Of a stretch of 64,000 bases of DNA, positions 1-64,000 are shown one piece after another. Within the stretch, counting starts at the first letter, position 1. Every line of letters starts with the position of its first letter. The DNA lies in assembly GCA_018057455.1 (NCBI GenBank), contig JAGPDT010000008.1, positions 4,494 to 68,493 of the forward strand, read 5' to 3'. Both the position numbers and the translations under genes were made by a program. Below the pieces are notes generated by a model. The model was not told where the DNA came from and did not search any database. It was given only the letters and a program-made list of their open reading frames with translations. This DNA is from Flavobacteriales bacterium (GTDB lineage Bacteria; Bacteroidota; Bacteroidia; Flavobacteriales_F; PHOS-HE28).

Positions 1-906
1 AGTGGCACCACGGGGCCACCCAAGCTCATCCGCATTCCCCGGCGCGACCTCGTGCGCAGTGCGCGCCTCACGGCGGATGCCTTCGGGCTGAACGAAGGTG
101 ACCGTGCCCTGCTGTGCCTGCCTTGCACGTACATCGCCGGCAAGATGATGGTGGTGCGCGCCATGGCCCTCGGGTTGGACCTGCACGTCATTGATCCGCG
201 CGGCAGCGTGTTGGACAATCTGATGGTCCGGGACGCATTCCGCTTCACGGCCATGGTACCGCTGCAACTGCACCGCGCCATCCAGGAAGACCGCAAGCGC
301 GTGGAAGCGCAGTTCCACACCATCCTGCTCGGTGGCGGGCCGGTGAGCCAGGCGTTGGAAGAAGACCTGCAGGGCCTGCGCACCTCGGTGTTCCAAGGGT
401 ACGGCAGCACCGAGACCGTTACGCACGTGGCCCTGCGGCGCGTGAACGGGCCCGGGCGCAGCGAGCGCTACCATGCCATCGGTGACGTGTCCTTCAGCAC
501 CGACCACCGGGGCTGCCTGGTGGTGAACACCCCGCACCTTGCGCGCAAGCAACAGGTCACCAACGACTTGGTGGACCTGAAGGATGCCACGCAGTTCCGG
601 TGGCGGGGCCGCGCGGACCACGTGATCCTCAGCGGCGGCAAGAAGATCTATCCCGAAGAGCTGGAAAGCCGCACGGCCGGGCTCATTCCCTACGCCCATT
701 TTTTCACGGCGGTGCCGGACGACCGCTTGGGGCAGGCGGTGGCCCTGGTATTGGAAACGGAGGAACCCGCGGAACGGGTGGTGGACGATGTGGTCCAGTC
801 GCTGATCAAGGTGCTGGGCATGCATGAGATGCCGCGCCGGGTAACCGCAATGCGCACATTCAAGCGTACCACGTCGGGCAAGGTGGTGCGCACCTTATTG
901 CCGTGA
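1..906 (+). CDS. AMP-binding acyl-CoA ligase, O-succinylbenzoate-CoA ligase (MenE)-like; 5' end outside the window
   Basis: Frame 1 is open from base 1 (SGTTGPPK adenylate-forming P-loop); later YGSTET, GRADHVILSGG and SGKV motifs. Confidence 0.75.
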   Translation, partial: SGTTGPPKLIRIPRRDLVRSARLTADAFGLNEGDRALLCLPCTYIAGKMMVVRAMALGLDLHVIDPRGSVLDNLMVRDAFRFTAMVPLQLHRAIQEDRKRVEAQFHTILLGGGPVSQALEEDLQGLRTSVFQGYGSTETVTHVALRRVNGPGRSERYHAIGDVSFSTDHRGCLVVNTPHLARKQQVTNDLVDLKDATQFRWRGRADHVILSGGKKIYPEELESRTAGLIPYAHFFTAVPDDRLGQAVALVLETEEPAERVVDDVVQSLIKVLGMHEMPRRVTAMRTFKRTTSGKVVRTLLP

Positions 907-1695
907 TCCTTGTTCGGGTCGTTCCTCTTCCAGGCTCAGCACAAGCTGTTGCCCCTTCCGTTCAAATTGGCGCATCAGGAAGTGGATGCAGAGAATCAGG
1001 CCGGTCATTTCCAGCGTTTCCTCCATGGTGCAGGCGAACAAGTACGCCGGTTCCATGAACAGCCAGCAGGAACTGGGGTCGTTGTACAGTTCACAGGGCA
1101 TCCATGGGAAGAGGGAACTGTCCTGGGGAGTGAACGTCCAGCCCACTTTGGAACCGGCCATCTCAAAGCCGATGGCCCCGGCGACATACACGGCACCGCT
1201 GATCAGCAGCCCGCGCCGGAGGAGGGGTTCCAGGCGCAGGAACCAACGGCCCAAGGTGAGCACCAGGGCCACCACTGCTGCGGCATAGGGAATGATCCAG
1301 CCGTTGCGCAGCCAAGCCAGGGTGCCTTGGTCCATGTCGCTCCGGCTGAGCAGGCGCATGGTGAAGGAGCCGAACTTCTCGTGGATCTGGGAACCTTCAT
1401 CAAAACCGAGGAAGATGAACAGGGCCACCATGAGGAACCAGCCCCACCGTTCGCTGCGCGCCGAGGAGCGGCCATGCACGTGGAACAGGGCCGCAGCGAT
1501 GAAAAAGAGCAATGCATTGAAAAAGGTGGGCAGGTTGGATTCCATGTCCATGTCCACCAGTTGGGTGAGCGCGCCCACCCGGATGTGCAGCACCATATGG
1601 CAGAAGGCCACCATCAAGTGCAGGAACACCAGCACGGCCAAAATGGCCCCAAGGGCGCGGACCAACCGGCTCCGATGCAGCTTGATGCGCAACAT
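895..1695 (-). CDS. Multi-pass membrane protein of unknown function
   Basis: 266-aa ORF with about 6 hydrophobic segments and charged motifs MESNLPTFF, DEGSQIHE, EETLEM. Confidence 0.7.
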   Translation of the reverse strand: MLRIKLHRSRLVRALGAILAVLVFLHLMVAFCHMVLHIRVGALTQLVDMDMESNLPTFFNALLFFIAAALFHVHGRSSARSERWGWFLMVALFIFLGFDEGSQIHEKFGSFTMRLLSRSDMDQGTLAWLRNGWIIPYAAAVVALVLTLGRWFLRLEPLLRRGLLISGAVYVAGAIGFEMAGSKVGWTFTPQDSSLFPWMPCELYNDPSSCWLFMEPAYLFACTMEETLEMTGLILCIHFLMRQFERKGQQLVLSLEEERPEQGSRQ

Positions 1696-1752
1696 GGCGG
1701 CCCTGGCCGGGCAACCCGCCCCGAGCCAAAGGCGCGGGGCGGGGCCCGAAGA

Positions 1753-1899
1753 TCATTTGCCCAGGATCTTGAACATGCCCGTACCGCACTCGGGGCATTT
1801 GCCCTTCATGGCCTTGCGGCCGTTGGCCATGGTCACTTCAGCGGCGTCCTTCATGTTCCGCTTGGCCTTGCACTTCACGCAATATGCTTCAACTGCCAT
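1753..1899 (-). CDS. Small Cys4 zinc-ribbon protein, DUF5679-like (alternative ATG at 1905)
   Basis: Manual translation: MAVEAYCVKCKAKRNMKDAAEVTMANGRKAMKGKCPECGTGMFKILGK; two CxxC pairs; GC3-rich codons; not in the ORF track. Confidence 0.8.
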   Translation of the reverse strand: MAVEAYCVKCKAKRNMKDAAEVTMANGRKAMKGKCPECGTGMFKILGK

Positions 1900-2003
1900 T
1901 GTCATCAGGAGTTTTTTCCAGGCCGACAGGCCTGATGGTTCAACGGCAAGGTAGGGCCATGCAAGGGTGCCCGGCGCAAGGAACGGACAAGTTTTTTCAA
2001 CAA

Positions 2004-3008
2004 TTACCGGACTGCCGGGCTTGTTACCTGCTGAGCGGTTCGGTATCCGGCACGGCTGCGTATGCGTTCCAAGGTGGTTCGGGCCACGGCCCGCGCCTTT
2101 TCAGCACCCACGGCCAACTGCCGGTCCAGCTCCGTCCGGTCCGCCATCAGCGCTTGGAAGATGGAACGTTCCTTGGCAAAGCGGTCCAGGAGCACGCCCA
2201 GCAGTTCCTGCTTGGCATGGCCATAGCCGTAGCCGCCGGCCAGGTACTTGGCTTCCATCGCGCCCACGGCTTCCGGAGCGGCCACCAGCTTGAACAATTG
2301 GAATACGTTGTCGGTGGCCGGGTCCTTGGGGTCGTCCAGCGCCTTGCTGTCCGTTATGATGCCCATGACCTGCTTCTTGAGGTCTTTTTCCGGCAGGAAG
2401 ATGTTGAGGGTGTTGTTGTAGCTCTTGCTCATTTTCCGGCCGTCGGTGCCGGGGATGGTCATCAGCTGTTCATCGATCCGGGCCTCGGGCACCACGAACG
2501 TGTCTTGGCCATAGGTGCGGTTGAAGGTGGCCGCAATGTCCCGGGTGATCTCCAGGTGCTGCTTCTGGTCCTTGCCCACGGGCACCAGGTCGGTGTCGTA
2601 GAGCAGGATGTCCGCGGCCATCAGCACCGGGTAGTAGAAGAGGCCGGCGTTCACCAGGCTCACGTTGTCGCTCTTGTCCTTGAAGGAGTGGGCGTTGGCC
2701 AGCATGGGGTAGGGCGTGAGGCAGCCCAGGTACCAGGCCAGTTGGGTCACTTCGGCCACGTCGCTCTGCCGGTAGAAGGTCACCTTGTCCACATCCAGGC
2801 CGCAGGCCAGCCAGGCCGCGGCCACGGCATGGGTGTTTTCATGCAGCACCTGCGGATCGCGCACGGTGGTGAAGGAGTGGAGGTCGGCGATGAAGAGGAA
2901 GGCATCGTTGCCTGTGGCACGCGCCATGTCGATGGCCGGCAGGATGGCCCCCAGCAGGTTGCCCAAGTGGGGCACGCCTGTGCTCTGGATGCCGGTAAGA
3001 ATACGCAT
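2004..3008 (-). CDS. trpS: Tryptophan--tRNA ligase
   Basis: RILTGIQSTG start, HLGN (HIGH) and KMSKS motifs, LMAADILLY, VPVGKDQKQH. Confidence 0.97.
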   Translation of the reverse strand: MRILTGIQSTGVPHLGNLLGAILPAIDMARATGNDAFLFIADLHSFTTVRDPQVLHENTHAVAAAWLACGLDVDKVTFYRQSDVAEVTQLAWYLGCLTPYPMLANAHSFKDKSDNVSLVNAGLFYYPVLMAADILLYDTDLVPVGKDQKQHLEITRDIAATFNRTYGQDTFVVPEARIDEQLMTIPGTDGRKMSKSYNNTLNIFLPEKDLKKQVMGIITDSKALDDPKDPATDNVFQLFKLVAAPEAVGAMEAKYLAGGYGYGHAKQELLGVLLDRFAKERSIFQALMADRTELDRQLAVGAEKARAVARTTLERIRSRAGYRTAQQVTSPAVR

Positions 3009-3137
3009 GTGTGCCGTATTTGGTCGTGCCCCGGGTGGTTCTTTCGGGCGGGGCACGAAGATAGAAGGTAGCTTCGCGCTTCATTTTCCCGGGCAACCAT
3101 CGATCACGGAACCAAGCATACCGCACCCCGGCCCCGG

Positions 3138-3920
3138 GTGGCCGTGGGCGAACACCTGCGCAGCCCGCTGCGCAAGTGGGCCTTCGCTTTGTCGCGCCTG
3201 GTGTTCAAGCTGTGGTTCGCGCTGGTCTTCGCCTTTTCGCTGGTGTTGCTGTACCTCCCTTTCCGGGTGCTGCTGCGCAAGCCAAAGGGCTATCCGGCGG
3301 CCTTCCGGCTGATGCGTGCCTGGGCCCGCTTCCTGGGCTTCGCCGGCCTGATGCCCCTGCGCGTGGAATGGACCGGTGTGCTGCCTCCCGCGCCCTATGT
3401 GGTATGCTTCAACCACAGCAGCTACCTGGACATTGTGCACGCGTTCAATGTGCTGCCCGAGTACTTCGTCTTCCTGGGCAAGCATGAACTGCTGTACTGG
3501 CCCCTGTTCAACATTTTCTTCCAGGACATGCACATTGCGGTGAACCGCGCCAATGGTGCCGAGGCCGCAAGGGCGTTGATGCGTGCGGGCAGGGCCTTGG
3601 ACCAGGGCATTTCGGTGGGGCTCTTTCCCGAGGGCACCATTTCCGCGGAGGCTCCGCGCATGCTGCCGTTCAAGGACGGCGCCTTCCGCCTGGCGGTGAA
3701 GAAACAGGTGCCCATCGTGCCCATCACCTTCGTGAACAACTGGTTGTTGTTCGGCGATCCCGAACAGCCCTGGAGCCGCGGCCGGCCGGGCGTGGCCCGT
3801 GCGGTGGTGCACCCTGCCGTGCCCACCCAAGGGCTGGGTGCCTCCGATGTGGATACCTTGCGCCAACGAGTTTTTGACGCCATTGAAGGACCTTTGCGCA
3901 AAGCCTACCCTGAGCCATGA
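3138..3920 (+). CDS. plsC: 1-acyl-sn-glycerol-3-phosphate acyltransferase
   Basis: NHSSYLD and FPEGT acyltransferase motifs; N-terminal TM segment. Confidence 0.85.
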   Translation: MAVGEHLRSPLRKWAFALSRLVFKLWFALVFAFSLVLLYLPFRVLLRKPKGYPAAFRLMRAWARFLGFAGLMPLRVEWTGVLPPAPYVVCFNHSSYLDIVHAFNVLPEYFVFLGKHELLYWPLFNIFFQDMHIAVNRANGAEAARALMRAGRALDQGISVGLFPEGTISAEAPRMLPFKDGAFRLAVKKQVPIVPITFVNNWLLFGDPEQPWSRGRPGVARAVVHPAVPTQGLGASDVDTLRQRVFDAIEGPLRKAYPEP

Positions 3921-4207
3921 AGATCGACGAGAAGACCCTGGACCGCATTGCGGAACTGGCCCGTTTGGACATGACCGACCCCGCCGTGCGGGCCTCCACG
4001 CTGGTGGACATGCAGCGGGTGATCAACTTCGTGGAGGTCCTCGCGCAGGTGGACACCACCGGCGTGGAGCCGTTGATCTTCATGACCGAGGAGCGGGACG
4101 TGCTGCGCGCCGACGAGGCTTTCATGGAGATCACCAAGGAACAAGCGCTGGCCAACGCCCCCGTGAAGGACAGTGATTATTTCAAAGTGCCCAAGGTGGT
4201 GGGCTGA
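3917..4207 (+). CDS. gatC: Asp/Glu-tRNA amidotransferase subunit C
   Basis: 96 aa; IAELARL, LRADE, LANAP, YFKVPKV GatC pattern; ATGA overlap with plsC. Confidence 0.9.
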
Positions 4208-4280
4208 TCCCCTGCCGAAAGCACCGGTGCTGGATATATTCGCGGACCACCCCCGGCCACAGGCCGCATACCCCCAAGCC

Positions 4281-5471
4281 ATGTACGGAAAATTCAAGGA
4301 CCATTTGGCCAAGGAACTGGCCGCCATCGGGCAGGCCGGCCTTTTCAAGCACGAGCGCATCATCACCAGCGGACAAGGTGCCGAGATCACCGTCAACGGG
4401 CGGCAGGTGCTGAACTTCTGCGCCAACAACTACCTCGGCCTCAGCTCCGACCCGCGGGTGGTGCAGGCGGCCCATGCTGCGCTGGATTCCCATGGCTACG
4501 GCATGAGCAGCGTGCGCTTCATCTGCGGCACGCAGGACATCCACAAGGAGCTGGAGGAGAAGATCGCCCGCTTCCACGGCACCGAGGACACCATCCTGTA
4601 TGCCGCTTGTTTCGATGCCAATGGCGGCGTGTTCGAACCCCTGCTCGGCCAGGAGGACGCCATCATCAGCGACTCGCTCAACCACGCCAGCATCATCGAC
4701 GGTGTCCGCTTGTGCAAGGCCATGCGCTACCGCTATGCCAACAACGACATGGCGGACCTGGAGCAACAGTTGAAGACCGCGCGCAAGGACGGCGCCAAGC
4801 ACATCATCATCGTCACCGACGGGGTGTTCAGCATGGACGGCATCATCGCCGACATGAAGGGCATCTGCGACCTGGCGGACCGCTACGAGGCCATGGTGAT
4901 GGTGGACGAATGCCATGCCGCCGGTTTCATCGGGCCCACCGGCCGCGGCAGCGTGGAGCATTGCGGGGTCACCGGCCGGGTGGACATCATCACCGGCACT
5001 TTGGGCAAGGCCTTGGGGGGCGCCATGGGCGGCTACACCACCGGCCGCAAGGAGATCATTGAGATGCTGCGCCAGCGCTCCCGTCCGTACCTCTTCAGCA
5101 ACTCGCTGGCCCCGGCCATCGTGGGCGCCTCCATCAAAGTGATCGACTTGCTGAGCAGCTCCACCGAGCTGCACGACAAGTTGGAGCGCAACGTGAAGCA
5201 GTTCCGCACGGGGATCGAGGCATTGGGCTTCAAGACGCGCGGCGCCGGTGCGGCCATTGTGCCGGTGATGCTGGGCGACGCCAAGCTGAGCCAGCAAATG
5301 GCCGACAAGCTGCTGGACCAAGGCATCTACGTCATCGGTTTCTTCTACCCGGTGGTGCCCAAGGACCAAGCGCGTATCCGTGTGCAGCTGAGCGCCGCAC
5401 ATACGTCCACGCAGATCGAGAAGGCGTTGGCCGCGTTTGCCAAGGTGGGGGAGGAGCTGGGTGTGATCTGA
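4281..5471 (+). CDS. kbl: Glycine C-acetyltransferase (2-amino-3-ketobutyrate CoA ligase)
   Basis: [46 protein letters not shown] (PLP lysine), RSRPYLFSN. Confidence 0.95.
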
Positions 5472-5502
5472 AACCGGGCAAGGGTATGGCCCGCTTGGGG
5501 CA

Positions 5503-6399
5503 CTACCGCGCCGTCTCGTATTGTACGATCTCGATCAGGCCGGTCCCCTCGTCGCGGGTGATCAGGGCCTTGAGGAACAGGGTGCCCTCGGCATAGAGGA
5601 ATTCGCTGTGCCGTACCAAGGCGCCGTTGTGGAGCAGGTCGCGGGTCAACGGGTTGCCGGCCGGGTCGTAGGTCCATTTCCAAGTGTTCCGGTACGGCAC
5701 GCCCAGATCGGGCTGTTCGTGGCGTTCGGCCAGGCGGCCCTTGGCATCATAGGTGAACGTGGTGCGCCCGCGGCGCTGGGTGATCAGGTTGCGGCGCTCG
5801 ATCCGCTGGAGGTAACCCAGCGCATCGCGTGTAAAGGTCTCCTCCTCGAAGGGCCGGCCGCGGTCGTTCAAGCGGGTACGCGTCCATGTGCTGTCGTTCA
5901 ACACGGTGTACTGCAGGCGCTCATCGCTGACGATCGTGGAGGTCCCTTCCACGAAACGGTACCGGTCCTTGCCGAGGTTTTCCAGGCGTACATGCTCCTC
6001 GCGCTCCACACGGCCTTGGGCATCGTAGCCCTGGCGCAGGGCGAAATAGCCATGGAGGTCGTTGTGGAGTTCCTGCAGCAGGCGGCCTGAAGCATCATAG
6101 CTGTACATCACCGAGGCGGTGTCGAAGCCCGTTCCGGGGTGGCCGAAGGAGTTGTTGGCATAGCCCAGGCGCCCATCCGCGCCGAAGCGGTAGAGGTGGT
6201 GGCGGTCCAACGCCTGCATGGGCCGCCCGTCGCGCTTCACCCAGGAACGGCCGCTGATGCTCTTGACGCCGTTGCGGGCGATGAAGACCGGGTTGAACCG
6301 TAGCCCTTGGGGGTCTTCCGGGCCGGGTTCAACCAGCAGGACCTGGGCGGGCAAGGCCAGGTGGGCCGTAAGTGCGGCCAGGAGCAGGAGCTTTCTCAT
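5503..6399 (-). CDS. Exported protein with YD/RHS-like beta-hairpin repeats
   Basis: Signal peptide [19 protein letters not shown]; repeats YDASGRL, YDAQGRV, YDAKGRL, YDPAGNP. Confidence 0.65.
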
Positions 6400-8411
6400 T
6401 GCATTTGGATCAAGGCGGCCGCCACGCTGCCCACCGGCAGTTGGCACACCTTGTTCTCGCAGACAAAGATGGAGGTGGCGTCTTTCCGGACCTTGCCTTT
6501 GAGCAGCGGCAGGCCGCTTGGCCCGGTGGCACCCATGAAGAGCCGCCCCGGGATATAATGTGCGTGGAATTCCTTGAGCCGATCGATCGCGCCGGGGCCG
6601 GTGATGGCGATCTCATACCAAGGATGGACCTGGTCCATCAGCACCTGTGCCCAGTTGGAGAAACTCGAGGGATAGTCCTGCATGCCGGGCAGGACCTGGT
6701 TGAGCTGCCTGCGGCTGATCGCCAGCAGCTCCGGGTCGTCCAGCAGATGCCCCAATGCGAACAGCCCTTTGGCCATGCTGGAGTTGGATGCGGGGACCAC
6801 ATTGTCATGGATCCCGGTGTGCCGGGTGATCAGGGCGGGGTCCAGGTTGCTGGTGAAAAGGAACAGGCCGGTGGCCTCGTCCAGGAAATGGTTGATGGCG
6901 TATGCGGCCAGCTGGCGGGCCTCGGTGATCCACTGTTCGTTGAAGTCGCTCTGATAGAGGCTGAGCAGGGCCTCGATGCAGAAGCCGTAATCCTCCAAGT
7001 AGCCGTTGATGGCAGGGGTGCCGGAGGCACGGTTGTGCCACAGGCCTCCGTCGGGCCGTTTGCAGGCGCTGAGCAGCAGCCGCATGGTCTGTTGCGCGCG
7101 TTGCAGGTTCCCAGGGCCGCCGAAGGCATTGTGCGCGTCACAGAGCGCGCTCACCATCAGCGCGTTCCAGGAGGTGAGCACCTTGTGGTCCAGCCCGGGG
7201 CGCGGGCGCTGGTCCCGTGCCGCCATCAACAAGGCATCCACACGGGCGCGCTGCGTGGCCAGTTCCTCCAGGGTGAGGCCGTGCTTGCGCGCATAGTCGG
7301 CATCGGCCATGGTGCGCAGCAGGATGTTGCGGCCCTGTTCCCAGTAGCCTGCGCCACCGGCGTTGTAGTAGTCCCGGGCAAACCCCGCGTCCTCGCCCAG
7401 CGTTGCTTCCAGTTGCTCTTCGGTCCAGAGGTAGAACAGGCCCTCTTCGCCTTCGCTGTCGGCATCCAACGCGCTGTACCATCCGCCATCGGGCGCAAGC
7501 ATTTCCCGCACCGCCCAGCCGATGATGCGGTCCACCACGGCCCGGTAGGCCTCATCATGGAAAGCCTGGTAGGCATGGCTGTACAAGGAAATGAGCTGTG
7601 CGTTGTCGTACAGCATCTTCTCGAAGTGCGGCACCTTCCAGGCGATGTCGGTGCTGTAGCGGGAGAAGCCGCCACCGATCTGGTCGTGGATGCCGCCTTG
7701 CGCCATGTTGGCCAAAGTGCGCCGCACCTGTTCGGCCATGCCTTGGTGGTGGGTGGCGAGGGCGTAGCGCAACAGGAATTCGTAGTTGTTGGGCAGTGGG
7801 AATTTCGGGGCCTGCTCCGGGCCGCCCCACCGGGTATCGAACCCCTTGGCGAAGCCTTCCGCCAGACGGTCCACATCGTCCCTGGTGAAGTCCGGACCTT
7901 GTGTGTTGGGCGCGATCAGTTCACCCTGCTTCAAGCCCGCATGCAGCCGTGTGGCGTAGTCTTCGAGTTTGGCGGGATCCGCTTTCCACAGGCCGGCCAA
8001 TTGTTCCACCACGCGGGTCCACTGGTCCTTGGGGAAGTAGGTGCCACCATGCACGGGCCTGCCGTCGGGCAGTGTGAAGCAGTTCAGGGGCCAGCCGCCA
8101 CGTTGGGCCAGTAGCTGCACCGCGGCCATGTACACGTGGTCCACATCGGGCCGCTCCTCGCGGTCCACCTTGATGCACACCAGGTGCCGGTTCATCAGCC
8201 GGGCCACGTCCTCGTCCACGAAACTCTCCCGCTCCATGACGTGGCACCAATGGCAGGTGCTGTACCCGATGCTCACCAGCACCAGCTTGTTCTCCGCCCG
8301 TGCCTTGGCAAAGGCCGCTTCACCCCAGGGCTGCCAATCCACGGGGTTGTGCGCGTGCTGCAGCAGGTACGGGCTGGTTTCACGGGCCAGGCGGTTGGTA
8401 TGGGCGTGCAT
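6396..8411 (-). CDS. Thioredoxin-domain / (alpha/alpha)6-barrel protein (YyaL/SPATA20, DUF255 family)
   Basis: [57 protein letters not shown]. Confidence 0.92.
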
Positions 8412-8497
8412 GGTATCTTTCACGGGTGGAGCAGGGAGCGGGCGAAGGTGCACGGGCGGGGGCCCGGCCCGGTTGGCCGTTTGGCGCCCATGCAAGG

Positions 8498-9100
8498 ATG
8501 GTGCAAAGTAGAACGGCCTTTTGGCAACGGCGCGGGCCCGCGCCACGCGCCCGTCAACAACGCGGCGTTGATGCCGGGGCCGAAGGGCCGCAGTGGCCGG
8601 TGGCCCTGATGCTGCTGGGCTTGTTCGGCATCCTCTTCATCTTCTATTCCATCGGCCAGCTTACCCTGGTCACCTATACGGAACTGTTCCGCTGGTTCGC
8701 CCTTTTTGCATCCGCGGGGAACCTGGTGCCGCAGCGCTGGTATGCCACGGCCCTGAAGATGGACCGCATGGAGTGGTTCTGGTTCAACCTGCTGGCCATC
8801 GGGCCCCTGCTGCTGGGCGCGTGCCTGGTGGTGAACTTCGTTCTTCACGGGCCGGAGGAACGCATGCTCGTGGGGCAGGGGGGGCGTTTGGACCTGCAGC
8901 GTTATTGGCGGGAGCACCGGGCGTTGCCGCCGCACTCGCCTTGGCCTTCGGACTCCGTTGCCGACCCCGTAAAGGACCGTGCGGCCATGACCTCCGCCCA
9001 GCCTGGTGATGCGGTATTCGGATTGGCCGAGGGGTGTTTGGGTTACCTGGTGATCACCACCCGTGCGCCGGTGCAGGGCGGTGATCGGCAGGAGCAATAG
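8498..9100 (+). CDS. Hypothetical membrane protein (start uncertain; alternative ATG at 8609)
   Basis: Three hydrophobic segments in the N-terminal half; divergent from the YyaL-like gene. Confidence 0.55.
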
Positions 9101-9122
9101 GGGTCCGCACCTTCACAGGCCC

Positions 9123-9641
9123 TCAGCGCAAGTTCATCGCGTGCTGGGCCTCAAAGGGGAACCGTTTACGCAGCCAACGGGCGCGGCCTTCCACCGTGCC
9201 TTTTACGCCGAGCTTCATGGTGCCGCTGAGCGCGGAGCCCAGCAGCAGTGGGAGCACGCCCTGTCCTTCAGCAAAATCCGCCCTCAGGGGAACGGCATAG
9301 GTGGCCGTGCTGTTGGGGGCCAATACCACCGCACTGTCCAGCTCGGCCTTGCCAATGGCCACGTCGTTCAAATAGAGGTCCGCATCGGGGTTGGTCACCG
9401 TGATGCGGAAGTCGTTGGGGTTGTTCACTTCCACGTTGATGACCGCCGAGAGGCCCTTGGCGTCCATGCGGGTGAGCCGGGCATCACGCACGCCGAGCAA
9501 TTCCACTTCATGGTAGTTGAGGCAGCCGGTGAGGAGCAGGGGAAGCAGCAGGGCTGGCAGGAATGCGGCCCGGTTGGGCGTTGCGGGCCATGGAAGCCCG
9601 GAGGCGCGGAGGATTGCCATGGTCATTTGGATGCGGGCCAT
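9123..9641 (-). CDS. LEA_2/WHy-domain lipoprotein (start uncertain)
   Basis: Lipobox LLTGC; VEVNNPNDFRITV, ADLYLNDVAIG and YAVPLRA LEA_2 pattern. Confidence 0.75.
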   Translation of the reverse strand: MARIQMTMAILRASGLPWPATPNRAAFLPALLLPLLLTGCLNYHEVELLGVRDARLTRMDAKGLSAVINVEVNNPNDFRITVTNPDADLYLNDVAIGKAELDSAVVLAPNSTATYAVPLRADFAEGQGVLPLLLGSALSGTMKLGVKGTVEGRARWLRKRFPFEAQHAMNLR

Positions 9642-9791
9642 TGCACGGTTTGCTTCTTTGTACGGCCGTGGGGTGGGGGCTGTTCCGGGGAAGGGTATTG
9701 AAGCCGCGGAGATGCGGAGGCGAAGAGCAAGGCCACAGGTCCTGCCGGGTGGTAGCCTTGCACCGGTTGGGGCCAAATCCCACACCAACGC

Positions 9792-11162
9792 TTATCGTGC
9801 TGTCTCCGCGAAGTGCTTGAAGAACTTCGGGATGGTGCGGATGCCCTGCAGGTAGTTGAACACGCCGTAGTGCTCATTGGGGCTGTGGATGTTGTCGCTG
9901 TCCAGCCCGAAGCCGAAGAGGATCGTTTTCAGGCCGAGTTCCTTCTCGAACAGCGCGACGATGGGGATGCTGCCACCGCCGCGGGTGGGGATGGGCTTCT
10001 TGCCGAAGGATTCCTCCATGGCCTTGCTGGCGGCCTGGTAGGCGGCGCTGTCCGTGGGGGTAACGGCCGCTTCGCCACCGTGGTGGGGCGTCACCTTCAC
10101 CTGCACATAGGGGGGCGCGATCTTGTTGAGGTGGTCCACGAAGAGCCGGGTGATCACTTCGCTCTTCTGGTGGGGCACCAGGCGCATGCTGATCTTGGCT
10201 CGTGCCTTGGACGGCAACACGGTCTTAGCCCCTTCGCCGATGTACCCGCCCCAAATGCCATTGACGTCCAGCGTGGGCCTGATGCTGGCGCGCTCGGGCG
10301 CGGTGAAGCCCTTCTCACCGTGCAGGGCGTTCACGCCGAGGTCCTTCATGTAGGCCGTTTCATCGAAGGGGGCCTTGGCCAATTCCTTGCGTTCCGCGTC
10401 GCCCAGGTCTTGCACCGCATCGTAGAAACCCGGGATGGCGATGCGGCGGTCGCGGTCGTGCAGGCTGCTGATCAGGTCACAGAGCACATTGATCGGGTTG
10501 GCCACGGCACCGCCGTAAACGCCACTGTGCAGGTCGCGGTCGGGGCCGGTCACTTCCACTTCCAAGTAGCTCAATCCCCGAAGGCCGGTGTTGATGCTGG
10601 GCACATCGTTGGCGATCATGGCCGTATCGCTGATCAGTACCACGTCCGCGGCCAGGCGCTGTTTGTTCGCCTGCACGAAATGGCCGAGGTTGGTGGAGCC
10701 CACTTCCTCCTCGCCTTCGATCATCATCTTCACGTTGCAGGGAAGGTTGCCGGTCTGCAGCATGGCTTCCACGGCCTTCACGTGCATGTAGAATTGCCCC
10801 TTGTCGTCGGCGCTGCCGCGGGCATAGATCAGGCCGTTCTTCACCACCGGTTCGAACGGCGGGCTGTCCCAGAGCTCCATCGGGTCGGGCGGTTGCACGT
10901 CGTAATGCCCGTAGACCAGCACGGTGGGTTTCCCCGGGTCCGTGATCTTTTCGCCATACACGATGGGGTGGCCCTTTGTGGCGCACACTTCCACCTTGTC
11001 CAGCCCGGCTTCCTGCATGCGCAGCCGCACGGCCTCGGCGCATCGGGCCACATCGGCCTTGTACTTGGGGTCGGCGCTTACGCTGGGGATCCGCAGCAGG
11101 TCGAGGAGTTCGGCGAGGAATCGGTCCTTGTTGGTCTCGATGTGCTGGTCCACGGATGCCAT
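9792..11162 (-). CDS. M20/M25/M40 family dipeptidase
   Basis: YGHYDVQP, RGSADDKGQ, EGEEEVGS, DLHSG, IHSPNEH metal-binding motifs. Confidence 0.93.
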   Translation of the reverse strand: MASVDQHIETNKDRFLAELLDLLRIPSVSADPKYKADVARCAEAVRLRMQEAGLDKVEVCATKGHPIVYGEKITDPGKPTVLVYGHYDVQPPDPMELWDSPPFEPVVKNGLIYARGSADDKGQFYMHVKAVEAMLQTGNLPCNVKMMIEGEEEVGSTNLGHFVQANKQRLAADVVLISDTAMIANDVPSINTGLRGLSYLEVEVTGPDRDLHSGVYGGAVANPINVLCDLISSLHDRDRRIAIPGFYDAVQDLGDAERKELAKAPFDETAYMKDLGVNALHGEKGFTAPERASIRPTLDVNGIWGGYIGEGAKTVLPSKARAKISMRLVPHQKSEVITRLFVDHLNKIAPPYVQVKVTPHHGGEAAVTPTDSAAYQAASKAMEESFGKKPIPTRGGGSIPIVALFEKELGLKTILFGFGLDSDNIHSPNEHYGVFNYLQGIRTIPKFFKHFAETAR

Positions 11163-11191
11163 GCGTTCGGTGTTGGTGGTTTCGTAGCGGC

Positions 11192-11199
11192 CAAAGATA
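11192..11199 (-). promoter_or_regulatory. Bacteroidota -7 promoter element (TATCTTTG) of the dipeptidase gene
   Basis: Exact TAnnTTTG match about 30 nt upstream of the ATG. Confidence 0.6.
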
Positions 11200-11308
11200 G
11201 CGGCCCGTGCCGGGGTGTCCCCGGAGCGGTTTTCTTTGTCAGGCAACCGGTGGTGGCCTTTTCGGGTCATTGCTGCGGTTGCCTATCTTGGCCAATGCGA
11301 CCCTGCCC

Positions 11309-13969
11309 ATGAGCCTTCGTTACGTGCTGATCGTGCCCCTCTTCCTGCTATCCTGCTTGGTGCAGGCCCAAATGACGGTGGGCACTTCCATGACCCCCGC
11401 CCAGCTGGTGCAGAACGTGCTGTTGGGCAATGGGATCACCGTGAGCAATATTACCTACAACGGGGTGCCTTCTCCGGCCACGCCCCAAGCCGGTTCAGGT
11501 TCGTTCGCGGCGAACCCGGCCTCGTTCGCGATCAGCGATGGGATCATCCTCTCCTCCGCCTTGGCCGGTTCGATCCCGGGCAGTGAGCCGGGCATCAACT
11601 CGGATTTCCTCGGCACGGGCAGCGATCCCGACCTGCTGGACATCATCGGGGACCTGAACCCCAGCGGACCCCAAAGCAACGACAAGGCCGTGCTGGAGTT
11701 CGATTTCATCCCCACGGGGGATTCGGTGAAGTTCAACTACATCTTCGCCTCGGAGGAATACCCCGGCTACAACTGCAGCCCTCAATTCAATGATGTCTTC
11801 GGGTTCTTCATCAGCGGGCCGGGCATCACCGGGCCATACACCAACAACGCGAGGAACATCGCCTTGGTGCCCGGTACCACCCAGCCCGTGAGCATCTCCA
11901 GCATCCATGGGGCCGATGGTTTCGGCTGCCCCCCGTCCAACGCACAGTACTATGTGAGCAACACCGGCGGCACCACCGTGATCTTCGGGGGCTACACCAC
12001 GGTGCTCACGGCGCTCGAGGCCGTTACCTGCGGGGAGACCTACCACATCAAACTGGCCATCTGCGACGCAGGTGACAGCGTCTTTGATTCAGGCGTGTTC
12101 CTGCAGGCCGGCAGCTTCACCAGCACAGGCCAGGTGGTTCCGTCCCTCACCACCGGCACTGCCAGCCTGGGCATGAATGACAGCACCATGTTCGAGGGCT
12201 GCGGGGTGATCCCGTTCAACTTCTTCCGCCAAGGGGACACCACCAACACCGATACGATCCACCTGTTGATCGGGGGCACTGCCACGGCCGGTGTGGACTA
12301 CTTCCCGCCCTTTCCGTCCCAGATCATCTACCAGCCGGGCGATACACTGATCACCTTCCCGCTCAACCTGCCATATGATGCGGACGGGTTGGAGACCGTC
12401 ACCATCAACATCTCCCAGAACATCGTGTGCAGCGGTACACAGGTGGTCAACGACTATACCTTTTACATAGACCAGTACCAGCCGTTGCAGCTGGTGACCA
12501 CGGATGTGAACGGGTTGTGCGGGGAGAGCTACGTGATCGGCCCGCAGGTCAGTTCGGGTGCCGGGGTTTACGGCTACCTGTGGAGCACCGGCGATACCAC
12601 GCCCACCATCACGGTCTCGGTGGACACCACCACCACCTTTTATGTCACGGTGACCGATACGTGCAGCGTGCCTGCTGCCTTGGACAGCATCACGGTGACC
12701 ATTCCGATCTATCCGCCCTTGGTGGTCACGGCCGTGGGTGATACCGCCATTCCTTGTTTGGGCAATGCCGACATCAGCGTGCTGAATACCACCGGCGGCA
12801 ATGGCGATTATACCTACACCTGGTCGCAGGGCGGGGCTTCCGCCGGCGCCGGCACCACCATCAACGTGCCCGCCAGCGACACGCTCTGGTATGTGGTGAC
12901 GGCCTTCGATGGATGCATGCACACGGCCACGGATTCGGTGCAGGTGACCACGGTGCCCTTGCCGGACATCGCGATCATGTCCTGGGACAGTTTGGTGTTC
13001 TGCATCGGGGATTCAATGGTGCTCTTTCCGCAGGGCGTTTCGGGCGGCAACGGCGTGTACACCTATTCCTGGACCAACGGTGCCGGCACGGTGCTGAGCA
13101 CGGCCGACACATTGCTGGTGGGGGTGCCTGGCGATTCCACCTACATACTGCATGTGCAGGACCAATGCGGCTACTCGGCGGACAGCACCTTCACCACCTA
13201 CATCCCGCACTATCCGCCCTTCCTCATCCAGCTTACGCCGGACAGTACGATCTGCGCCGGGGATTCCATTGCGTTGTGGGCCAGGATCTCCGGCGGTTCA
13301 GGCCAGTACACCATCGATTGGCAAGGGTGGAGCTGGAGCGACCCGAAGTTCACCTATGCGGGCGATCAAAGCGCGGACTTCACCGTGAACGTGATGGACC
13401 GGTGCGGGGAGTTCATCAGCGCCACTTCCCGCGTTACGGTCCAGCACCCCACGGCCAAGATCCTGATCTACAACAAGGGCCAGGATGATTGGCTCTTCCA
13501 AACCTCCACCTTCCCGTACAGCGTGCCGGTGAAGATCTGGGACCTGGGCGACGGCACCATTGTGAAAGCCGATTCGGTGACCCACAGTTATACCGACCTG
13601 GACGACCACTGGGTGACGCTCCACACCGTGAGCGCCGAAGGGTGCAAGGCCATGGACAGCCTGCTGGTCATACCCCCGGGCACGCTCTTCTTCCCCAATG
13701 CCTTCACCCCGGACGGTGATGGGATCAACGATACCTTTGGGCCGGTGTATTCCTCGGTGGGCACCTATTACCTGGCCATCTTCGACCGCTGGGGCCACTT
13801 GGTGTTCGAAACCAAGGACATCAACCAGCACTGGGACGGCACGGTGAAGGGCGGTGGAGCGGCCACCACGGGGGTTTACGTTTTCAAGTATCAGGCAAAG
13901 GGACATTACTACGAGGCCAACGAGAAGTACGGACACGTTACTTTGGTCCGCGGAACGAACGGACGGTGA
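11309..13969 (+). CDS. Choice-of-anchor L domain surface protein with Ig-like/PKD stalk and T9SS type B (gliding-motility-associated) C-terminal domain
   Basis: Signal peptide; LEFDFIPTGDSVKFNYIFASEEYP, FNDVFGFFISGPGI, YHIKLAICD; YxYxW Ig-like repeats; FFPNAFTPDGDGINDTF...IFDRWG. Confidence 0.85.
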   Translation: MSLRYVLIVPLFLLSCLVQAQMTVGTSMTPAQLVQNVLLGNGITVSNITYNGVPSPATPQAGSGSFAANPASFAISDGIILSSALAGSIPGSEPGINSDFLGTGSDPDLLDIIGDLNPSGPQSNDKAVLEFDFIPTGDSVKFNYIFASEEYPGYNCSPQFNDVFGFFISGPGITGPYTNNARNIALVPGTTQPVSISSIHGADGFGCPPSNAQYYVSNTGGTTVIFGGYTTVLTALEAVTCGETYHIKLAICDAGDSVFDSGVFLQAGSFTSTGQVVPSLTTGTASLGMNDSTMFEGCGVIPFNFFRQGDTTNTDTIHLLIGGTATAGVDYFPPFPSQIIYQPGDTLITFPLNLPYDADGLETVTINISQNIVCSGTQVVNDYTFYIDQYQPLQLVTTDVNGLCGESYVIGPQVSSGAGVYGYLWSTGDTTPTITVSVDTTTTFYVTVTDTCSVPAALDSITVTIPIYPPLVVTAVGDTAIPCLGNADISVLNTTGGNGDYTYTWSQGGASAGAGTTINVPASDTLWYVVTAFDGCMHTATDSVQVTTVPLPDIAIMSWDSLVFCIGDSMVLFPQGVSGGNGVYTYSWTNGAGTVLSTADTLLVGVPGDSTYILHVQDQCGYSADSTFTTYIPHYPPFLIQLTPDSTICAGDSIALWARISGGSGQYTIDWQGWSWSDPKFTYAGDQSADFTVNVMDRCGEFISATSRVTVQHPTAKILIYNKGQDDWLFQTSTFPYSVPVKIWDLGDGTIVKADSVTHSYTDLDDHWVTLHTVSAEGCKAMDSLLVIPPGTLFFPNAFTPDGDGINDTFGPVYSSVGTYYLAIFDRWGHLVFETKDINQHWDGTVKGGGAATTGVYVFKYQAKGHYYEANEKYGHVTLVRGTNGR

Positions 13970-13983
13970 TCCAACGAAGCAAC

Positions 13984-15609
13984 ATGAAGATCAGGGCATT
14001 GGCATTTATTCTGGCGGGGTTTTCCATGGTGCAGGCCGTGGCCCAGCTCAATGTGGTCACCACCATGACCCCGCAGCAGTTGGTGCAGGACGTGCTGGTG
14101 GGCGGGGGGGTGACCATCTCCAACGTCACCTTCAACAACCTGGTGGTCACTACCCCGCAGGCTGGTTCGGGCTCCTTTACCAATGGGAACACGACCAACT
14201 TGGGCCTGGTTGCCGGATTGATCCTCTCCTCGGGCCTGGCCCCTTCGTCGGCGGGCAATGCCAATGACTTCGGCAGTGACCAGCTGGGCACGGGTTCCGA
14301 TCCGGACCTGGTGGCCATCACCACCCCGGGGAACGACATTGAAGACAAGGCCGTGCTGGAGTTCGACTTCATCCCCACGGGTGATTCCATCAAGTTCAAC
14401 TACGTGTTCGGCTCAGAGGAGTACCCCGACTTCAATTGCAGCGCCACGTTCAACGACGTGTTCGGTTTCTTCCTCAGCGGCCCGGGCATCACCGGCCCCT
14501 ACACCAACAACGCCGCCAACATCGCCTTGGTGCCCGGTACCACCCTGCCGGTGAGCATTGCCAACATCCACGGCTCGGAAGGCTTCGGCTGCCCGCCGGT
14601 GAACGAAGCCTTCTATGTGAACAACAGCACGGGCACCACCATCGCGCTCAACGGGTTCACCACCGTGTTGCAGGCCAGGGCCTCGGTGATCTGCGGGGAG
14701 ACCTACCACATCAAGCTGGCCATCGGCGATGCCGGCGACCAAAGCTATAACTCCACCGTGTTCCTGCAGGCGGGCAGCTTCCAGTCCAACATCCTGCCCA
14801 CCGTCAGTGCTTCCACGGCCTTCGGTGATGCCACCACGGCTGAAGGTTGCGAAGGAGGCCGCTTCACCATCTTCCGTCCCCAGGGCATCGACAGCACCTA
14901 TTCCGTGGGCTACTATTTCACCGGCACGGCCACCCCGGGAGTGGATTACACCACCATGCCCGGCACCGCGGTGATCCCCATGGGCGAGGATTCGGTGAAC
15001 ATTCCGTTCCAGGCCGTTGAGGACGGCTTGGCCGAAGGCATCGAAACGGCCATCATCAACGTGTTCATGGTGAATGCCTGCGGCGATACAATCTCGGTGA
15101 CAGCCATGATAGCCATCCTGCAGTACCCCGAAATGGTGCTCACCACACAGACCTCCTTCCTGTTGCAATGCGATCAGGATTCCATCCCCTTGTTCGCCAG
15201 CGTGACCGGTGGGTTCGGCGAAGTGACCCTCGCATGGGGTGATACCTTGGAGGCCCCGCAGGTGTATGTTTCCGGCGTGCAGAACGGCACCTACACCGTG
15301 ACCGTATCGGATGAATGCCCCAGGAGCATCACGGAAACGATCATCGTGGACGCGGGCTGCCAAGTGGTGATCCCCAACGTGATCACGCCCAATGGCGACG
15401 GGGAAAACGACAAGTTCGTGGTGGAGGGCATCGTGGGCCGCGACAATGAAGTGCAGATATGGGACCGCTGGGGCAAGGAGGTGTTCCGCACCGCCAACTA
15501 CCAGAACAACTTCTCGGCCAGTTCGCTCAACGACGGGGTGTATTTCTACTGGATTCGTGTGTTGGAAGCGGAGTTCACCGGGCACCTGCAAGTGCTTGGC
15601 AGCAAGTAG
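13984..15609 (+). CDS. Second choice-of-anchor L domain protein with Calx-beta-like segment and T9SS type B CTD
   Basis: Same N-terminal domain motifs as the upstream gene; ATPGVDY; IPNVITPNGDGENDKF...IWDRWG. Confidence 0.85.
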   Translation: MKIRALAFILAGFSMVQAVAQLNVVTTMTPQQLVQDVLVGGGVTISNVTFNNLVVTTPQAGSGSFTNGNTTNLGLVAGLILSSGLAPSSAGNANDFGSDQLGTGSDPDLVAITTPGNDIEDKAVLEFDFIPTGDSIKFNYVFGSEEYPDFNCSATFNDVFGFFLSGPGITGPYTNNAANIALVPGTTLPVSIANIHGSEGFGCPPVNEAFYVNNSTGTTIALNGFTTVLQARASVICGETYHIKLAIGDAGDQSYNSTVFLQAGSFQSNILPTVSASTAFGDATTAEGCEGGRFTIFRPQGIDSTYSVGYYFTGTATPGVDYTTMPGTAVIPMGEDSVNIPFQAVEDGLAEGIETAIINVFMVNACGDTISVTAMIAILQYPEMVLTTQTSFLLQCDQDSIPLFASVTGGFGEVTLAWGDTLEAPQVYVSGVQNGTYTVTVSDECPRSITETIIVDAGCQVVIPNVITPNGDGENDKFVVEGIVGRDNEVQIWDRWGKEVFRTANYQNNFSASSLNDGVYFYWIRVLEAEFTGHLQVLGSK

Positions 15610-15626
15610 CGCCGCCGGCCGTTCCC

Positions 15627-17150
15627 TTAGCGCAACAGCGACCTGCCGGTCATTTCCGTAGGTTGCGCCACGCCCAACAGCTCAAGCAGGGTAGGCGCTA
15701 CATCCGCCAGGACGCCGTCGCGTAGCTGTACGTGGCGGTCGGCCACCAGGAGGACCGGGACCGGATTCAAGGTGTGGGCCGTATGGGGCGAGCCATCCGG
15801 GTTGATGGCCTTGTCGGCATTGCCATGATCGGCAATGATGATGAAGGACCAGCCCTTGGCGCGGCCTGCCTCCACCACCCGCCGGGCACAGGCATCGGTG
15901 GTCTCCACGGCTTTCACGATGGCCGGGAACACTCCGGTGTGGCCCACCATGTCCGGGTTGGCGAAGTTCAACACCATCAATTGCAGGTCGCCTGCATCGA
16001 TCTCCGCCACGGCAGCATCGGCCAAGGGTCCGGCGCTCATTTCGGGCTGCAGGTCGTAGGTGGCCACCTTGGGTGAGGGCACCAGCCGGCGCCGTTCCCC
16101 GTCAAAGGGTGCTTCCCGCCCCCCGTTGAAGAAGAAAGTGACATGCGGGTACTTCTCGGTCTCCGCCATGCGCACCTGCAACAGGCCCGCCTTGGAGGCC
16201 ACCTCGCCCAGGGTCATGGCCAGGTCATCCTTGCCGAAGACCACATGGATGTCCGTGTAGCGGGCGTCATATTGGGTCATCGTTACGTAGTGCAGTGGCA
16301 AGGGCGCCATGCGCTGCTCGGGGAAGGCTTGTTGGGTGAGCGCCTCCGTGATCTCCCGGCAGCGGTCGGTGCGGAAGTTGAAGCAGATCACCACATCGTG
16401 CGGGCGGATGCAGGCCAAGGGCGAACCCTCGGGCCCGGTGATGGCACAGGGCTCCATGAATTCGTCCGTGATCCCGTTGGCGTAACTGGCTTCCATGGCC
16501 TCAAGGGCGCCGGTGGCCCGGTGGCCATGGCCATGCACCAGCAGGTCGTATGCTTTCTTCACGCGCTCCCACCGCTTGTCGCGGTCCATGGCGTAGTAAC
16601 GCCCGCACACCGATGCGATGCGAGCCGAGGTGGCGCCCACGGCGGTTTCCAGCTCCCGGACGAAATCCAGGCCGCTCTTGGGGCCGGTATCACGCCCATC
16701 CGTAAAGGCATGGATGAATACATCCCGCAGGCCGGCCTTGGCCGCTTCATGGCACAGGGCCACCAAATGGGCACTGCTCGCATGAACGCCCCCGTTGCCC
16801 ACAAGTCCGATGAGGTGGAGCCTCTTACCCGGGGCGGAAGCCTCGCGGAATGCTGCTTGTAGAACCGGGTTGCGCCCGAAGGAACCATCGGCGATGGCCC
16901 GGCCGATGCGCACCAGGTCCTGGTACACCACGCGGCCGGCCCCGATGTTGAGGTGCCCAACCTCGCTGTTGCCCATTTGGCCTTCGGGCAGCCCCACGTT
17001 CTCCCCATCGGTGCGCAGGCGGGCGTGGGGCACGGTGCGTTGGAGCTGGTCCATGAACGGGGTGCGGGCTTGGGCAATGGCATCCGTCCGGTCGCCGGCG
17101 CCGATGCCCCAGCCATCAAGAATGATCAATCCGACCTTGTTGTGGTTCAT
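15627..17150 (-). CDS. gpmI: 2,3-bisphosphoglycerate-independent phosphoglycerate mutase
   Basis: LIILDGWG, GQMGNSEVGH, FTDGRD, GRYYAMDRD, NFRTDR, AETEKYPHVT, NFANPDMVGHTG, ADHGNA. Confidence 0.97.
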   Translation of the reverse strand: MNHNKVGLIILDGWGIGAGDRTDAIAQARTPFMDQLQRTVPHARLRTDGENVGLPEGQMGNSEVGHLNIGAGRVVYQDLVRIGRAIADGSFGRNPVLQAAFREASAPGKRLHLIGLVGNGGVHASSAHLVALCHEAAKAGLRDVFIHAFTDGRDTGPKSGLDFVRELETAVGATSARIASVCGRYYAMDRDKRWERVKKAYDLLVHGHGHRATGALEAMEASYANGITDEFMEPCAITGPEGSPLACIRPHDVVICFNFRTDRCREITEALTQQAFPEQRMAPLPLHYVTMTQYDARYTDIHVVFGKDDLAMTLGEVASKAGLLQVRMAETEKYPHVTFFFNGGREAPFDGERRRLVPSPKVATYDLQPEMSAGPLADAAVAEIDAGDLQLMVLNFANPDMVGHTGVFPAIVKAVETTDACARRVVEAGRAKGWSFIIIADHGNADKAINPDGSPHTAHTLNPVPVLLVADRHVQLRDGVLADVAPTLLELLGVAQPTEMTGRSLLR

Positions 17151-18106
17151 GTACGATCCGGTATCAGAGCGATGAAGTTGGAGCCATGCGGCACCACGGG
17201 AAGGTATTCCACGCGCCCGCCCATGTCCTCCAACAGGCGGCGTACGATGAACAGGCCCAGCCCGGTACCCCTGGTATGGCGGGTGGCCTCGTTGCCACCA
17301 CGGTAGAACTTCTGGAAGATGCGGCCCCGGTCCTCCTCGGCGATCCCCGGTCCATGGTCTTCCACCGAAAGCCGCACCATGCGGTTGGAGAGTTGCAGGC
17401 CTATGGTGATCAAACTGCCGGAGGGCGAATACTTGCACGCGTTCTCCAGCAAGTTGGTCAGGACGGAACGATAGGTGGCCACATCGGTGGTGGCCCGCAT
17501 CGTAGCCGGAAGCAGGCATTCAATCCGGTGGCCATGGCCGAATGAACGACGGGCTTCCTCCAGGAGGCCCCGTGTAGCCTCCGCCAGGTCCACCGGGGCC
17601 AATACCGGTGCAACGGCATGCTCGTCCAATCGGCTGGCCAGCAGCACCTGTTCGGCCAAGGCGTGCAGGCGGTCCACGTCGGCACGGGCAAAGGCCGCAA
17701 GTGCTTCCCGGCGCCCGGGATCCAGGTTGGGCCGTTCCAGGGTCTGCAGGTGCAGCTTCAACGCGGCGATCGGGGTGCGCAGCTCGTGGCTGGCGGCCAT
17801 CAGGAAATCCCGCTGCTGGCGGGCCAGGGACAATTCGTGGCGCATGGTGCGCAGGATGATCCACAGCGCCACCAGCAAGAGCACCAGGAAAACCAGCCCT
17901 TCGCCAAGCACCATCATCAGCGTGTGTTCAGGCAGGCGCACCGGCAGCTGCGGAACGATGCCTGCCTCGAGCAATTGTTGCTGCACGGCGTGCATGTCGC
18001 GGTCCTTGCTCAGCAACAGCCACATCCACCACGCGGATTGCAACAGGATGTACAAGGCCAGCACACCGAAGAGCAGCACGGGCGTGCGGGGGGCGGGACG
18101 GGCCAT
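17147..18106 (-). CDS. Orphan membrane sensor histidine kinase
   Basis: Two TM helices; H-box SHELRTP; N-box NLLENACKY; DHGPGI, F-box IFQKFYR, GTGLGL. Confidence 0.9.
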   Translation of the reverse strand: MARPAPRTPVLLFGVLALYILLQSAWWMWLLLSKDRDMHAVQQQLLEAGIVPQLPVRLPEHTLMMVLGEGLVFLVLLLVALWIILRTMRHELSLARQQRDFLMAASHELRTPIAALKLHLQTLERPNLDPGRREALAAFARADVDRLHALAEQVLLASRLDEHAVAPVLAPVDLAEATRGLLEEARRSFGHGHRIECLLPATMRATTDVATYRSVLTNLLENACKYSPSGSLITIGLQLSNRMVRLSVEDHGPGIAEEDRGRIFQKFYRGGNEATRHTRGTGLGLFIVRRLLEDMGGRVEYLPVVPHGSNFIALIPDRT

Positions 18107-18110
18107 GGCC

Positions 18111-18118
18111 CAAAAGTA
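18111..18118 (-). promoter_or_regulatory. -7 promoter element (TACTTTTG) 4 nt upstream of the kinase ATG
   Basis: Exact TAnnTTTG match. Confidence 0.55.
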
Positions 18119-18202
18119 GAAGGCACTGGCCGATCCCACCGGTACACCCAGGCCCATTGCCCGCTTCGGCAGCATCACCTTATCTTGGGCGCTGCTCCCT
18201 AC

Positions 18203-18790
18203 ATGGACCACCAAGCAGCCAAGCGGTTCATCCTGGCGGAATTGCACGCCGGGTTGCCCAGCATGCGCACCTACCACTGCTTCGAGCATACATTGGATGT
18301 AACGGCGGCGGTGTTGCGCATTGCACAGAATGAAGGCATCACGGGAGAAGACGTGGCGTTGCTTGAGACGGCTGCGCTCTTCCATGATGCGGGCTACATG
18401 GTGCAGCCGCAACACCACGAGCAGGGCAGCTGCATGCTGGCCCTTGAGCATCTTCCCCGCTTCGGGTACGGCCCTTCGCACGTGGAGCGCATCACCGGCA
18501 TGATCATGGGCACCATGGTCCCGCAGAGGGCCAATGACCCCCTGAGCGAGATCCTCTGTGATGCGGACCTGGATTACCTGGGCCGGGATGATTTCTTCAT
18601 CATCGGCGACCGGTTGTTCCAGGAACTCAGGGCCGAGGGCCGCTTGCACACGCGGCGCGAATGGAATGTGTTGCAGCACACCTTCCTTGGTGGCCACACC
18701 TACTTCACGGCCACCAGCCGGGCGCTGCGCGAAACCGCCAAACAGGCCCACATGGCGGAAGTGCGGCAATGGCTCAACGAGCATCCCTGA
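18203..18790 (+). CDS. Stand-alone HD-domain metal-dependent phosphohydrolase
   Basis: YHCFEHT, AALFHDAG, HHE, CDADLDYLG. Confidence 0.88.
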   Translation: MDHQAAKRFILAELHAGLPSMRTYHCFEHTLDVTAAVLRIAQNEGITGEDVALLETAALFHDAGYMVQPQHHEQGSCMLALEHLPRFGYGPSHVERITGMIMGTMVPQRANDPLSEILCDADLDYLGRDDFFIIGDRLFQELRAEGRLHTRREWNVLQHTFLGGHTYFTATSRALRETAKQAHMAEVRQWLNEHP

Positions 18791-18820
18791 CCCGGTGTTC
18801 CGCCCGGGCCCACAACGGAC

Positions 18821-18846
18821 GAAGCCCCCGGAGGACCGGAGGCTTC
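18821..18846. terminator. Hairpin between the convergent HD gene and tRNA-Phe
   Basis: GAAGCC(C)CCGG ... CCGG(A)GGCTTC inverted repeat. Confidence 0.45.
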
Positions 18847-18853
18847 GCTTGCG

Positions 18854-18926
18854 TGGTGCCTCCCAGAATCGAACTGGGGACACATGGATTTTCAATCCAT
18901 TGCTCTACCAGCTGAGCTAAGGCACC
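18854..18926 (-). tRNA. tRNA-Phe (GAA); CCA not encoded
   Basis: Reverse complement GGTGCCTTAGCTCAGCTGGTAGAGCAATGGATTGAAAATCCATGTGTCCCCAGTTCGATTCTGGGAGGCACCA; 7-bp acceptor stem, D arm, GAA anticodon, TTCGA T-loop. Confidence 0.97.
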
Positions 18927-18970
18927 ATGTTGTCCATCTTTGCGGAGGCTGGCCCTCCGCCAAGGGGCGG

Positions 18971-18978
18971 CAAATATA
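18971..18978 (-). promoter_or_regulatory. -7 promoter element (TATATTTG) of tRNA-Phe
   Basis: Exact TAnnTTTG match about 45 nt upstream of the tRNA. Confidence 0.6.
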
Positions 18979-18991
18979 CACGCTTGGGCCC

Positions 18992-19753
18992 ATGACAGCA
19001 CACCTTGCCGAAGATCTGGTGATCGATGTGGGCAATTCCCGCATCAAACTGGGCTTGTTCAATCAAGGGAGGATCACCAGCTTGGCCACCGCCGCGCATC
19101 ATGACCTGGAGGCCGTGGAACAGTTCTGCGGCGGGCACCCGCCCCGGTGCATCATCGTAGGCTCGGTGGCCGGGCCCAATGAAGGATTCGTGCATGCCTT
19201 GGGCCGATTGGCCCCGGTGAAGGAGGTTACCGGTGGTTCCCCTTCACCGGTGCGCAGCCTGTACCAAACACCGGCCACCTTCGGCGTGGACCGGCTGGCC
19301 AATGTGGTGGGTGCGGCAGCCTTGTTCCCGCAAAGGCCCGTACTGGCCATCGACCTGGGCACCTGCATCACCTACGACCTGGTGGACGAGCTGGCCGTGC
19401 ACCAAGGCGGCAACATATCGCCGGGCCTGCACATGCGTGCCCGGGCCATGCACGCCTACAGCGCGCGCCTGCCCTTGGTGGACCCGCACCCGGGAACGCC
19501 CCTGTTGGGCACCGGCACCGCCTCCAGCTTGGCTGCCGGTTGCCACCACGGCCTGCTGATGGAACTGGCCGGTTTCATCGGCGCTTTCAGGCAACAACAC
19601 AGGCACTTGGCCGTTGTGCTCACCGGCGGAGATGCGCCCAACGCGGCACGGGCCTTGAAAAACGGCATCTTTGCACACCCTACGCTGACCCTCATTGGCT
19701 TGCATGCGATCGCACTCTATGATCCGGACCCCCGCCCTGTTGCTCATCCTTGA
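18992..19753 (+). CDS. coaX: Type III pantothenate kinase
   Basis: IDVGNSRIK, FGVDRLA, IDLGTCITYD, GGNISPG, LTGGDA. Confidence 0.93.
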   Translation: MTAHLAEDLVIDVGNSRIKLGLFNQGRITSLATAAHHDLEAVEQFCGGHPPRCIIVGSVAGPNEGFVHALGRLAPVKEVTGGSPSPVRSLYQTPATFGVDRLANVVGAAALFPQRPVLAIDLGTCITYDLVDELAVHQGGNISPGLHMRARAMHAYSARLPLVDPHPGTPLLGTGTASSLAAGCHHGLLMELAGFIGAFRQQHRHLAVVLTGGDAPNAARALKNGIFAHPTLTLIGLHAIALYDPDPRPVAHP

Positions 19754-21056
19754 ACTGGGCATGGCCGGTGCCGCCGCACAGGGCGTGGGCCAATCGCCAT
19801 ACAGTGCTTATGGCTTGGGCGACCTGGTGCCCACCGGGCAGGCCACGCAGGCTTTGTCTTCAGGCACCGGCCTGGCGATCACCGAACCGTACAGCCTGAT
19901 CCCGGGCAACCCGGCCAGCTATGCCTTCCTGGCGCGTCCGGTCTTCGAAGGGGCTGTTACCTTGCGGTCCACGCGTTCCATATCGGCGGAAGCCTCCAAC
20001 GCCCAGCTGGACGGCCAGTTCATGGGCTTCTCCGTAGGTGTGCCCTTCGCACAAGGGAAATGGGGCTTGGGCATCGGCTTGGCACCCTACACCGACGTGG
20101 GCTACGCATCTTCCCTGGCCGACGTGGTGGAAGGCGATCCGGTCACCTATGCCTATAGTGGAAGCGGTGGACTGGACCGGGCTTTCCTGGGGTTGGGGAC
20201 CATGCTCTACCAACAACGCACCGATTCGGTGGGGAACGTGGGCACCAGGCTGGCCTTGGGTGCCGATTTCAATTTCATCTTCGGTAGCATTGAACAGACG
20301 CGCGAGGCCATTCGATCCCACGACGATGGCTACAGCAACACACGGGCCTTTTCCTCCCTCTTCCTGGCCGCCCCCACGGCCGATGCCAGCTTGCTCTGGC
20401 AAGGGGACCTGACGAAAAAACGAACCAAGGACGACGCCAACTGGCGGTGGTCCATCGGCCTCTCCACGGCCCTGCCGGCCAATTTCAAGGCCCGGTATTC
20501 AGGCATGGTCGCTTCCTACACCGTGCTTTCGGGCATTGAAACCGGCCGTGACACCATCGAACAAACGGATGGGGCCAAAGGCAGGGTGGAGGTGCCGGTA
20601 CAGTTCGGGGCCGGACTGGGCGTGCAGAATGCGCGGTGGGCCTTCTCCCTGGAGTTGCACCAGCAGGATTGGAGTGCAACGGTGATTGAGGTGCCAGGTT
20701 ATCCGTGGGGATCGACCTTGCGCACCGCCCTCACCTATGCGGCGGCCGCGCGATTCCGTCCGGGCGGGGAGGGTGGGGTGTTTCAGCGCTCGGTATACCG
20801 CCTGGGCGTGAAGCAAGGAACAGCCCCGCAGGAAGTGCGGGGCCATGGACTTCAAGCCACCACCATTTCGGGCGGGATCTCCATCCCCCTGAATGCGGTA
20901 CAAACCAACAGCTGGCTGCATGTGGGCCTCGAGTTCGGCCAGCGGGGCACCACCGAGGCAGGCCTGTTGCAGGAACGCCATGCTGCGCTATGGATCGGAC
21001 TGGCGTTCACCCCTTGGCGGGGCGAACGCTGGTTCACACCGGCCAAGATCCAATGA
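19719..21056 (+). CDS. Outer-membrane beta-barrel protein (conserved partner of coaX-lptC)
   Basis: Signal peptide; SPYSAYGLG, NPASYA N-terminus; amphipathic strands; C-terminal ERWF. Confidence 0.75.
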   Translation: MIRTPALLLILELGMAGAAAQGVGQSPYSAYGLGDLVPTGQATQALSSGTGLAITEPYSLIPGNPASYAFLARPVFEGAVTLRSTRSISAEASNAQLDGQFMGFSVGVPFAQGKWGLGIGLAPYTDVGYASSLADVVEGDPVTYAYSGSGGLDRAFLGLGTMLYQQRTDSVGNVGTRLALGADFNFIFGSIEQTREAIRSHDDGYSNTRAFSSLFLAAPTADASLLWQGDLTKKRTKDDANWRWSIGLSTALPANFKARYSGMVASYTVLSGIETGRDTIEQTDGAKGRVEVPVQFGAGLGVQNARWAFSLELHQQDWSATVIEVPGYPWGSTLRTALTYAAAARFRPGGEGGVFQRSVYRLGVKQGTAPQEVRGHGLQATTISGGISIPLNAVQTNSWLHVGLEFGQRGTTEAGLLQERHAALWIGLAFTPWRGERWFTPAKIQ

Positions 21057-21622
21057 CCGCCTGGTGGTCTGCCTTGGGGTGCTCGGTGGTGCTGCTCCTC
21101 CCGGCCTGCAAGAATGATCTGGACCGGGTAGCCGCCATGGAGGTGGCCGATGGCGGACCCTACCGCGTGACCACCGAAGGCGAGTACCTTTATTCGGACA
21201 GTGGCCGGGTGCGCAACAAGGTGCGGGCGGGCCGCATCCTGGAGTTCAACGGTGACAAACCGCAAACGCTCCTGGAGGAAGGTGTGGAACTCACCTTTTT
21301 CCAGGCGGACGGACGGGCCGGAAGTCGTTTGAGCGCCCGCAGGGGCGAAATCGAGCCAGGGGGGCGCCGCATGTCCGTATCGGACCAAGTGGTGTTCGTG
21401 AACACGCAAGGAGAACGATTGGAGACCGAAAAGCTGACCTGGAGCCAGGACAGCAACAAAGTGTTCACGGACCGCCCCGTGAAGATCACCCGGCGGAACG
21501 ACATCATCTACGGCCAAGGACTGGATGCCGAGGAGGACTTCAGCCGCTACACCGTGCGGCGGGTCACGGGCACCTTGTTCATCGATCGGAGCGATACCTT
21601 GGCACCAACCGAGAGCAACTGA
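21053..21622 (+). CDS. lptC: LPS export periplasmic protein LptC
   Basis: Lipobox LPAC; YSDSG, LETEKLTW, IYGQGLDA beta-jellyroll pattern; operon position. Confidence 0.82.
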   Translation: MTAWWSALGCSVVLLLPACKNDLDRVAAMEVADGGPYRVTTEGEYLYSDSGRVRNKVRAGRILEFNGDKPQTLLEEGVELTFFQADGRAGSRLSARRGEIEPGGRRMSVSDQVVFVNTQGERLETEKLTWSQDSNKVFTDRPVKITRRNDIIYGQGLDAEEDFSRYTVRRVTGTLFIDRSDTLAPTESN

Positions 21623-21849
21623 TGGAACGGATCGCACGGTTCATGGAACTGTTTTGGCTGGTGTTGGCCGTGATCAGCGGCGTTTGGGCCGCGTACATGC
21701 TGTTCCGGCACGGGTGGGACCAAGGGAAGACCTGGTTGATGTTCCCGGCGATCGGCGCGGCCATGTGGGGCTACCGGCGCTTCATGCGAGGCAGGATGGC
21801 CCAATGGGCCGAACGCGAGCGGCAACAACAAGGACCGGAGGGCCATTGA
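21622..21849 (+). CDS. Small two-helix membrane protein
   Basis: 75 aa with two hydrophobic helices; fills the gap exactly (TGATG overlap with lptC). Confidence 0.65.
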   Translation: MERIARFMELFWLVLAVISGVWAAYMLFRHGWDQGKTWLMFPAIGAAMWGYRRFMRGRMAQWAERERQQQGPEGH

Positions 21850-21892
21850 CCCGGGCGTACATGTTGGAGCACACCGGAAAACAATCACCTGA

Positions 21893-23194
21893 ATGACCCC
21901 GGGAAGCTTGCTGTTGCTTGGTCTGGTTGTGTTGGTATCGGCCCTGTGCTCCGGTTTGGAGGTGGCCTTGCTGGGCAGCAACAAGCTGTACATCGAATTG
22001 CAACGCAAACAAGGCGCCTTGTGGGCCCGGGTAACAGCCTCGTTGCTGAAGAAACCCGCGCGGGTGGTCAGCGCTTTGCTTGTGGGGCACACCATTGCAC
22101 TGGTGACCTATGGCATCTTGATGGCCCAGCTGCTGGAACCGCCGTTGCGCGGCATCCATCCGCATCCCGGCTTCATCCTGGTGGCACAGGTCCTGCTCAG
22201 CACCGTGGTGATCCTGGTGCTGGGCGAGTTCCTGCCAAAGGCCCTTTTCCGCATGGACCCCAATGCTGCACTGACCGTATTGGCGCTGCCCTTGGCCGTG
22301 ATCTACACCGTGCTGTGGCTTCCAACGGTGCTGCTCACCGGCGTGAGCGAAGGCGCCCTGCGCCTGGTCGGGGTGAAACCCAACCTGGGCCGGGGTGGCT
22401 TTGGCCGTATCGACCTGGATGCCTTCCTGCAAGCCGTCAGCGAAACGGCCACGCATGGCAATGAAGTGGAGGCCGAGGTGGAATATTTCCGCAATACCCT
22501 GGAGCTGAGCAACACCAAAGTACGGGACCTGATGGTGCCCCGGGCAGAGATCGAGGCCTTGGACGTGGAGGAACCCGTCTCTGTGCTGGCCAAACGATTC
22601 CAGGCCACCGGGCTTACCAAGTTGCTGGTGTACAAAGCGGGAATTGACAATGTGATCGGCTATGTGCACAGCTATGAAATGTTCAAGCGTCCGCGCAGCA
22701 TCCGTTCCATCCTTCGCACGGTGGACTTCATCCCCGGCACCATGCCGGCCGATGAAGTGCTGCACCTCTTCACCAAGCAACGCACGCACATCGCCGTGGT
22801 GGTGGACGAGTTCGGCGGTACAGCAGGCATGCTCACCATCGAGGACGTGGTGGAGACCATCGTCGGCGATATCGAGGATGAACATGATGACGAGGATACC
22901 GTGGAAGAACGGATCTCTCCCACGGAATTCCTCTTCAGCGGGCGGGTTGAAGTGGAACACTTGGTGGAAGCCTATGGGTTGAGGCTGCCCGAAAGTGTGG
23001 CGTACGACACCTTGGCCGGCTACATCATGCACCGGACCGGCAACGTGCCCGAAGCCGGTGAAGCGGTGGAGGACGGGCCCTTCCGGTTGACCATCGCACA
23101 GGTTTCCCATGGCCGTATCGACCTGGTGAAGCTGCTGGTGCAGGACGTGGAATTGGGTTTTGAGAAAGGATCGGCCCCGGTGCCGGAGGCGTAG
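21893..23194 (+). CDS. Hemolysin-family / CNNM-CBS-CorC domain protein
   Basis: SGLEVALL, GEFLPKALF (CNNM); CBS pair; VVDEFGGTAGMLTIEDVVE; YDTLAGYI CorC domain. Confidence 0.92.
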   Translation: MTPGSLLLLGLVVLVSALCSGLEVALLGSNKLYIELQRKQGALWARVTASLLKKPARVVSALLVGHTIALVTYGILMAQLLEPPLRGIHPHPGFILVAQVLLSTVVILVLGEFLPKALFRMDPNAALTVLALPLAVIYTVLWLPTVLLTGVSEGALRLVGVKPNLGRGGFGRIDLDAFLQAVSETATHGNEVEAEVEYFRNTLELSNTKVRDLMVPRAEIEALDVEEPVSVLAKRFQATGLTKLLVYKAGIDNVIGYVHSYEMFKRPRSIRSILRTVDFIPGTMPADEVLHLFTKQRTHIAVVVDEFGGTAGMLTIEDVVETIVGDIEDEHDDEDTVEERISPTEFLFSGRVEVEHLVEAYGLRLPESVAYDTLAGYIMHRTGNVPEAGEAVEDGPFRLTIAQVSHGRIDLVKLLVQDVELGFEKGSAPVPEA

Positions 23195-23439
23195 GAGTAC
23201 TTGCCCAAGTGCGTGCTCCGGTGTTTCGAAGGCCGTGCCGGGACAATGGCCGCCCACCCGGCCATGGCCGGTGCAGCCAATGTGGTGCACGCGCGAGGAA
23301 CACCGCGCCTGGGAAGCACCCAATTCCGGGTGCCTTGTCCACATTGCCCGGGGTTCACCGATAGGTACCCTGAACGGCACCCCAACGGACATCCGCCAAC
23401 GACAAGCCATGGACGATCTACCGCTTTCACCGTATTATC

Positions 23440-24045
23440 GTGGTTCAGACCACCACCACCCTGGCAAGGAATACCACATCCGAGACCGGCAACAACACCG
23501 CCTGGTTGGACGGGCTGCTGCGCAACGATACCCGCGTGGTCGGCCAACTTTATACGGCGCATTTTCCTGCCGTGCGGAACTACGTCCTGCGCAACAACGG
23601 CACAGTGGACGAAGCCAAGGATATTTTCCAGGAATCCTTCCTGGTCCTGTGGCTGCATGCCAAGGAAGGCCGCCTGCAAGCGGGCACAGGCCGGGACCCC
23701 GGCGGTTTCCTCTTCCAAGTGGCCAGGAACAAATGGCTGGACGTGCTGCGGTCCGCGGCAAAGAAGCACATGCGGGTACTGCATAGCGAACATAGGGAGC
23801 CCGCCCCCGACCAGGATGGTGCGATCGAAGACCAGCTTGCCCGCCTGCGTGAGGTCTATGGCACCTTGGACGACAAATGCCGCCAAGTGCTCGACCGCTT
23901 CTACCATGAGCGCATGGACCTCGCCTCCATCGCGCAAGAAATGGGGGTGGCCGAGGAAAGCATCCGCACCATCAAATACCGCTGCATGATGAAGCTGCGC
24001 GCGTTCCGTGGCCGCATCGCGGGCGATGACCAACCGATCAAATGA
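23440..24045 (+). CDS. ECF-type RNA polymerase sigma factor (start uncertain)
   Basis: Region 2 DEAKDIFQESFLVLW...FLFQVARNKWLD; region 4 CRQVLDRFY..IAQEMG..SIRTIKYRCMMKLR. Confidence 0.9.
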   Translation: MVQTTTTLARNTTSETGNNTAWLDGLLRNDTRVVGQLYTAHFPAVRNYVLRNNGTVDEAKDIFQESFLVLWLHAKEGRLQAGTGRDPGGFLFQVARNKWLDVLRSAAKKHMRVLHSEHREPAPDQDGAIEDQLARLREVYGTLDDKCRQVLDRFYHERMDLASIAQEMGVAEESIRTIKYRCMMKLRAFRGRIAGDDQPIK

Positions 24046-24773
24046 ATCAAGCGCCCTTGCCACAGGACCGTTTTGAAGCACTCGAAGCCTATGTACTGGG
24101 CCGCATGGACGCGGCCCAACGGCAGCGTATTGAGATGGACCTGGCCGCCGATGCGGACCTGAATTCGGAGCTGGCCTTGCAACGCGAACACATCCGGGCG
24201 GTGGAAATGGCCGGTGTGGAGCGCCAATTGAACCTGCTGGCCCGCCAGCAACCGGACCGCATCCGTTCCACTGCAACGGGGTGGCATAGCTGGCTGAAAT
24301 ACGCCGCCCTGGTGGCCGTGCTCATCCTCGGCGCCGTGTGGTGGTACGGCAGACCTCCGGTGAATGAACGCCTCTTTGCGGAATACCATGTGCCCGATCC
24401 CGGATTGCCCGTGCCCATGAGCGCCACCAAGGACCCGCTCTTCCAGGATGCCATGGTGGCCTACAAATTGGGCGACCACGCCGAGGCCATCGGCAAATGG
24501 ACCGGTCTGCTGCAACAGGACCCGGCGAACGACACCTTGCTGTTCTTCATCGCCAGCGCCCGCTTGGCCCAAGGAGACGCCCCTGCATCCATTCCCCTGT
24601 TCAGGCGCGTGAAGGACAACAGCGCCTCGGTCTTCCAGGCCAAGGCCGGCTGGTATCTCTTTTTGGCATTCCTGCACGAAGGAAGGACCGATGACCTGCG
24701 CGCCCTTGGACTGGAGCATGACCCGGTGTACGGCGATCGGGCGAGGGCCGTGGAAGAACGCCTGGACCCCTGA
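24042..24773 (+). CDS. Anti-sigma-like membrane protein with periplasmic TPR domain
   Basis: N-terminal EAYVLGRMD helix; TM WLKYAALVAVLILGAVWWY; TPR-like AMVAYKLGDHAEAI...AGWYLFLAFL; ATGA overlap with the sigma gene. Confidence 0.72.
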   Translation: MNQAPLPQDRFEALEAYVLGRMDAAQRQRIEMDLAADADLNSELALQREHIRAVEMAGVERQLNLLARQQPDRIRSTATGWHSWLKYAALVAVLILGAVWWYGRPPVNERLFAEYHVPDPGLPVPMSATKDPLFQDAMVAYKLGDHAEAIGKWTGLLQQDPANDTLLFFIASARLAQGDAPASIPLFRRVKDNSASVFQAKAGWYLFLAFLHEGRTDDLRALGLEHDPVYGDRARAVEERLDP

Positions 24774-24776
24774 GCC

Positions 24777-27700
24777 ATGCGGTACTTGCCGGCCCTGTTA
24801 CTGATCCTCCTGTCGCAGCGCTGCATGGCACAGGACCTGGGCCGGCGCCATACGCTCATCGGGCAAGCCTACGAGGGCGAACGCTACGGTGAAGTGGTGG
24901 CCCTCATCGGGGCGCAGCTCCGGGCGTCGGAGGGCACTACATGGGTGGATTCCACCCACCTCTACTTGTACAAGTATGCTCGGGCGGTTTCAAAAGTGAA
25001 GGGGACCAATGACGGGCTGGCGGCCGGGGAGCGCGTGCTGGCCTTGGTCCAACAACGGGGCCGGGCACAACCCCTGCTCGCAGCCTTGTTCGACCTGAGC
25101 TGGGTGTACTACGAGGCTGGCCGGTTGCGCGATTGTGTGCGGTTGGATTCCACCGCCCTGGTGGTCACCGACCGCGACCCGGCCTTCACACGGGCCAAAC
25201 GCGGCCAAGCCCGCCAATACTTGGCTTTTGACTACAGCATATTGGGGGAGCACCGCAATTCCGCCAAGTTTGCGCGCGCGGCATTGGAGCAATACGCCCA
25301 AGCCGCCCCAGGTGAAGTGCCTGCCGTGCAATGGGCCGAATCGTACACCGCGGTGGGTGCCGCCGAATGGCACCTGGGCCGGATCCGCGAAGCGGAAGCC
25401 CAGTACCACAAAGCACTCGATGCCCTGGGCAAAGACACGACAGAGGCCGCCCTCATGCGGAAAGCATCGACCTATGGCAATTTGGGCGTGCTCTGGCAGA
25501 ATGCCGGCGACTTGGTCAAGAGCCGGTCCAACTATCAGGAGAGCCTGCGGGCCATCGACCATGTGATCGCCCGTGCGTCGGATCCCTTCACCCGCGATGA
25601 AGCCTTGGTCAACCGATCACGCTCCTACCTCAACCTGGCCACCGTGTACTTCGCCTGTGGCGATGAAGGCCAGGCGCAGAAGTTGCTGGACCTGGCCTGG
25701 GCGGACCGCAGCAAGGTGCTGCAGCCCGATGACCCGCAACTGCTCAGTGTCCGCGAGCGCATGGCCGATATCCAGCTTGCCGCCGGTGCATTGGAGAAAG
25801 CGCGCGTGTTGGAAGAAGCCTATCTGGTGGCATGCGGGAAGAAGTTTGGAATACAGAGCGAGGAGTATGTCCGCGCCAGTTCCAAACTGGGCGAGATCCT
25901 CACCCGGCAAGGCCGGCATGCACGTGCAGATTCACTCTTCGCCATCAGCATGGCCATGGGCCGCCGCATGGCCGATCCCGCCACCGACCCCGTGCGGATG
26001 GAAACCCTGATGAGCCGCGCCCGCCTCCGGTCGGAAACCGGCCGCAGGGGAGAGGCCCTGAAAGACCTGCTGGAGGCGCGTGCCATCGGCCTGAACATAT
26101 ATGGCCCCGGTGGGAGCCGGTCGGCCCGGATCGAGGTGTTGTTGGCCGAGCAAGCCTTCGGGGCCGGCCAGTGGGAAGTGGCCCGGAGGCACGCGGACCG
26201 GGCGCTGGACCTGCTGGAGGATCGCCTGCAACGGTTGCGGGCCACACGGGTTCCCGTGGTTCAGCCCGACCCCGGCCTGCTGCCCGATGCCATCTATTGG
26301 AAAGTGAAAGCCGAGCACGCCTTGCCGGTGCCCGACAGTGTGCGGAACCAGTGGAACGCGTTGGTGGACCTGGCCGTACAGGCCTTGGGCCGGAACAAAA
26401 CCGCCCTTTCGGACGCCGCCTCCAAGTTGCGCTTGGTGGGAACCCGGCAACGGCTCTTCGACCTGGCCTTGCAACTGGCCTATGAGGATCACGCCCGCAC
26501 CGGGAAGGAGCAGGAGCTGGAGCGCTTCTTCCAGCTCTCCGAATGCAACCGCTCGATCCTCCTCAAAGACCGCTTGAATGAGTTCGCGGGGTTGCGCTTC
26601 GCCGGAATCCCCGATCCGGTGATGGCAAGGGAACAAGAGCTGCTCAAAGGCTTGGAGATCGACCCCGATGACCGGACTTCGATCACCGGATTGCATGAAC
26701 GGGAAGAAGCCTACACGCGCTTCCTGGCCCACTTGGAACAGGCGTGGCCCCAATATTTCCAACTGCGCTACGGAGAACGTACGCCCACGTTCGCCGAGGT
26801 ACGCAAGAAGCTGTTGGCGCCGGATCGGCAATTGGTCTCCTATGTCTGGTCCACAAACCACCTCTACGCGCTGGTCATCGGCGCAGATCGATCGCACCTG
26901 GTGCGGATCCAGGCCGAGGGGCTGGCCCGCGAAGTGGAGGACCTGCAAGCAGCGATCGAGCGCAGGGCCTCCGGTGAATTTGTACGAAGCGCCCACCGAT
27001 TGCACGAACGGGTGGTTGCTCCGGTCCTGCCCCTGCTTTCCGCCAAGGAACTGCTCATCGTGCCGGGCGGTCCCCTGGGCGCGGTGAATTTCGAGGTGTT
27101 GTGCTCGGCGCCCGGCACCAAGGATTTCCTGCGGCACCTCCTCATTCAGCGCTATACCATCAGCTACCTGCTCAGTGCCACCACCGCCCTCCAGTTCGAA
27201 GACCTCGGAACGGACCACACCAAGGGAGTGCTGGCCATGGCACCGGGATTCACCGAACAGGTCAAGCAGGACTACCTCAAGCACATGCCGGACAGCAGCA
27301 GTGCGGACCAGCTGTTCCTGCACTATGTGCGCCAACCTTTCGCCGTACGCACCGCGCAAGCCTTGGGCCGTTCGGCCTCGGCGACGGTGATCACCGGTAG
27401 CCAGGCCAGCGAGATGGCCTTCCGAAGAACGGCGGCCACCTATGGTATTCTTTTCCTGGGCACCCATGCCGAAGTGAACCCGGTGGCCCCGATGTACTCC
27501 CGGTTGGTGCTCAGCAAGGATGGTGCTGGCCAAGCCAGTGAAGGGGATGGCTACCTGCATGCCTACGAGATCTTCGAACTGGACCTCAGGGCCCAGTTGG
27601 CGGTGATCGCCGCTTGTGAAAGCGGCAGCGGCCGCTTCGATCCCGGCGAAGGAATGCGTTCGCTGGGTGCGGGCTTCGCCTATGCCGGATGCCCCAGCTT

Positions 27701-28025
27701 GGTGATGGCACTGTGGCGCATCGATGAAAAGGCCACCGCGGCGATCCTTGCGCGGTTCCACGGCAAATTGGCCCAGGGCATGCCCAAGAACCAGGCCTTG
27801 CGACAGGCCAAATTGGAACACCTCGCCAACGCACAGGATGAACTGTTCCTGCCCTACTACTGGGCCGGACTGGTGCTGGAAGGCAATGTGGAGCCCGTGC
27901 AGTTGGGCCGAAGTGCCCAATGGCCGTGGTGGATCGCGGGCCTGTCCGTGGCCTTGGCCGGGCTTTGGTGGTTGCGGCGAAGGAACAACCGTGCAGCCCG
28001 TTCTGCAGGGCACGCAACGGATTGA
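24777..28025 (+). CDS. TPR-CHAT (caspase-like) protease, signal peptide plus C-terminal TM
   Basis: Multiple TPRs; LLIVPGGPLGAVNFE; catalytic GTH (His codon 27465) and AAC (Cys codon 27615); LVMALWRIDE, ALRQAKL, PYYWAG. Confidence 0.9.
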   Translation: MRYLPALLLILLSQRCMAQDLGRRHTLIGQAYEGERYGEVVALIGAQLRASEGTTWVDSTHLYLYKYARAVSKVKGTNDGLAAGERVLALVQQRGRAQPLLAALFDLSWVYYEAGRLRDCVRLDSTALVVTDRDPAFTRAKRGQARQYLAFDYSILGEHRNSAKFARAALEQYAQAAPGEVPAVQWAESYTAVGAAEWHLGRIREAEAQYHKALDALGKDTTEAALMRKASTYGNLGVLWQNAGDLVKSRSNYQESLRAIDHVIARASDPFTRDEALVNRSRSYLNLATVYFACGDEGQAQKLLDLAWADRSKVLQPDDPQLLSVRERMADIQLAAGALEKARVLEEAYLVACGKKFGIQSEEYVRASSKLGEILTRQGRHARADSLFAISMAMGRRMADPATDPVRMETLMSRARLRSETGRRGEALKDLLEARAIGLNIYGPGGSRSARIEVLLAEQAFGAGQWEVARRHADRALDLLEDRLQRLRATRVPVVQPDPGLLPDAIYWKVKAEHALPVPDSVRNQWNALVDLAVQALGRNKTALSDAASKLRLVGTRQRLFDLALQLAYEDHARTGKEQELERFFQLSECNRSILLKDRLNEFAGLRFAGIPDPVMAREQELLKGLEIDPDDRTSITGLHEREEAYTRFLAHLEQAWPQYFQLRYGERTPTFAEVRKKLLAPDRQLVSYVWSTNHLYALVIGADRSHLVRIQAEGLAREVEDLQAAIERRASGEFVRSAHRLHERVVAPVLPLLSAKELLIVPGGPLGAVNFEVLCSAPGTKDFLRHLLIQRYTISYLLSATTALQFEDLGTDHTKGVLAMAPGFTEQVKQDYLKHMPDSSSADQLFLHYVRQPFAVRTAQALGRSASATVITGSQASEMAFRRTAATYGILFLGTHAEVNPVAPMYSRLVLSKDGAGQASEGDGYLHAYEIFELDLRAQLAVIAACESGSGRFDPGEGMRSLGAGFAYAGCPSLVMALWRIDEKATAAILARFHGKLAQGMPKNQALRQAKLEHLANAQDELFLPYYWAGLVLEGNVEPVQLGRSAQWPWWIAGLSVALAGLWWLRRRNNRAARSAGHATD

Positions 28026-28113
28026 ACGCGAGTACCGGCCAGGCCCCGTGTTCCGCATATTGTCGTTTCTTCGCATCGCCTACTTTTACCGCCATCCTTA
28101 GAACTATCGATCC

Positions 28114-28764
28114 ATGAAAAACAGCACGGGCCTCCGGGGCAGCACACCGATCTTATCCCTGTTCATTGTGGCGGCGTTGGCCGCTGGTTGTGATGGAAAA
28201 GCCGGTTCCGGCAGTTCGGTGGGCACCATGGAAGATGCCTCCCGCAGGGTGCTGGCCGAAAAAGCGGCCCAGGCCAGCTTGTGGCAGGAAGGCACTGGCA
28301 CCACCACGAATGCTTCAGGCCACGCGGCTGCCGGCGCACCGGCGGCCACGGGCGATGGTGCCGCAGGCGACCGCTATGATGCCTTGGGCAAGCTGGACCC
28401 CACTGGCAGCTATGACCTCAACGGGGCGGTGCTTCCCGGCACGGTGCTCACGGGCAACCAGGAGCGCACCGATGCCATGGCCCGCATGAACGGGATCCGG
28501 GCCACGTTGAAGACGGAATTGGAAGGTGTGCGCGCCACACTCAAGGACGGGACCGCAGCCAAGGAGGTGGCCGCCTCCAACAAGCAGCGCGCCGCCGAAC
28601 TGGCGCAAGGCCTGGAGCGTGTGGACCGCACGTTGGCCGCCATGGGCGGGGCTTCGGATGCCACCTGGGCCGAGATGCGCGATACCCAGCTCAAGGAGGT
28701 GAACGAGGTGCGCACCTGGTGGAACAAGTACATGGCAGGGCGCAGTGCGGAGGCCATGAAGTGA
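28114..28764 (+). CDS. Hypothetical lipoprotein with helical C-terminal domain
   Basis: Lipobox LAAGC; Ala/Gly-rich linker; heptad-like helices. Confidence 0.7.
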   Translation: MKNSTGLRGSTPILSLFIVAALAAGCDGKAGSGSSVGTMEDASRRVLAEKAAQASLWQEGTGTTTNASGHAAAGAPAATGDGAAGDRYDALGKLDPTGSYDLNGAVLPGTVLTGNQERTDAMARMNGIRATLKTELEGVRATLKDGTAAKEVAASNKQRAAELAQGLERVDRTLAAMGGASDATWAEMRDTQLKEVNEVRTWWNKYMAGRSAEAMK

Positions 28765-28796
28765 TGCGTGGCTGAGGGTCGTATCGGGCGTATGAC

Positions 28797-28828
28797 GGGG
28801 CTGTCTCCAGAGGGGACGGCCCCTTTTT
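28797..28828 (+). terminator. Intrinsic terminator after the lipoprotein gene
   Basis: GGGGCTGTCTCC-AGA-GGGGACGGCCCC followed by TTTTT. Confidence 0.8.
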
Positions 28829-29060
28829 CTTGTGGAGCCCGGAGCGGGATCGGCCGGCCGGATGGGCACGCAACCATTCGGTGCGTACCGGATGGTGTGC
28901 CTGCGGCGCGATCATGAACGGGCGTTCCGCACCCAAGGCCCCGGCCCCGTGTTGCCCGGCCCCGGCCCCCGGCTTCTTTCGGGACCTGAGCGCCATGGCG
29001 GGCACAGTTCGTGGCAGCATGGCGCTCCGCAGGGTTACCAGGCACCTGGCTGGTACAGGA

Positions 29061-29095
29061 ACGAACAAGCCCCGGCCATTGCGGACCGGGGCTTG
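29061..29095 (-). terminator. Intrinsic terminator of groESL
   Basis: CAAGCCCCGG/CCGGGGCTTG 10-bp stem, then TTCGTT on the minus strand. Confidence 0.7.
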
Positions 29096-29118
29096 CGCTA
29101 TCCAGTTGTTCAGAACGC

Positions 29119-31138
<2,020 letters not shown>

Positions 31139-31179
31139 GTTCTGTAGTTGGATTTGGTGTTGTTTGCGGTCACGCGCCC

Positions 31180-31196
31180 AGCCATTCCCATGCCAA
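31180..31196 (-). promoter_or_regulatory. Candidate sigma54 (-24/-12) promoter of groESL
   Basis: TTGGCATGGGAATGGCT: GG-N10-GC spacing matching TGGCAC/TG-N4-TTGCW with one deviation at -14. Confidence 0.5.
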
Positions 31197-31284
31197 GCAC
31201 GGGGAACTGCCAAAATGGGGTGCTGCGTGCGGATGGCACCTACTTCTGTCAGGCATGGGCTGACAGGCTGGCCGCACCGACCTG

Positions 31285-31617
31285 CTACTGCCCGTTGGGC
31301 AGCGCAAGGCCCGTGCTGTCGGCAGGCACGGTGGCTGCCCCCGCTTCGGGCTGCTCATCCAGTACGATCGGGGCGTCCAGGTCGTCGGCAACGGCTGAAG
31401 GCGACTGCATGGAGGCTGAAACCAGGCACAGGGCCATGACCAGGATGGCCAAGGTCCAAGTGGCCTTTTCCATGAAATCCGCCGTGCGTTGCACACCGCC
31501 GATCTGTTGGGCTCCGGTAAAGCCGGCAGCCAGGCCGCCACCTTTGGGGTTTTGCGCCAGAACGACCAGGCCCAGCAACACGGCCAGGATGATGATGATG
31601 ATGGAGATAGCGACCAT
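31285..31617 (-). CDS. secG: Preprotein translocase subunit SecG
   Basis: [26 protein letters not shown]; two TM helices. Confidence 0.93.
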
Positions 31618-31619
31618 GG

Positions 31620-32822
31620 CTACTTGTTCGATCGGCCCTCAAGGGCTTTGGAAAGGGCTGCGAAGTAAACGCTTTTCTCCGGATGCTTGATCGCCAACCG
31701 GTCGTAAACTTCCTTGGCCTTGGTGAAATTGCCTTGTTGTTCGTGGATCCGCGCCAAGGTCTCGCTCACCAGCCCATCGTCCTGCAGGCTGCGTTTGGCG
31801 GCCTTTTGCGGGTTGAAGAACGCGGCTTTTTGCGCGGGTGCCGGTGGTGCGGATTGTTGGATGAACCGGTCCATGATCTCCTGTGGGCTGGCCGCAGGTG
31901 CAGTCGTACGGACCTCCCCAAGGAGGCCCGCCGGTGGTCGGGCATCTGGGGTGGGAGCATGGGGAGCAGCGGTGGCCGCGGTGGGTTGCACGGGCACGGG
32001 AGCTTCGCTGGGCGCATGTTCCAGCCAATCGGTGAACCGTAACCGCACCGGTCCTGCGGGTGTGCCCACCGGGGCCGGCGGTGGCTCGGCGGCTTCCGGG
32101 AAGGCTGGTTCCGGAAGGGGGGGGACTGGACTATTTGGTGCCTGGGCCAGGTGAGGCGTGAATTCCTCTTCCATGGGCAAAGGCACCTCTGGCCCCTGTG
32201 CCGAGGTCGGTTCAGCCCATTGGTCCAAGTCGTAACCTGTGGTGCTTGCGGCCTCGATGAACAACCGGTCCAGGAAGTTCCGTTCGTGGTCCGTGGTGGC
32301 ATCGGTTTGCGTGGCCGATGGTGTGGTGTCCGCGTGGTCCTCCGTTTGGGGAACGGGTTGCGGACCAGCCAAGGGGACCGGCCCGATGGGCGTCTGGGAA
32401 GCTTCCCGGTTCCTGGCCCCGATGGTGAGGTCCGTTGGTGCGGGCTGCCCAGGTTCCGCTTCAAGGGGGCGGGCGGCGGGCGGGGCGGGCGGCCCCGTTT
32501 CCAGTGTTGGAGCCACCGGCCCGGGCTGTTCCACCGCGAGGGCCTGTGGTTCATCGTGCACCACGCGCAGGTTCGTCTGCGGCGCTGGCGGGGTGGCATG
32601 CACCAGGTCGTAGAGCACGTGGCGCGAAGGCAGGTGTGCGGCGGGTTCGCCGGGGCCATCATGGGCCAGCACGTTCCCGGAGTGTTGCTCACCTACGGCC
32701 AGCAACAGGCGGGCGCCGCTGAACCAAGGGAACCGCTGGGCCATGGACCGCAGGCTGTCCAGGTCCTTTTCATCCACCTGTCCGGGCTGGTTCAGCAGGG
32801 CTGTGAGGCGTTCACGGTCCAT
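31620..32822 (-). CDS. Conserved hypothetical protein: N-terminal helical domain, Pro/Ala-rich linker, C-terminal TPR-like helix pair
   Basis: QRFPWFSGARLL; low-complexity middle; SETLARIHEQQGNFTKAKEVYDRLAIKHPEKSVYFA. Confidence 0.75.
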   Translation of the reverse strand: MDRERLTALLNQPGQVDEKDLDSLRSMAQRFPWFSGARLLLAVGEQHSGNVLAHDGPGEPAAHLPSRHVLYDLVHATPPAPQTNLRVVHDEPQALAVEQPGPVAPTLETGPPAPPAARPLEAEPGQPAPTDLTIGARNREASQTPIGPVPLAGPQPVPQTEDHADTTPSATQTDATTDHERNFLDRLFIEAASTTGYDLDQWAEPTSAQGPEVPLPMEEEFTPHLAQAPNSPVPPLPEPAFPEAAEPPPAPVGTPAGPVRLRFTDWLEHAPSEAPVPVQPTAATAAPHAPTPDARPPAGLLGEVRTTAPAASPQEIMDRFIQQSAPPAPAQKAAFFNPQKAAKRSLQDDGLVSETLARIHEQQGNFTKAKEVYDRLAIKHPEKSVYFAALSKALEGRSNK

Positions 32823-32834
32823 GGTCGATCGGCG

Positions 32835-33344
32835 CTACCAGTTGCCCAAGGTACGGTCGAAGATATCCTGCGCCAATTGCTTGCCGATCTCGCCCACCAG
32901 GGCGGCTTCCACCGTGCTGAGGTCCTGCGTGCTGGGATAGTCTGCGAAGCGTGAAACGCTGAAGTCGGCGTTGGCCTTGCTGTCGGCCTTGTTGCTGTAT
33001 TGGATGCTCACGGTGATGGTGAGCCGGTTGAGCGCGGCGGTCTCGTTGGCCTGGATCGCCACGGGCTGCACATCATAGCCGGTGACGGCGCCTTCGTAGG
33101 CGATATCACCGTCGCGCGGGGCGAGGTTCAGCGGGGTTTGGGCCTGCATGAGGTCGCGCAATGCCTCGGTGATGGACTGTGCGGTCTGCGGGGAGCAGAG
33201 CGGTGCGCGGGCATTGAGGCTGCCCACGCTGAGCGTTTTGGCCGTGGCGGGCACCGAACCGCCGCTGAGCGAATAGTTCACCGTGCAGCCGCCCAGCAGC
33301 AACAGGGCCATGGCCCCGCAGAGGATGTTCAATCGATGTTCCAC
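32835..33344 (-). CDS. lptE: LptE-family lipoprotein
   Basis: Lipobox LGGC, YSLSGGS, NRLTITV, DIFDRTLGNW; Bacteroidota operon position. Confidence 0.78.
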   Translation of the reverse strand: MEHRLNILCGAMALLLLGGCTVNYSLSGGSVPATAKTLSVGSLNARAPLCSPQTAQSITEALRDLMQAQTPLNLAPRDGDIAYEGAVTGYDVQPVAIQANETAALNRLTITVSIQYSNKADSKANADFSVSRFADYPSTQDLSTVEAALVGEIGKQLAQDIFDRTLGNW

Positions 33345-34537
33345 TCCTTGATCTTGCGGTACAACGTGCGCTCGCTGATGCCCAGCTCCTGGGCCGCCTT
33401 TTTGCGTTTGCCCCGGTGCTTGTCCAAGGCTTTGCGGATCAGCTCGCGTTCCTTTTCCTCCAAGCTCAGCGACTCCTCCACCTCGGTGTGTTCAACGTCC
33501 TCATTATCGTCCCCGGGCATGCGGATGCTCATGCCGGGCTCGGCCCCCATGGGGTACAGGAGTTTTTCCGCGTAGTTCGCCTGTGGCGGCGGGCTGATGC
33601 CCAGGCCACCGCTGCTGAGCAGGTGTACCTGTTCTTTGAGGGCGTTGAGGTCGTTCTTCATGTCGAACAGGAACTTGAAGATGAGCTCGCGTTCGTTGAT
33701 GCCCTCTCCGGCCCCGTTTTCCCCGCCGCTATGCCCGGTGTGCACCAGGGCGGTGTTTTCCTTGGGCAGGTAGTGGGCCAGGGTGGCGGCGGTGATCTCC
33801 CGCTGGTTCTCGATCACGCTGATCTGTTCCACCAGGTTGCGTAATTGGCGCACGTTCCCCGGCCAGCGGTAGGCGGTGAGCAGGAGGCGGGCATCGTCCG
33901 TCAGGGTGATGGGCGGGGCTTTGTAACGGGCGGCGGCTTCCTGCGCGAACCAGCGGAACAGCAAGTGGATGTCATCGGGGCGTTCCCGCAAGGCAGGCAC
34001 ATGGATGGGCACGGTGTTCAGGCGGTAGAAGAGGTCCTCGCGGAACTTGCCGCGTTGCACGGCCTGCATCATGTTCACGTTGGTGGCTGCCACCACGCGC
34101 ACATCGGTCTTCTGGGCCTTGCTGCTGCCCACGCGGATGAACTCGCCGGTTTCCAGCACGCGCAGCAGGCGTACTTGCGTGGCCAAGGGCAGCTCGCCGA
34201 CCTCGTCCAGGAAGATGGTGCCGTGGTTGGCCACCTCGAAATAGCCCTTGCGGGCTTCATGGGCCCCGGTGAAGGAGCCCTTTTCGTGCCCGAAGAGTTC
34301 ACTGTCAATGGTGCCTTCGGGGATGGCGCCGCAGTTCACGGCGATATAGGGGCCGTGCTTGCGTGCGCTGAAGGCGTGCACGATCTGGGGCATCACCTCC
34401 TTGCCGCTGCCGCTTTCGCCGCTGATCAATACACTGAGGTCCGTGGGGGCCACCTGTGCGGCGATCTCGATGGCGCGGTCCAGCAACGGCGAGGAGCCGA
34501 TGATGCCGAAGCGCTGCTTGATGGGCTGTACGTTCAT
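33329..34537 (-). CDS. Sigma54-interacting AAA+ regulator with Fis-type HTH and no N-terminal sensor domain
   Basis: Walker A GESGSGKE, SELFGHEKGSFTGA, FLDEVGE, RLLRVLE, FREDLFYRL, WPGNVRQL, LGISERTLYRK. Confidence 0.93.
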   Translation of the reverse strand: MNVQPIKQRFGIIGSSPLLDRAIEIAAQVAPTDLSVLISGESGSGKEVMPQIVHAFSARKHGPYIAVNCGAIPEGTIDSELFGHEKGSFTGAHEARKGYFEVANHGTIFLDEVGELPLATQVRLLRVLETGEFIRVGSSKAQKTDVRVVAATNVNMMQAVQRGKFREDLFYRLNTVPIHVPALRERPDDIHLLFRWFAQEAAARYKAPPITLTDDARLLLTAYRWPGNVRQLRNLVEQISVIENQREITAATLAHYLPKENTALVHTGHSGGENGAGEGINERELIFKFLFDMKNDLNALKEQVHLLSSGGLGISPPPQANYAEKLLYPMGAEPGMSIRMPGDDNEDVEHTEVEESLSLEEKERELIRKALDKHRGKRKKAAQELGISERTLYRKIKEWNID

Positions 34538-36021
34538 GCGTGCAGGACCGGTTCGTTCCTCCTGTCGATGGGTTCGCCCTGCAGGGATCCCGCGGTGGCG
34601 CTGGTGATACGGACGTGGACCACATCCCCGGGACTTAATTCCCCAGCGGTCAGTTGTTGGTTGTCAGCTGTCAGGTCGCTTTGGGAACCTTCATCGCCGC
34701 CATCGCCCGGCCTTTCAGCCCGACAATTGCCAACTGTCCGCTGCGCACTGGCCCGCGGCACGATCACCACTGAATTCTGCGTGTTCCGTCCGTACATGAA
34801 TGCCGTGCTGCGCTTGCTCACCCCTTCGATCAGCACTTGGTGCACCTGGCCCACGTAACCGGCCATGCGCTTGGAGGAGTTGGCCTTCTGGGCCTCGATG
34901 ATCTCCGCCAGGCGGCGGCCTTTCACTTCCTCGGGCACATCGTCCGGGTGCTTGCGTGCGGCCAAGGTCTTGGGGCGTTCGCTGTATTTGAACATGAAGG
35001 CCATGTCATAGCCCACCTCGGCCATCAGGTCCAACGTTTCCTGGTGGTCGGCCTCGGTCTCGCCGCAGAAGCCGGCAATGATGTCCGTGCTGATGGCACA
35101 ATCGGGCATGTGGCGGCGGATGGCCGCGATGCGCTCCAGGTACCATGCCCGGTCGTAGCCGCGGTTCATGTTCTTCAACACCGCGCTGCTGCCGCTTTGT
35201 ACGGGCAGGTGGATGTATTTGCAGATGTTGTCGTGCCGGGCCATCACCGCCAGCACCTTGTCCACCATGTCCTTGGGGTGGCTGGTGCTGTAGCGGATGC
35301 GCAAGGTGGGGCAGGTGGTGGCCACGAGTTCCAGCAGGTCGGCGAAGTCGGTGACGGGTTGCGCGGGGTCCTTCACCGTGCCGCGGGCGTCGATGTTCCA
35401 GCGGTAGCTGTCCACGTTCTGGCCCAACAGGGTCACCTCCTTGAAGCCCTCGGCCACCAGTTGGCGGCATTCGGCCACGATGCTCTGCGGGTCGCGGCTG
35501 CGTTCGCGACCCCGTGTGAAGGGCACCACGCAGAACGCGCACATGTTGTCGCAGCCCCGCATGATGGTGACGAAGGCCGTGACCCCATTGCTGTTCAACC
35601 GCACGGGGACGATCTCTCCATAGGTCTCCTCCCGGCTCAACAGCACATTCACGGCCTTTTGGCCGCTGCCCACCTCGTCCAGCAATTGCGGCAGGCTCCG
35701 GTACGCATCGGGGCCCACCACCAGGTCCACCACTTTCTTTTCCACCAGCAATTGCTCTTTCATCCGCTCGGCCATGCAGCCCAGCACGCCCACCTTCAGG
35801 TCCTTGTGGCCGGCCTTCAGGCGGTTCATCTCGTTGATGCGCTGCATCACCGTGTATTCCGCCTTTTCGCGCACGCTGCACGTATTCAGCAGCACCAGGT
35901 CGGCCTCTTCGGCGTTGGCCGCCGGTTCATAGCCCTGTTTGGCCAATATGCTCGCCACGACCTCGCTGTCGCTTACGTTCATCTGGCAGCCGTAGCTCTC
36001 GATATAGACCTTCTTGCCCAT
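34534..36021 (-). CDS. miaB: tRNA-2-methylthio-N6-dimethylallyladenosine synthase
   Basis: YGCQMN, LNTCSVREKAE, GCMAER, CDNMCAFC radical-SAM motif, HLPVQSGS, C-terminal TRAM domain. Confidence 0.96.
   Translation of the reverse strand: MGKKVYIESYGCQMNVSDSEVVASILAKQGYEPAANAEEADLVLLNTCSVREKAEYTVMQRINEMNRLKAGHKDLKVGVLGCMAERMKEQLLVEKKVVDLVVGPDAYRSLPQLLDEVGSGQKAVNVLLSREETYGEIVPVRLNSNGVTAFVTIMRGCDNMCAFCVVPFTRGRERSRDPQSIVAECRQLVAEGFKEVTLLGQNVDSYRWNIDARGTVKDPAQPVTDFADLLELVATTCPTLRIRYSTSHPKDMVDKVLAVMARHDNICKYIHLPVQSGSSAVLKNMNRGYDRAWYLERIAAIRRHMPDCAISTDIIAGFCGETEADHQETLDLMAEVGYDMAFMFKYSERPKTLAARKHPDDVPEEVKGRRLAEIIEAQKANSSKRMAGYVGQVHQVLIEGVSKRSTAFMYGRNTQNSVVIVPRASAQRTVGNCRAERPGDGGDEGSQSDLTADNQQLTAGELSPGDVVHVRITSATAGSLQGEPIDRRNEPVLHA
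34644..34743. repeat. Imperfect palindromic element (about 27-bp arms) inside the miaB TRAM coding region
   Basis: Left arm CAGCGGTCAGTTGTTGGTTGTCAGCTG vs reverse complement of right arm CAGCGGACAGTTGGCAATTGTCGGGCTG. Confidence 0.6.
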
Positions 36022-36033
36022 GGGAAAGGGGCG

Positions 36034-36041
36034 CAAAGGTA
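36034..36041 (-). promoter_or_regulatory. -7 promoter element (TACCTTTG) of the miaB operon
   Basis: Exact TAnnTTTG match 12 nt upstream of the ATG. Confidence 0.6.
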
Positions 36042-36177
36042 CCAAGCAGCCCGCTTGGTGACGATCTGGCAGCGTTTCGGGCGGCAAGGGCCATGTTACG
36101 GGCGGTACGGGCCCATGGTCCGGCCATTCCTGGAAAGGACAGCAACAGGCATTCCAAGCCCGTATACCCCACCCGCC

Positions 36178-36185
36178 TATATTTG
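36178..36185 (+). promoter_or_regulatory. -7 promoter element (TATATTTG) of ppiD
   Basis: Exact TAnnTTTG match 22 nt upstream of the ATG; divergent from miaB. Confidence 0.6.
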
Positions 36186-36207
36186 CCACCCTTTCAAGCA
36201 CAAGTAA

Positions 36208-38304
36208 ATGGCAGTTATTGGAAAGATCCGCGAGCGGGGAACGCTGCTGGGGATCATTGTGGGCGGGGCTTTGGCGCTGTTCGTGGTCGGTGATTTCATC
36301 GGCAACCGCTCCGGTGGCCGGGACCTCAATATGGGGACGATCGCAGGCAATGAGGTCAGCACCCAGCAGTTCTCGGCCTTGGTGGAACAACAGTTGGACC
36401 TCTACCGGCAGAACGGTTCCACGGTGGACAACAACCTGCAGGAGCAGGTACGCAACGGCGTTTGGAACGACCTGCTGCGCCAGTTCACCCTCAGCGAAGA
36501 GGCGGACAAGGCCGGTTTCGGCACCTCCATCAGCCGCGATGAGTATGACGATATCCGCTTCGGCAACAACATCCTGCCGGACTTCCGCAACAACCAGAAC
36601 TTCATGGACCCGGCCACGGGCCAGGTGAGCACCGAGCGACTCAAGCAATACTTCAAGTATGTGCAGGAGAACAACCTTGCACTGTTGGACATGCAGAAGC
36701 GCACCTTCGTGCCCCAACGCATCCAGGCCAAGTACAACGACCTGGTGAAGAAGAGCTGCTTTGTGAACAGCGCCCAATTGAAGGATGAATGGGCGGCCAA
36801 GAACACCATGGCCGATTTCCAGTTCGTGGCCCAGCGCATGGATGCCGAGCCGGACAGCCTCTACCCGGTGGGCGAATCCGAACTGCGCCGGTTCTACGAC
36901 GCCAACAAGAACGACCGAAAGCACCGCCAAACGCCCTCCCGTGCCTTTGCCTATGTGCAGTTCACGGTGGTCCCCACCCAGGAGGACATGGACAATGCCC
37001 GCGCGGACATGGAAGGATTGAAGGCTGATTTCCAGGCCGCCGCCACCGCCAGCGCCGACAGTGCCTTGGTGATGTCCTATTCCGACAGCCGTTCGGCCAC
37101 CCCCACCGCCTACCAGGAGGGAACGGCCGACCAGGTGAATGACTCCCTGATCATCCACGCCCAACCGGGTACCGTGGTGGGTCCTTTCCGCGAAGGCAGC
37201 CAGTTGAAACTGGTGAAAGTGACCGAGCTGGCCGATGTGGAGGAAGCACGTGTGCGCCACATCCTGCTCACCACCCAGGGCAAGAGCCCCGAGCAGGAGG
37301 CCGTGGTGAAGAGCCGGGCGGACAGCTTGCTGGCCGTGGTCAAGCGCGACCGTGCGAAGTTCGAGGCGTTGGTGGCCCAGTTCTCCGATGATCCCGGCAG
37401 CAAGAGCACCGGCGGCGTGTATGAGTGGTTCGACCGCCAGCGCATGGTGCCGGAGTTCACCACGGCCAGTTTCGACCAGCCCGTGGGTGCCATCACCGTG
37501 GCCAAGACCTCCTACGGCTACCACATCGTGGAGGTGCTGGGCCAGCGCAAACGCCAGGAGCGGCGGGTGCTCACCATCGACCGCAAGATCGCACCGGTGC
37601 AGGCCATGAAGGCCGCTTGGAAAACGGCCAATGAGTTCTCGCTGAACCACCCCGACACGGCCTCCTTCCGCAAGGGTGCCGAGGAACAAGGCGTGGTGTA
37701 TACCCCGGTGGACGAACTGCGGCCCGGACAGAGTTTCGTGCAAGGGCTGCAAGAACCCGAGCAGGTGGTGAGCTGGGTGAACCACGCCAAGGCCGGCGCA
37801 CCCAGCAGCGAACCCCTCACCAGCGGCGATAGCTATGTGGTGTGCTCCCTACGGGGCATCCGCGAGGCTGGCGTTCCCCAGCTGGAGGATGTACGGGTGA
37901 AGTTCACCGCCGAACTGCGCAAAGAGATGAAGGCGGATGCCCTTGCCGCCAAGATGCAAGGCCAAACGGACCTGGCCGCACTGGCCAAGGAATTGGGGGC
38001 CACCGTGCAGCAGTCGGGCACTTTGGCCTTCAACGCGGGCGGACTGCCCGGCGGGTACAACGACCCGCGCATCATCGGCCACATCTTCGCCTTGGGCAAC
38101 GGTACCACCAGCGCACCACTGAAGGGTGAGATGGCCGTGTACGTGGCCCACATGAATGCCTTGACCCCCGCGGGCGAAATGCCCGAGGGTGCCGAAGACC
38201 GGAAGATGCTCACCGACCGTGTGCGCAACCGCGCCGCCGGGCAGGTGTTCAACGCCTTGCGCGAAGCGGCAGACGTAACGGACAACCGTTCGCAGTTCTA
38301 CTGA
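36208..38304 (+). CDS. ppiD: Peptidylprolyl isomerase with SurA N-terminal and parvulin domains (PpiD-like)
   Basis: MAVIGKIRER, N-terminal TM; RVRHILL, FSDDPGSKSTGG, MVPEF, KTSYGYHIVEV. Confidence 0.87.
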   Translation: MAVIGKIRERGTLLGIIVGGALALFVVGDFIGNRSGGRDLNMGTIAGNEVSTQQFSALVEQQLDLYRQNGSTVDNNLQEQVRNGVWNDLLRQFTLSEEADKAGFGTSISRDEYDDIRFGNNILPDFRNNQNFMDPATGQVSTERLKQYFKYVQENNLALLDMQKRTFVPQRIQAKYNDLVKKSCFVNSAQLKDEWAAKNTMADFQFVAQRMDAEPDSLYPVGESELRRFYDANKNDRKHRQTPSRAFAYVQFTVVPTQEDMDNARADMEGLKADFQAAATASADSALVMSYSDSRSATPTAYQEGTADQVNDSLIIHAQPGTVVGPFREGSQLKLVKVTELADVEEARVRHILLTTQGKSPEQEAVVKSRADSLLAVVKRDRAKFEALVAQFSDDPGSKSTGGVYEWFDRQRMVPEFTTASFDQPVGAITVAKTSYGYHIVEVLGQRKRQERRVLTIDRKIAPVQAMKAAWKTANEFSLNHPDTASFRKGAEEQGVVYTPVDELRPGQSFVQGLQEPEQVVSWVNHAKAGAPSSEPLTSGDSYVVCSLRGIREAGVPQLEDVRVKFTAELRKEMKADALAAKMQGQTDLAALAKELGATVQQSGTLAFNAGGLPGGYNDPRIIGHIFALGNGTTSAPLKGEMAVYVAHMNALTPAGEMPEGAEDRKMLTDRVRNRAAGQVFNALREAADVTDNRSQFY

Positions 38305-38325
38305 GCAACGCCGTTCACCGGTGAT

Positions 38326-38365
38326 GGACGGGGCGGGCTCGCAAGAGGCCGCCCCGTCCTCTTTT
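38326..38365 (+). terminator. Intrinsic terminator after ppiD
   Basis: GGACGGGGCGGGCTC-GCAA-GAGGCCGCCCCGTCC followed by TCTTTT. Confidence 0.8.
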
Positions 38366-38635
38366 GCCGTACCCATGGAGTGGGCGTGTGTCCATTGCCG
38401 CCTTCAGGGAGCTGGATGGGGCCACCGGCCCCGCATGGCACGCACAGGGGCGGGCAAGCGGTGGCGAATGGGCCTTGGGCGGGATCATCAACAGGCATGG
38501 CACGGACCGTCTCGCCCGGAGGTGATGGGCGGCCATGGCCCATTGTGGAGACCAGCCGACGGACCCGTGCAGGGGTGGCCGGACAACCGGCCATTGGCAA
38601 CGGAATGCGACCACCGGCCCAACGGCCCGGCAAGT

Positions 38636-39955
38636 TCACCGCAGCACCTCCAACCGTTCGGCATCCAGGCGCACCAGGATCGCCAGCAGGATGGTGAAGC
38701 CGATGAGCGAGCTGCCCCCATAGCTGAAGAAGGGAAGCGGAATGCCGATCACCGGGGCCAGGCCGATGGCCATGCCCACGTTGATCATCAGGTGGAGGAA
38801 GAAGATGCTGCCCACGCAATAGGCATAGATGCGCGTGAAGTGCGATCGCTGGCGGTCGCTGATCTGGATGCAACGGAGAATGAGCGCTCCGAAGAGCAGC
38901 ACCAGGAGGGTGGAGCCCACGAAGCCCCATTCCTCGCCCACGGTGCAGAAGATGAAATCCGTGCTCTGCATGGGCACATACTTGTACTTGGTGAAGGTGC
39001 CTTGCAGGAAACCCTTGCCGAGCAGGCCGCCGCTGCCGATCGCCGTCTTGCTCTGTTCCACATTGTACCCGTACCCGCGCGGGTCGTACTCCAAGCCCAG
39101 CAGCACGCGTATGCGGGTCTGTTGGTGGATGGGCATGCGGTCGATCAGCTGGTCCACGCTGCTGATGAAGGCCGCTGAGCCCAGCAGGCCGAAGAGCAGG
39201 AACGCATAGATGCGCTTGCGGCGGTGCTTGAGGATGAACTTGCCCACGAACAGGACGGCCAGCAGGCAGAACACGGCCAACAGGAAGATCAGGAAGTACT
39301 GGCCATGGAACTGGAATCCGGTGAAGGGGAGCGTGAAGACCGATTCCTTCATGATCAGGGAGAGCACCACCAGGATGGCGGCCATGATCGCGATCAGCAG
39401 GATGTTGCCCGAAAGGCCTTCACGGTAGAGCACCAGCACGAATGCGCCGCTCACCAAGGCCGTTCCGGTATCGGGCTGCAGCATGATCAGGCTCACGGGC
39501 AGGAGGATCAGAACGGCGGCGATCACCCGGGAGCGCACCTCCTGCAAGGTCTTCAAACCGCTGAGGTACTTCGATAGGGCCAGGGAGGTGGCGAACTTGC
39601 TGAACTCGGCCGGTTGGATGCCGAAGCCGCCCACGCCGAACCAGGCCTTGGCGCCGTTCACCTCGCGGCCCACCAGGAGCACCAGGAGCAGCAGCACCAG
39701 CACGAAGCCGTACACCGGATAGGCCAGGTCGCGGATGAATTGGCCGCGCACCAGCAGCATGGCCGCGCCGATCAACAGGGAAGCACAGATCCAAATGCTT
39801 TGGGCCCCGTACTCCCGCGCCCGGTCGAAGAGGTTGGCGTGGTCGGGGTCGTAGGCTGCGCTGTAGATGTTGGCCCAGCCCATGGCCATCAGCAGCAGGT
39901 AGATGATCACCAGCGGCTTGTCGATGTTGTGCACGATGTTGTCCCGCCTGTTCAT
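38636..39955 (-). CDS. rodA: Rod shape-determining SEDS protein RodA
   Basis: GIQPAEFSK, QPDTGTA, GYNVEQSKTAIGSGG, TDFIF..VGEEWGF, GIPLPFFSYGGSS. Confidence 0.95.
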   Translation of the reverse strand: MNRRDNIVHNIDKPLVIIYLLLMAMGWANIYSAAYDPDHANLFDRAREYGAQSIWICASLLIGAAMLLVRGQFIRDLAYPVYGFVLVLLLLVLLVGREVNGAKAWFGVGGFGIQPAEFSKFATSLALSKYLSGLKTLQEVRSRVIAAVLILLPVSLIMLQPDTGTALVSGAFVLVLYREGLSGNILLIAIMAAILVVLSLIMKESVFTLPFTGFQFHGQYFLIFLLAVFCLLAVLFVGKFILKHRRKRIYAFLLFGLLGSAAFISSVDQLIDRMPIHQQTRIRVLLGLEYDPRGYGYNVEQSKTAIGSGGLLGKGFLQGTFTKYKYVPMQSTDFIFCTVGEEWGFVGSTLLVLLFGALILRCIQISDRQRSHFTRIYAYCVGSIFFLHLMINVGMAIGLAPVIGIPLPFFSYGGSSLIGFTILLAILVRLDAERLEVLR

Positions 39956-41799
39956 CGTTTGCGGCGTTTGCTCACGAATGGTACGTAGTCCTTTTCGGTG
40001 GCGATCAGGTCCGCGTCCAGCATGCGCTGCATCACATCGGGCCGTGTGATGGTGTCGGTGAGGTACTGCTCCATGCACAGGCTGGCGATGGGCGCGGCCC
40101 AGGTGCCGCCGAAGCCGGAGTTCTCCACGTACACGGCGATGGCGATCTTGGGGTCGTCCATGGGGGCAAAGGCGATGAACACCGCATGGTCCTTGCCGTG
40201 GGGGTTCTGGGCCGTGCCGGTCTTGCCGCACACGGTGATGCCCGGGATGCGCGCTGCGCGGGCCGTGCCGCCCGGCTCGTTCACCACGCGGCGCATGCCT
40301 TCCACGATCGGCGGGAACCATTTGTCGTCCACCATGGTGTGGTGCCGCCGGACGTTCTTGTTCAGGCTGTCGGGCGACCCGATGGCGCGCACCAGGTGGG
40401 GGTCGAAGAAGTAGCCGCGGTTGGCGAAGATGGCCGCCATGTTGGCCATTTGCACCGGGGCCACCAGCACTTCGCCCTGGCCGATGCTCAGTGAGTAGAT
40501 GGTGCTGAAGGCCCACGCCTTCTCGCCGTAAACGCGGTTGAAGAAGTTCACCCCCGGGATGCTGCCGCCCTTCACCGCGGGCAGGTCCAGGTTGGGCGGG
40601 TGGCCCAGCCCGAAGCTTTCCATGGCTGGTTTCCATTCGGCCAGGCCCAGGGCGGCATCCTCGAAACGGTTGGGTGAGGCGCCCTGTTCAACCAATCGTT
40701 TGAACACCTGGTAGAAATAGGGGTTGCAGGAGAACTGTACGGCTTGCTCAACGCTTGCCGCATTGGGGTGGTTGTGGCAGCCTACCAGGGACTTGGTGCA
40801 CGGGAAGCCGGTGTTCAGGTTGATCACGCCCTCCTGGAGGGCGATGGCGGCCTGGGCCAATTTGAAGATGGAGCCCGGCGGGTACTGCGCCTGCAGGGCC
40901 CTGTCGAAGAGGGGCCGGAGGGAATCCTTCTGCAGCATCCGGTAGTTGGTGTTGCGCACGCGGCCCACCAGCAGCTCCGGGTCATAGGTGGGCGAGCTCA
41001 CCAAGGCCAACACCTCACCGGTCCTGGGGTCCAGGGCCACGATGCTTCCCTTTTTGTTGCGCATCAACCGCTCGCCCAATTCCTGCATCTTCAGGTCAAT
41101 GCTGGTGTAGAGGTTCTTGCCGGCGTGGGCCAAGGTGTCATACTGCCCGCCCTTGAAGGCGCCTTGCACGTTGTTGTGCACGTCCACCACCACGTATTTC
41201 ACGCCGCGTTTGCCGCGGAGGTCCTTCTCGTAGAAGCTTTCCAGCCCGCCCACGCCGATCACGTCGCCGGGTTTGTAGTAGGGGTCTGCTTCCACTTTGC
41301 GCGCGCTCACCTCGCTGAGGTAGCCCAGCATGTGCGCGCCCACATGCGGGGGATAGGTGCGCAGGGTGCGGCTTTGGGCGAAGAATCCCGGGAATTTGTA
41401 CAGGTGCACCGAGATGGCGGCATATTGCCCGGCGGTGATCTGCCGCTCGAATTCGCTGGGTTTCCAGATGGAATAGTCCTTGGCCTTGTTGAGGCGTTCG
41501 CGCACCTGGTCCATGGGAACGTTGAGCAGGTCGGCCAGGCCCAGGGTGTCGAGGTTCTTCACCTCGCGGGGCACCACCAGGATGTCGTACACGGGGGTGT
41601 TGGCCACGAGCAGTTCGCCGTGCCGGTCCAGGATGAGCCCGCGCGAGGGGTACACGGTGACCTTGCGTTCGCTGATGTCGGCGGCGCGGGCCTCCCAGCT
41701 GTCGTCCACCACCTGGATCCAGAACAGGCGCAGGATGAACACCACGCAGATGAAGACCACGGCGGCGATCAGCACGTACTTGCGGTCGTCGAATTTCAT
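39952..41799 (-). CDS. mrdA: Penicillin-binding protein 2
   Basis: PSRGLILDR, PPGSIFK (SxxK), SCN (SxN), GKTGT (KTG); mre operon position. Confidence 0.95.
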   Translation of the reverse strand: MKFDDRKYVLIAAVVFICVVFILRLFWIQVVDDSWEARAADISERKVTVYPSRGLILDRHGELLVANTPVYDILVVPREVKNLDTLGLADLLNVPMDQVRERLNKAKDYSIWKPSEFERQITAGQYAAISVHLYKFPGFFAQSRTLRTYPPHVGAHMLGYLSEVSARKVEADPYYKPGDVIGVGGLESFYEKDLRGKRGVKYVVVDVHNNVQGAFKGGQYDTLAHAGKNLYTSIDLKMQELGERLMRNKKGSIVALDPRTGEVLALVSSPTYDPELLVGRVRNTNYRMLQKDSLRPLFDRALQAQYPPGSIFKLAQAAIALQEGVINLNTGFPCTKSLVGCHNHPNAASVEQAVQFSCNPYFYQVFKRLVEQGASPNRFEDAALGLAEWKPAMESFGLGHPPNLDLPAVKGGSIPGVNFFNRVYGEKAWAFSTIYSLSIGQGEVLVAPVQMANMAAIFANRGYFFDPHLVRAIGSPDSLNKNVRRHHTMVDDKWFPPIVEGMRRVVNEPGGTARAARIPGITVCGKTGTAQNPHGKDHAVFIAFAPMDDPKIAIAVYVENSGFGGTWAAPIASLCMEQYLTDTITRPDVMQRMLDADLIATEKDYVPFVSKRRKR

Positions 41800-42317
41800 C
41801 GGGAAACGGCCTCGCGTGAGGTGATCGCCTGGGTGAGCAGGCAGAGCAGCAAGGTGGCTGCGGCGCTCACGGCCGCCCGAAGCAAGGTGCTGAAGAAATG
41901 GTCGAACCGGTATACTTCGATGAAGAAGAGCCAGAGGTGGTGCAGCAGCACCAGCGTGCCGGCGTAGGTCATGTACCAGTTCAGGCCCATGTGGTGCACG
42001 GTGGGCCGCTTGATGGGGTCGTAGCCGTCACGCGGGGCCAGGATGCGCAACATCCACAGGCGCGCATACGCCATCAGCGTGCAGGCGCTGGCGTGCATGC
42101 CGGGCGTGCTGGTGAAGAAGTCCATGGCCATGCCCGTGGCGAAACCGGCCAAGAGGGTGGCCCACGGAGGCGTGTCAAAGGGCAATGCGATCAGGAAGAG
42201 CACGTAGAGATACGGGACCACCCATCCGTTGGCCAGGTCCAGGTGGTCCAATACCAAGGCCTGCAACAGCACCAGCACGAGGAAGGAGAGGATCTGGTGG
42301 AGGATGGTGTTGGTCAT
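41796..42317 (-). CDS. mreD: Rod shape-determining protein MreD
   Basis: Hydrophobic 173 aa; PYLYVLF, DFFTSTPGMHA; lies between mreC and mrdA. Confidence 0.88.
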   Translation of the reverse strand: MTNTILHQILSFLVLVLLQALVLDHLDLANGWVVPYLYVLFLIALPFDTPPWATLLAGFATGMAMDFFTSTPGMHASACTLMAYARLWMLRILAPRDGYDPIKRPTVHHMGLNWYMTYAGTLVLLHHLWLFFIEVYRFDHFFSTLLRAAVSAAATLLLCLLTQAITSREAVSR

Positions 42318-43141
42318 GGACGAACGGCCTTGGTCTCCAGCGTATCGCGCTCGGCTTTCAGCAGGTCAATGATCACGTGGACATAGGCGGTGCGGCCGAG
42401 GTCCTCGCCGAGGTGCAGTTTGATGTCGTGGAAGTTGCTCCCCGGGTCTTCGTTCACCGCTGCAACAGTGCCCACGGGAATGCCCGGTGGGAAGATGCCG
42501 TCGTTGCCTCGGGTCACCACGGTGTCGCCCACTTGCACCGGTACGTGGTTGGCCACGTCGGTCATGGAGGCCGTCGAGGGGGTGCCGGTGTCCCAGGCGA
42601 GCAGGCCATAGTGGCCGGTGCGCTTGAGCTGAATGCTGGTGCGGTATTCGTTGCCCAGGATGCTGGTGACCAGGGCGAAGTGGGGGCTCACGTCACGCAC
42701 GATCCCCACCAGTCCGTTCATGCCGATCACGCCCATGTCCGGAGCGATCCCGGCCAGGGAACCGCTGCTCAGGGTGATGTAGTTGCGTTCCTTGTGGACG
42801 GTGCCGTTGATCACCTGCGCGGTGATGAAGGCATAGGTCTGCAACCGCAGGGTGTCCTGCACCACCTGCACGGTGTCCTTGCGCAAAGGCGTTTGGTACC
42901 GGGCATCCCGGGCCTGGGCCAAGGCCACGGCCAGCTGGTGGTTCACCTTGCGCAGGCTGGCATACCCGGCCACCTCGCTGCGCCAGGCGAAGAGCTGCCC
43001 CACCACGGCATTGCTGCTGCTGATGGCCTGGGCCCGCTGGTGCATGTTGCCGTTCACGAGCAGGGCCATGGACAGCGCCATCAGGGCCAGGAAGAGCATG
43101 TTGTTCCGGTGCCGGAAGAGGAAGCGGAAGAGGTCGCGCAT
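42314..43141 (-). CDS. mreC: Rod shape-determining protein MreC
   Basis: N-terminal TM and coiled coil; NYITL..GS..GI..DMGVI, VGDTVVT, IFPPGIPVG. Confidence 0.92.
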   Translation of the reverse strand: MRDLFRFLFRHRNNMLFLALMALSMALLVNGNMHQRAQAISSSNAVVGQLFAWRSEVAGYASLRKVNHQLAVALAQARDARYQTPLRKDTVQVVQDTLRLQTYAFITAQVINGTVHKERNYITLSSGSLAGIAPDMGVIGMNGLVGIVRDVSPHFALVTSILGNEYRTSIQLKRTGHYGLLAWDTGTPSTASMTDVANHVPVQVGDTVVTRGNDGIFPPGIPVGTVAAVNEDPGSNFHDIKLHLGEDLGRTAYVHVIIDLLKAERDTLETKAVRP

Positions 43142-43195
43142 GGTCTTGGCTCTTCACCGCGTGTGGCCGGAGCAGGCACGGCGGTTCATCCGGTC

Positions 43196-44224
43196 CTACT
43201 CGCGCATGAGGAACTGGAAACGGTCGATGTTGCGCAAGGCGATGCCGGTGCCCCGTGCCACGGCGCGCAACGGGTCTTCGCTGACGTGCACGGGCAGCTT
43301 GGTCTTGATGCTGATGCGTTTGTCCAGGCCGCGCAGCAGGGCGCCGCCCCCGGCCAGGTAGATGCCTGTGCGGTAGATGTCCGCGCTGAGCTCGGGCGGT
43401 GTGCTTTCCAAGGCGCTGAGGATGGCTTCCTCGATCTTGCTGATGGATTTGTCCAGCGCCTGGGCGATCTCCGAGTAGGTCACGGTGATCTCCTTGGGGA
43501 TGCCGGTCATCAGGTCGCGTCCGCGCACGGCGTAATCCGGGGGCGGTTCATCCAATTCCACCAATGCGCTGCCCACCTCGATCTTGATCTGTTCGGCCGT
43601 GCGCTCGCCCACCAGGATGTTGTGCTGGCGGCGCATGTATTCCTCGATGTCATCGGTGAACTCATCGCCCGCCACGCGGATGTTCTTGTCGCAAACGATG
43701 CCGCCCAGGGCGATCACGGCGATCTCCGAGGTGCCGCCGCCGATGTCGATGATCATGTTGCCCATGGGCTCTTCCACGTCGATGCCGATGCCGATGGCCG
43801 CGGCCATCGGCTCGTGGATCAGGTACACCTCCTTGGCCCCGGCGTGCTCGGCGCTGTCCTTCACCGCGCGTTTTTCCACCTCGGTGATGCCGCTGGGGAT
43901 GCAGATCACCATGCGCAGGTTGGGGGTGAAGAGCTGCCGGCCCGGGTTGATCATCTTGATCATGCCCTTGATCATTTCCTCGGCGGCCTGGAAGTCGGCG
44001 ATCACGCCGTCCTTCAGCGGCCTCACCGTCTTGATGTTCTCATGGGTCTTGCCATGCATCTGCTGGGCCAGCCGGCCGATGGCGATGACCTTGCCGGTGG
44101 TGCGGTCCTTGGCCACGATGCTGGGCTCGTCCACGACCACCTTGTCGTTATGGATGATCAAGGTGTTGGCCGTGCCGAGGTCGATGGCGATCTCCTGGGT
44201 GAAAAAACTGTTGAACCAGCCCAT
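43196..44224 (-). CDS. mreB: Actin-like MreB
   Basis: IAIDLGTANT, PLKDGVIADF, EPMAAAIG, DIGGGTSE, AGGGALL. Confidence 0.98.
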   Translation of the reverse strand: MGWFNSFFTQEIAIDLGTANTLIIHNDKVVVDEPSIVAKDRTTGKVIAIGRLAQQMHGKTHENIKTVRPLKDGVIADFQAAEEMIKGMIKMINPGRQLFTPNLRMVICIPSGITEVEKRAVKDSAEHAGAKEVYLIHEPMAAAIGIGIDVEEPMGNMIIDIGGGTSEIAVIALGGIVCDKNIRVAGDEFTDDIEEYMRRQHNILVGERTAEQIKIEVGSALVELDEPPPDYAVRGRDLMTGIPKEITVTYSEIAQALDKSISKIEEAILSALESTPPELSADIYRTGIYLAGGGALLRGLDKRISIKTKLPVHVSEDPLRAVARGTGIALRNIDRFQFLMRE

Positions 44225-44234
44225 GTCGGGGTCG

Positions 44235-45779
44235 TCAGTGTTTGAAGTGTCTGTTTCCGGTGATGCACATGGCGATGCCCAGCGTGTTGCAGGCATCGAT
44301 GCTCGCTTGGTCGCGGATGCTTCCACCGGGTTGTACGATGGCCGTGATCCCGGCGTTCGCACCGATGGTAACGCAGTCCGGGAAGGGGAAGAACGCGTCG
44401 CTGGCCAGGGCGGCGCCGCGCAGGTCGAAATGGAATTTGCCCGCTTTGGCGATGGCCTGTTCCAAGGCGTCCACCCGGCTGGTCTGCCCGGTGCCGCTGC
44501 CCAGCAGTTGCCCCCCTTTGGCCAGCACGATGGCGTTGCTCTTGGTGTGCTTCACCAAGATGTTGGCGAAGACCAGGTCCTGCAGCTCTGCGGGGGTGGG
44601 GGCCTTGGTGGTGGCGGTCTGCAGGTCCTCGGCGCGCTCCAACAATTGGTCCGGCAGCTGGGAGAGGAGGCCGTTGAGTGCCGAACGGAACCGGCGGGGC
44701 GGTACGGTTGCCGGCTTTCGGCGCAGGATGATGCGGTTCTTCTTGCGGCCCAGTAGAGCCAAGGCCTCGGGTGTGTAGTCCGGTGCGCAGATGATCTCGA
44801 AGAACAACGTGTCGATGGCGGTGGCGGTGGCGGCATCCACCGTGGTGGTGGTGATCAACACCCCGCCGAAGGCGCTTACCGGGTCGCCGGCGAGGGCGGC
44901 TTCCCAAGCCTGCTGCAGGGTGGGGCGCACGGCCGCACCGCAGGCGTTGTTGTGCTTGAGGATGGCGAAGGGCACCCCGTGGAGGCGGTCCAGGTCGTCG
45001 ATCAGGTCCACGGCGGCATCCAGGTCCAAGAGGTTGTTGTAGCTGAGCTCCTTGCCGCCGAGCCGGTCGAACTGCCCGTTGAGGTCGCCCAGGAAGCTGG
45101 CCGGTTGGTGCGGGTTTTCCCCGTAGCGCAAGGGATGCACGGGTAGGTCGGCCAGGGCCGGGCGCTGGGCTGCCTCGGGGTCAAATCCGGTGAACCAGCC
45201 GTGGATGGCGCGGTCGTAGTGGGCGGTTTCCGCGAAGGCATGGGTGGCGAAGGCCTTGCGCTGGGCCAAGGTGGTGTGGCCGTCCTGTGCCGAGAGGATC
45301 CGCAGGGCCTCGGCATAGTGGCGCTGGGCCGGCACGATGAGCACGTCGCCATGGTTCTTGGCGGCGGCGCGGATCAAGGAAACGCCGCCGATGTCGATTT
45401 TTTCAATGATGTCCTCCTCGCTGCCCCCTGCGGCCACGGTGGCCTCGAACGGATACAGGTCCACGATCACCAGGTCGATCGGTGCGATCGCATGGGCCTC
45501 CATTTGTGCCACATCGTCCGGCAGGCCCCTGCGCCCCAGGATGCCCCCGAAGACCTTCGGATGCAAGGTCTTCACGCGGCCGCCCAGGATGCTCGGATAG
45601 TCGGTGATGTCTTCCACGGGCACCACCGGGACCCCCAATCCTTCAATGAAGGCACGGGTGCCGCCCGTGCTGCACAGCGTCACCTGTAAGCGGTGGAGCT
45701 CACGCACCATGGGCTCCAGTCCTGTTTTGTCAAATACGGAGATCAGCGCCCGTTCAATGCGCTTGGTGGCTTCTGCCAT
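44235..45779 (-). CDS. purH: Bifunctional AICAR transformylase / IMP cyclohydrolase
   Basis: ALISVFDK, GRVKTLHP, IDIGG, AAKNH, LRYGENPHQ, KHNNACG, SDAFFPF, QPGGS. Confidence 0.97.
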   Translation of the reverse strand: MAEATKRIERALISVFDKTGLEPMVRELHRLQVTLCSTGGTRAFIEGLGVPVVPVEDITDYPSILGGRVKTLHPKVFGGILGRRGLPDDVAQMEAHAIAPIDLVIVDLYPFEATVAAGGSEEDIIEKIDIGGVSLIRAAAKNHGDVLIVPAQRHYAEALRILSAQDGHTTLAQRKAFATHAFAETAHYDRAIHGWFTGFDPEAAQRPALADLPVHPLRYGENPHQPASFLGDLNGQFDRLGGKELSYNNLLDLDAAVDLIDDLDRLHGVPFAILKHNNACGAAVRPTLQQAWEAALAGDPVSAFGGVLITTTTVDAATATAIDTLFFEIICAPDYTPEALALLGRKKNRIILRRKPATVPPRRFRSALNGLLSQLPDQLLERAEDLQTATTKAPTPAELQDLVFANILVKHTKSNAIVLAKGGQLLGSGTGQTSRVDALEQAIAKAGKFHFDLRGAALASDAFFPFPDCVTIGANAGITAIVQPGGSIRDQASIDACNTLGIAMCITGNRHFKH

Positions 45780-45961
45780 GCCGGTTCTGGGGTTGCGCAA
45801 GTTTACCCCGCAATGGTGGAACTGGACGGGTTGGATTGCACGGCTTTTCAGCACGGTTACCAACAGGCTGCAGGCAACGAGGGCGTGTGGCGGGCTTGGG
45901 CGCCGGGCAGGGTATCGGAGCCGCTCTCCAAGTCCGGTCACCGACGGGGATCCGGTGCAAC

Positions 45962-45995
45962 TTCATGATCCCTTAACATGCAATGCTTCACTTTG
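45962..45995 (+). promoter_or_regulatory. Phased repeats (TTCAT, TTAAC) plus degenerate -7 (TCACTTTG) upstream of the response regulator
   Basis: Repeats 26 and 15 bp upstream of the -7-like element; CCTTAACATG is shared with the TBDR promoter. Confidence 0.5.
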
Positions 45996-46030
45996 CAGCG
46001 CGTACCAACAGGTATGCGCTCTCCAGAGGC

Positions 46031-46705
46031 ATGGTAAAAAAGGTATTGTTGGTGGACGATGAGGCGGACATCCTGGCGTTGTTGCGCTACAACCTGGAGC
46101 GGGAAGGCATTGCCGTTCAGGTGGCCAGCAATGGGGTGGAGGCGTTGGAAGTGGCGGGGCGCGAGCAGCCCGACCTGGTGGTGCTGGACATCATGATGCC
46201 GGGCATGGACGGGGTGGAGGTCTGCGGCCACCTGCGCCGCACCCCCGGCTTGGAGCAGGTGCTCATTGCCTTCCTTACCGCCCGCACCGAAGACTATTCG
46301 CACATCGCCGGCTATGAGGCGGGCGCCGATGACTACATCAACAAACCGGTGCGCCCCAAGGTGTTCGTTTCCAAGGTGCAGGCGCTGCTCAAGCGCGGGG
46401 GCCGGTCCGGCGGAAAGCGCCAGGTGATGGAGTCCAACGGGGTCAAGGTGGACCTGGAGCGGATCGAGGTGACCCGTGACGGCGAGGTGCTGCAGTTGCC
46501 CAAGAAGGAATTCGAACTGCTGGCCTTGCTGATGAGCAAGCCGGGCAAGGTGTTCCTGCGGGATGAGATCTATGCGCGCGTATGGGGCAACGACATCATC
46601 GTGGGCGACCGGACCATCGATGTGCACATCCGCAAGCTGCGCGAGAAGCTGGGGGATGACCGCATCGGCACGGTGAAGGGCATGGGCTACCGGTTCGAGC
46701 TCTGA
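46031..46705 (+). CDS. OmpR/PhoB-family response regulator (PhoP-like)
   Basis: VLLVDDE, DIMMPG (phospho-Asp), FLTA, DDYINKP; winged HTH KEFELL, RTIDVHIRKLREK. Confidence 0.93.
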   Translation: MVKKVLLVDDEADILALLRYNLEREGIAVQVASNGVEALEVAGREQPDLVVLDIMMPGMDGVEVCGHLRRTPGLEQVLIAFLTARTEDYSHIAGYEAGADDYINKPVRPKVFVSKVQALLKRGGRSGGKRQVMESNGVKVDLERIEVTRDGEVLQLPKKEFELLALLMSKPGKVFLRDEIYARVWGNDIIVGDRTIDVHIRKLREKLGDDRIGTVKGMGYRFEL

Positions 46706-46740
46706 CGCGGCCCGCGGACGGACGTGGTGGTTTGCGGCGG

Positions 46741-48432
46741 TCAGCGCCTGCCTACCAGCGCTTCGGTCACACGCAGGAGGTGGTCACCGGCCACCTCTCC
46801 GTCGCTCATCAATTCGGCAAGCACCAAGTTGGTGCGTGCGCTGGTCTCCGGGGCGTCGGGGTCCTGCCACCGCTCCTGCCGCGCCCGGGTGCAATGCCTC
46901 CGGATGGTGCGGTCGACCATGGCGGCTTCGTCCAGTGAGGCCTGGCTTTCCTCCGCCTCCAGGTTCTGCACCAGGATGCGCGCAGCCCGGTCCAGGAGGT
47001 CCAAGAGCTGCAGCACCGCTTCACGCTGGGCGGGATCGAACCAGAGGCGTTGGTCGGACCGGCGCTCCATGGCCTTGCTCATGCGCTGGGCGATGGCCGC
47101 CACGCGCTCCAGGTCACGCGATATGGAGTGGAAAGACCGGATGCGCCGGGCCGTGGCCTCTTCGCGCACCTCCGTGCCGATGTGCGCCAGGAAGCCGCCC
47201 AGCTCGCGTTCCGCACGCCCGAAGATCGCGGCATAGCGGGCCACGCGTTGCATGGTCACCGCACGCATTGCCGGATCGGTCTTCAGCAACAGTTCGCGCA
47301 ACATGCCCAGCATGCGCTGGTAGAGCTTGGCCAGCTTGACCACTTCCTTGTGTGCTTCCAGCAGGGATGCCTCGGGGGTCAACGGCATCATGGGGTCCTG
47401 CAGATAGGCCAGGCGGTACTGTTCATCCAGGGTATTGCCCACGGGCACCCATCGGGCCACGGTCATTTCAATCCACGGCACGAACTGGAGCAGGACCGCC
47501 CCGTTGATCACGTTGAAGCCCAAATGCCAGTAGGTGAGGGCCCATTGCAGGGCATCGGCATCGGTGCGCGGGTCTGCCCCGTGGAGCAGCCCGGTCAACA
47601 CCGATACCCCCGTGAGCAACGGCCGGAACAGCAGCAGGGCACCGCCCACGCCCACCAGCTTGATCAACAGATGGGCCCGTGCGGCGCGCTTGGCCCACAC
47701 ATTGCCGGCCAGTGCAGCGATGTTCGCCGTGAAGGTGGTGCCGATGTTCTCGCCCAGCACCAGCGCCGCCCCGGACGAGTAGCTGATGATGCCCGTTCCG
47801 CAAAGGGCCAGGGTGAGCACCAGGGCCACGCTGGAGGATTGCACGGCAAAGGCCAGCAACGCACCCAGGCCAACGAAGATCAAGGGGGAAAGCAGCCCCA
47901 GGTCCTGGAACTGCCCCAGGAAGGCCACGGCCTCGGCCGAGGGGGGGGGGACGTGCTCGCGCAGCAACCCGATGGCCAGGAAGAGCAGGGCCGTGCCCAT
48001 CAAGGCCTCACTGGCCGCTTTCAGCCGGGGGGTGCGGGCCAGCAGCAGCGGCAACGACAGGGCGGACAGGGCGAGGGCCACCCGGGAGAGGTCCAAGGAG
48101 GAGAAGCCCACGGCCGTGAACAGCAGCAGCTTCAGCGTGGTGCCGATGTTGGCGCCGATCAGCACCGGGATGGCCCGCCGCAGCGAGAGGAGGCCGGAGT
48201 TCACAAAGCTCACCACCATCACCGACACCACGGAGGAGTACTGCATCACCAAGGTGATGGAGATGCCCGTGAACACACCGCGTGAACGGCCTGCGGTCAT
48301 GGCATTGAGGCCGCTCCGCAGCCTTGGACCGGCCACCTGCTGCATGCTCCCGCTCATCAGCTTCATGCCGAAGACCAGCAGGCCCAACGCGCCCGCCAAC
48401 ATCAGCAATCCCATGGCGCCAAATTCCTGCAT
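46741..48432 (-). CDS. Na/Pi cotransporter family protein (NptA-like) with C-terminal PhoU-like domain
   Basis: Two repeats MQYSSVVS/GANIGTT and VQSSSVA/GENIGTT; helical cytoplasmic C-terminus with DLERVA. Confidence 0.88.
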   Translation of the reverse strand: MQEFGAMGLLMLAGALGLLVFGMKLMSGSMQQVAGPRLRSGLNAMTAGRSRGVFTGISITLVMQYSSVVSVMVVSFVNSGLLSLRRAIPVLIGANIGTTLKLLLFTAVGFSSLDLSRVALALSALSLPLLLARTPRLKAASEALMGTALLFLAIGLLREHVPPPSAEAVAFLGQFQDLGLLSPLIFVGLGALLAFAVQSSSVALVLTLALCGTGIISYSSGAALVLGENIGTTFTANIAALAGNVWAKRAARAHLLIKLVGVGGALLLFRPLLTGVSVLTGLLHGADPRTDADALQWALTYWHLGFNVINGAVLLQFVPWIEMTVARWVPVGNTLDEQYRLAYLQDPMMPLTPEASLLEAHKEVVKLAKLYQRMLGMLRELLLKTDPAMRAVTMQRVARYAAIFGRAERELGGFLAHIGTEVREEATARRIRSFHSISRDLERVAAIAQRMSKAMERRSDQRLWFDPAQREAVLQLLDLLDRAARILVQNLEAEESQASLDEAAMVDRTIRRHCTRARQERWQDPDAPETSARTNLVLAELMSDGEVAGDHLLRVTEALVGRR

Positions 48433-48448
48433 GCCGCGTGGAAAGGGC

Positions 48449-48482
48449 GAAATGTACCTTGCCCATGTTGCCGCAACGTTAA
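48449..48482 (-). promoter_or_regulatory. Phased repeats (TTAAC, GCAAC) plus degenerate -7 (TACATTTC) upstream of the Na/Pi cotransporter
   Basis: Repeats 26 and 15 bp upstream of the -7-like element. Confidence 0.5.
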
Positions 48483-48555
48483 GTCTTCGGCCCTGCGCCG
48501 GTATCCATGGCCGCAACGGGCAGCGCGTGGAGGCCCGCGGCTACTTTCGCAGCGC

Positions 48556-49569
48556 ATGACACTCCGTTCGCCGCGCGCGATCGCCCTGTTGGTGGCCCTG
48601 TGCACGGCCTTGGTCGCCGGGGCGGTGCTCCACCTTGTTCCAGGCGGGGGTGCCGTGCAGGAAGTGGCCGTGGTCCTGGCGGTGTTCCTTACCGCGGGTG
48701 CCGGCACCTGGTGGTTGGTGGAGCGCTATGTGCAAGCCCGCGTGGAGCTGATCCACCGCACCGTGCATGAGGCGCGCGGAGGGCGTGTGGACGGTGCGAA
48801 ACGACCGGTGGGGTTGCAGGAGGTGGATGCCGAAGTGGCCGCCTGGGCGGGGGAGAAGGGCAAGGAACTCGTGGACCTGCGCGAACGCGAGCGCTTCCGC
48901 CGGGAGTTCATCGGCAACCTGGCCCATGAGCTGCGCACACCGGCCTTCAGTATTCAAGGCTACATCCTCACCCTGCTGGAAGGCGGATTGGAAGACCCCA
49001 AGGTGAACCGCATCTTCCTGCAGCGGGCCAGCGACGGCACGGACCGCATGATCCGCATCATCGAGGACCTGGACGTGATCTCCAACCTGGAAAGCGGCGT
49101 GATCGCGGTGAAGGCCGGGCGGATGGAACTGAAGGCCCTGGTGGACGAAATGATCGACGGCCTCCGCACCCGGGCCGCCGCACGTGCCATCCGGTTGCAC
49201 GATGGGATCCAGGATGAGGTCTGGGTGCTCGCCGATCACGACCGGTTGGCGCAGGTGTTCCAGAATTTGCTGGGCAATGCCGTCCACTACGGCCGGGAAG
49301 GCGGGAATTGCACGGTGCAGGTCTTTGATATTGGAAAGGAAGTATTGGTGGAAGTGGCCGATGACGGCCCGGGCATCGCCGCAGAGCACCTGCCCCGCCT
49401 GTTCGAGCGCTTCTACCGCGTGGGCCAGAGCCGGGCGCGCAACGAGGGCGGCTCCGGGCTGGGCTTGGCGATCGTGAAGCACCTTGTGGAGGCCCATGGC
49501 GGCACCATTGCCGTGAAGAGCACCGAAGGCGAGGGCACGGCGTTTTCCTTCACGTTGCCCAAAGCATGA
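48556..49569 (+). CDS. Sensor histidine kinase (PhoR-like)
   Basis: Two TM helices; RREFIGNLAHELRTP; QVFQNLLGNAVHY; DDGPGI; FERFYRV; GSGLGLAIVKH. Confidence 0.93.
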   Translation: MTLRSPRAIALLVALCTALVAGAVLHLVPGGGAVQEVAVVLAVFLTAGAGTWWLVERYVQARVELIHRTVHEARGGRVDGAKRPVGLQEVDAEVAAWAGEKGKELVDLRERERFRREFIGNLAHELRTPAFSIQGYILTLLEGGLEDPKVNRIFLQRASDGTDRMIRIIEDLDVISNLESGVIAVKAGRMELKALVDEMIDGLRTRAAARAIRLHDGIQDEVWVLADHDRLAQVFQNLLGNAVHYGREGGNCTVQVFDIGKEVLVEVADDGPGIAAEHLPRLFERFYRVGQSRARNEGGSGLGLAIVKHLVEAHGGTIAVKSTEGEGTAFSFTLPKA

Positions 49570-49581
49570 ACCCGGGGTGGG

Positions 49582-49613
49582 AAACAAGAAAGGGCCGCCC
49601 GGAGGCAGCCCTT
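49582..49613 (-). terminator. Intrinsic terminator of the lipoprotein gene (convergent with the kinase)
   Basis: Minus strand AAGGGCTGCC-TCCG-GGCGGCCCTT followed by TCTTGTTT. Confidence 0.75.
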
Positions 49614-49635
49614 GGACGCAATTGCCCGACCCGGG

Positions 49636-51048
49636 TCAGTACACCGTGTTCTGCGGGTCCCAGTTGCACCAGCCTGCGGTCCAGTTCTCCGCGCCGAACG
49701 CACCTCGGAAGGACACTTGCTGGAAGAAGGGATCGGCGGCGACGCCGGTGAAGTCCGCGCCGCTGAGCAGGGGCGAACCCGCGTTGGGCAACAGGATGGG
49801 GGCGGTGAGGCTCATCGGTGCCGCCATGCCCAGAGCTGCCGCGTCGTTGGCCTCGCTGTTGTTCCAGCCCGCGGTGTTGAACCACGTGCTGATGTCGAAG
49901 GTGCTGCCCGAAGCGACGGCCAAGGGCGTGGTACAGCCGGCCACCACGCTGGCACGCATCATCAGGGTGTTGGCGGCGGCGGCGGCTTCGGTGGGCGTTC
50001 CGTCCAGCAACAGGCCCGTGGGATATCCGGCGAACACGGTGTTGTACGCGGTGAGGCGGCTGTTGCGGCGGATATGGGCGGCACGTTTGTATTGCGTGTT
50101 GGTGGCGGCCTGGTCCACGGTGTGGGGGCCGAAGAAGGTGATGTTGCTGAAGATGGGCATGGTGTATGGTGCGGCGCTGGAGCCGCTGGCATCGTTGTCG
50201 CTCTCGAAGCCGTTGCTGCCGCTCTGGTCGGCAATGGCCGGGTCGCGCAGGGACATGCCGAACTGCACCATGCCGCGGTAGCCGTTGTCGGTGTCGAAGT
50301 CGTCATCCCAGCCGCGGAAGGCCGCGATGTGCTTGAGGTTCACCGTGCCGCCGAACATCTCGTAGCTGTCGTCGCCGCAGTGGCTCACCTGGAGGTGGTC
50401 GATGGTGGTGCCGTGGCCCACCGATCCAAGCGTCAGGCCGTTGATCTCCTGGTTGGGCTGCAGGGCGATGCCGGGGAATTCGATGCGCACGTAGCGCAGG
50501 ACCCCGCTGTTGTCGGCATCGTTGGTGCCACCGTACCAGGCCTCGGGTCCGCCTTCGATCAGGGCTTCACCTCCGGGCTGGTTGTTGGTGGCGCGGCCAC
50601 AGATGATGATGCCGCCCCAGTCGCCATAGTCCCGGCTGCCCGCGGCCTGGTTGCTGGTGAACACGATGGGCTGGCTGCTGCTGCCTTCCGCATGGATCTT
50701 CGCTCCGCGCTGGATGATCAAGGTGCCCTTGCTGTTCTTGTCGCCTTTGATCACCGTGCCGGGCTCAATGGTGAGCGTGGCCCCGTCGGACACGTAGACG
50801 AAGCCGTGCAGCAACCATTGTTTGTCGCTGGTGAAGGTGAAGTTTGCCGCGGTGGTGCCTTCCACCTGCCTGGTGTTGTTGCCGATGTCGGTGATGGTGA
50901 AGGCGCTGCCGGAGGGCGTTGGCACGTGGGGCTCGGCGGTCTCGTCCTTCTTGCAGGCGGAGAAGGTGAGCAGTGTGCCCCCGACCAACAAGGCCAGGAG
51001 CGATCGGTTCAGGTTCGGTTTCATCTTTGTTTGCTGGTCTGTTTTCAT
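49636..51048 (-). CDS. Surface lipoprotein with Asp-rich, beta-helix-like repeats (non-SusD TBDR partner; alternative ATG at 51024)
   Basis: Lipobox FSAC-KKD; IEPGTVIKG, PIVFTS, GDWGGIIICG, NGLTLGSVG, DDSYEMFGG, DDDFDTDNG, NGFESDND. Confidence 0.8.
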   Translation of the reverse strand: MKTDQQTKMKPNLNRSLLALLVGGTLLTFSACKKDETAEPHVPTPSGSAFTITDIGNNTRQVEGTTAANFTFTSDKQWLLHGFVYVSDGATLTIEPGTVIKGDKNSKGTLIIQRGAKIHAEGSSSQPIVFTSNQAAGSRDYGDWGGIIICGRATNNQPGGEALIEGGPEAWYGGTNDADNSGVLRYVRIEFPGIALQPNQEINGLTLGSVGHGTTIDHLQVSHCGDDSYEMFGGTVNLKHIAAFRGWDDDFDTDNGYRGMVQFGMSLRDPAIADQSGSNGFESDNDASGSSAAPYTMPIFSNITFFGPHTVDQAATNTQYKRAAHIRRNSRLTAYNTVFAGYPTGLLLDGTPTEAAAAANTLMMRASVVAGCTTPLAVASGSTFDISTWFNTAGWNNSEANDAAALGMAAPMSLTAPILLPNAGSPLLSGADFTGVAADPFFQQVSFRGAFGAENWTAGWCNWDPQNTVY

Positions 51049-51056
51049 TTCGGCCA

Positions 51057-51133
51057 CAAAGGGACCCCATGCACCTTGCCCCGGTGTGAAGCGCGCTTTA
51101 TGCGATCGTTGCGCGGTGTGAACGTTGCGTTAA
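51057..51133 (-). promoter_or_regulatory. Six phased repeats plus degenerate -7 (TCCCTTTG) upstream of the lipoprotein gene
   Basis: Minus strand TTAAC, TTCAC, GCAAC, ATAAA, TTCAC, GCAAG at spacings 11,10,11,11,11. Confidence 0.55.
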
Positions 51134-51263
51134 GGGCCATGGACCAACAAGCGGCAACACGACCGCAGGGTCCCGAGGCGGCCGATCCTGCGTGTGTTTC
51201 CCGGGGCGGGCCCCGGCGTGCGGTTCCAGCTCCATGAAGGGCTCGACCCCGGATGCCGTGATC

Positions 51264-54077
51264 TCAGAACGAGTAGCTCAATTCCCCGCTGAAGCAGGCC
51301 CCCTGGCGGAAGCGGGTCACCTCCTCGTCGCCGGTGGTGAGGCGCCCGTCGCCGTTGCCGTCCTGCATCAGCAACGTGCGGGCGTTCAGCACATTGCTTG
51401 CGCCGAGCTTCAGGTTGAACCGCTCGCCGAGCTGCTTGCCCACGGTGATGTCCAGCTGGCCGGCGGGCATCTCGTAAATGTCCGGTGTGCCTGCGCTGCC
51501 CACGGCATGGAGGCGTTTGCCGTGGATGTTGTACACGACGTTGCACTGTAAGCGGGAAGCGCTGTCGGCCACGAAGAGGCCTGCATTCACCACATACGGG
51601 CTTTGGCCCATCATGGGCCGTTCGTTGGCCTGGCCCACGGCTTCCGGTCCCAACGTCACCGTGCTATGTACCAAGGTGGCGTTGAACAGTACGCCCGTGC
51701 GGCCGGGGATGCCGCGGGTGAAGGCGCCGTTCAGCGAGCGGCGCACTTCCACCTCCGCACCGATGCTGCGTGCGCTTTCCGCGTTGCGGAAGGTGAAGTT
51801 GCGCGTGCCACCTGATCCCGCACCGGGCACGAAGAACAGTTCAATGGGGTCCGTGAACGATTTGCTGAAGACCCCGGCGCTGATCACTTCGCCCAAGCCG
51901 GGGTACATCTCCCAGCGGGCTTCCACGTTGCTGATGGTGGCCGTGGTGAGGCCGGGATTGCCGTAGAGCACGTTGTTGGTGCTGAAGTCATAGAAGGAGA
52001 ACGGCGCCAGCTCGCGGAATTCGGGGCGGTTCACGGTGTTGCTCCACGCCACGCGCACCAAGGACTTTTCCGTGATGTCCAAGGCCGCGTTCACCGAGGG
52101 CAGCACGCTGGGCACGGGATTGTCCACGCGCACGGGGATGCCGCCGTAAGTGGCTCCTTCCAGTTCCTGCCGGTTGTGCTCCAGGCGTACGCCGCCGCTT
52201 ACCCTGAGGCGTTTGGCCCAGCGCACCGCGGTGCCGAGGTGGCCGGCCAGCAAGGTGTTGGCCGCCGTGTAGCTGTCGCTGGGGTTGGTGCCTTCCTCCA
52301 GCTTGAAACCGGTGCTTCCATTGATGTTGGCATCGGCGAAGACCTGCTCCGGCGGAAGGGAGGCCAAGGCCTGGTTGAACTGCCCGCTGTTCGCCTTGCG
52401 GAAGCTCATCCAGCGTGCGCTGAAGCTGCGGTCCTTGCGCTCGGCGAACAGGCCTGCATCGATCTGGGCCGTGATCCGGGCCTCTTCATCCCCCAGTTTG
52501 CGGCCCAGGTCCAGCCTGCCGGTCCACGTCTGCTCGTCCAGGTTGCTGAAGAAGCGGCCGGCATCGAGGGTGGAGGCCGTGGGGGCGATCACCACCTGGA
52601 AGGGTGCATCGCTGGAGCCGATGTCGCGCACCGTGCGGATCCGGCGAAGGTCCGGTTCCTGGCTCCAGGCCCGGCCATGGCCCACGGTCCAGTCCATGTG
52701 GCTGCCGCCGTGGCCCAGGTCGTGGCTGCCGTGCAGCTGGCCGCTGTACACGGTGCGTTGTGTGTAGTGGTGGGCGAAGTTGCGCACCTCGAAGCCTTCC
52801 TCCAGGTTGTTGCCCGTGCGTTCGGTGGTCCGGTTCTCGCCGGTCTGGATGAACAAATTGCGGAACTCCAACTTGGTGCCGGTGCCCAGCAATGCGCTCC
52901 AGTTGTGCATCACACTGGTGCGTGCCGTGCGCACGTTCTCCCGGTCGGTGTAGGTATAGATGGTGTCGCTCTGTTGCGCCGCGGCATCGTAGGCGTTGTA
53001 GTTGTACTGCCGCGCGGTCCATGCGGCATTGGTGTTGGACAGGTTGAGGGCCGTGACCGTACCGTACTTGTTCCGCGCATCGGGCATGCCGAGGCGGCGG
53101 GCGATCAGCAGGCCGAAGCGCTGGTCCGGGGCGGCCTGCTGCACGGTGGAGCCCCAGGTGTTGGGCAGCGCCCGGCCCAGCGTGGCCAACTGGTCCGGAT
53201 GGGCGACCGCGTTCAGGTGGGCGGGAAAGGCGGAAGGCAGCGTGCGTGAGCCATCGTCGAAGCCCAGGAAGTCGGTGCTGCTGCGCTGGTCCTGCCTCAG
53301 GTCCTGGAAGGTGGTGCCCGCGCGGATGCCCAGGCCGTAGCTCACCTTCAGTTCGTTTTCCCGTGGCACGCCCATGGTGGTGAGTTCAATGACGCCACCG
53401 GCGAAATCACCGGGCAGCCCGGGCGCCCCGCTTTTTTGGATGAGCAAGCGGTCCAGTGCGCCGCTGGGCAGCAGGTCGAAGCTGAAGGCGCGTTTGTCCG
53501 GCTCCAAGCTGGGTGCGGCCACGCCGTTCAATAGCACGCTGCTGTAGCGGTCGGAGAGTCCGCGCACCAGCACGAAACGCCCGTCGGTGATGGTGATGCC
53601 AGGTATGCGCTTCACCACGTCGGCGGCATGGCGGTCCTGCCCTTTGGCGATCTGTTCGCGGCCGACGCCGTTGGCCACCTGCCCGCTGTTGCGCACGGCC
53701 ATCAGCACTGCGGCCTCGGTATCCACACGGCGTTCGCGCACCACTTCCACCGTACCCATCTGCACGCCACCTTCCCCGAAGATCAGTTCAACCTGCGCCG
53801 TGGAGGCTTGGCCCAGCACCACTTCCCGTTCCAGGCTGGCCTGCCCCATTTGGCTGGCCACCAAGGTGTAGGTACCCGGTGCGGCGCTCAGGCTGAACCG
53901 GCCGTCGAGGTCGGTGCTGGCGGCCCTGGTGGTGCCCTTGATCGCCACGCTGGCGAAGGGTTGTGGCTGTGGCATGCCGTTCTCCAGGGCCAGTACCACC
54001 CCGGTGATGGTGCCTGTTTGGGCCAGGGCGAAAGACCCCGCCAGCATGCCGAGGACCAAGAGGAAGTTGCGGATCAT
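51264..54077 (-). CDS. TonB-dependent receptor with N-terminal carboxypeptidase-regulatory-like domain
   Basis: Signal peptide; STDLDGRF; plug VKRIPGIT..VRGLSDRY..FSFDLLPS..GDFAGG; RPEFRELAPF; LGASNVLN; C-terminal YSF. Confidence 0.93.
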   Translation of the reverse strand: MIRNFLLVLGMLAGSFALAQTGTITGVVLALENGMPQPQPFASVAIKGTTRAASTDLDGRFSLSAAPGTYTLVASQMGQASLEREVVLGQASTAQVELIFGEGGVQMGTVEVVRERRVDTEAAVLMAVRNSGQVANGVGREQIAKGQDRHAADVVKRIPGITITDGRFVLVRGLSDRYSSVLLNGVAAPSLEPDKRAFSFDLLPSGALDRLLIQKSGAPGLPGDFAGGVIELTTMGVPRENELKVSYGLGIRAGTTFQDLRQDQRSSTDFLGFDDGSRTLPSAFPAHLNAVAHPDQLATLGRALPNTWGSTVQQAAPDQRFGLLIARRLGMPDARNKYGTVTALNLSNTNAAWTARQYNYNAYDAAAQQSDTIYTYTDRENVRTARTSVMHNWSALLGTGTKLEFRNLFIQTGENRTTERTGNNLEEGFEVRNFAHHYTQRTVYSGQLHGSHDLGHGGSHMDWTVGHGRAWSQEPDLRRIRTVRDIGSSDAPFQVVIAPTASTLDAGRFFSNLDEQTWTGRLDLGRKLGDEEARITAQIDAGLFAERKDRSFSARWMSFRKANSGQFNQALASLPPEQVFADANINGSTGFKLEEGTNPSDSYTAANTLLAGHLGTAVRWAKRLRVSGGVRLEHNRQELEGATYGGIPVRVDNPVPSVLPSVNAALDITEKSLVRVAWSNTVNRPEFRELAPFSFYDFSTNNVLYGNPGLTTATISNVEARWEMYPGLGEVISAGVFSKSFTDPIELFFVPGAGSGGTRNFTFRNAESARSIGAEVEVRRSLNGAFTRGIPGRTGVLFNATLVHSTVTLGPEAVGQANERPMMGQSPYVVNAGLFVADSASRLQCNVVYNIHGKRLHAVGSAGTPDIYEMPAGQLDITVGKQLGERFNLKLGASNVLNARTLLMQDGNGDGRLTTGDEEVTRFRQGACFSGELSYSF

Positions 54078-54119
54078 GGTTCGTTGCGCCCGGCCGGATA
54101 GGCGGCTTGGACGTGGGCG

Positions 54120-54175
54120 CAAAAGTCCCGGGCGTGGATTTCCCCGGTCTTGATCCCATGTTAAGGATCGGTTAG
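54120..54175 (-). promoter_or_regulatory. Phased repeats (CTAAC, TTAAC, TCAAG) plus degenerate -7 (GACTTTTG) upstream of the TBDR
   Basis: Repeats 48, 37 and 26 bp upstream of the -7-like element. Confidence 0.55.
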
Positions 54176-54203
54176 CTCCGGTGGCCGGCGCAAGGACTTA
54201 TGA

Positions 54204-54881
54204 TCAGAACCGCAGCCCGATGCCGACCAGGATGTTCACCGCGTCGGTGTTGCTCTCCAGCACGCCGAAGTCCACCTGGCCCGCCCCATTGATCTCTATG
54301 GAGGAGGGGTTTACATAGGTGGCCTTGCCGCTGTTGAAGCGTTCCACGCGGGCCTCCAGGTAGCCTATGCCTCCCAAGCCCACCATCAGGCCGGCGGCCC
54401 AGCCGGTGCTGAAGGTGAAGTCGTTCGCTTGGCGCTCCTGCTGCAAGGGGTCTTCCATGCCTTCCACGGTGAGCTTGCTCCTGGTGGTGAATTGCCGCAT
54501 GCCGGCCATGCCGTCCACGTAAGGCCGCACCTTGCCCTTGAGCGGGCTGAAGCGCAACAGCGGGTGGTAGCCCAGCACCTTGGCCTGCACCGCCAGTTTG
54601 CCTTCGGTGGCTGAAAGCGCCGGTTCGGCCACGGGCACGGTGGCTGTTTCGCGGCCCATGATGCCGTAGTTGAATGCGAAGCCGCCCTGGATCGGCAATA
54701 GGCCGATGGGCCAGGCCATCTGCCCGCCGAAGGTGAACATGTTCCGGCCCCAGGTGTCGGCGAATTCACCGGTGGGCACGCCCATGCCCACGGTGGCCCC
54801 GATGTTGCCTTGGAAGCCGGGCACTTGGCCGGTGGCCAAGCTGGTGGCAAAGGGCACGAGGAGCAGAAGCAGTTGCTTCAT
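54204..54881 (-). CDS. Small outer-membrane beta-barrel protein
   Basis: Signal peptide; alternating amphipathic strands; VRPYVDG; C-terminal GIGLRF. Confidence 0.75.
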   Translation of the reverse strand: MKQLLLLLVPFATSLATGQVPGFQGNIGATVGMGVPTGEFADTWGRNMFTFGGQMAWPIGLLPIQGGFAFNYGIMGRETATVPVAEPALSATEGKLAVQAKVLGYHPLLRFSPLKGKVRPYVDGMAGMRQFTTRSKLTVEGMEDPLQQERQANDFTFSTGWAAGLMVGLGGIGYLEARVERFNSGKATYVNPSSIEINGAGQVDFGVLESNTDAVNILVGIGLRF

Positions 54882-54937
54882 CAGATCAGGGTTTGCGAGG
54901 GGCTGAGCCGATCGCGTGCCGATCTTCGCAGGCGCCC

Positions 54938-55387
54938 ATGGAACTGTTCAGCGGTTGGACCGATGCCGGATTGCCCGCGCTCTTCCTGGCCTCGTTCTTG
55001 GCGGCCACCGTCCTGCCCTTCAGCTCGGAGGTGTTGCTCGCGGCCATGGCCCTTGGAACGTGGGGAACTTGGCCCTTGTTGTTCACGGCTTCCATCGGAA
55101 ATACGCTGGGTGGCCTGGCCAATTACGGTATCGGCCGCTGGCTGCCTCAAGGGCGCCTGCTGCGCTGGTTCCGGGTCGACCCTTCAACAGGTGAGCGGTG
55201 GGCCGGGCAGGTGCAGCGGTACGGCGCGTGGACGGCAGTGTTCTGCTGGCTGCCCGTGGTGGGCGATCCCATCGCCATTGCGCTGGGCTTGTTCCGCGTG
55301 CGCTTTTGGCCGGTGCTGGTGCTGATGTTCATCGGCAAGGCCCTGCGCTATGCCGTGGTGATCGCCCTGCTCCGGGGCTTGTTCTGA
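54938..55387 (+). CDS. YqaA/DedA (VTT domain) family membrane protein
   Basis: SFLAATVLPFSSE, GNTLGG..NY.IGR, WLPVVGDPI, GKALRY. Confidence 0.9.
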   Translation: MELFSGWTDAGLPALFLASFLAATVLPFSSEVLLAAMALGTWGTWPLLFTASIGNTLGGLANYGIGRWLPQGRLLRWFRVDPSTGERWAGQVQRYGAWTAVFCWLPVVGDPIAIALGLFRVRFWPVLVLMFIGKALRYAVVIALLRGLF

Positions 55388-55394
55388 GCGCCGC

Positions 55395-56177
55395 TCAGGA
55401 TACCGCCTTGCGTTGCACGAAGGTCTTGCCTTTGATCGGTTGGTTGAGGAACCACCAACCCGGCAGGTTGGCCCCTTTGCCCTTGCGCTGCTGCCACATG
55501 CCCACCAACTGTTCCTGCAGCACCTCGGTGGCCTCCTCCACGCTGTCCACCACATGGATGAAGTTCATTTCCCCGCTGCTGATGGTGCCCTGCTCCACCA
55601 TCAGTTCCAACTGCCGCAGCATGGGCGTCCAGAACGCCTTGCCGTAGAGGATGACGGGGAACCCCTTCACCTTTCCGGTCTGGATCAGGGTGGCCGTCTC
55701 GAACAGCTCATCCATGGTGCCCGCCCCGCCGGGCATCACCACGAAACAGATGCTGTACTTGAGCAGCAGCACCTTGCGCACGAAGAAGTGGTCGAAGGTG
55801 AGGCTTACATCGAGGTACGGGTTGGCATATTGTTCCATGGGCAGCACGATGTTGCAACCCACGCTCTTGGCCCCCACCTCCTTGGCGCCCCGGTTGGCCG
55901 CCTCCATCAGGCCAGGGCCGCCGCCGGTCATCACCGTGAAGCCAACACGGCCCACGCGCCGGGCGACGGCGCGCGTGATGTCGTAATACTCATGGTCTTC
56001 CTTGAACCTGGCGCTGCCGAAGAAGGTGACGCAGGGCCCCACATAATGCAGCTTGCGGAAACCATAGAAGAACTGCTGGGCGATCTTCAGCAGGGTGGTG
56101 AACTCCTTCCACCGCGAACGCGGGCCGCTCAGGAAGCTGAGGTCGATCCGGCTGCGGTCGTCATAGCGGGCGGCCAT
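55395..56177 (-). CDS. LOG / TIGR00730 Rossmann-fold phosphoribohydrolase (alternative ATG at 56273)
   Basis: CVTFFGSAR, TGGGPGLMEAANRGA, FFVRK, PGGAGTMDELFE. Confidence 0.9.
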   Translation of the reverse strand: MAARYDDRSRIDLSFLSGPRSRWKEFTTLLKIAQQFFYGFRKLHYVGPCVTFFGSARFKEDHEYYDITRAVARRVGRVGFTVMTGGGPGLMEAANRGAKEVGAKSVGCNIVLPMEQYANPYLDVSLTFDHFFVRKVLLLKYSICFVVMPGGAGTMDELFETATLIQTGKVKGFPVILYGKAFWTPMLRQLELMVEQGTISSGEMNFIHVVDSVEEATEVLQEQLVGMWQQRKGKGANLPGWWFLNQPIKGKTFVQRKAVS

Positions 56178-56554
56178 GGAGGCGAAGGTATTGCCCACGG
56201 GGTCGTGCACGCGCACACCGGCCGGGGGCGCATGGAAGGAACGGCCATGGGGAAGGGATGCGGCGTGGTCCATGAGAAGGGGCACTGGTTTGTTGTGGCG
56301 CCGATACGCAGGGCAGGCGCAAAAGGGTTCGGCAAGGGCGGGCGGCGGGTGTGCCGCGCGGGAGCGGTCGTGCCAGTAGGGAAGCCCCGGTGCCCATGGC
56401 CCTGTGTGATCCTTGGCCCGCCCGGCCGGCGCTCGCTTCTGTGGAACAAAGCGTGGTGGGAATGGGCCTGGTGACATTGCTCACGGCAGAGGCCGGTTGG
56501 AAAGGGGAACTTTGTTTTGCACCGATCCGCAGGAAACCACCACACCGCCACCCC

Positions 56555-56941
56555 ATGAGCTACCACTTCTCCAAGACGATCCAACTGGAATTCGATGCCG
56601 CCATCGCCAAGGTCACCGACGAACTGAAGAAGGAAGGCTTCGGCATCCTCACGGAGATCGACATGCAGGCTGCGTTGAAGACCAAACTGGGCGTGGACTT
56701 CCGCCCATACAAGATCCTCGGCGCCTGCAACCCACCGTTCGCGCACAAGGCCGTATCGGCCGAACCGCACATCGGCACCATGCTGCCCTGCAATGTGGTG
56801 GTGCAGGAACATGCCCCGGGCCGGGTGGAGGTGTCCGCCGTGGACCCGGCGGCCTCCATGATGGCCATTTCCAATGCGGCGCTCGGTGATCTGGCCGGTG
56901 AGGTGGGGGAGAAGCTGAAGCGGGTGATCGAGGCCTTGTAG
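56555..56941 (+). CDS. DUF302 domain protein
   Basis: GFGILTEID, YKILGACNP, MLPCNVVV, SAVDP. Confidence 0.88.
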   Translation: MSYHFSKTIQLEFDAAIAKVTDELKKEGFGILTEIDMQAALKTKLGVDFRPYKILGACNPPFAHKAVSAEPHIGTMLPCNVVVQEHAPGRVEVSAVDPAASMMAISNAALGDLAGEVGEKLKRVIEAL

Positions 56942-57116
56942 GCACCGGTCGCAGAAACCGCAAGCGACCGGCAGGCACGGTAAGGCGGCCGCTGCTTTTT
57001 CCTGTTCATTGGGGCGGGAAGCGGATATCACCGGGGTTTATCTTGTAGCAGATCGCCGATCCGGGCCATTTGGCTTTACTGGACAGGGCTTCTTGTTGGT
57101 TGAAGAACTGTTGCAC

Positions 57117-57124
57117 TACATTTG
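57117..57124 (+). promoter_or_regulatory. -7 promoter element (TACATTTG) of the delta-60 repeat gene
   Basis: Exact TAnnTTTG match about 76 nt upstream of the ATG. Confidence 0.55.
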
Positions 57125-57200
57125 GCACACCCCATCCCCCCATCCCTTCTTGGCGGCGTATGCCCGTTCCGGAAGGGACTCATTCAAATCTTTTGAACCC

Positions 57201-59720
57201 ATGAAGCGAAAAGTACCTGTCCTGTTCACCGCATTTACGGTTGCTGGTCTGGCCTTCGGCCAAACCGGGACTTTTGATGCCAGTTTCAATACCGGCACCG
57301 GCGCCGACAACGGCGTACGCACCATTGCGGTGCAGCCGGACGGTAAGGCCGTCGTTGGCGGAAACTTCACGAGTTTCAACGGCGCTGCGGTGAACCGCAT
57401 CGTCCGATTGAACGTGGACGGCTCCACGGACCCCGGATTCGGCCCGGGTACGGGGGCGAACGCCGTCATTACCGCCGTAGCCATGCAGGCCGACGGCAAG
57501 GTGCTCATCGCCGGCAGTTTCACTTCGTACAATGGCACCAACCGCCGAAGGGTGGCCCGCTTGAACGCGGACGGCACCTTGGACGGCACCTTCAACCCCG
57601 GCACCGGGCCCAACCAGCGCGTGGACGCCATCGTGGTGCAGCCTGACGGCAAGGTGCTCATCGCGGGCACCTTCGTCTCGGTGAACGGCAGCTCCCGCAA
57701 CCGCGTGGCCCGCCTCAATGCCAACGGCACCTTGGACGGCTCCTTCAACCCCGGCACCGGCGCCAACGGCGATGTAAAGGCCTTGGCTTTGCAGCCGGAC
57801 GGTAAAGTGCTCGTCGGTGGAAGTTTCACCAGTTACAACGGCACGGCCCGCAACCGCCTGGCCCGCGTGAACGCCGATGGTGGCCTGGATGCCTCCTACG
57901 GTCCCGGCACCGGATGCAATGCCCCGGTGTGGGACATGGTGGCCCAGCCCGATGGCAGGGTGGTGATCGCCGGTGAGTTCAGCGCGTACAATGGCACCAC
58001 CCGCAACCGGATCGCCCGCACCAATGCGGACGGCAGTTTGGATGTGGCGTTCTTTCCCGTCAGCGGACTCTTCGATGTGGCCGGGGCTGTGGGCCGCCGG
58101 TTGGCGCTGCACGGTGGCGGCAAGATCCTCGTGGGCGGTTCCTTTACCTTGGCCAACGGTGTGACCCACAACCGCATCGCCCGCTTCAACACCAACGGAA
58201 GCGTGGACAGCGGCTTCAACAGCGGTGGCGGGGCCAGCGGAGGCATTTGGGCCGTGGCCACCCGCCCCAATGGCAAGATCCTGGTGGGCGGCGGCTTCAC
58301 CGCCTTTGCTTCCAACAGCGTGGGCCGCGTGGCCCAGCTCAACGGTGACGATTGCCCCGTGCTGGGCGTGAACATAGGCGCACCCTGCGATGATGGCAAC
58401 CCCCTTACGCAGAATGATGTGGTATCGGCCCAGTGCGTGTGCATGGGGGATTGCGGAGGCAACCAAGTGATGCTGCACTTCACCACCGATGCCAACGCCG
58501 ACCAGATCGGCTGGGAGATCACCGACAGCCAGAACAACGTGCTCTTCACCGGTGGCCTCACCGCGGGTGATGACAACAGCACCGTGGTGGTGCCGGTGTG
58601 CCTGGGGTCCACCCCCGTGGAGGCCTGCTATGGCTTCCGCCTGATGGACAGCTTCGGCGATGGCATTGCCGACGGCGGATGGGAACTGCGCACGGTGGAC
58701 GGCAAGCTGCTGCTGGCCGATGACTTCGCCAACGGGAGCGTTTCCCCCGCCGCACCGCCGGCCAGCGCCACCTACGGCGGAAGCCACGGCTTCTGCCTGC
58801 CGGAAGGACCTGCTGCTATCGCCCTCACCGAGTGCGGCATCTTCACCAACAACCTCCTCAACAAGGTCTATTGCAACAAGGTGACCGGTGCCAACCAGTA
58901 CCAGTTCGAGTTCGCCGATCCCGATGCCGGCTTCATCCGCCGCATCACCACCAACCGCAATTACGTGATCTTCAATGAAATGGTGAGCAACCCGTTGACC
59001 CCGGGCGTGACGTACTTCGCCCGTGTGCGCAGCAACGTGGCGGGCCCCGTGGAAAGCGCCCACTTCGGCAGCGGTTGCGAAATGGGCCTGGGCATCGCCG
59101 AGACGCTCACGTGCTCGGAGCTGATATCGGCCCCGGCCTACGGCCATTCCTGCAATGAGGAGCGCACCTTCAACTCCGGCTACAGCTTCATCTATGCCAT
59201 ACCGGTAATGGGCGCCACCGAGTACCAGTTCCGCATCTTCAACGATGCCGAAGGCTATGACCAGACCTTCAGCCGCAACACCTACATCCTGGAACTGGCC
59301 TGGAACAACACCGTGGCGCCGCCCCTGTTGGACGGCAATACCTACAACGTGGAGATCAATGCCAAGGTGAGCGGGGCCTACACCGGCTTCTGCCCCAGCA
59401 CCTGCACCATCACCATCAACAATGCCGAACTCGGCGGCCGCCTGGTGCAAACCACCACGCAGGCCATGCTCTGGCCCAATCCCGTGCAAAACGGGCTGGT
59501 GAACCTGGACCTCAACAACCTCTCCGGAGGCGCCCACCAGATCAGCGTGGACGTGCAGGACATCTACGGCAAACGGGTGTTCACCCAAGCCTTCAGCAAC
59601 ACCGGCGACCGTTTCAGCACCTTGCTGCAACTGCCCGGTACACTCTCCAGCGGAGTATACCTCGTGAACATCACCGTGGACGGCACCAGCACTGTGCACC
59701 GGGTGAGCATGGTGGATTGA
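57201..59720 (+). CDS. T9SS type A cargo: seven delta-60 repeats, Cys-rich stalk and Por secretion tail
   Basis: Signal peptide; repeats G.LD..F.PGTG.N..V..IA.QPDGK.L.GG.F; CDDGNP; WPNPV...DIYGK...SSGVYLV CTD. Confidence 0.88.
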   Translation: MKRKVPVLFTAFTVAGLAFGQTGTFDASFNTGTGADNGVRTIAVQPDGKAVVGGNFTSFNGAAVNRIVRLNVDGSTDPGFGPGTGANAVITAVAMQADGKVLIAGSFTSYNGTNRRRVARLNADGTLDGTFNPGTGPNQRVDAIVVQPDGKVLIAGTFVSVNGSSRNRVARLNANGTLDGSFNPGTGANGDVKALALQPDGKVLVGGSFTSYNGTARNRLARVNADGGLDASYGPGTGCNAPVWDMVAQPDGRVVIAGEFSAYNGTTRNRIARTNADGSLDVAFFPVSGLFDVAGAVGRRLALHGGGKILVGGSFTLANGVTHNRIARFNTNGSVDSGFNSGGGASGGIWAVATRPNGKILVGGGFTAFASNSVGRVAQLNGDDCPVLGVNIGAPCDDGNPLTQNDVVSAQCVCMGDCGGNQVMLHFTTDANADQIGWEITDSQNNVLFTGGLTAGDDNSTVVVPVCLGSTPVEACYGFRLMDSFGDGIADGGWELRTVDGKLLLADDFANGSVSPAAPPASATYGGSHGFCLPEGPAAIALTECGIFTNNLLNKVYCNKVTGANQYQFEFADPDAGFIRRITTNRNYVIFNEMVSNPLTPGVTYFARVRSNVAGPVESAHFGSGCEMGLGIAETLTCSELISAPAYGHSCNEERTFNSGYSFIYAIPVMGATEYQFRIFNDAEGYDQTFSRNTYILELAWNNTVAPPLLDGNTYNVEINAKVSGAYTGFCPSTCTITINNAELGGRLVQTTTQAMLWPNPVQNGLVNLDLNNLSGGAHQISVDVQDIYGKRVFTQAFSNTGDRFSTLLQLPGTLSSGVYLVNITVDGTSTVHRVSMVD
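57267..58349 (+). repeat. Seven tandem delta-60-like repeats (153-bp / 51-aa period)
   Basis: DG(K/R) codons at 57339, 57492, 57645, 57798, 57951. Confidence 0.85.
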
Positions 59721-59766
59721 CCGCACCGCGGCGCCATCGCGCGCACGGTCACATTAGGCAGGCACT

Positions 59767-59799
59767 AGGGCCGCCCCCCCAAGGGGCGGCCCTTTCGTT
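59767..59799 (+). terminator. Intrinsic terminator after the delta-60 gene
   Basis: AGGGCCGCCCC / GGGGCGGCCCT stem followed by TTCGTT. Confidence 0.7.
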
Positions 59800-60152
59800 C
59801 AGCAGGGCATGGCCTGGCCGGCCTGCGGGAGCAAGTGGCGCGGGGCATGGCGGACTCGATCGGGTCCGTTCCTGTGTCCGACCGCACCGGTGGAACCAGT
59901 TCCGACGGACCGGCACCATCCCCCGAATTCGGGATTGCGCACGGTCCTTGGATCTTTTCATTTTGCATCACAAGGCAACACCCAACGTCCAACCACGCAA
60001 GGCAACTCCGTTCGAACCAGGCAAACCAGGAACGGGCAGAAGGATCGTTCACATCCCGGGCCATCCACCGATGATCGCGTAGTGCAGTACCCTCGACCGT
60101 AAGCCGCTCCAGGCGCAAAACCTTCACACCAAAAAATCAACACCATTGACCC

Positions 60153-63100
60153 ATGAGAACGCTGAACAAACTGCTTGCCTGCACAATGGCCCTTGCAGGG
60201 CCGTTGAGTTTGTGGGCGCAAACGGAAAGTGAGCCCAATGACGCCTTCAACCAGGCCAATGCCATCACCCTCGGCACGGCCATGAACGGCGATATCGGCG
60301 GCGCACCTTGCGCCAGCGGCACGAGCGAGGACTACTTCATCCTCAACCTCGCGCAGGACGGCAAGCTCAACATCAACACCCATGCGGCGAACAGCGGCGC
60401 CAGCGGTTCCGGTCTGCGCATCTACGTGTATAACGCCGGTGGGGGCCAGATCGGTTACTTCGACCATGACACCGGGCCCAATGGAGTCCCGATCAGCGTG
60501 GGCAGTTCCATGACCTGCCTCAACAAGGGCATCTACTATTTCCGCCCATGGCGCCTCAATGGGGGCGTGTGCTATACCTACGCGCTGACGGTAACCCGCA
60601 CGGCACCCGTGTACTCGGACGATGTGGAGCCGAACAACGAATTCGCCACCGCCCTCCCTTTGGCGCACAACACCTTCACGCAGGGCCATGTGAACTTCAG
60701 CCATTACGGCGACAATGACGACCGCTTCAGCCTGACCACACCGGCCGAAGGCACCATCACGGTGACCCTGATCGCGGAGAACGCGGATGTTTCCTCCGGT
60801 AGTGTAAGGGCCTACCTGTACAACAGTGCCGGAGGCCAGATCGATTATTTCGACTCCCCCGCAGGCGCCTTGGGTGATGACGACACCACCATGGCCTCCT
60901 TCACGTGCTATGGGCTCGGCGCGTACTACTTGCGCATACAGAGCATCAGCGGCTGCGGCATCAGCTACAAGATGAAGTACGCCATCACCGGCGCGGTGTA
61001 CGGCAACGACCTTGAGCCGAACAACGAATTCAGCCAAGCCGCGGCCAACCCGCTGTTGGCACCGAACACCTTCACCGAAGGCCATGTGAACTTCAGCCAC
61101 TATGGCGACAACGACGACCGCTATAAGATCAGCACCACCGGTGAAGGCACGCTGCGGCTCACGGCCATCGCCGAACGCGTACCGGCTGCCGCAGGGGCGC
61201 TGCGGATCTACGTGTACAACAGCAATGGCGGGCAGATCGACTACTACGACCCGTCCGTGGGCGGAAGCAACGATGACGACACCACCACCGCCCTCTTCGA
61301 TTGCTACGGCCAGGGCGACTACTACCTCCGGGTAGCGAGCATCAACGGCTGCGGCATCAGCTACAAGCTCAAGTATGAACTGTTGCCTGCGGTCTACGGA
61401 AGCGACGTTGAGCCGAACAACGACTTCAGCCAGGCCGCGGCCAACCCGCTGTTGGCTCCGAACACCTTCACCCAGGGCCATGTGAACTTCAACCACTACG
61501 GCGACAACGACGACTACTACAAGATCAGCACGCCCGCGGAAGGAACGCTGCGGCTCACCACCATCGCTGAACGCGTGCCCACCGCCCAAGGGGCGTTGCG
61601 GATCTATGTGTACAACAGCGGTGGCGGGCAGATCAACTACTACGACCCGGCCGCGGGCGGAAGCAACGATGATGACACCACCATCGCCCTTTTCGATTGC
61701 TACGGCCAGGGCGACTATTACCTCCGGGTAGCGAGCATCAATGGCTGCGGCATCAGCTACAAGCTGAAGTATGAACTGCTGCCCGCCGTGTATGGGAACG
61801 ATGCCGAGCCGAACAACGACTTCAACCAGGCCGCGGCCAACCCCCTGTTGGCCCACAACACCTTCACCGAGGGCCATGTGAACTTCAATCACTACGGCGA
61901 CAACGACGACCGTTACTACATCCTCACCCCGGGTGACGGCACCCTGCGGATCACCACCATCGCTGAGCGCGTTCCCACCGCGGCAGGCGCGGTGCGGGTG
62001 TACGTGTACAACAACGGAGGCGGCCAGATCGCGTACTACGACGCCACGGCGGGCGGCGGCAATGATGATGACACCACCAGCGTGGATCTGGACTGCTATG
62101 GGCAGGGCAACTACTACCTGCGCGTGGTGAGCATCAACGGCTGTGGCATCAGCTACAGACTGAAATACGAGGTCCTGGCCCCCCTCTACGGCAATGACCC
62201 GGAACCGAACAACTCCTTCGCTGAAGCCATCGCGGTGAACCCGGATTCATCCAACGCCAACGGCCACCTGAACTTTGCGCACACGGGGAACAATGACGAC
62301 TATGCCAAAGTGGCCCTCCCGGCCGCGGGCAACATTTCGTTCGACCTGAGCGCCGAGAATGCCGGAGGGGGCGCCATCAGGGTCTATCTGTACAACGAGG
62401 GCGGCGGTCAACTGGCCTATCAGGACGTGCCGGTGGGATCGGGCCATATCCCCGTCCAAACAGCCGTGGCCTTTAATGGGCTGGCCGCTGGAACGTACTA
62501 TGTCCGGTTCACGAGCATCAGTGGTTGCGGCATCAGCTACCGCCTCAACTGCAACGACGCCGATGGCGACGGTGCCTGCAACTACTTCGACCTGTGCCCG
62601 GGCGGACCTGAGCCCGGAACGGCTTGCGATGACGGCAATGCCAACACCACGGGTGATGTGATCGATGCTTCATGCAATTGCGTGGGCTCGCCCGTGAGCT
62701 GCGATGACGATGACCCCTGCACCCAGGACACTTGGAACGGATCGACCTGTGTACACACCGTCCTGGATGCCGACAATGACGGCACCTGCGATGCCGATGA
62801 CGGATGCCCCAACGACGGTGCCAAGACCTCACCCGGAGTGTGCGGCTGCGGCAACCCCGACGTACCCACCACTTGGTTTGCCGATGCAGACGGTGATGGC
62901 CTGGGCGACCCCAATGACAGCCAACCGGGCTACTTGTGCGACCAACCCGTGGGTTATGTGGCCAACGCTTCCGACCACTGCCCCGCAGTGGAGGGCACCG
63001 TGGGCAGCGCCTGCGATGACGGCGATCCCAACACCACCGGTGACGCGTTGGACGGTAGCTGCAACTGCGTGGGCTCACCCGTGAGCTGCGATGACGGCGA

Positions 63101-64000
63101 TCCCTGCACCCTCGACACCTGGGACGGCATGCAGTGCATACACACCTTCTTGGATGCCGATGGCGACCTGACCTGCGATGCTGAGGACGGCTGCGTGAAC
63201 GACCCGGACAAAACTGCGCCTGGTGCCTGCGGATGCGACGTGGCCGATGTGGCAACAACATGGTATGCCGATACCGACGGTGACGGCTTGGGCGACCCCA
63301 GCGACAGCCAACCCGGCTTTACCTGCAATCCTCCGGCGGGCTATGTGGCGGACAACAGCGACCTGTGCCCGGCTGCCAGCGGCACTGTGGGCAGCGCCTG
63401 CGATGATGGAAACCCCAACACCACCGGTGATGCATTGGATGCCAACTGCAATTGCAACGGCACCCCTACGGGCTGCATGGAAGAGACCATCGTGCTCACC
63501 TTCACACTCGATGCCTTCGGTGGCCAAACCACCTGGGAACTGCGCACCGCGCCGGGCAACAGCGTGGTGGCCACCGGCGGCCCTTATGCCGATGGCACAC
63601 CCGGCACGGTGATCACCGAGACCATCTGTGTGCCGGCCGCCTGCTACCGCTTCGGTGTGCATGATGCCAACGGCGACGGTATGGGCCAAGGAGGGTATGT
63701 GGTGAGCGACGGCCAGGGCAACCGGATCATCGATGCCAACGGCGAATTCGGCGCGTTGAGCTACATGGGCACCAGGTTCTGCCTGCCCGTGGGCCCGGTG
63801 CAGCTCATGCCCGCCTCCTGCGACCGGACGGACCTCACCCTCAACGACCAGCTGGTGACCACCACCGTGGCTGGCGCAACAGCCTACCAGTTCGCGTTCT
63901 TCGATCCGCATGGCAGTTACCAGGAGGTCTTCACACGGATGGAGAACATGATCGGGCCCGCACCCAATGCGGACTTCCCGCTCGGGCTGCCGGTCAACGT
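60153..64000 (+). CDS. Large secreted multi-repeat surface protein (PPC-like modules, Cys/Ca-rich repeats, shared stalk); runs off the window end, absent from the ORF track
   Basis: Manual translation open from ATG 60153 (MRTLNKLLACTMALAGPLSLWAQTESEPND...) to base 64000; explains the long antisense ORFs in the track. Confidence 0.88.
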   Translation, partial: MRTLNKLLACTMALAGPLSLWAQTESEPNDAFNQANAITLGTAMNGDIGGAPCASGTSEDYFILNLAQDGKLNINTHAANSGASGSGLRIYVYNAGGGQIGYFDHDTGPNGVPISVGSSMTCLNKGIYYFRPWRLNGGVCYTYALTVTRTAPVYSDDVEPNNEFATALPLAHNTFTQGHVNFSHYGDNDDRFSLTTPAEGTITVTLIAENADVSSGSVRAYLYNSAGGQIDYFDSPAGALGDDDTTMASFTCYGLGAYYLRIQSISGCGISYKMKYAITGAVYGNDLEPNNEFSQAAANPLLAPNTFTEGHVNFSHYGDNDDRYKISTTGEGTLRLTAIAERVPAAAGALRIYVYNSNGGQIDYYDPSVGGSNDDDTTTALFDCYGQGDYYLRVASINGCGISYKLKYELLPAVYGSDVEPNNDFSQAAANPLLAPNTFTQGHVNFNHYGDNDDYYKISTPAEGTLRLTTIAERVPTAQGALRIYVYNSGGGQINYYDPAAGGSNDDDTTIALFDCYGQGDYYLRVASINGCGISYKLKYELLPAVYGNDAEPNNDFNQAAANPLLAHNTFTEGHVNFNHYGDNDDRYYILTPGDGTLRITTIAERVPTAAGAVRVYVYNNGGGQIAYYDATAGGGNDDDTTSVDLDCYGQGNYYLRVVSINGCGISYRLKYEVLAPLYGNDPEPNNSFAEAIAVNPDSSNANGHLNFAHTGNNDDYAKVALPAAGNISFDLSAENAGGGAIRVYLYNEGGGQLAYQDVPVGSGHIPVQTAVAFNGLAAGTYYVRFTSISGCGISYRLNCNDADGDGACNYFDLCPGGPEPGTACDDGNANTTGDVIDASCNCVGSPVSCDDDDPCTQDTWNGSTCVHTVLDADNDGTCDADDGCPNDGAKTSPGVCGCGNPDVPTTWFADADGDGLGDPNDSQPGYLCDQPVGYVANASDHCPAVEGTVGSACDDGDPNTTGDALDGSCNCVGSPVSCDDGDPCTLDTWDGMQCIHTFLDADGDLTCDAEDGCVNDPDKTAPGACGCDVADVATTWYADTDGDGLGDPSDSQPGFTCNPPAGYVADNSDLCPAASGTVGSACDDGNPNTTGDALDANCNCNGTPTGCMEETIVLTFTLDAFGGQTTWELRTAPGNSVVATGGPYADGTPGTVITETICVPAACYRFGVHDANGDGMGQGGYVVSDGQGNRIIDANGEFGALSYMGTRFCLPVGPVQLMPASCDRTDLTLNDQLVTTTVAGATAYQFAFFDPHGSYQEVFTRMENMIGPAPNADFPLGLPVN
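60231..62550 (+). repeat. Six tandem modules of about 132 aa (396 bp) beginning EPN[ND]
   Basis: EPN codons at 60231, 60627, 61014, 61410, 61806, 62202; modules 3-5 are highly similar at DNA level. Confidence 0.9.
62600..63470 (+). repeat. Tandem Cys/Asp-rich modules of 129 aa (387 bp), about 2.3 copies
   Basis: CDDG codons at 62625, 63012, 63399; DADGDG/DTDGDG calcium-binding-type motifs. Confidence 0.85.

Follow-up and report, generated by a model that had tools for sequence, protein, structure and literature searches.

Phased TTAAC-type repeats as predicted Pho boxes at four promoters of a Flavobacteriales PhoB-like regulator cluster

Four promoters of one gene cluster, located in the 64,000-nt stretch of Flavobacteriales DNA analysed here (the window), carry direct repeats with an 11-bp period. 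These repeats are conserved within the genus, stand at a fixed distance from a −7-like promoter element and recur in other Bacteroidia families at the promoters of pstS. With a probability of about 0.8, the repeats are Pho boxes, that is, tandem head-to-tail sites predicted to bind the phosphorylated form of the local PhoB-like regulator (46031–46705). Each helical turn would offer one unit with the core nTAAC and the consensus TTAACAT.

Proteins encoded by the cluster

The regulator gene (46031–46705, + strand) encodes a PhoB-like response regulator of the OmpR family, in which the Pfam families Response_reg and Trans_reg_C correspond to a receiver and a winged-helix output domain. The PhoR/PnpS-like histidine kinase (48556–49569, + strand) contains HisKA and HATPase_c, and the two proteins together show the Pfam domains of a PhoB/PhoR pair. 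No other protein of the genome matches PhoB better than the regulator, which is present as a single orthologue in each genome of the genus; among solved structures, the phosphate regulator RegX3 comes closest. However, neither protein reaches the cut-offs of the PhoB/PhoR equivalogs (NCBIfam TIGR02154, NF053854, TIGR02966 and NF053855), which counts against the Pho-box reading. The top NCBIfam matches of the regulator are PhoB models, with 201 bits (cut-off 296) and 199 bits (cut-off 270). The kinase matches PnpS with 254 bits and PhoR with 230 bits, both below cut-off, its equivalog scores being 230 against a cut-off of 334 and 175 against 500. The presence of four further OmpR-family regulators in the genome weighs in the same direction. 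In the kinase (337 aa, HisKA from residue 115), no match to a Pfam PAS family was found, a further point against that reading.

The Na/Pi cotransporter of the NptA/YjbB type (46741–48432, − strand) is recognized by Pfam Na_Pi_cotrans with 144 bits and by NF037997 (Na_Pi_symport) with 132 bits, the latter above cut-off. Its C-terminal PhoU-like region is weak (23.0 bits versus a cut-off of 23.5; TIGR02135, 22 bits; a weak phoU_full match), and the genome has no PhoU-family match besides this borderline hit. The lipoprotein (49636–51024, − strand) is assigned to family PF28492, and its predicted structure is entirely a right-handed beta-helix (pLDDT 90.4); its PDB matches, all weak, are pectate lyases and tailspikes. 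The TonB-dependent receptor (TBDR; 51264–54077, − strand) contains CarboxypepD_reg and Plug domains.

Repeat arrays, conservation and genome-wide ranks

The first-pass annotation listed pentamers at set offsets upstream of one-mismatch TAnnTTTG elements, and its pentamers, offsets and coordinates were reproduced exactly for all four promoters. The regulator promoter has two 11-nt units, TTCATGATCCC and TTAACATGCAA (45962–45983, + strand), with TTCAT at 45962 (offset 26) and TTAAC at 45973 (offset 15), followed by the −7-like element TCACTTTG (45988–45995, + strand), which close relatives have as TCA(C/A)TTTG and distant relatives as nCCTTTGC. The transporter promoter also has two units, TTAACGTTGCG and GCAACATGGGC (48461–48482, − strand), with GCAAC at 48467–48471 (offset 15) and TTAAC at 48478–48482 (offset 26); its −7-like element TACATTTC (48449–48456, − strand) is kept as TAnnTT(T/C)(C/G) in eight orthologues. 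Upstream of the lipoprotein, an array of six units (51069–51133, − strand) contains GCAAG, TTCAC, ATAAA, GCAAC, TTCAC and TTAAC at offsets 15, 26, 37, 48, 58 and 69 from the element TCCCTTTG (51057–51064, − strand), which is T(C/G)(C/T)CTTTG in 21 orthologues. The TBDR promoter carries four units (54132–54175, − strand), CTAAC, TTAAC, TCAAG and GAAAT at offsets 48, 37, 26 and 15 from GACTTTTG (54120–54127, − strand); GGGACTTTTGC is nearly invariant there in 18 genomes. The weak GAAAT unit was absent from the earlier list, and orthologues have GCAAC, GTAAC or TTAAG at this position. The histidine-kinase gene has a −7-like element, TACTTTCG (48542–48549, + strand), kept 6–8 nt before the ATG in relatives; no phased repeats were noticed in its upstream region.

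Each of the four promoters thus has at least two direct-repeat units with an 11-bp period (two, two, six and four for regulator, transporter, lipoprotein and TBDR), the spacing being 11 nt and once 10 nt. In all four, the unit closest to the −7-like element begins 15 nt ahead of it, and this spacing recurs in their orthologues and in several pstS promoters from other families. The proximal units lie at a fixed distance from the downstream promoter element, at the place expected for the upstream one. The degenerate proximal units GAAAT, GCAAG and ATAAA score poorly with a strict pstS-derived profile, a point against the Pho-box reading. The proposal that these are weakened −7 promoters was not borne out. 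In this genome only 12% of upstream regions have a perfect TAnnTTTG, while 44% have one mismatch in their best match, the commonest case, and the one-mismatch elements of these promoters are kept in orthologues. Since such elements are the norm of the genome, they do not indicate weakened promoters.

Two longer repeated strings had also been pointed out. The 10-mer CCTTAACATG does occur at 45971 (+) and at 54157–54166 (−); it amounts to the consensus unit (C)TTAACAT(G). As for the 13-mer ATG(T/C)ACCTTGCCC, it is present at 48452 and 51069, but it is not conserved among orthologues and its offsets differ between the two promoters.

Conservation was assessed in orthologue sets from the same genus, comprising 18 TBDR, 21 lipoprotein, 8 transporter and 29 regulator promoters. 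Across 20–29 genomes of the genus, the nTAAC units keep their places at 15, 26, 37 and 48 (plus 58 and 69) nt ahead of the −7-like element, with diverging spacers between them, and the footprint carries 0.5–1.8 bits of information in the TAAC core versus less than 0.35 in the spacers. The TBDR array is kept in 18 genomes, the lipoprotein array is kept block by block in 21, and TTAAC-N6-GCAAC of the transporter promoter is kept in eight. All genus orthologues of the regulator promoter contain a TTCAC-N6-TTAAC pair, whose distance from the −7 element is 15/26 or 26/37 nt depending on the species, a shift of exactly 11 nt. In all 29 genomes examined, the repeats precede the regulator gene even where it has been relocated, in line with the proposed autoregulation.

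An independent unit profile was derived only from pstS promoters of other families. Applied to the upstream regions of 24 pstS genes of other Bacteroidia families, Gibbs sampling gave TTAACATTnnnTTAACAT as the best motif de novo, with sites of at least 17 bits in 13 of the 24 regions and at most 4 bits in the remainder. These 13 promoters place the motif on core Pho genes, pstS being missing from the present genome, and in several of them the last unit lies 15 nt before a TAnnTTTG-like element. The emergence of TTAAC-N6-TTAAC from these promoters supports the suggested phosphate link, and, together with the units being in register across the genus, it supports an OmpR/PhoB-type operator of 11-bp direct repeats. 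In the promoters of the cluster, the independent profile peaks at 15/26/37/48 (58/69), 3–5 SD above other offsets, the order of the peaks being 69, 15, 37, 58, 48, 26 for the lipoprotein and 37, 48, 15, 26 for the TBDR.

Among the 6.6 million positions ranked in this 3.3-Mb uncultured Flavobacteriales genome, the independent profile placed the TBDR four-unit array 10th, the regulator dimer 35th and the transporter dimer 120th at pre-set positions. When the dimer profile is used, the ten best sites of the genome include that of the TBDR and the distal one of the lipoprotein. With a genus profile built from the orthologues minus the window, all four promoters head the genome-wide list, the transporter box being the top two-unit site (17.7 bits) and the lipoprotein array having the best four-unit score (24.0 bits). 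The genus and dimer profiles restrict the motif to a small number of the genome's promoters.

The motif extends beyond this locus and genus and is seen across the class and the phylum. In 80 distant loci from other Bacteroidota, matches to the independent profile cluster at the TBDR promoter (16/65 loci), the lipoprotein promoter (15/76) and just downstream of the lipoprotein (9/78), against a background of 0–1 per bin in the same scan. Where the gene just downstream of the lipoprotein was checked, it was pstS in two loci (L143 and L158) and encoded a porin-like protein in a third (L148). Lipoprotein homologues adjoin pstS in other Bacteroidia, and these adjoining pstS genes also carry the motif.

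A predicted phosphate switch and its alternatives

We propose that, when phosphate is scarce, the PhoR-like kinase (48556–49569) would phosphorylate the regulator, whose dimers would then fill the arrays. As the two units of the promoter-proximal pair start 26 and 15 nt ahead of the −7 element, the pair would sit where the Bacteroidota −33 element is otherwise expected. There the regulator may recruit RNA polymerase in the manner of class II activators at E. coli pho promoters. This would turn on four transcripts, encoding the regulator itself (positive autoregulation), the Na/Pi cotransporter with its PhoU-like tail, the TonB-dependent receptor and the surface beta-helix lipoprotein. From the arrangement described above we infer that this regulator binds the arrays, that it activates and does not repress, that phosphate is the signal and that sigma is contacted.

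The first-pass annotation expected a genome-wide scan to return pstS and phosphatase targets. None were found, as the genome lacks those genes: Pst (including pstS), free-standing PhoU, PhoD, PhoX and PhoA were not detected in genome searches. This leaves the genome without a positive control, which counts against the Pho-box reading. In the absence of these genes, the cluster looks like the main, nearly whole, phosphate-starvation regulon, and the regulon seems confined to it. A more far-reaching version is tentative and, in our view, less likely than not. In the genus, the response may have shrunk to a self-contained module in which the PhoU-like NptA tail is the only accessory sensor, feeding a PAS-less PhoR, with high-affinity uptake through the receptor acting together with the surface beta-helix lipoprotein; the fixed 15-nt TTAACAT array would then define a PhoB-type contact with the unusual Bacteroidota primary sigma factor.

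It is unlikely that the arrays are instead the operator of an OmpR-family system sensing a non-phosphate signal, such as a receptor ligand, or serve one of the genome's four other OmpR-type regulators, with the Pho-box likeness arising from a shared winged-helix binding mode. Such an origin would fit the sub-cut-off equivalog scores of regulator and kinase, the kinase without PAS, the number of OmpR-family regulators and a genome without canonical Pho genes to anchor the regulon. However, it does not readily account for the same motif and geometry at the pstS promoters of 13 further genomes of Bacteroidia, or for the motif on pstS genes next to lipoprotein homologues. The Na/Pi cotransporter among the predicted direct targets, the motif upstream of the regulator in every genome examined and the phosphate regulation of the homologous Flavobacterium johnsoniae cluster also speak for phosphate.

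Phased A-rich pentamers could further be an intrinsic promoter architecture without a dedicated factor, such as a variant −33, a UP-like element or a DNA-curvature signal, given that the units overlap the would-be −33 position and that phased A/T-rich tracts can bend DNA. We regard this as very improbable, because only a handful of the genome's promoters carry the motif, the arrays have a sequence-specific TAAC core and reach as far as 69 nt upstream, and the motif follows phosphate genes across families. A chance pattern, produced by loose pentamers and a freely chosen anchor, has next to no likelihood left. While the pentamer family is indeed loose, one-mismatch −7 elements are common and the 13-mer is not conserved, chance is already contradicted by the independent-profile ranks of 10–120 at pre-specified positions, the offset peaks of that profile, the in-register conservation in up to 29 genomes and the positional enrichment in the 80 distant loci.

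Comparison with known phosphate systems

The Bacteroidota phosphate-starvation response has so far been described as a set of induced genes, and in full-text literature searches and the Bacteroidota papers checked, we found no published Pho-box motif or operator for this phylum. A consensus and a promoter geometry are now concrete and testable. The motif may allow Pho regulons to be predicted in uncultured Bacteroidota of wastewater and soil; cis-regulatory evidence ties a widespread pair of receptor and beta-helix lipoprotein (PF28492) to phosphate acquisition, and a lineage is indicated that handles phosphate without Pst, PhoU or classical phosphatases. No new regulatory principle is revealed.

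In F. johnsoniae, the cluster Fjoh_0543–0546 (PhoR, PhoB, TBDT and lipoprotein FII) is induced 8–10 log2-fold on Pi depletion (PMC8115612). Both clusters have a PhoBR pair, a TonB-dependent transporter and an adjacent pectin-lyase-like beta-helix lipoprotein, FII being likened by gene set and fold, whereas F. johnsoniae additionally possesses Pst and a large number of phosphatases. That paper does not describe a motif at the promoters; the terms "pho box", "motif" and "promoter" have 0 occurrences in its text. In Staphylococcus aureus, NptA is a Na/Pi cotransporter expressed under the phosphate two-component system, and its C-terminal PhoU domain modulates PhoPR (PMC13170248). The present transporter is likewise a Na/Pi cotransporter with a putative PhoU-like tail, predicted to be under a phosphate two-component system and potentially able to modulate it; in contrast, its PhoU-like region is borderline (23 bits) and would be the sole PhoU-type accessory protein of the genome.

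Hulett and colleagues reportedly described the core binding region of Bacillus subtilis PhoP as TT(A/T/C)ACA repeats. The likeness extends to 11-bp direct repeats, a TTAACA-type hexamer core, at least four units at strong promoters and autoregulation of the regulator operon, which here is predicted. The phylum and sigma factor differ, with a −7-like element of the Bacteroidota TAnnTTTG type here versus the sigma-A −10 hexamer. The Pho box of cyanobacterial SphR has the consensus PyTTAAPyPy(T/A). It consists of 8-bp tandem repeats with 3-bp linkers (PMC1906773). Both systems have a CTTAAC core every 11 bp in two to four units, which came to light upstream of phosphate genes through phylogenetic footprinting; here A-T follows the core (TTAACAT) in place of pyrimidines, and instead of pst and phoA the predicted targets are receptor, beta-helix lipoprotein and NptA.

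The E. coli Pho box comprises two 11-nt direct-repeat units, at which PhoB acts by class II activation (PMC4415409). In both cases, tandem 11-nt units replace the upstream promoter element about 10 nt upstream of the downstream element, and the regulator belongs to the OmpR/PhoB family and is autoregulated, as predicted here. The E. coli core is CTGTCAT, in contrast, and the signal there passes through PstSCAB-PhoU, which is missing from this genome. PhoB-type activation with autoregulation is a known kind of system, and the cluster very probably represents such an ordinary switch, here defined for Bacteroidota.

Phased repeats in four promoters of the cluster

The genome carrying the window (contig C103:4494-68493) measures 3.3 Mb, is 99%-complete with 63% G+C, and has uncultured 'Flavobacteriales bacterium' assemblies as its nearest public relatives, several of which come from activated sludge. 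The region runs from purH (44235-45941, minus strand) through an OmpR-family response regulator (46031-46705, plus), a Na/Pi cotransporter whose C-terminus is weakly PhoU-like (46741-48432, minus), a histidine kinase of 337 aa (48556-49569, plus), a lipoprotein of 462 aa assigned to PF28492 (49636-51024, minus) and a TonB-dependent receptor (TBDR; 51264-54077, minus) to a small outer-membrane protein (OMP; 54204-54881, minus) and a YqaA-like gene (54938-55387).

The first-pass annotation described 11-nt-spaced, TTAAC-type direct repeats in the promoters of the regulator, transporter, lipoprotein and TBDR genes. When re-derived from the sequence, the named pentamers were present at the claimed offsets in all four promoters, with offsets counted upstream from the first base of a -7-like element (TAnnTTTG with one mismatch). 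The regulator promoter carries TTAAC at 15 and TTCAT at 26, while the transporter promoter carries GCAAC at 15 and TTAAC at 26. The lipoprotein promoter possesses six units, namely GCAAG at 15, TTCAC at 26, ATAAA at 37, GCAAC at 48, TTCAC at 58 and TTAAC at 69. In the TBDR promoter, TCAAG at 26, TTAAC at 37 and CTAAC at 48 are joined by a degenerate GAAAT at 15, which was absent from the earlier list. Two longer shared sequences, a 10-mer at 45971 (plus strand) and 54157-54166 (minus strand) and a 13-mer, ATG(T/C)ACCTTGCCC, at 48452 and 51069, are likewise located as described, but the 13-mer is not conserved in orthologues. It also lies at unequal offsets in the transporter and lipoprotein promoters, and was therefore rejected as a second motif.

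The four promoters had further been regarded as weakened at the -7 element. However, a perfect TAnnTTTG is found in only 154 of this genome's 1316 upstream regions measuring 80 nt or more (12%), and the best match has one mismatch in 583 of them. Since one-mismatch elements are common genome-wide, a single mismatch is no special feature and gives no evidence of weakened promoters. For this Flavobacteriales genome of 63% G+C, one departure from the -7 consensus is the usual case.

The gene order around the cluster varies locally. In the window, the OMP and YqaA-like block (54204-55387) sits between the TBDR gene and a LOG-family gene, and in six close relatives (loci L031, L034-L037 and others) the OMP is placed between the regulator and purH. 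Judging by the flanking sequence, the YqaA-like gene seems to have moved together with the OMP, and the block was apparently transposed across the Pho cluster to its other side without inversion. Recombination between the inverted CCTTAACATG copies was rejected as the cause of this rearrangement, as the change is a transposition and not an inversion.

Conservation of the repeats and of the regulator

Orthologous loci were fetched from 20 genomes of the genus, in which the lipoprotein shows 54-80% protein identity, and every promoter was anchored on its -7-like element. The TBDR promoters of 18 genomes share the arrangement nTAAC-N6-TTAAC-N6-nnAAG-N6-(G/C)TAA(C/T)-N10-GGGACTTTTGC. Six blocks are kept in 21 lipoprotein promoters (CTTAAC, TT(C/A)A(C/T), CAACGATC, ATAAG, nnCAC and G(T/C)AAC), and CTTAAC-N6-GCAAC-N10-TAnnTTCG is kept in the transporter promoters of eight genomes. 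The spacers between the units vary freely among orthologues, with an information content of 0.5-1.8 bits at the T-A-A-C positions compared with less than 0.35 bits elsewhere. In the regulator promoters TTCAC-N6-TTAAC is kept; this pair lies 15 and 26 nt from the -7 element in the genome under study and its closest relatives, e.g. locus L033, and 26 and 37 nt from it in the remaining relatives, a shift of exactly one helical turn.

The top NCBIfam matches of the regulator are PhoB models (201 and 199 bits, below the curated cut-offs), and it is the best PhoB match of the five OmpR-family regulators in the genome. Its closest solved structure is RegX3, a mycobacterial phosphate regulator (PMC4415409). 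Exactly one orthologue (65-84% identity) is encoded in each near-complete genome of the genus. About half of the genus (L041-L050, L081-L086) carries no regulator-transporter-kinase module in the interval separating the lipoprotein and OMP genes, and the regulator is found elsewhere as an orphan. In these genomes the TBDR and lipoprotein arrays are retained, and the orphan regulator promoters have a phased triplet of units (CTTAACCTAnn, TTTGACnnnnn and CTTAACAnnnn) some 21 nt ahead of nCCTTTGC. Thus, motif and regulator co-occur across the genus. The presence of phased units before the regulator gene wherever it is located, even after relocation, argues that the autoregulation proposed by the first-pass annotation is probably conserved. 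The orphan regulator genes are followed by 0.7-1.1 kb in which the gene caller placed no ORF.

No phased units were seen upstream of the kinase gene, which may be constitutive. Its -7-like element, TACTTTCG (within 48542-48558), ends 6 nt before the ATG, and this arrangement is kept in relatives, which points to an mRNA with no leader or almost none.

An independent pstS-derived motif and the extent of the predicted regulon

Since a real pstS is lacking in the genus, pstS genes that exceed the TIGR02136 cut-off were sampled from other families within the class, being present in 23 of 81 genomes. Gibbs sampling on 24 pstS upstream regions yielded TTAACATTnnnTTAACAT as the best motif, reached in 6 of 12 restarts; other optima of the sampler were the -7 element itself and the 3' end of a porin gene lying upstream, and were set aside. 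Thirteen of the 24 regions contain a site of 17-28 bits, while the others score at most 4 bits. In several of them the last unit again begins 15 nt before a TAnnTTTG-like element, as in TTAACATTAGAGCGA-GACATTTG and TTAACAATTCAAATA-TAATTTTG.

Although built without any sequence of the window, the resulting profile recovers the same positions. Its orthologue-averaged maxima fall at offsets 37, 48, 15 and 26 in the TBDR promoter, at 69, 15, 37, 58, 48 and 26 in the lipoprotein promoter, at 26 and 15 in the transporter promoter and at 26 in the regulator promoter, against a background of -12 ± 4 bits. Among 6.6 million genome positions, and at the fixed positions of the first-pass annotation, the four-unit TBDR array ranks 10th, the regulator dimer 35th and the transporter dimer 120th; the ten best dimer sites genome-wide include the TBDR dimer and the distal lipoprotein dimer. 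A profile derived from orthologues in the genus, the window excluded, places the four promoters at the head of the genome list with 24.0, 19.9, 17.7 and 15.5 bits, and the next locus is at 16.5 bits.

A genome-wide scan had been expected to retrieve pstS and phosphatase genes. Neither was recovered, because this genome carries no such genes: PstS (TIGR02136), free-standing PhoU, PhoD, PhoX and the alkaline phosphatase PhoA gave no match in the 99%-complete assembly. The sole PBP_like_2 (PstS-like) protein (contig C91:4703-5635) is encoded between TonB-like and TPR genes and was rejected as a real pstS, since it sits in a TonB/TPR cluster and not in a pst operon. The same PBP-like protein is all that the genus has, except that one of 41 genomes carries a PstS-like gene above this TonB-cluster level, behind another gene; pstS was therefore discarded as a positive control for the genus. 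Scan matches on contigs C77 and C30 and at C111:7029 lack a matching -7 geometry or a phosphate-related gene and were not accepted as regulon members. The top match of the pstS-derived profile in the genome is TTAACCAAAGTTTAACA (TTAAC-N6-TTAAC; C111:51115-51136, 21.2 bits), located between genes for a DUF1573-like lipoprotein and a MATE transporter and kept in eight relatives. Its distance to the MATE -7 element varies (43-47 nt), with no phase-locking; it may represent a fifth target or have some other role.

The profile was also applied to 80 loci with lipoprotein homologues from Flavobacteriales, Chitinophagales, Bacteroidales, Cytophagales (Hymenobacter, Pontibacter, Adhaeribacter) and others, counting same-strand matches in 250-nt bins (background 0-1 per bin). 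Matches were enriched about 3.1 kb upstream of the lipoprotein gene, at the TBDR promoter (16 of 65 loci), directly upstream of it (15 of 76) and directly downstream (9 of 78). The gene directly 3' of the lipoprotein encodes a porin-like protein in L148 and is pstS in L143 and L158, loci from other orders in which the PF28492 gene precedes pstS with a strong Pho box. In L150, another porin-like gene lies behind a separate match about 4.4 kb downstream, and in six class-level genomes the lipoprotein homologue is found 3-15 kb from pstS. The PF28492 family is very widespread in Bacteroidota, with about 8000 matches.

Predicted target proteins, proposed mechanism and comparison with known systems

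The lipoprotein is confidently modelled as a right-handed beta-helix (pLDDT 90.4) that only weakly resembles pectate lyases and tailspikes (best E 3e-3). By description it matches the F. johnsoniae lipoprotein FII, which adjoins a TBDT in the phoBR cluster, both being induced 8-10 log2-fold by Pi depletion; no promoter motif was reported in that study (PMC8115612). The borderline PhoU-like tail of the transporter is the only PhoU-type match in the genome, and the NptA of S. aureus has a PhoU domain that modulates PhoPR (PMC13170248). With this precedent and no other PhoU, the transporter tail is the obvious candidate for an accessory sensor.

The Bacteroidota promoter model includes a -33 element, the place of which would be covered by the units at 15 and 26 nt. 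In geometry the four promoters match those of E. coli PhoB and B. subtilis PhoP, at which regulator dimers arranged head to tail in tandem stand in for the upstream promoter element (PMC4415409), and by analogy we infer PhoB-type class II activation combined with positive autoregulation.

Judged from sequence, the identification of the window repeats as a Pho box is well supported, and they are a predicted operator of an already known type. The TTAAC(A) core also occurs in B. subtilis PhoP sites. No Pho-box consensus for Bacteroidota was found in the full-text literature searched, the coverage of which is incomplete and leaves its absence unproven. A homologous gene cluster is phosphate-regulated in Flavobacterium (PMC8115612). 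Pho boxes built from direct repeats of 11 nt are well established (PMC4415409), and the TTAAC(A) core is common to the window repeats and the cyanobacterial SphR sites (PMC1906773).
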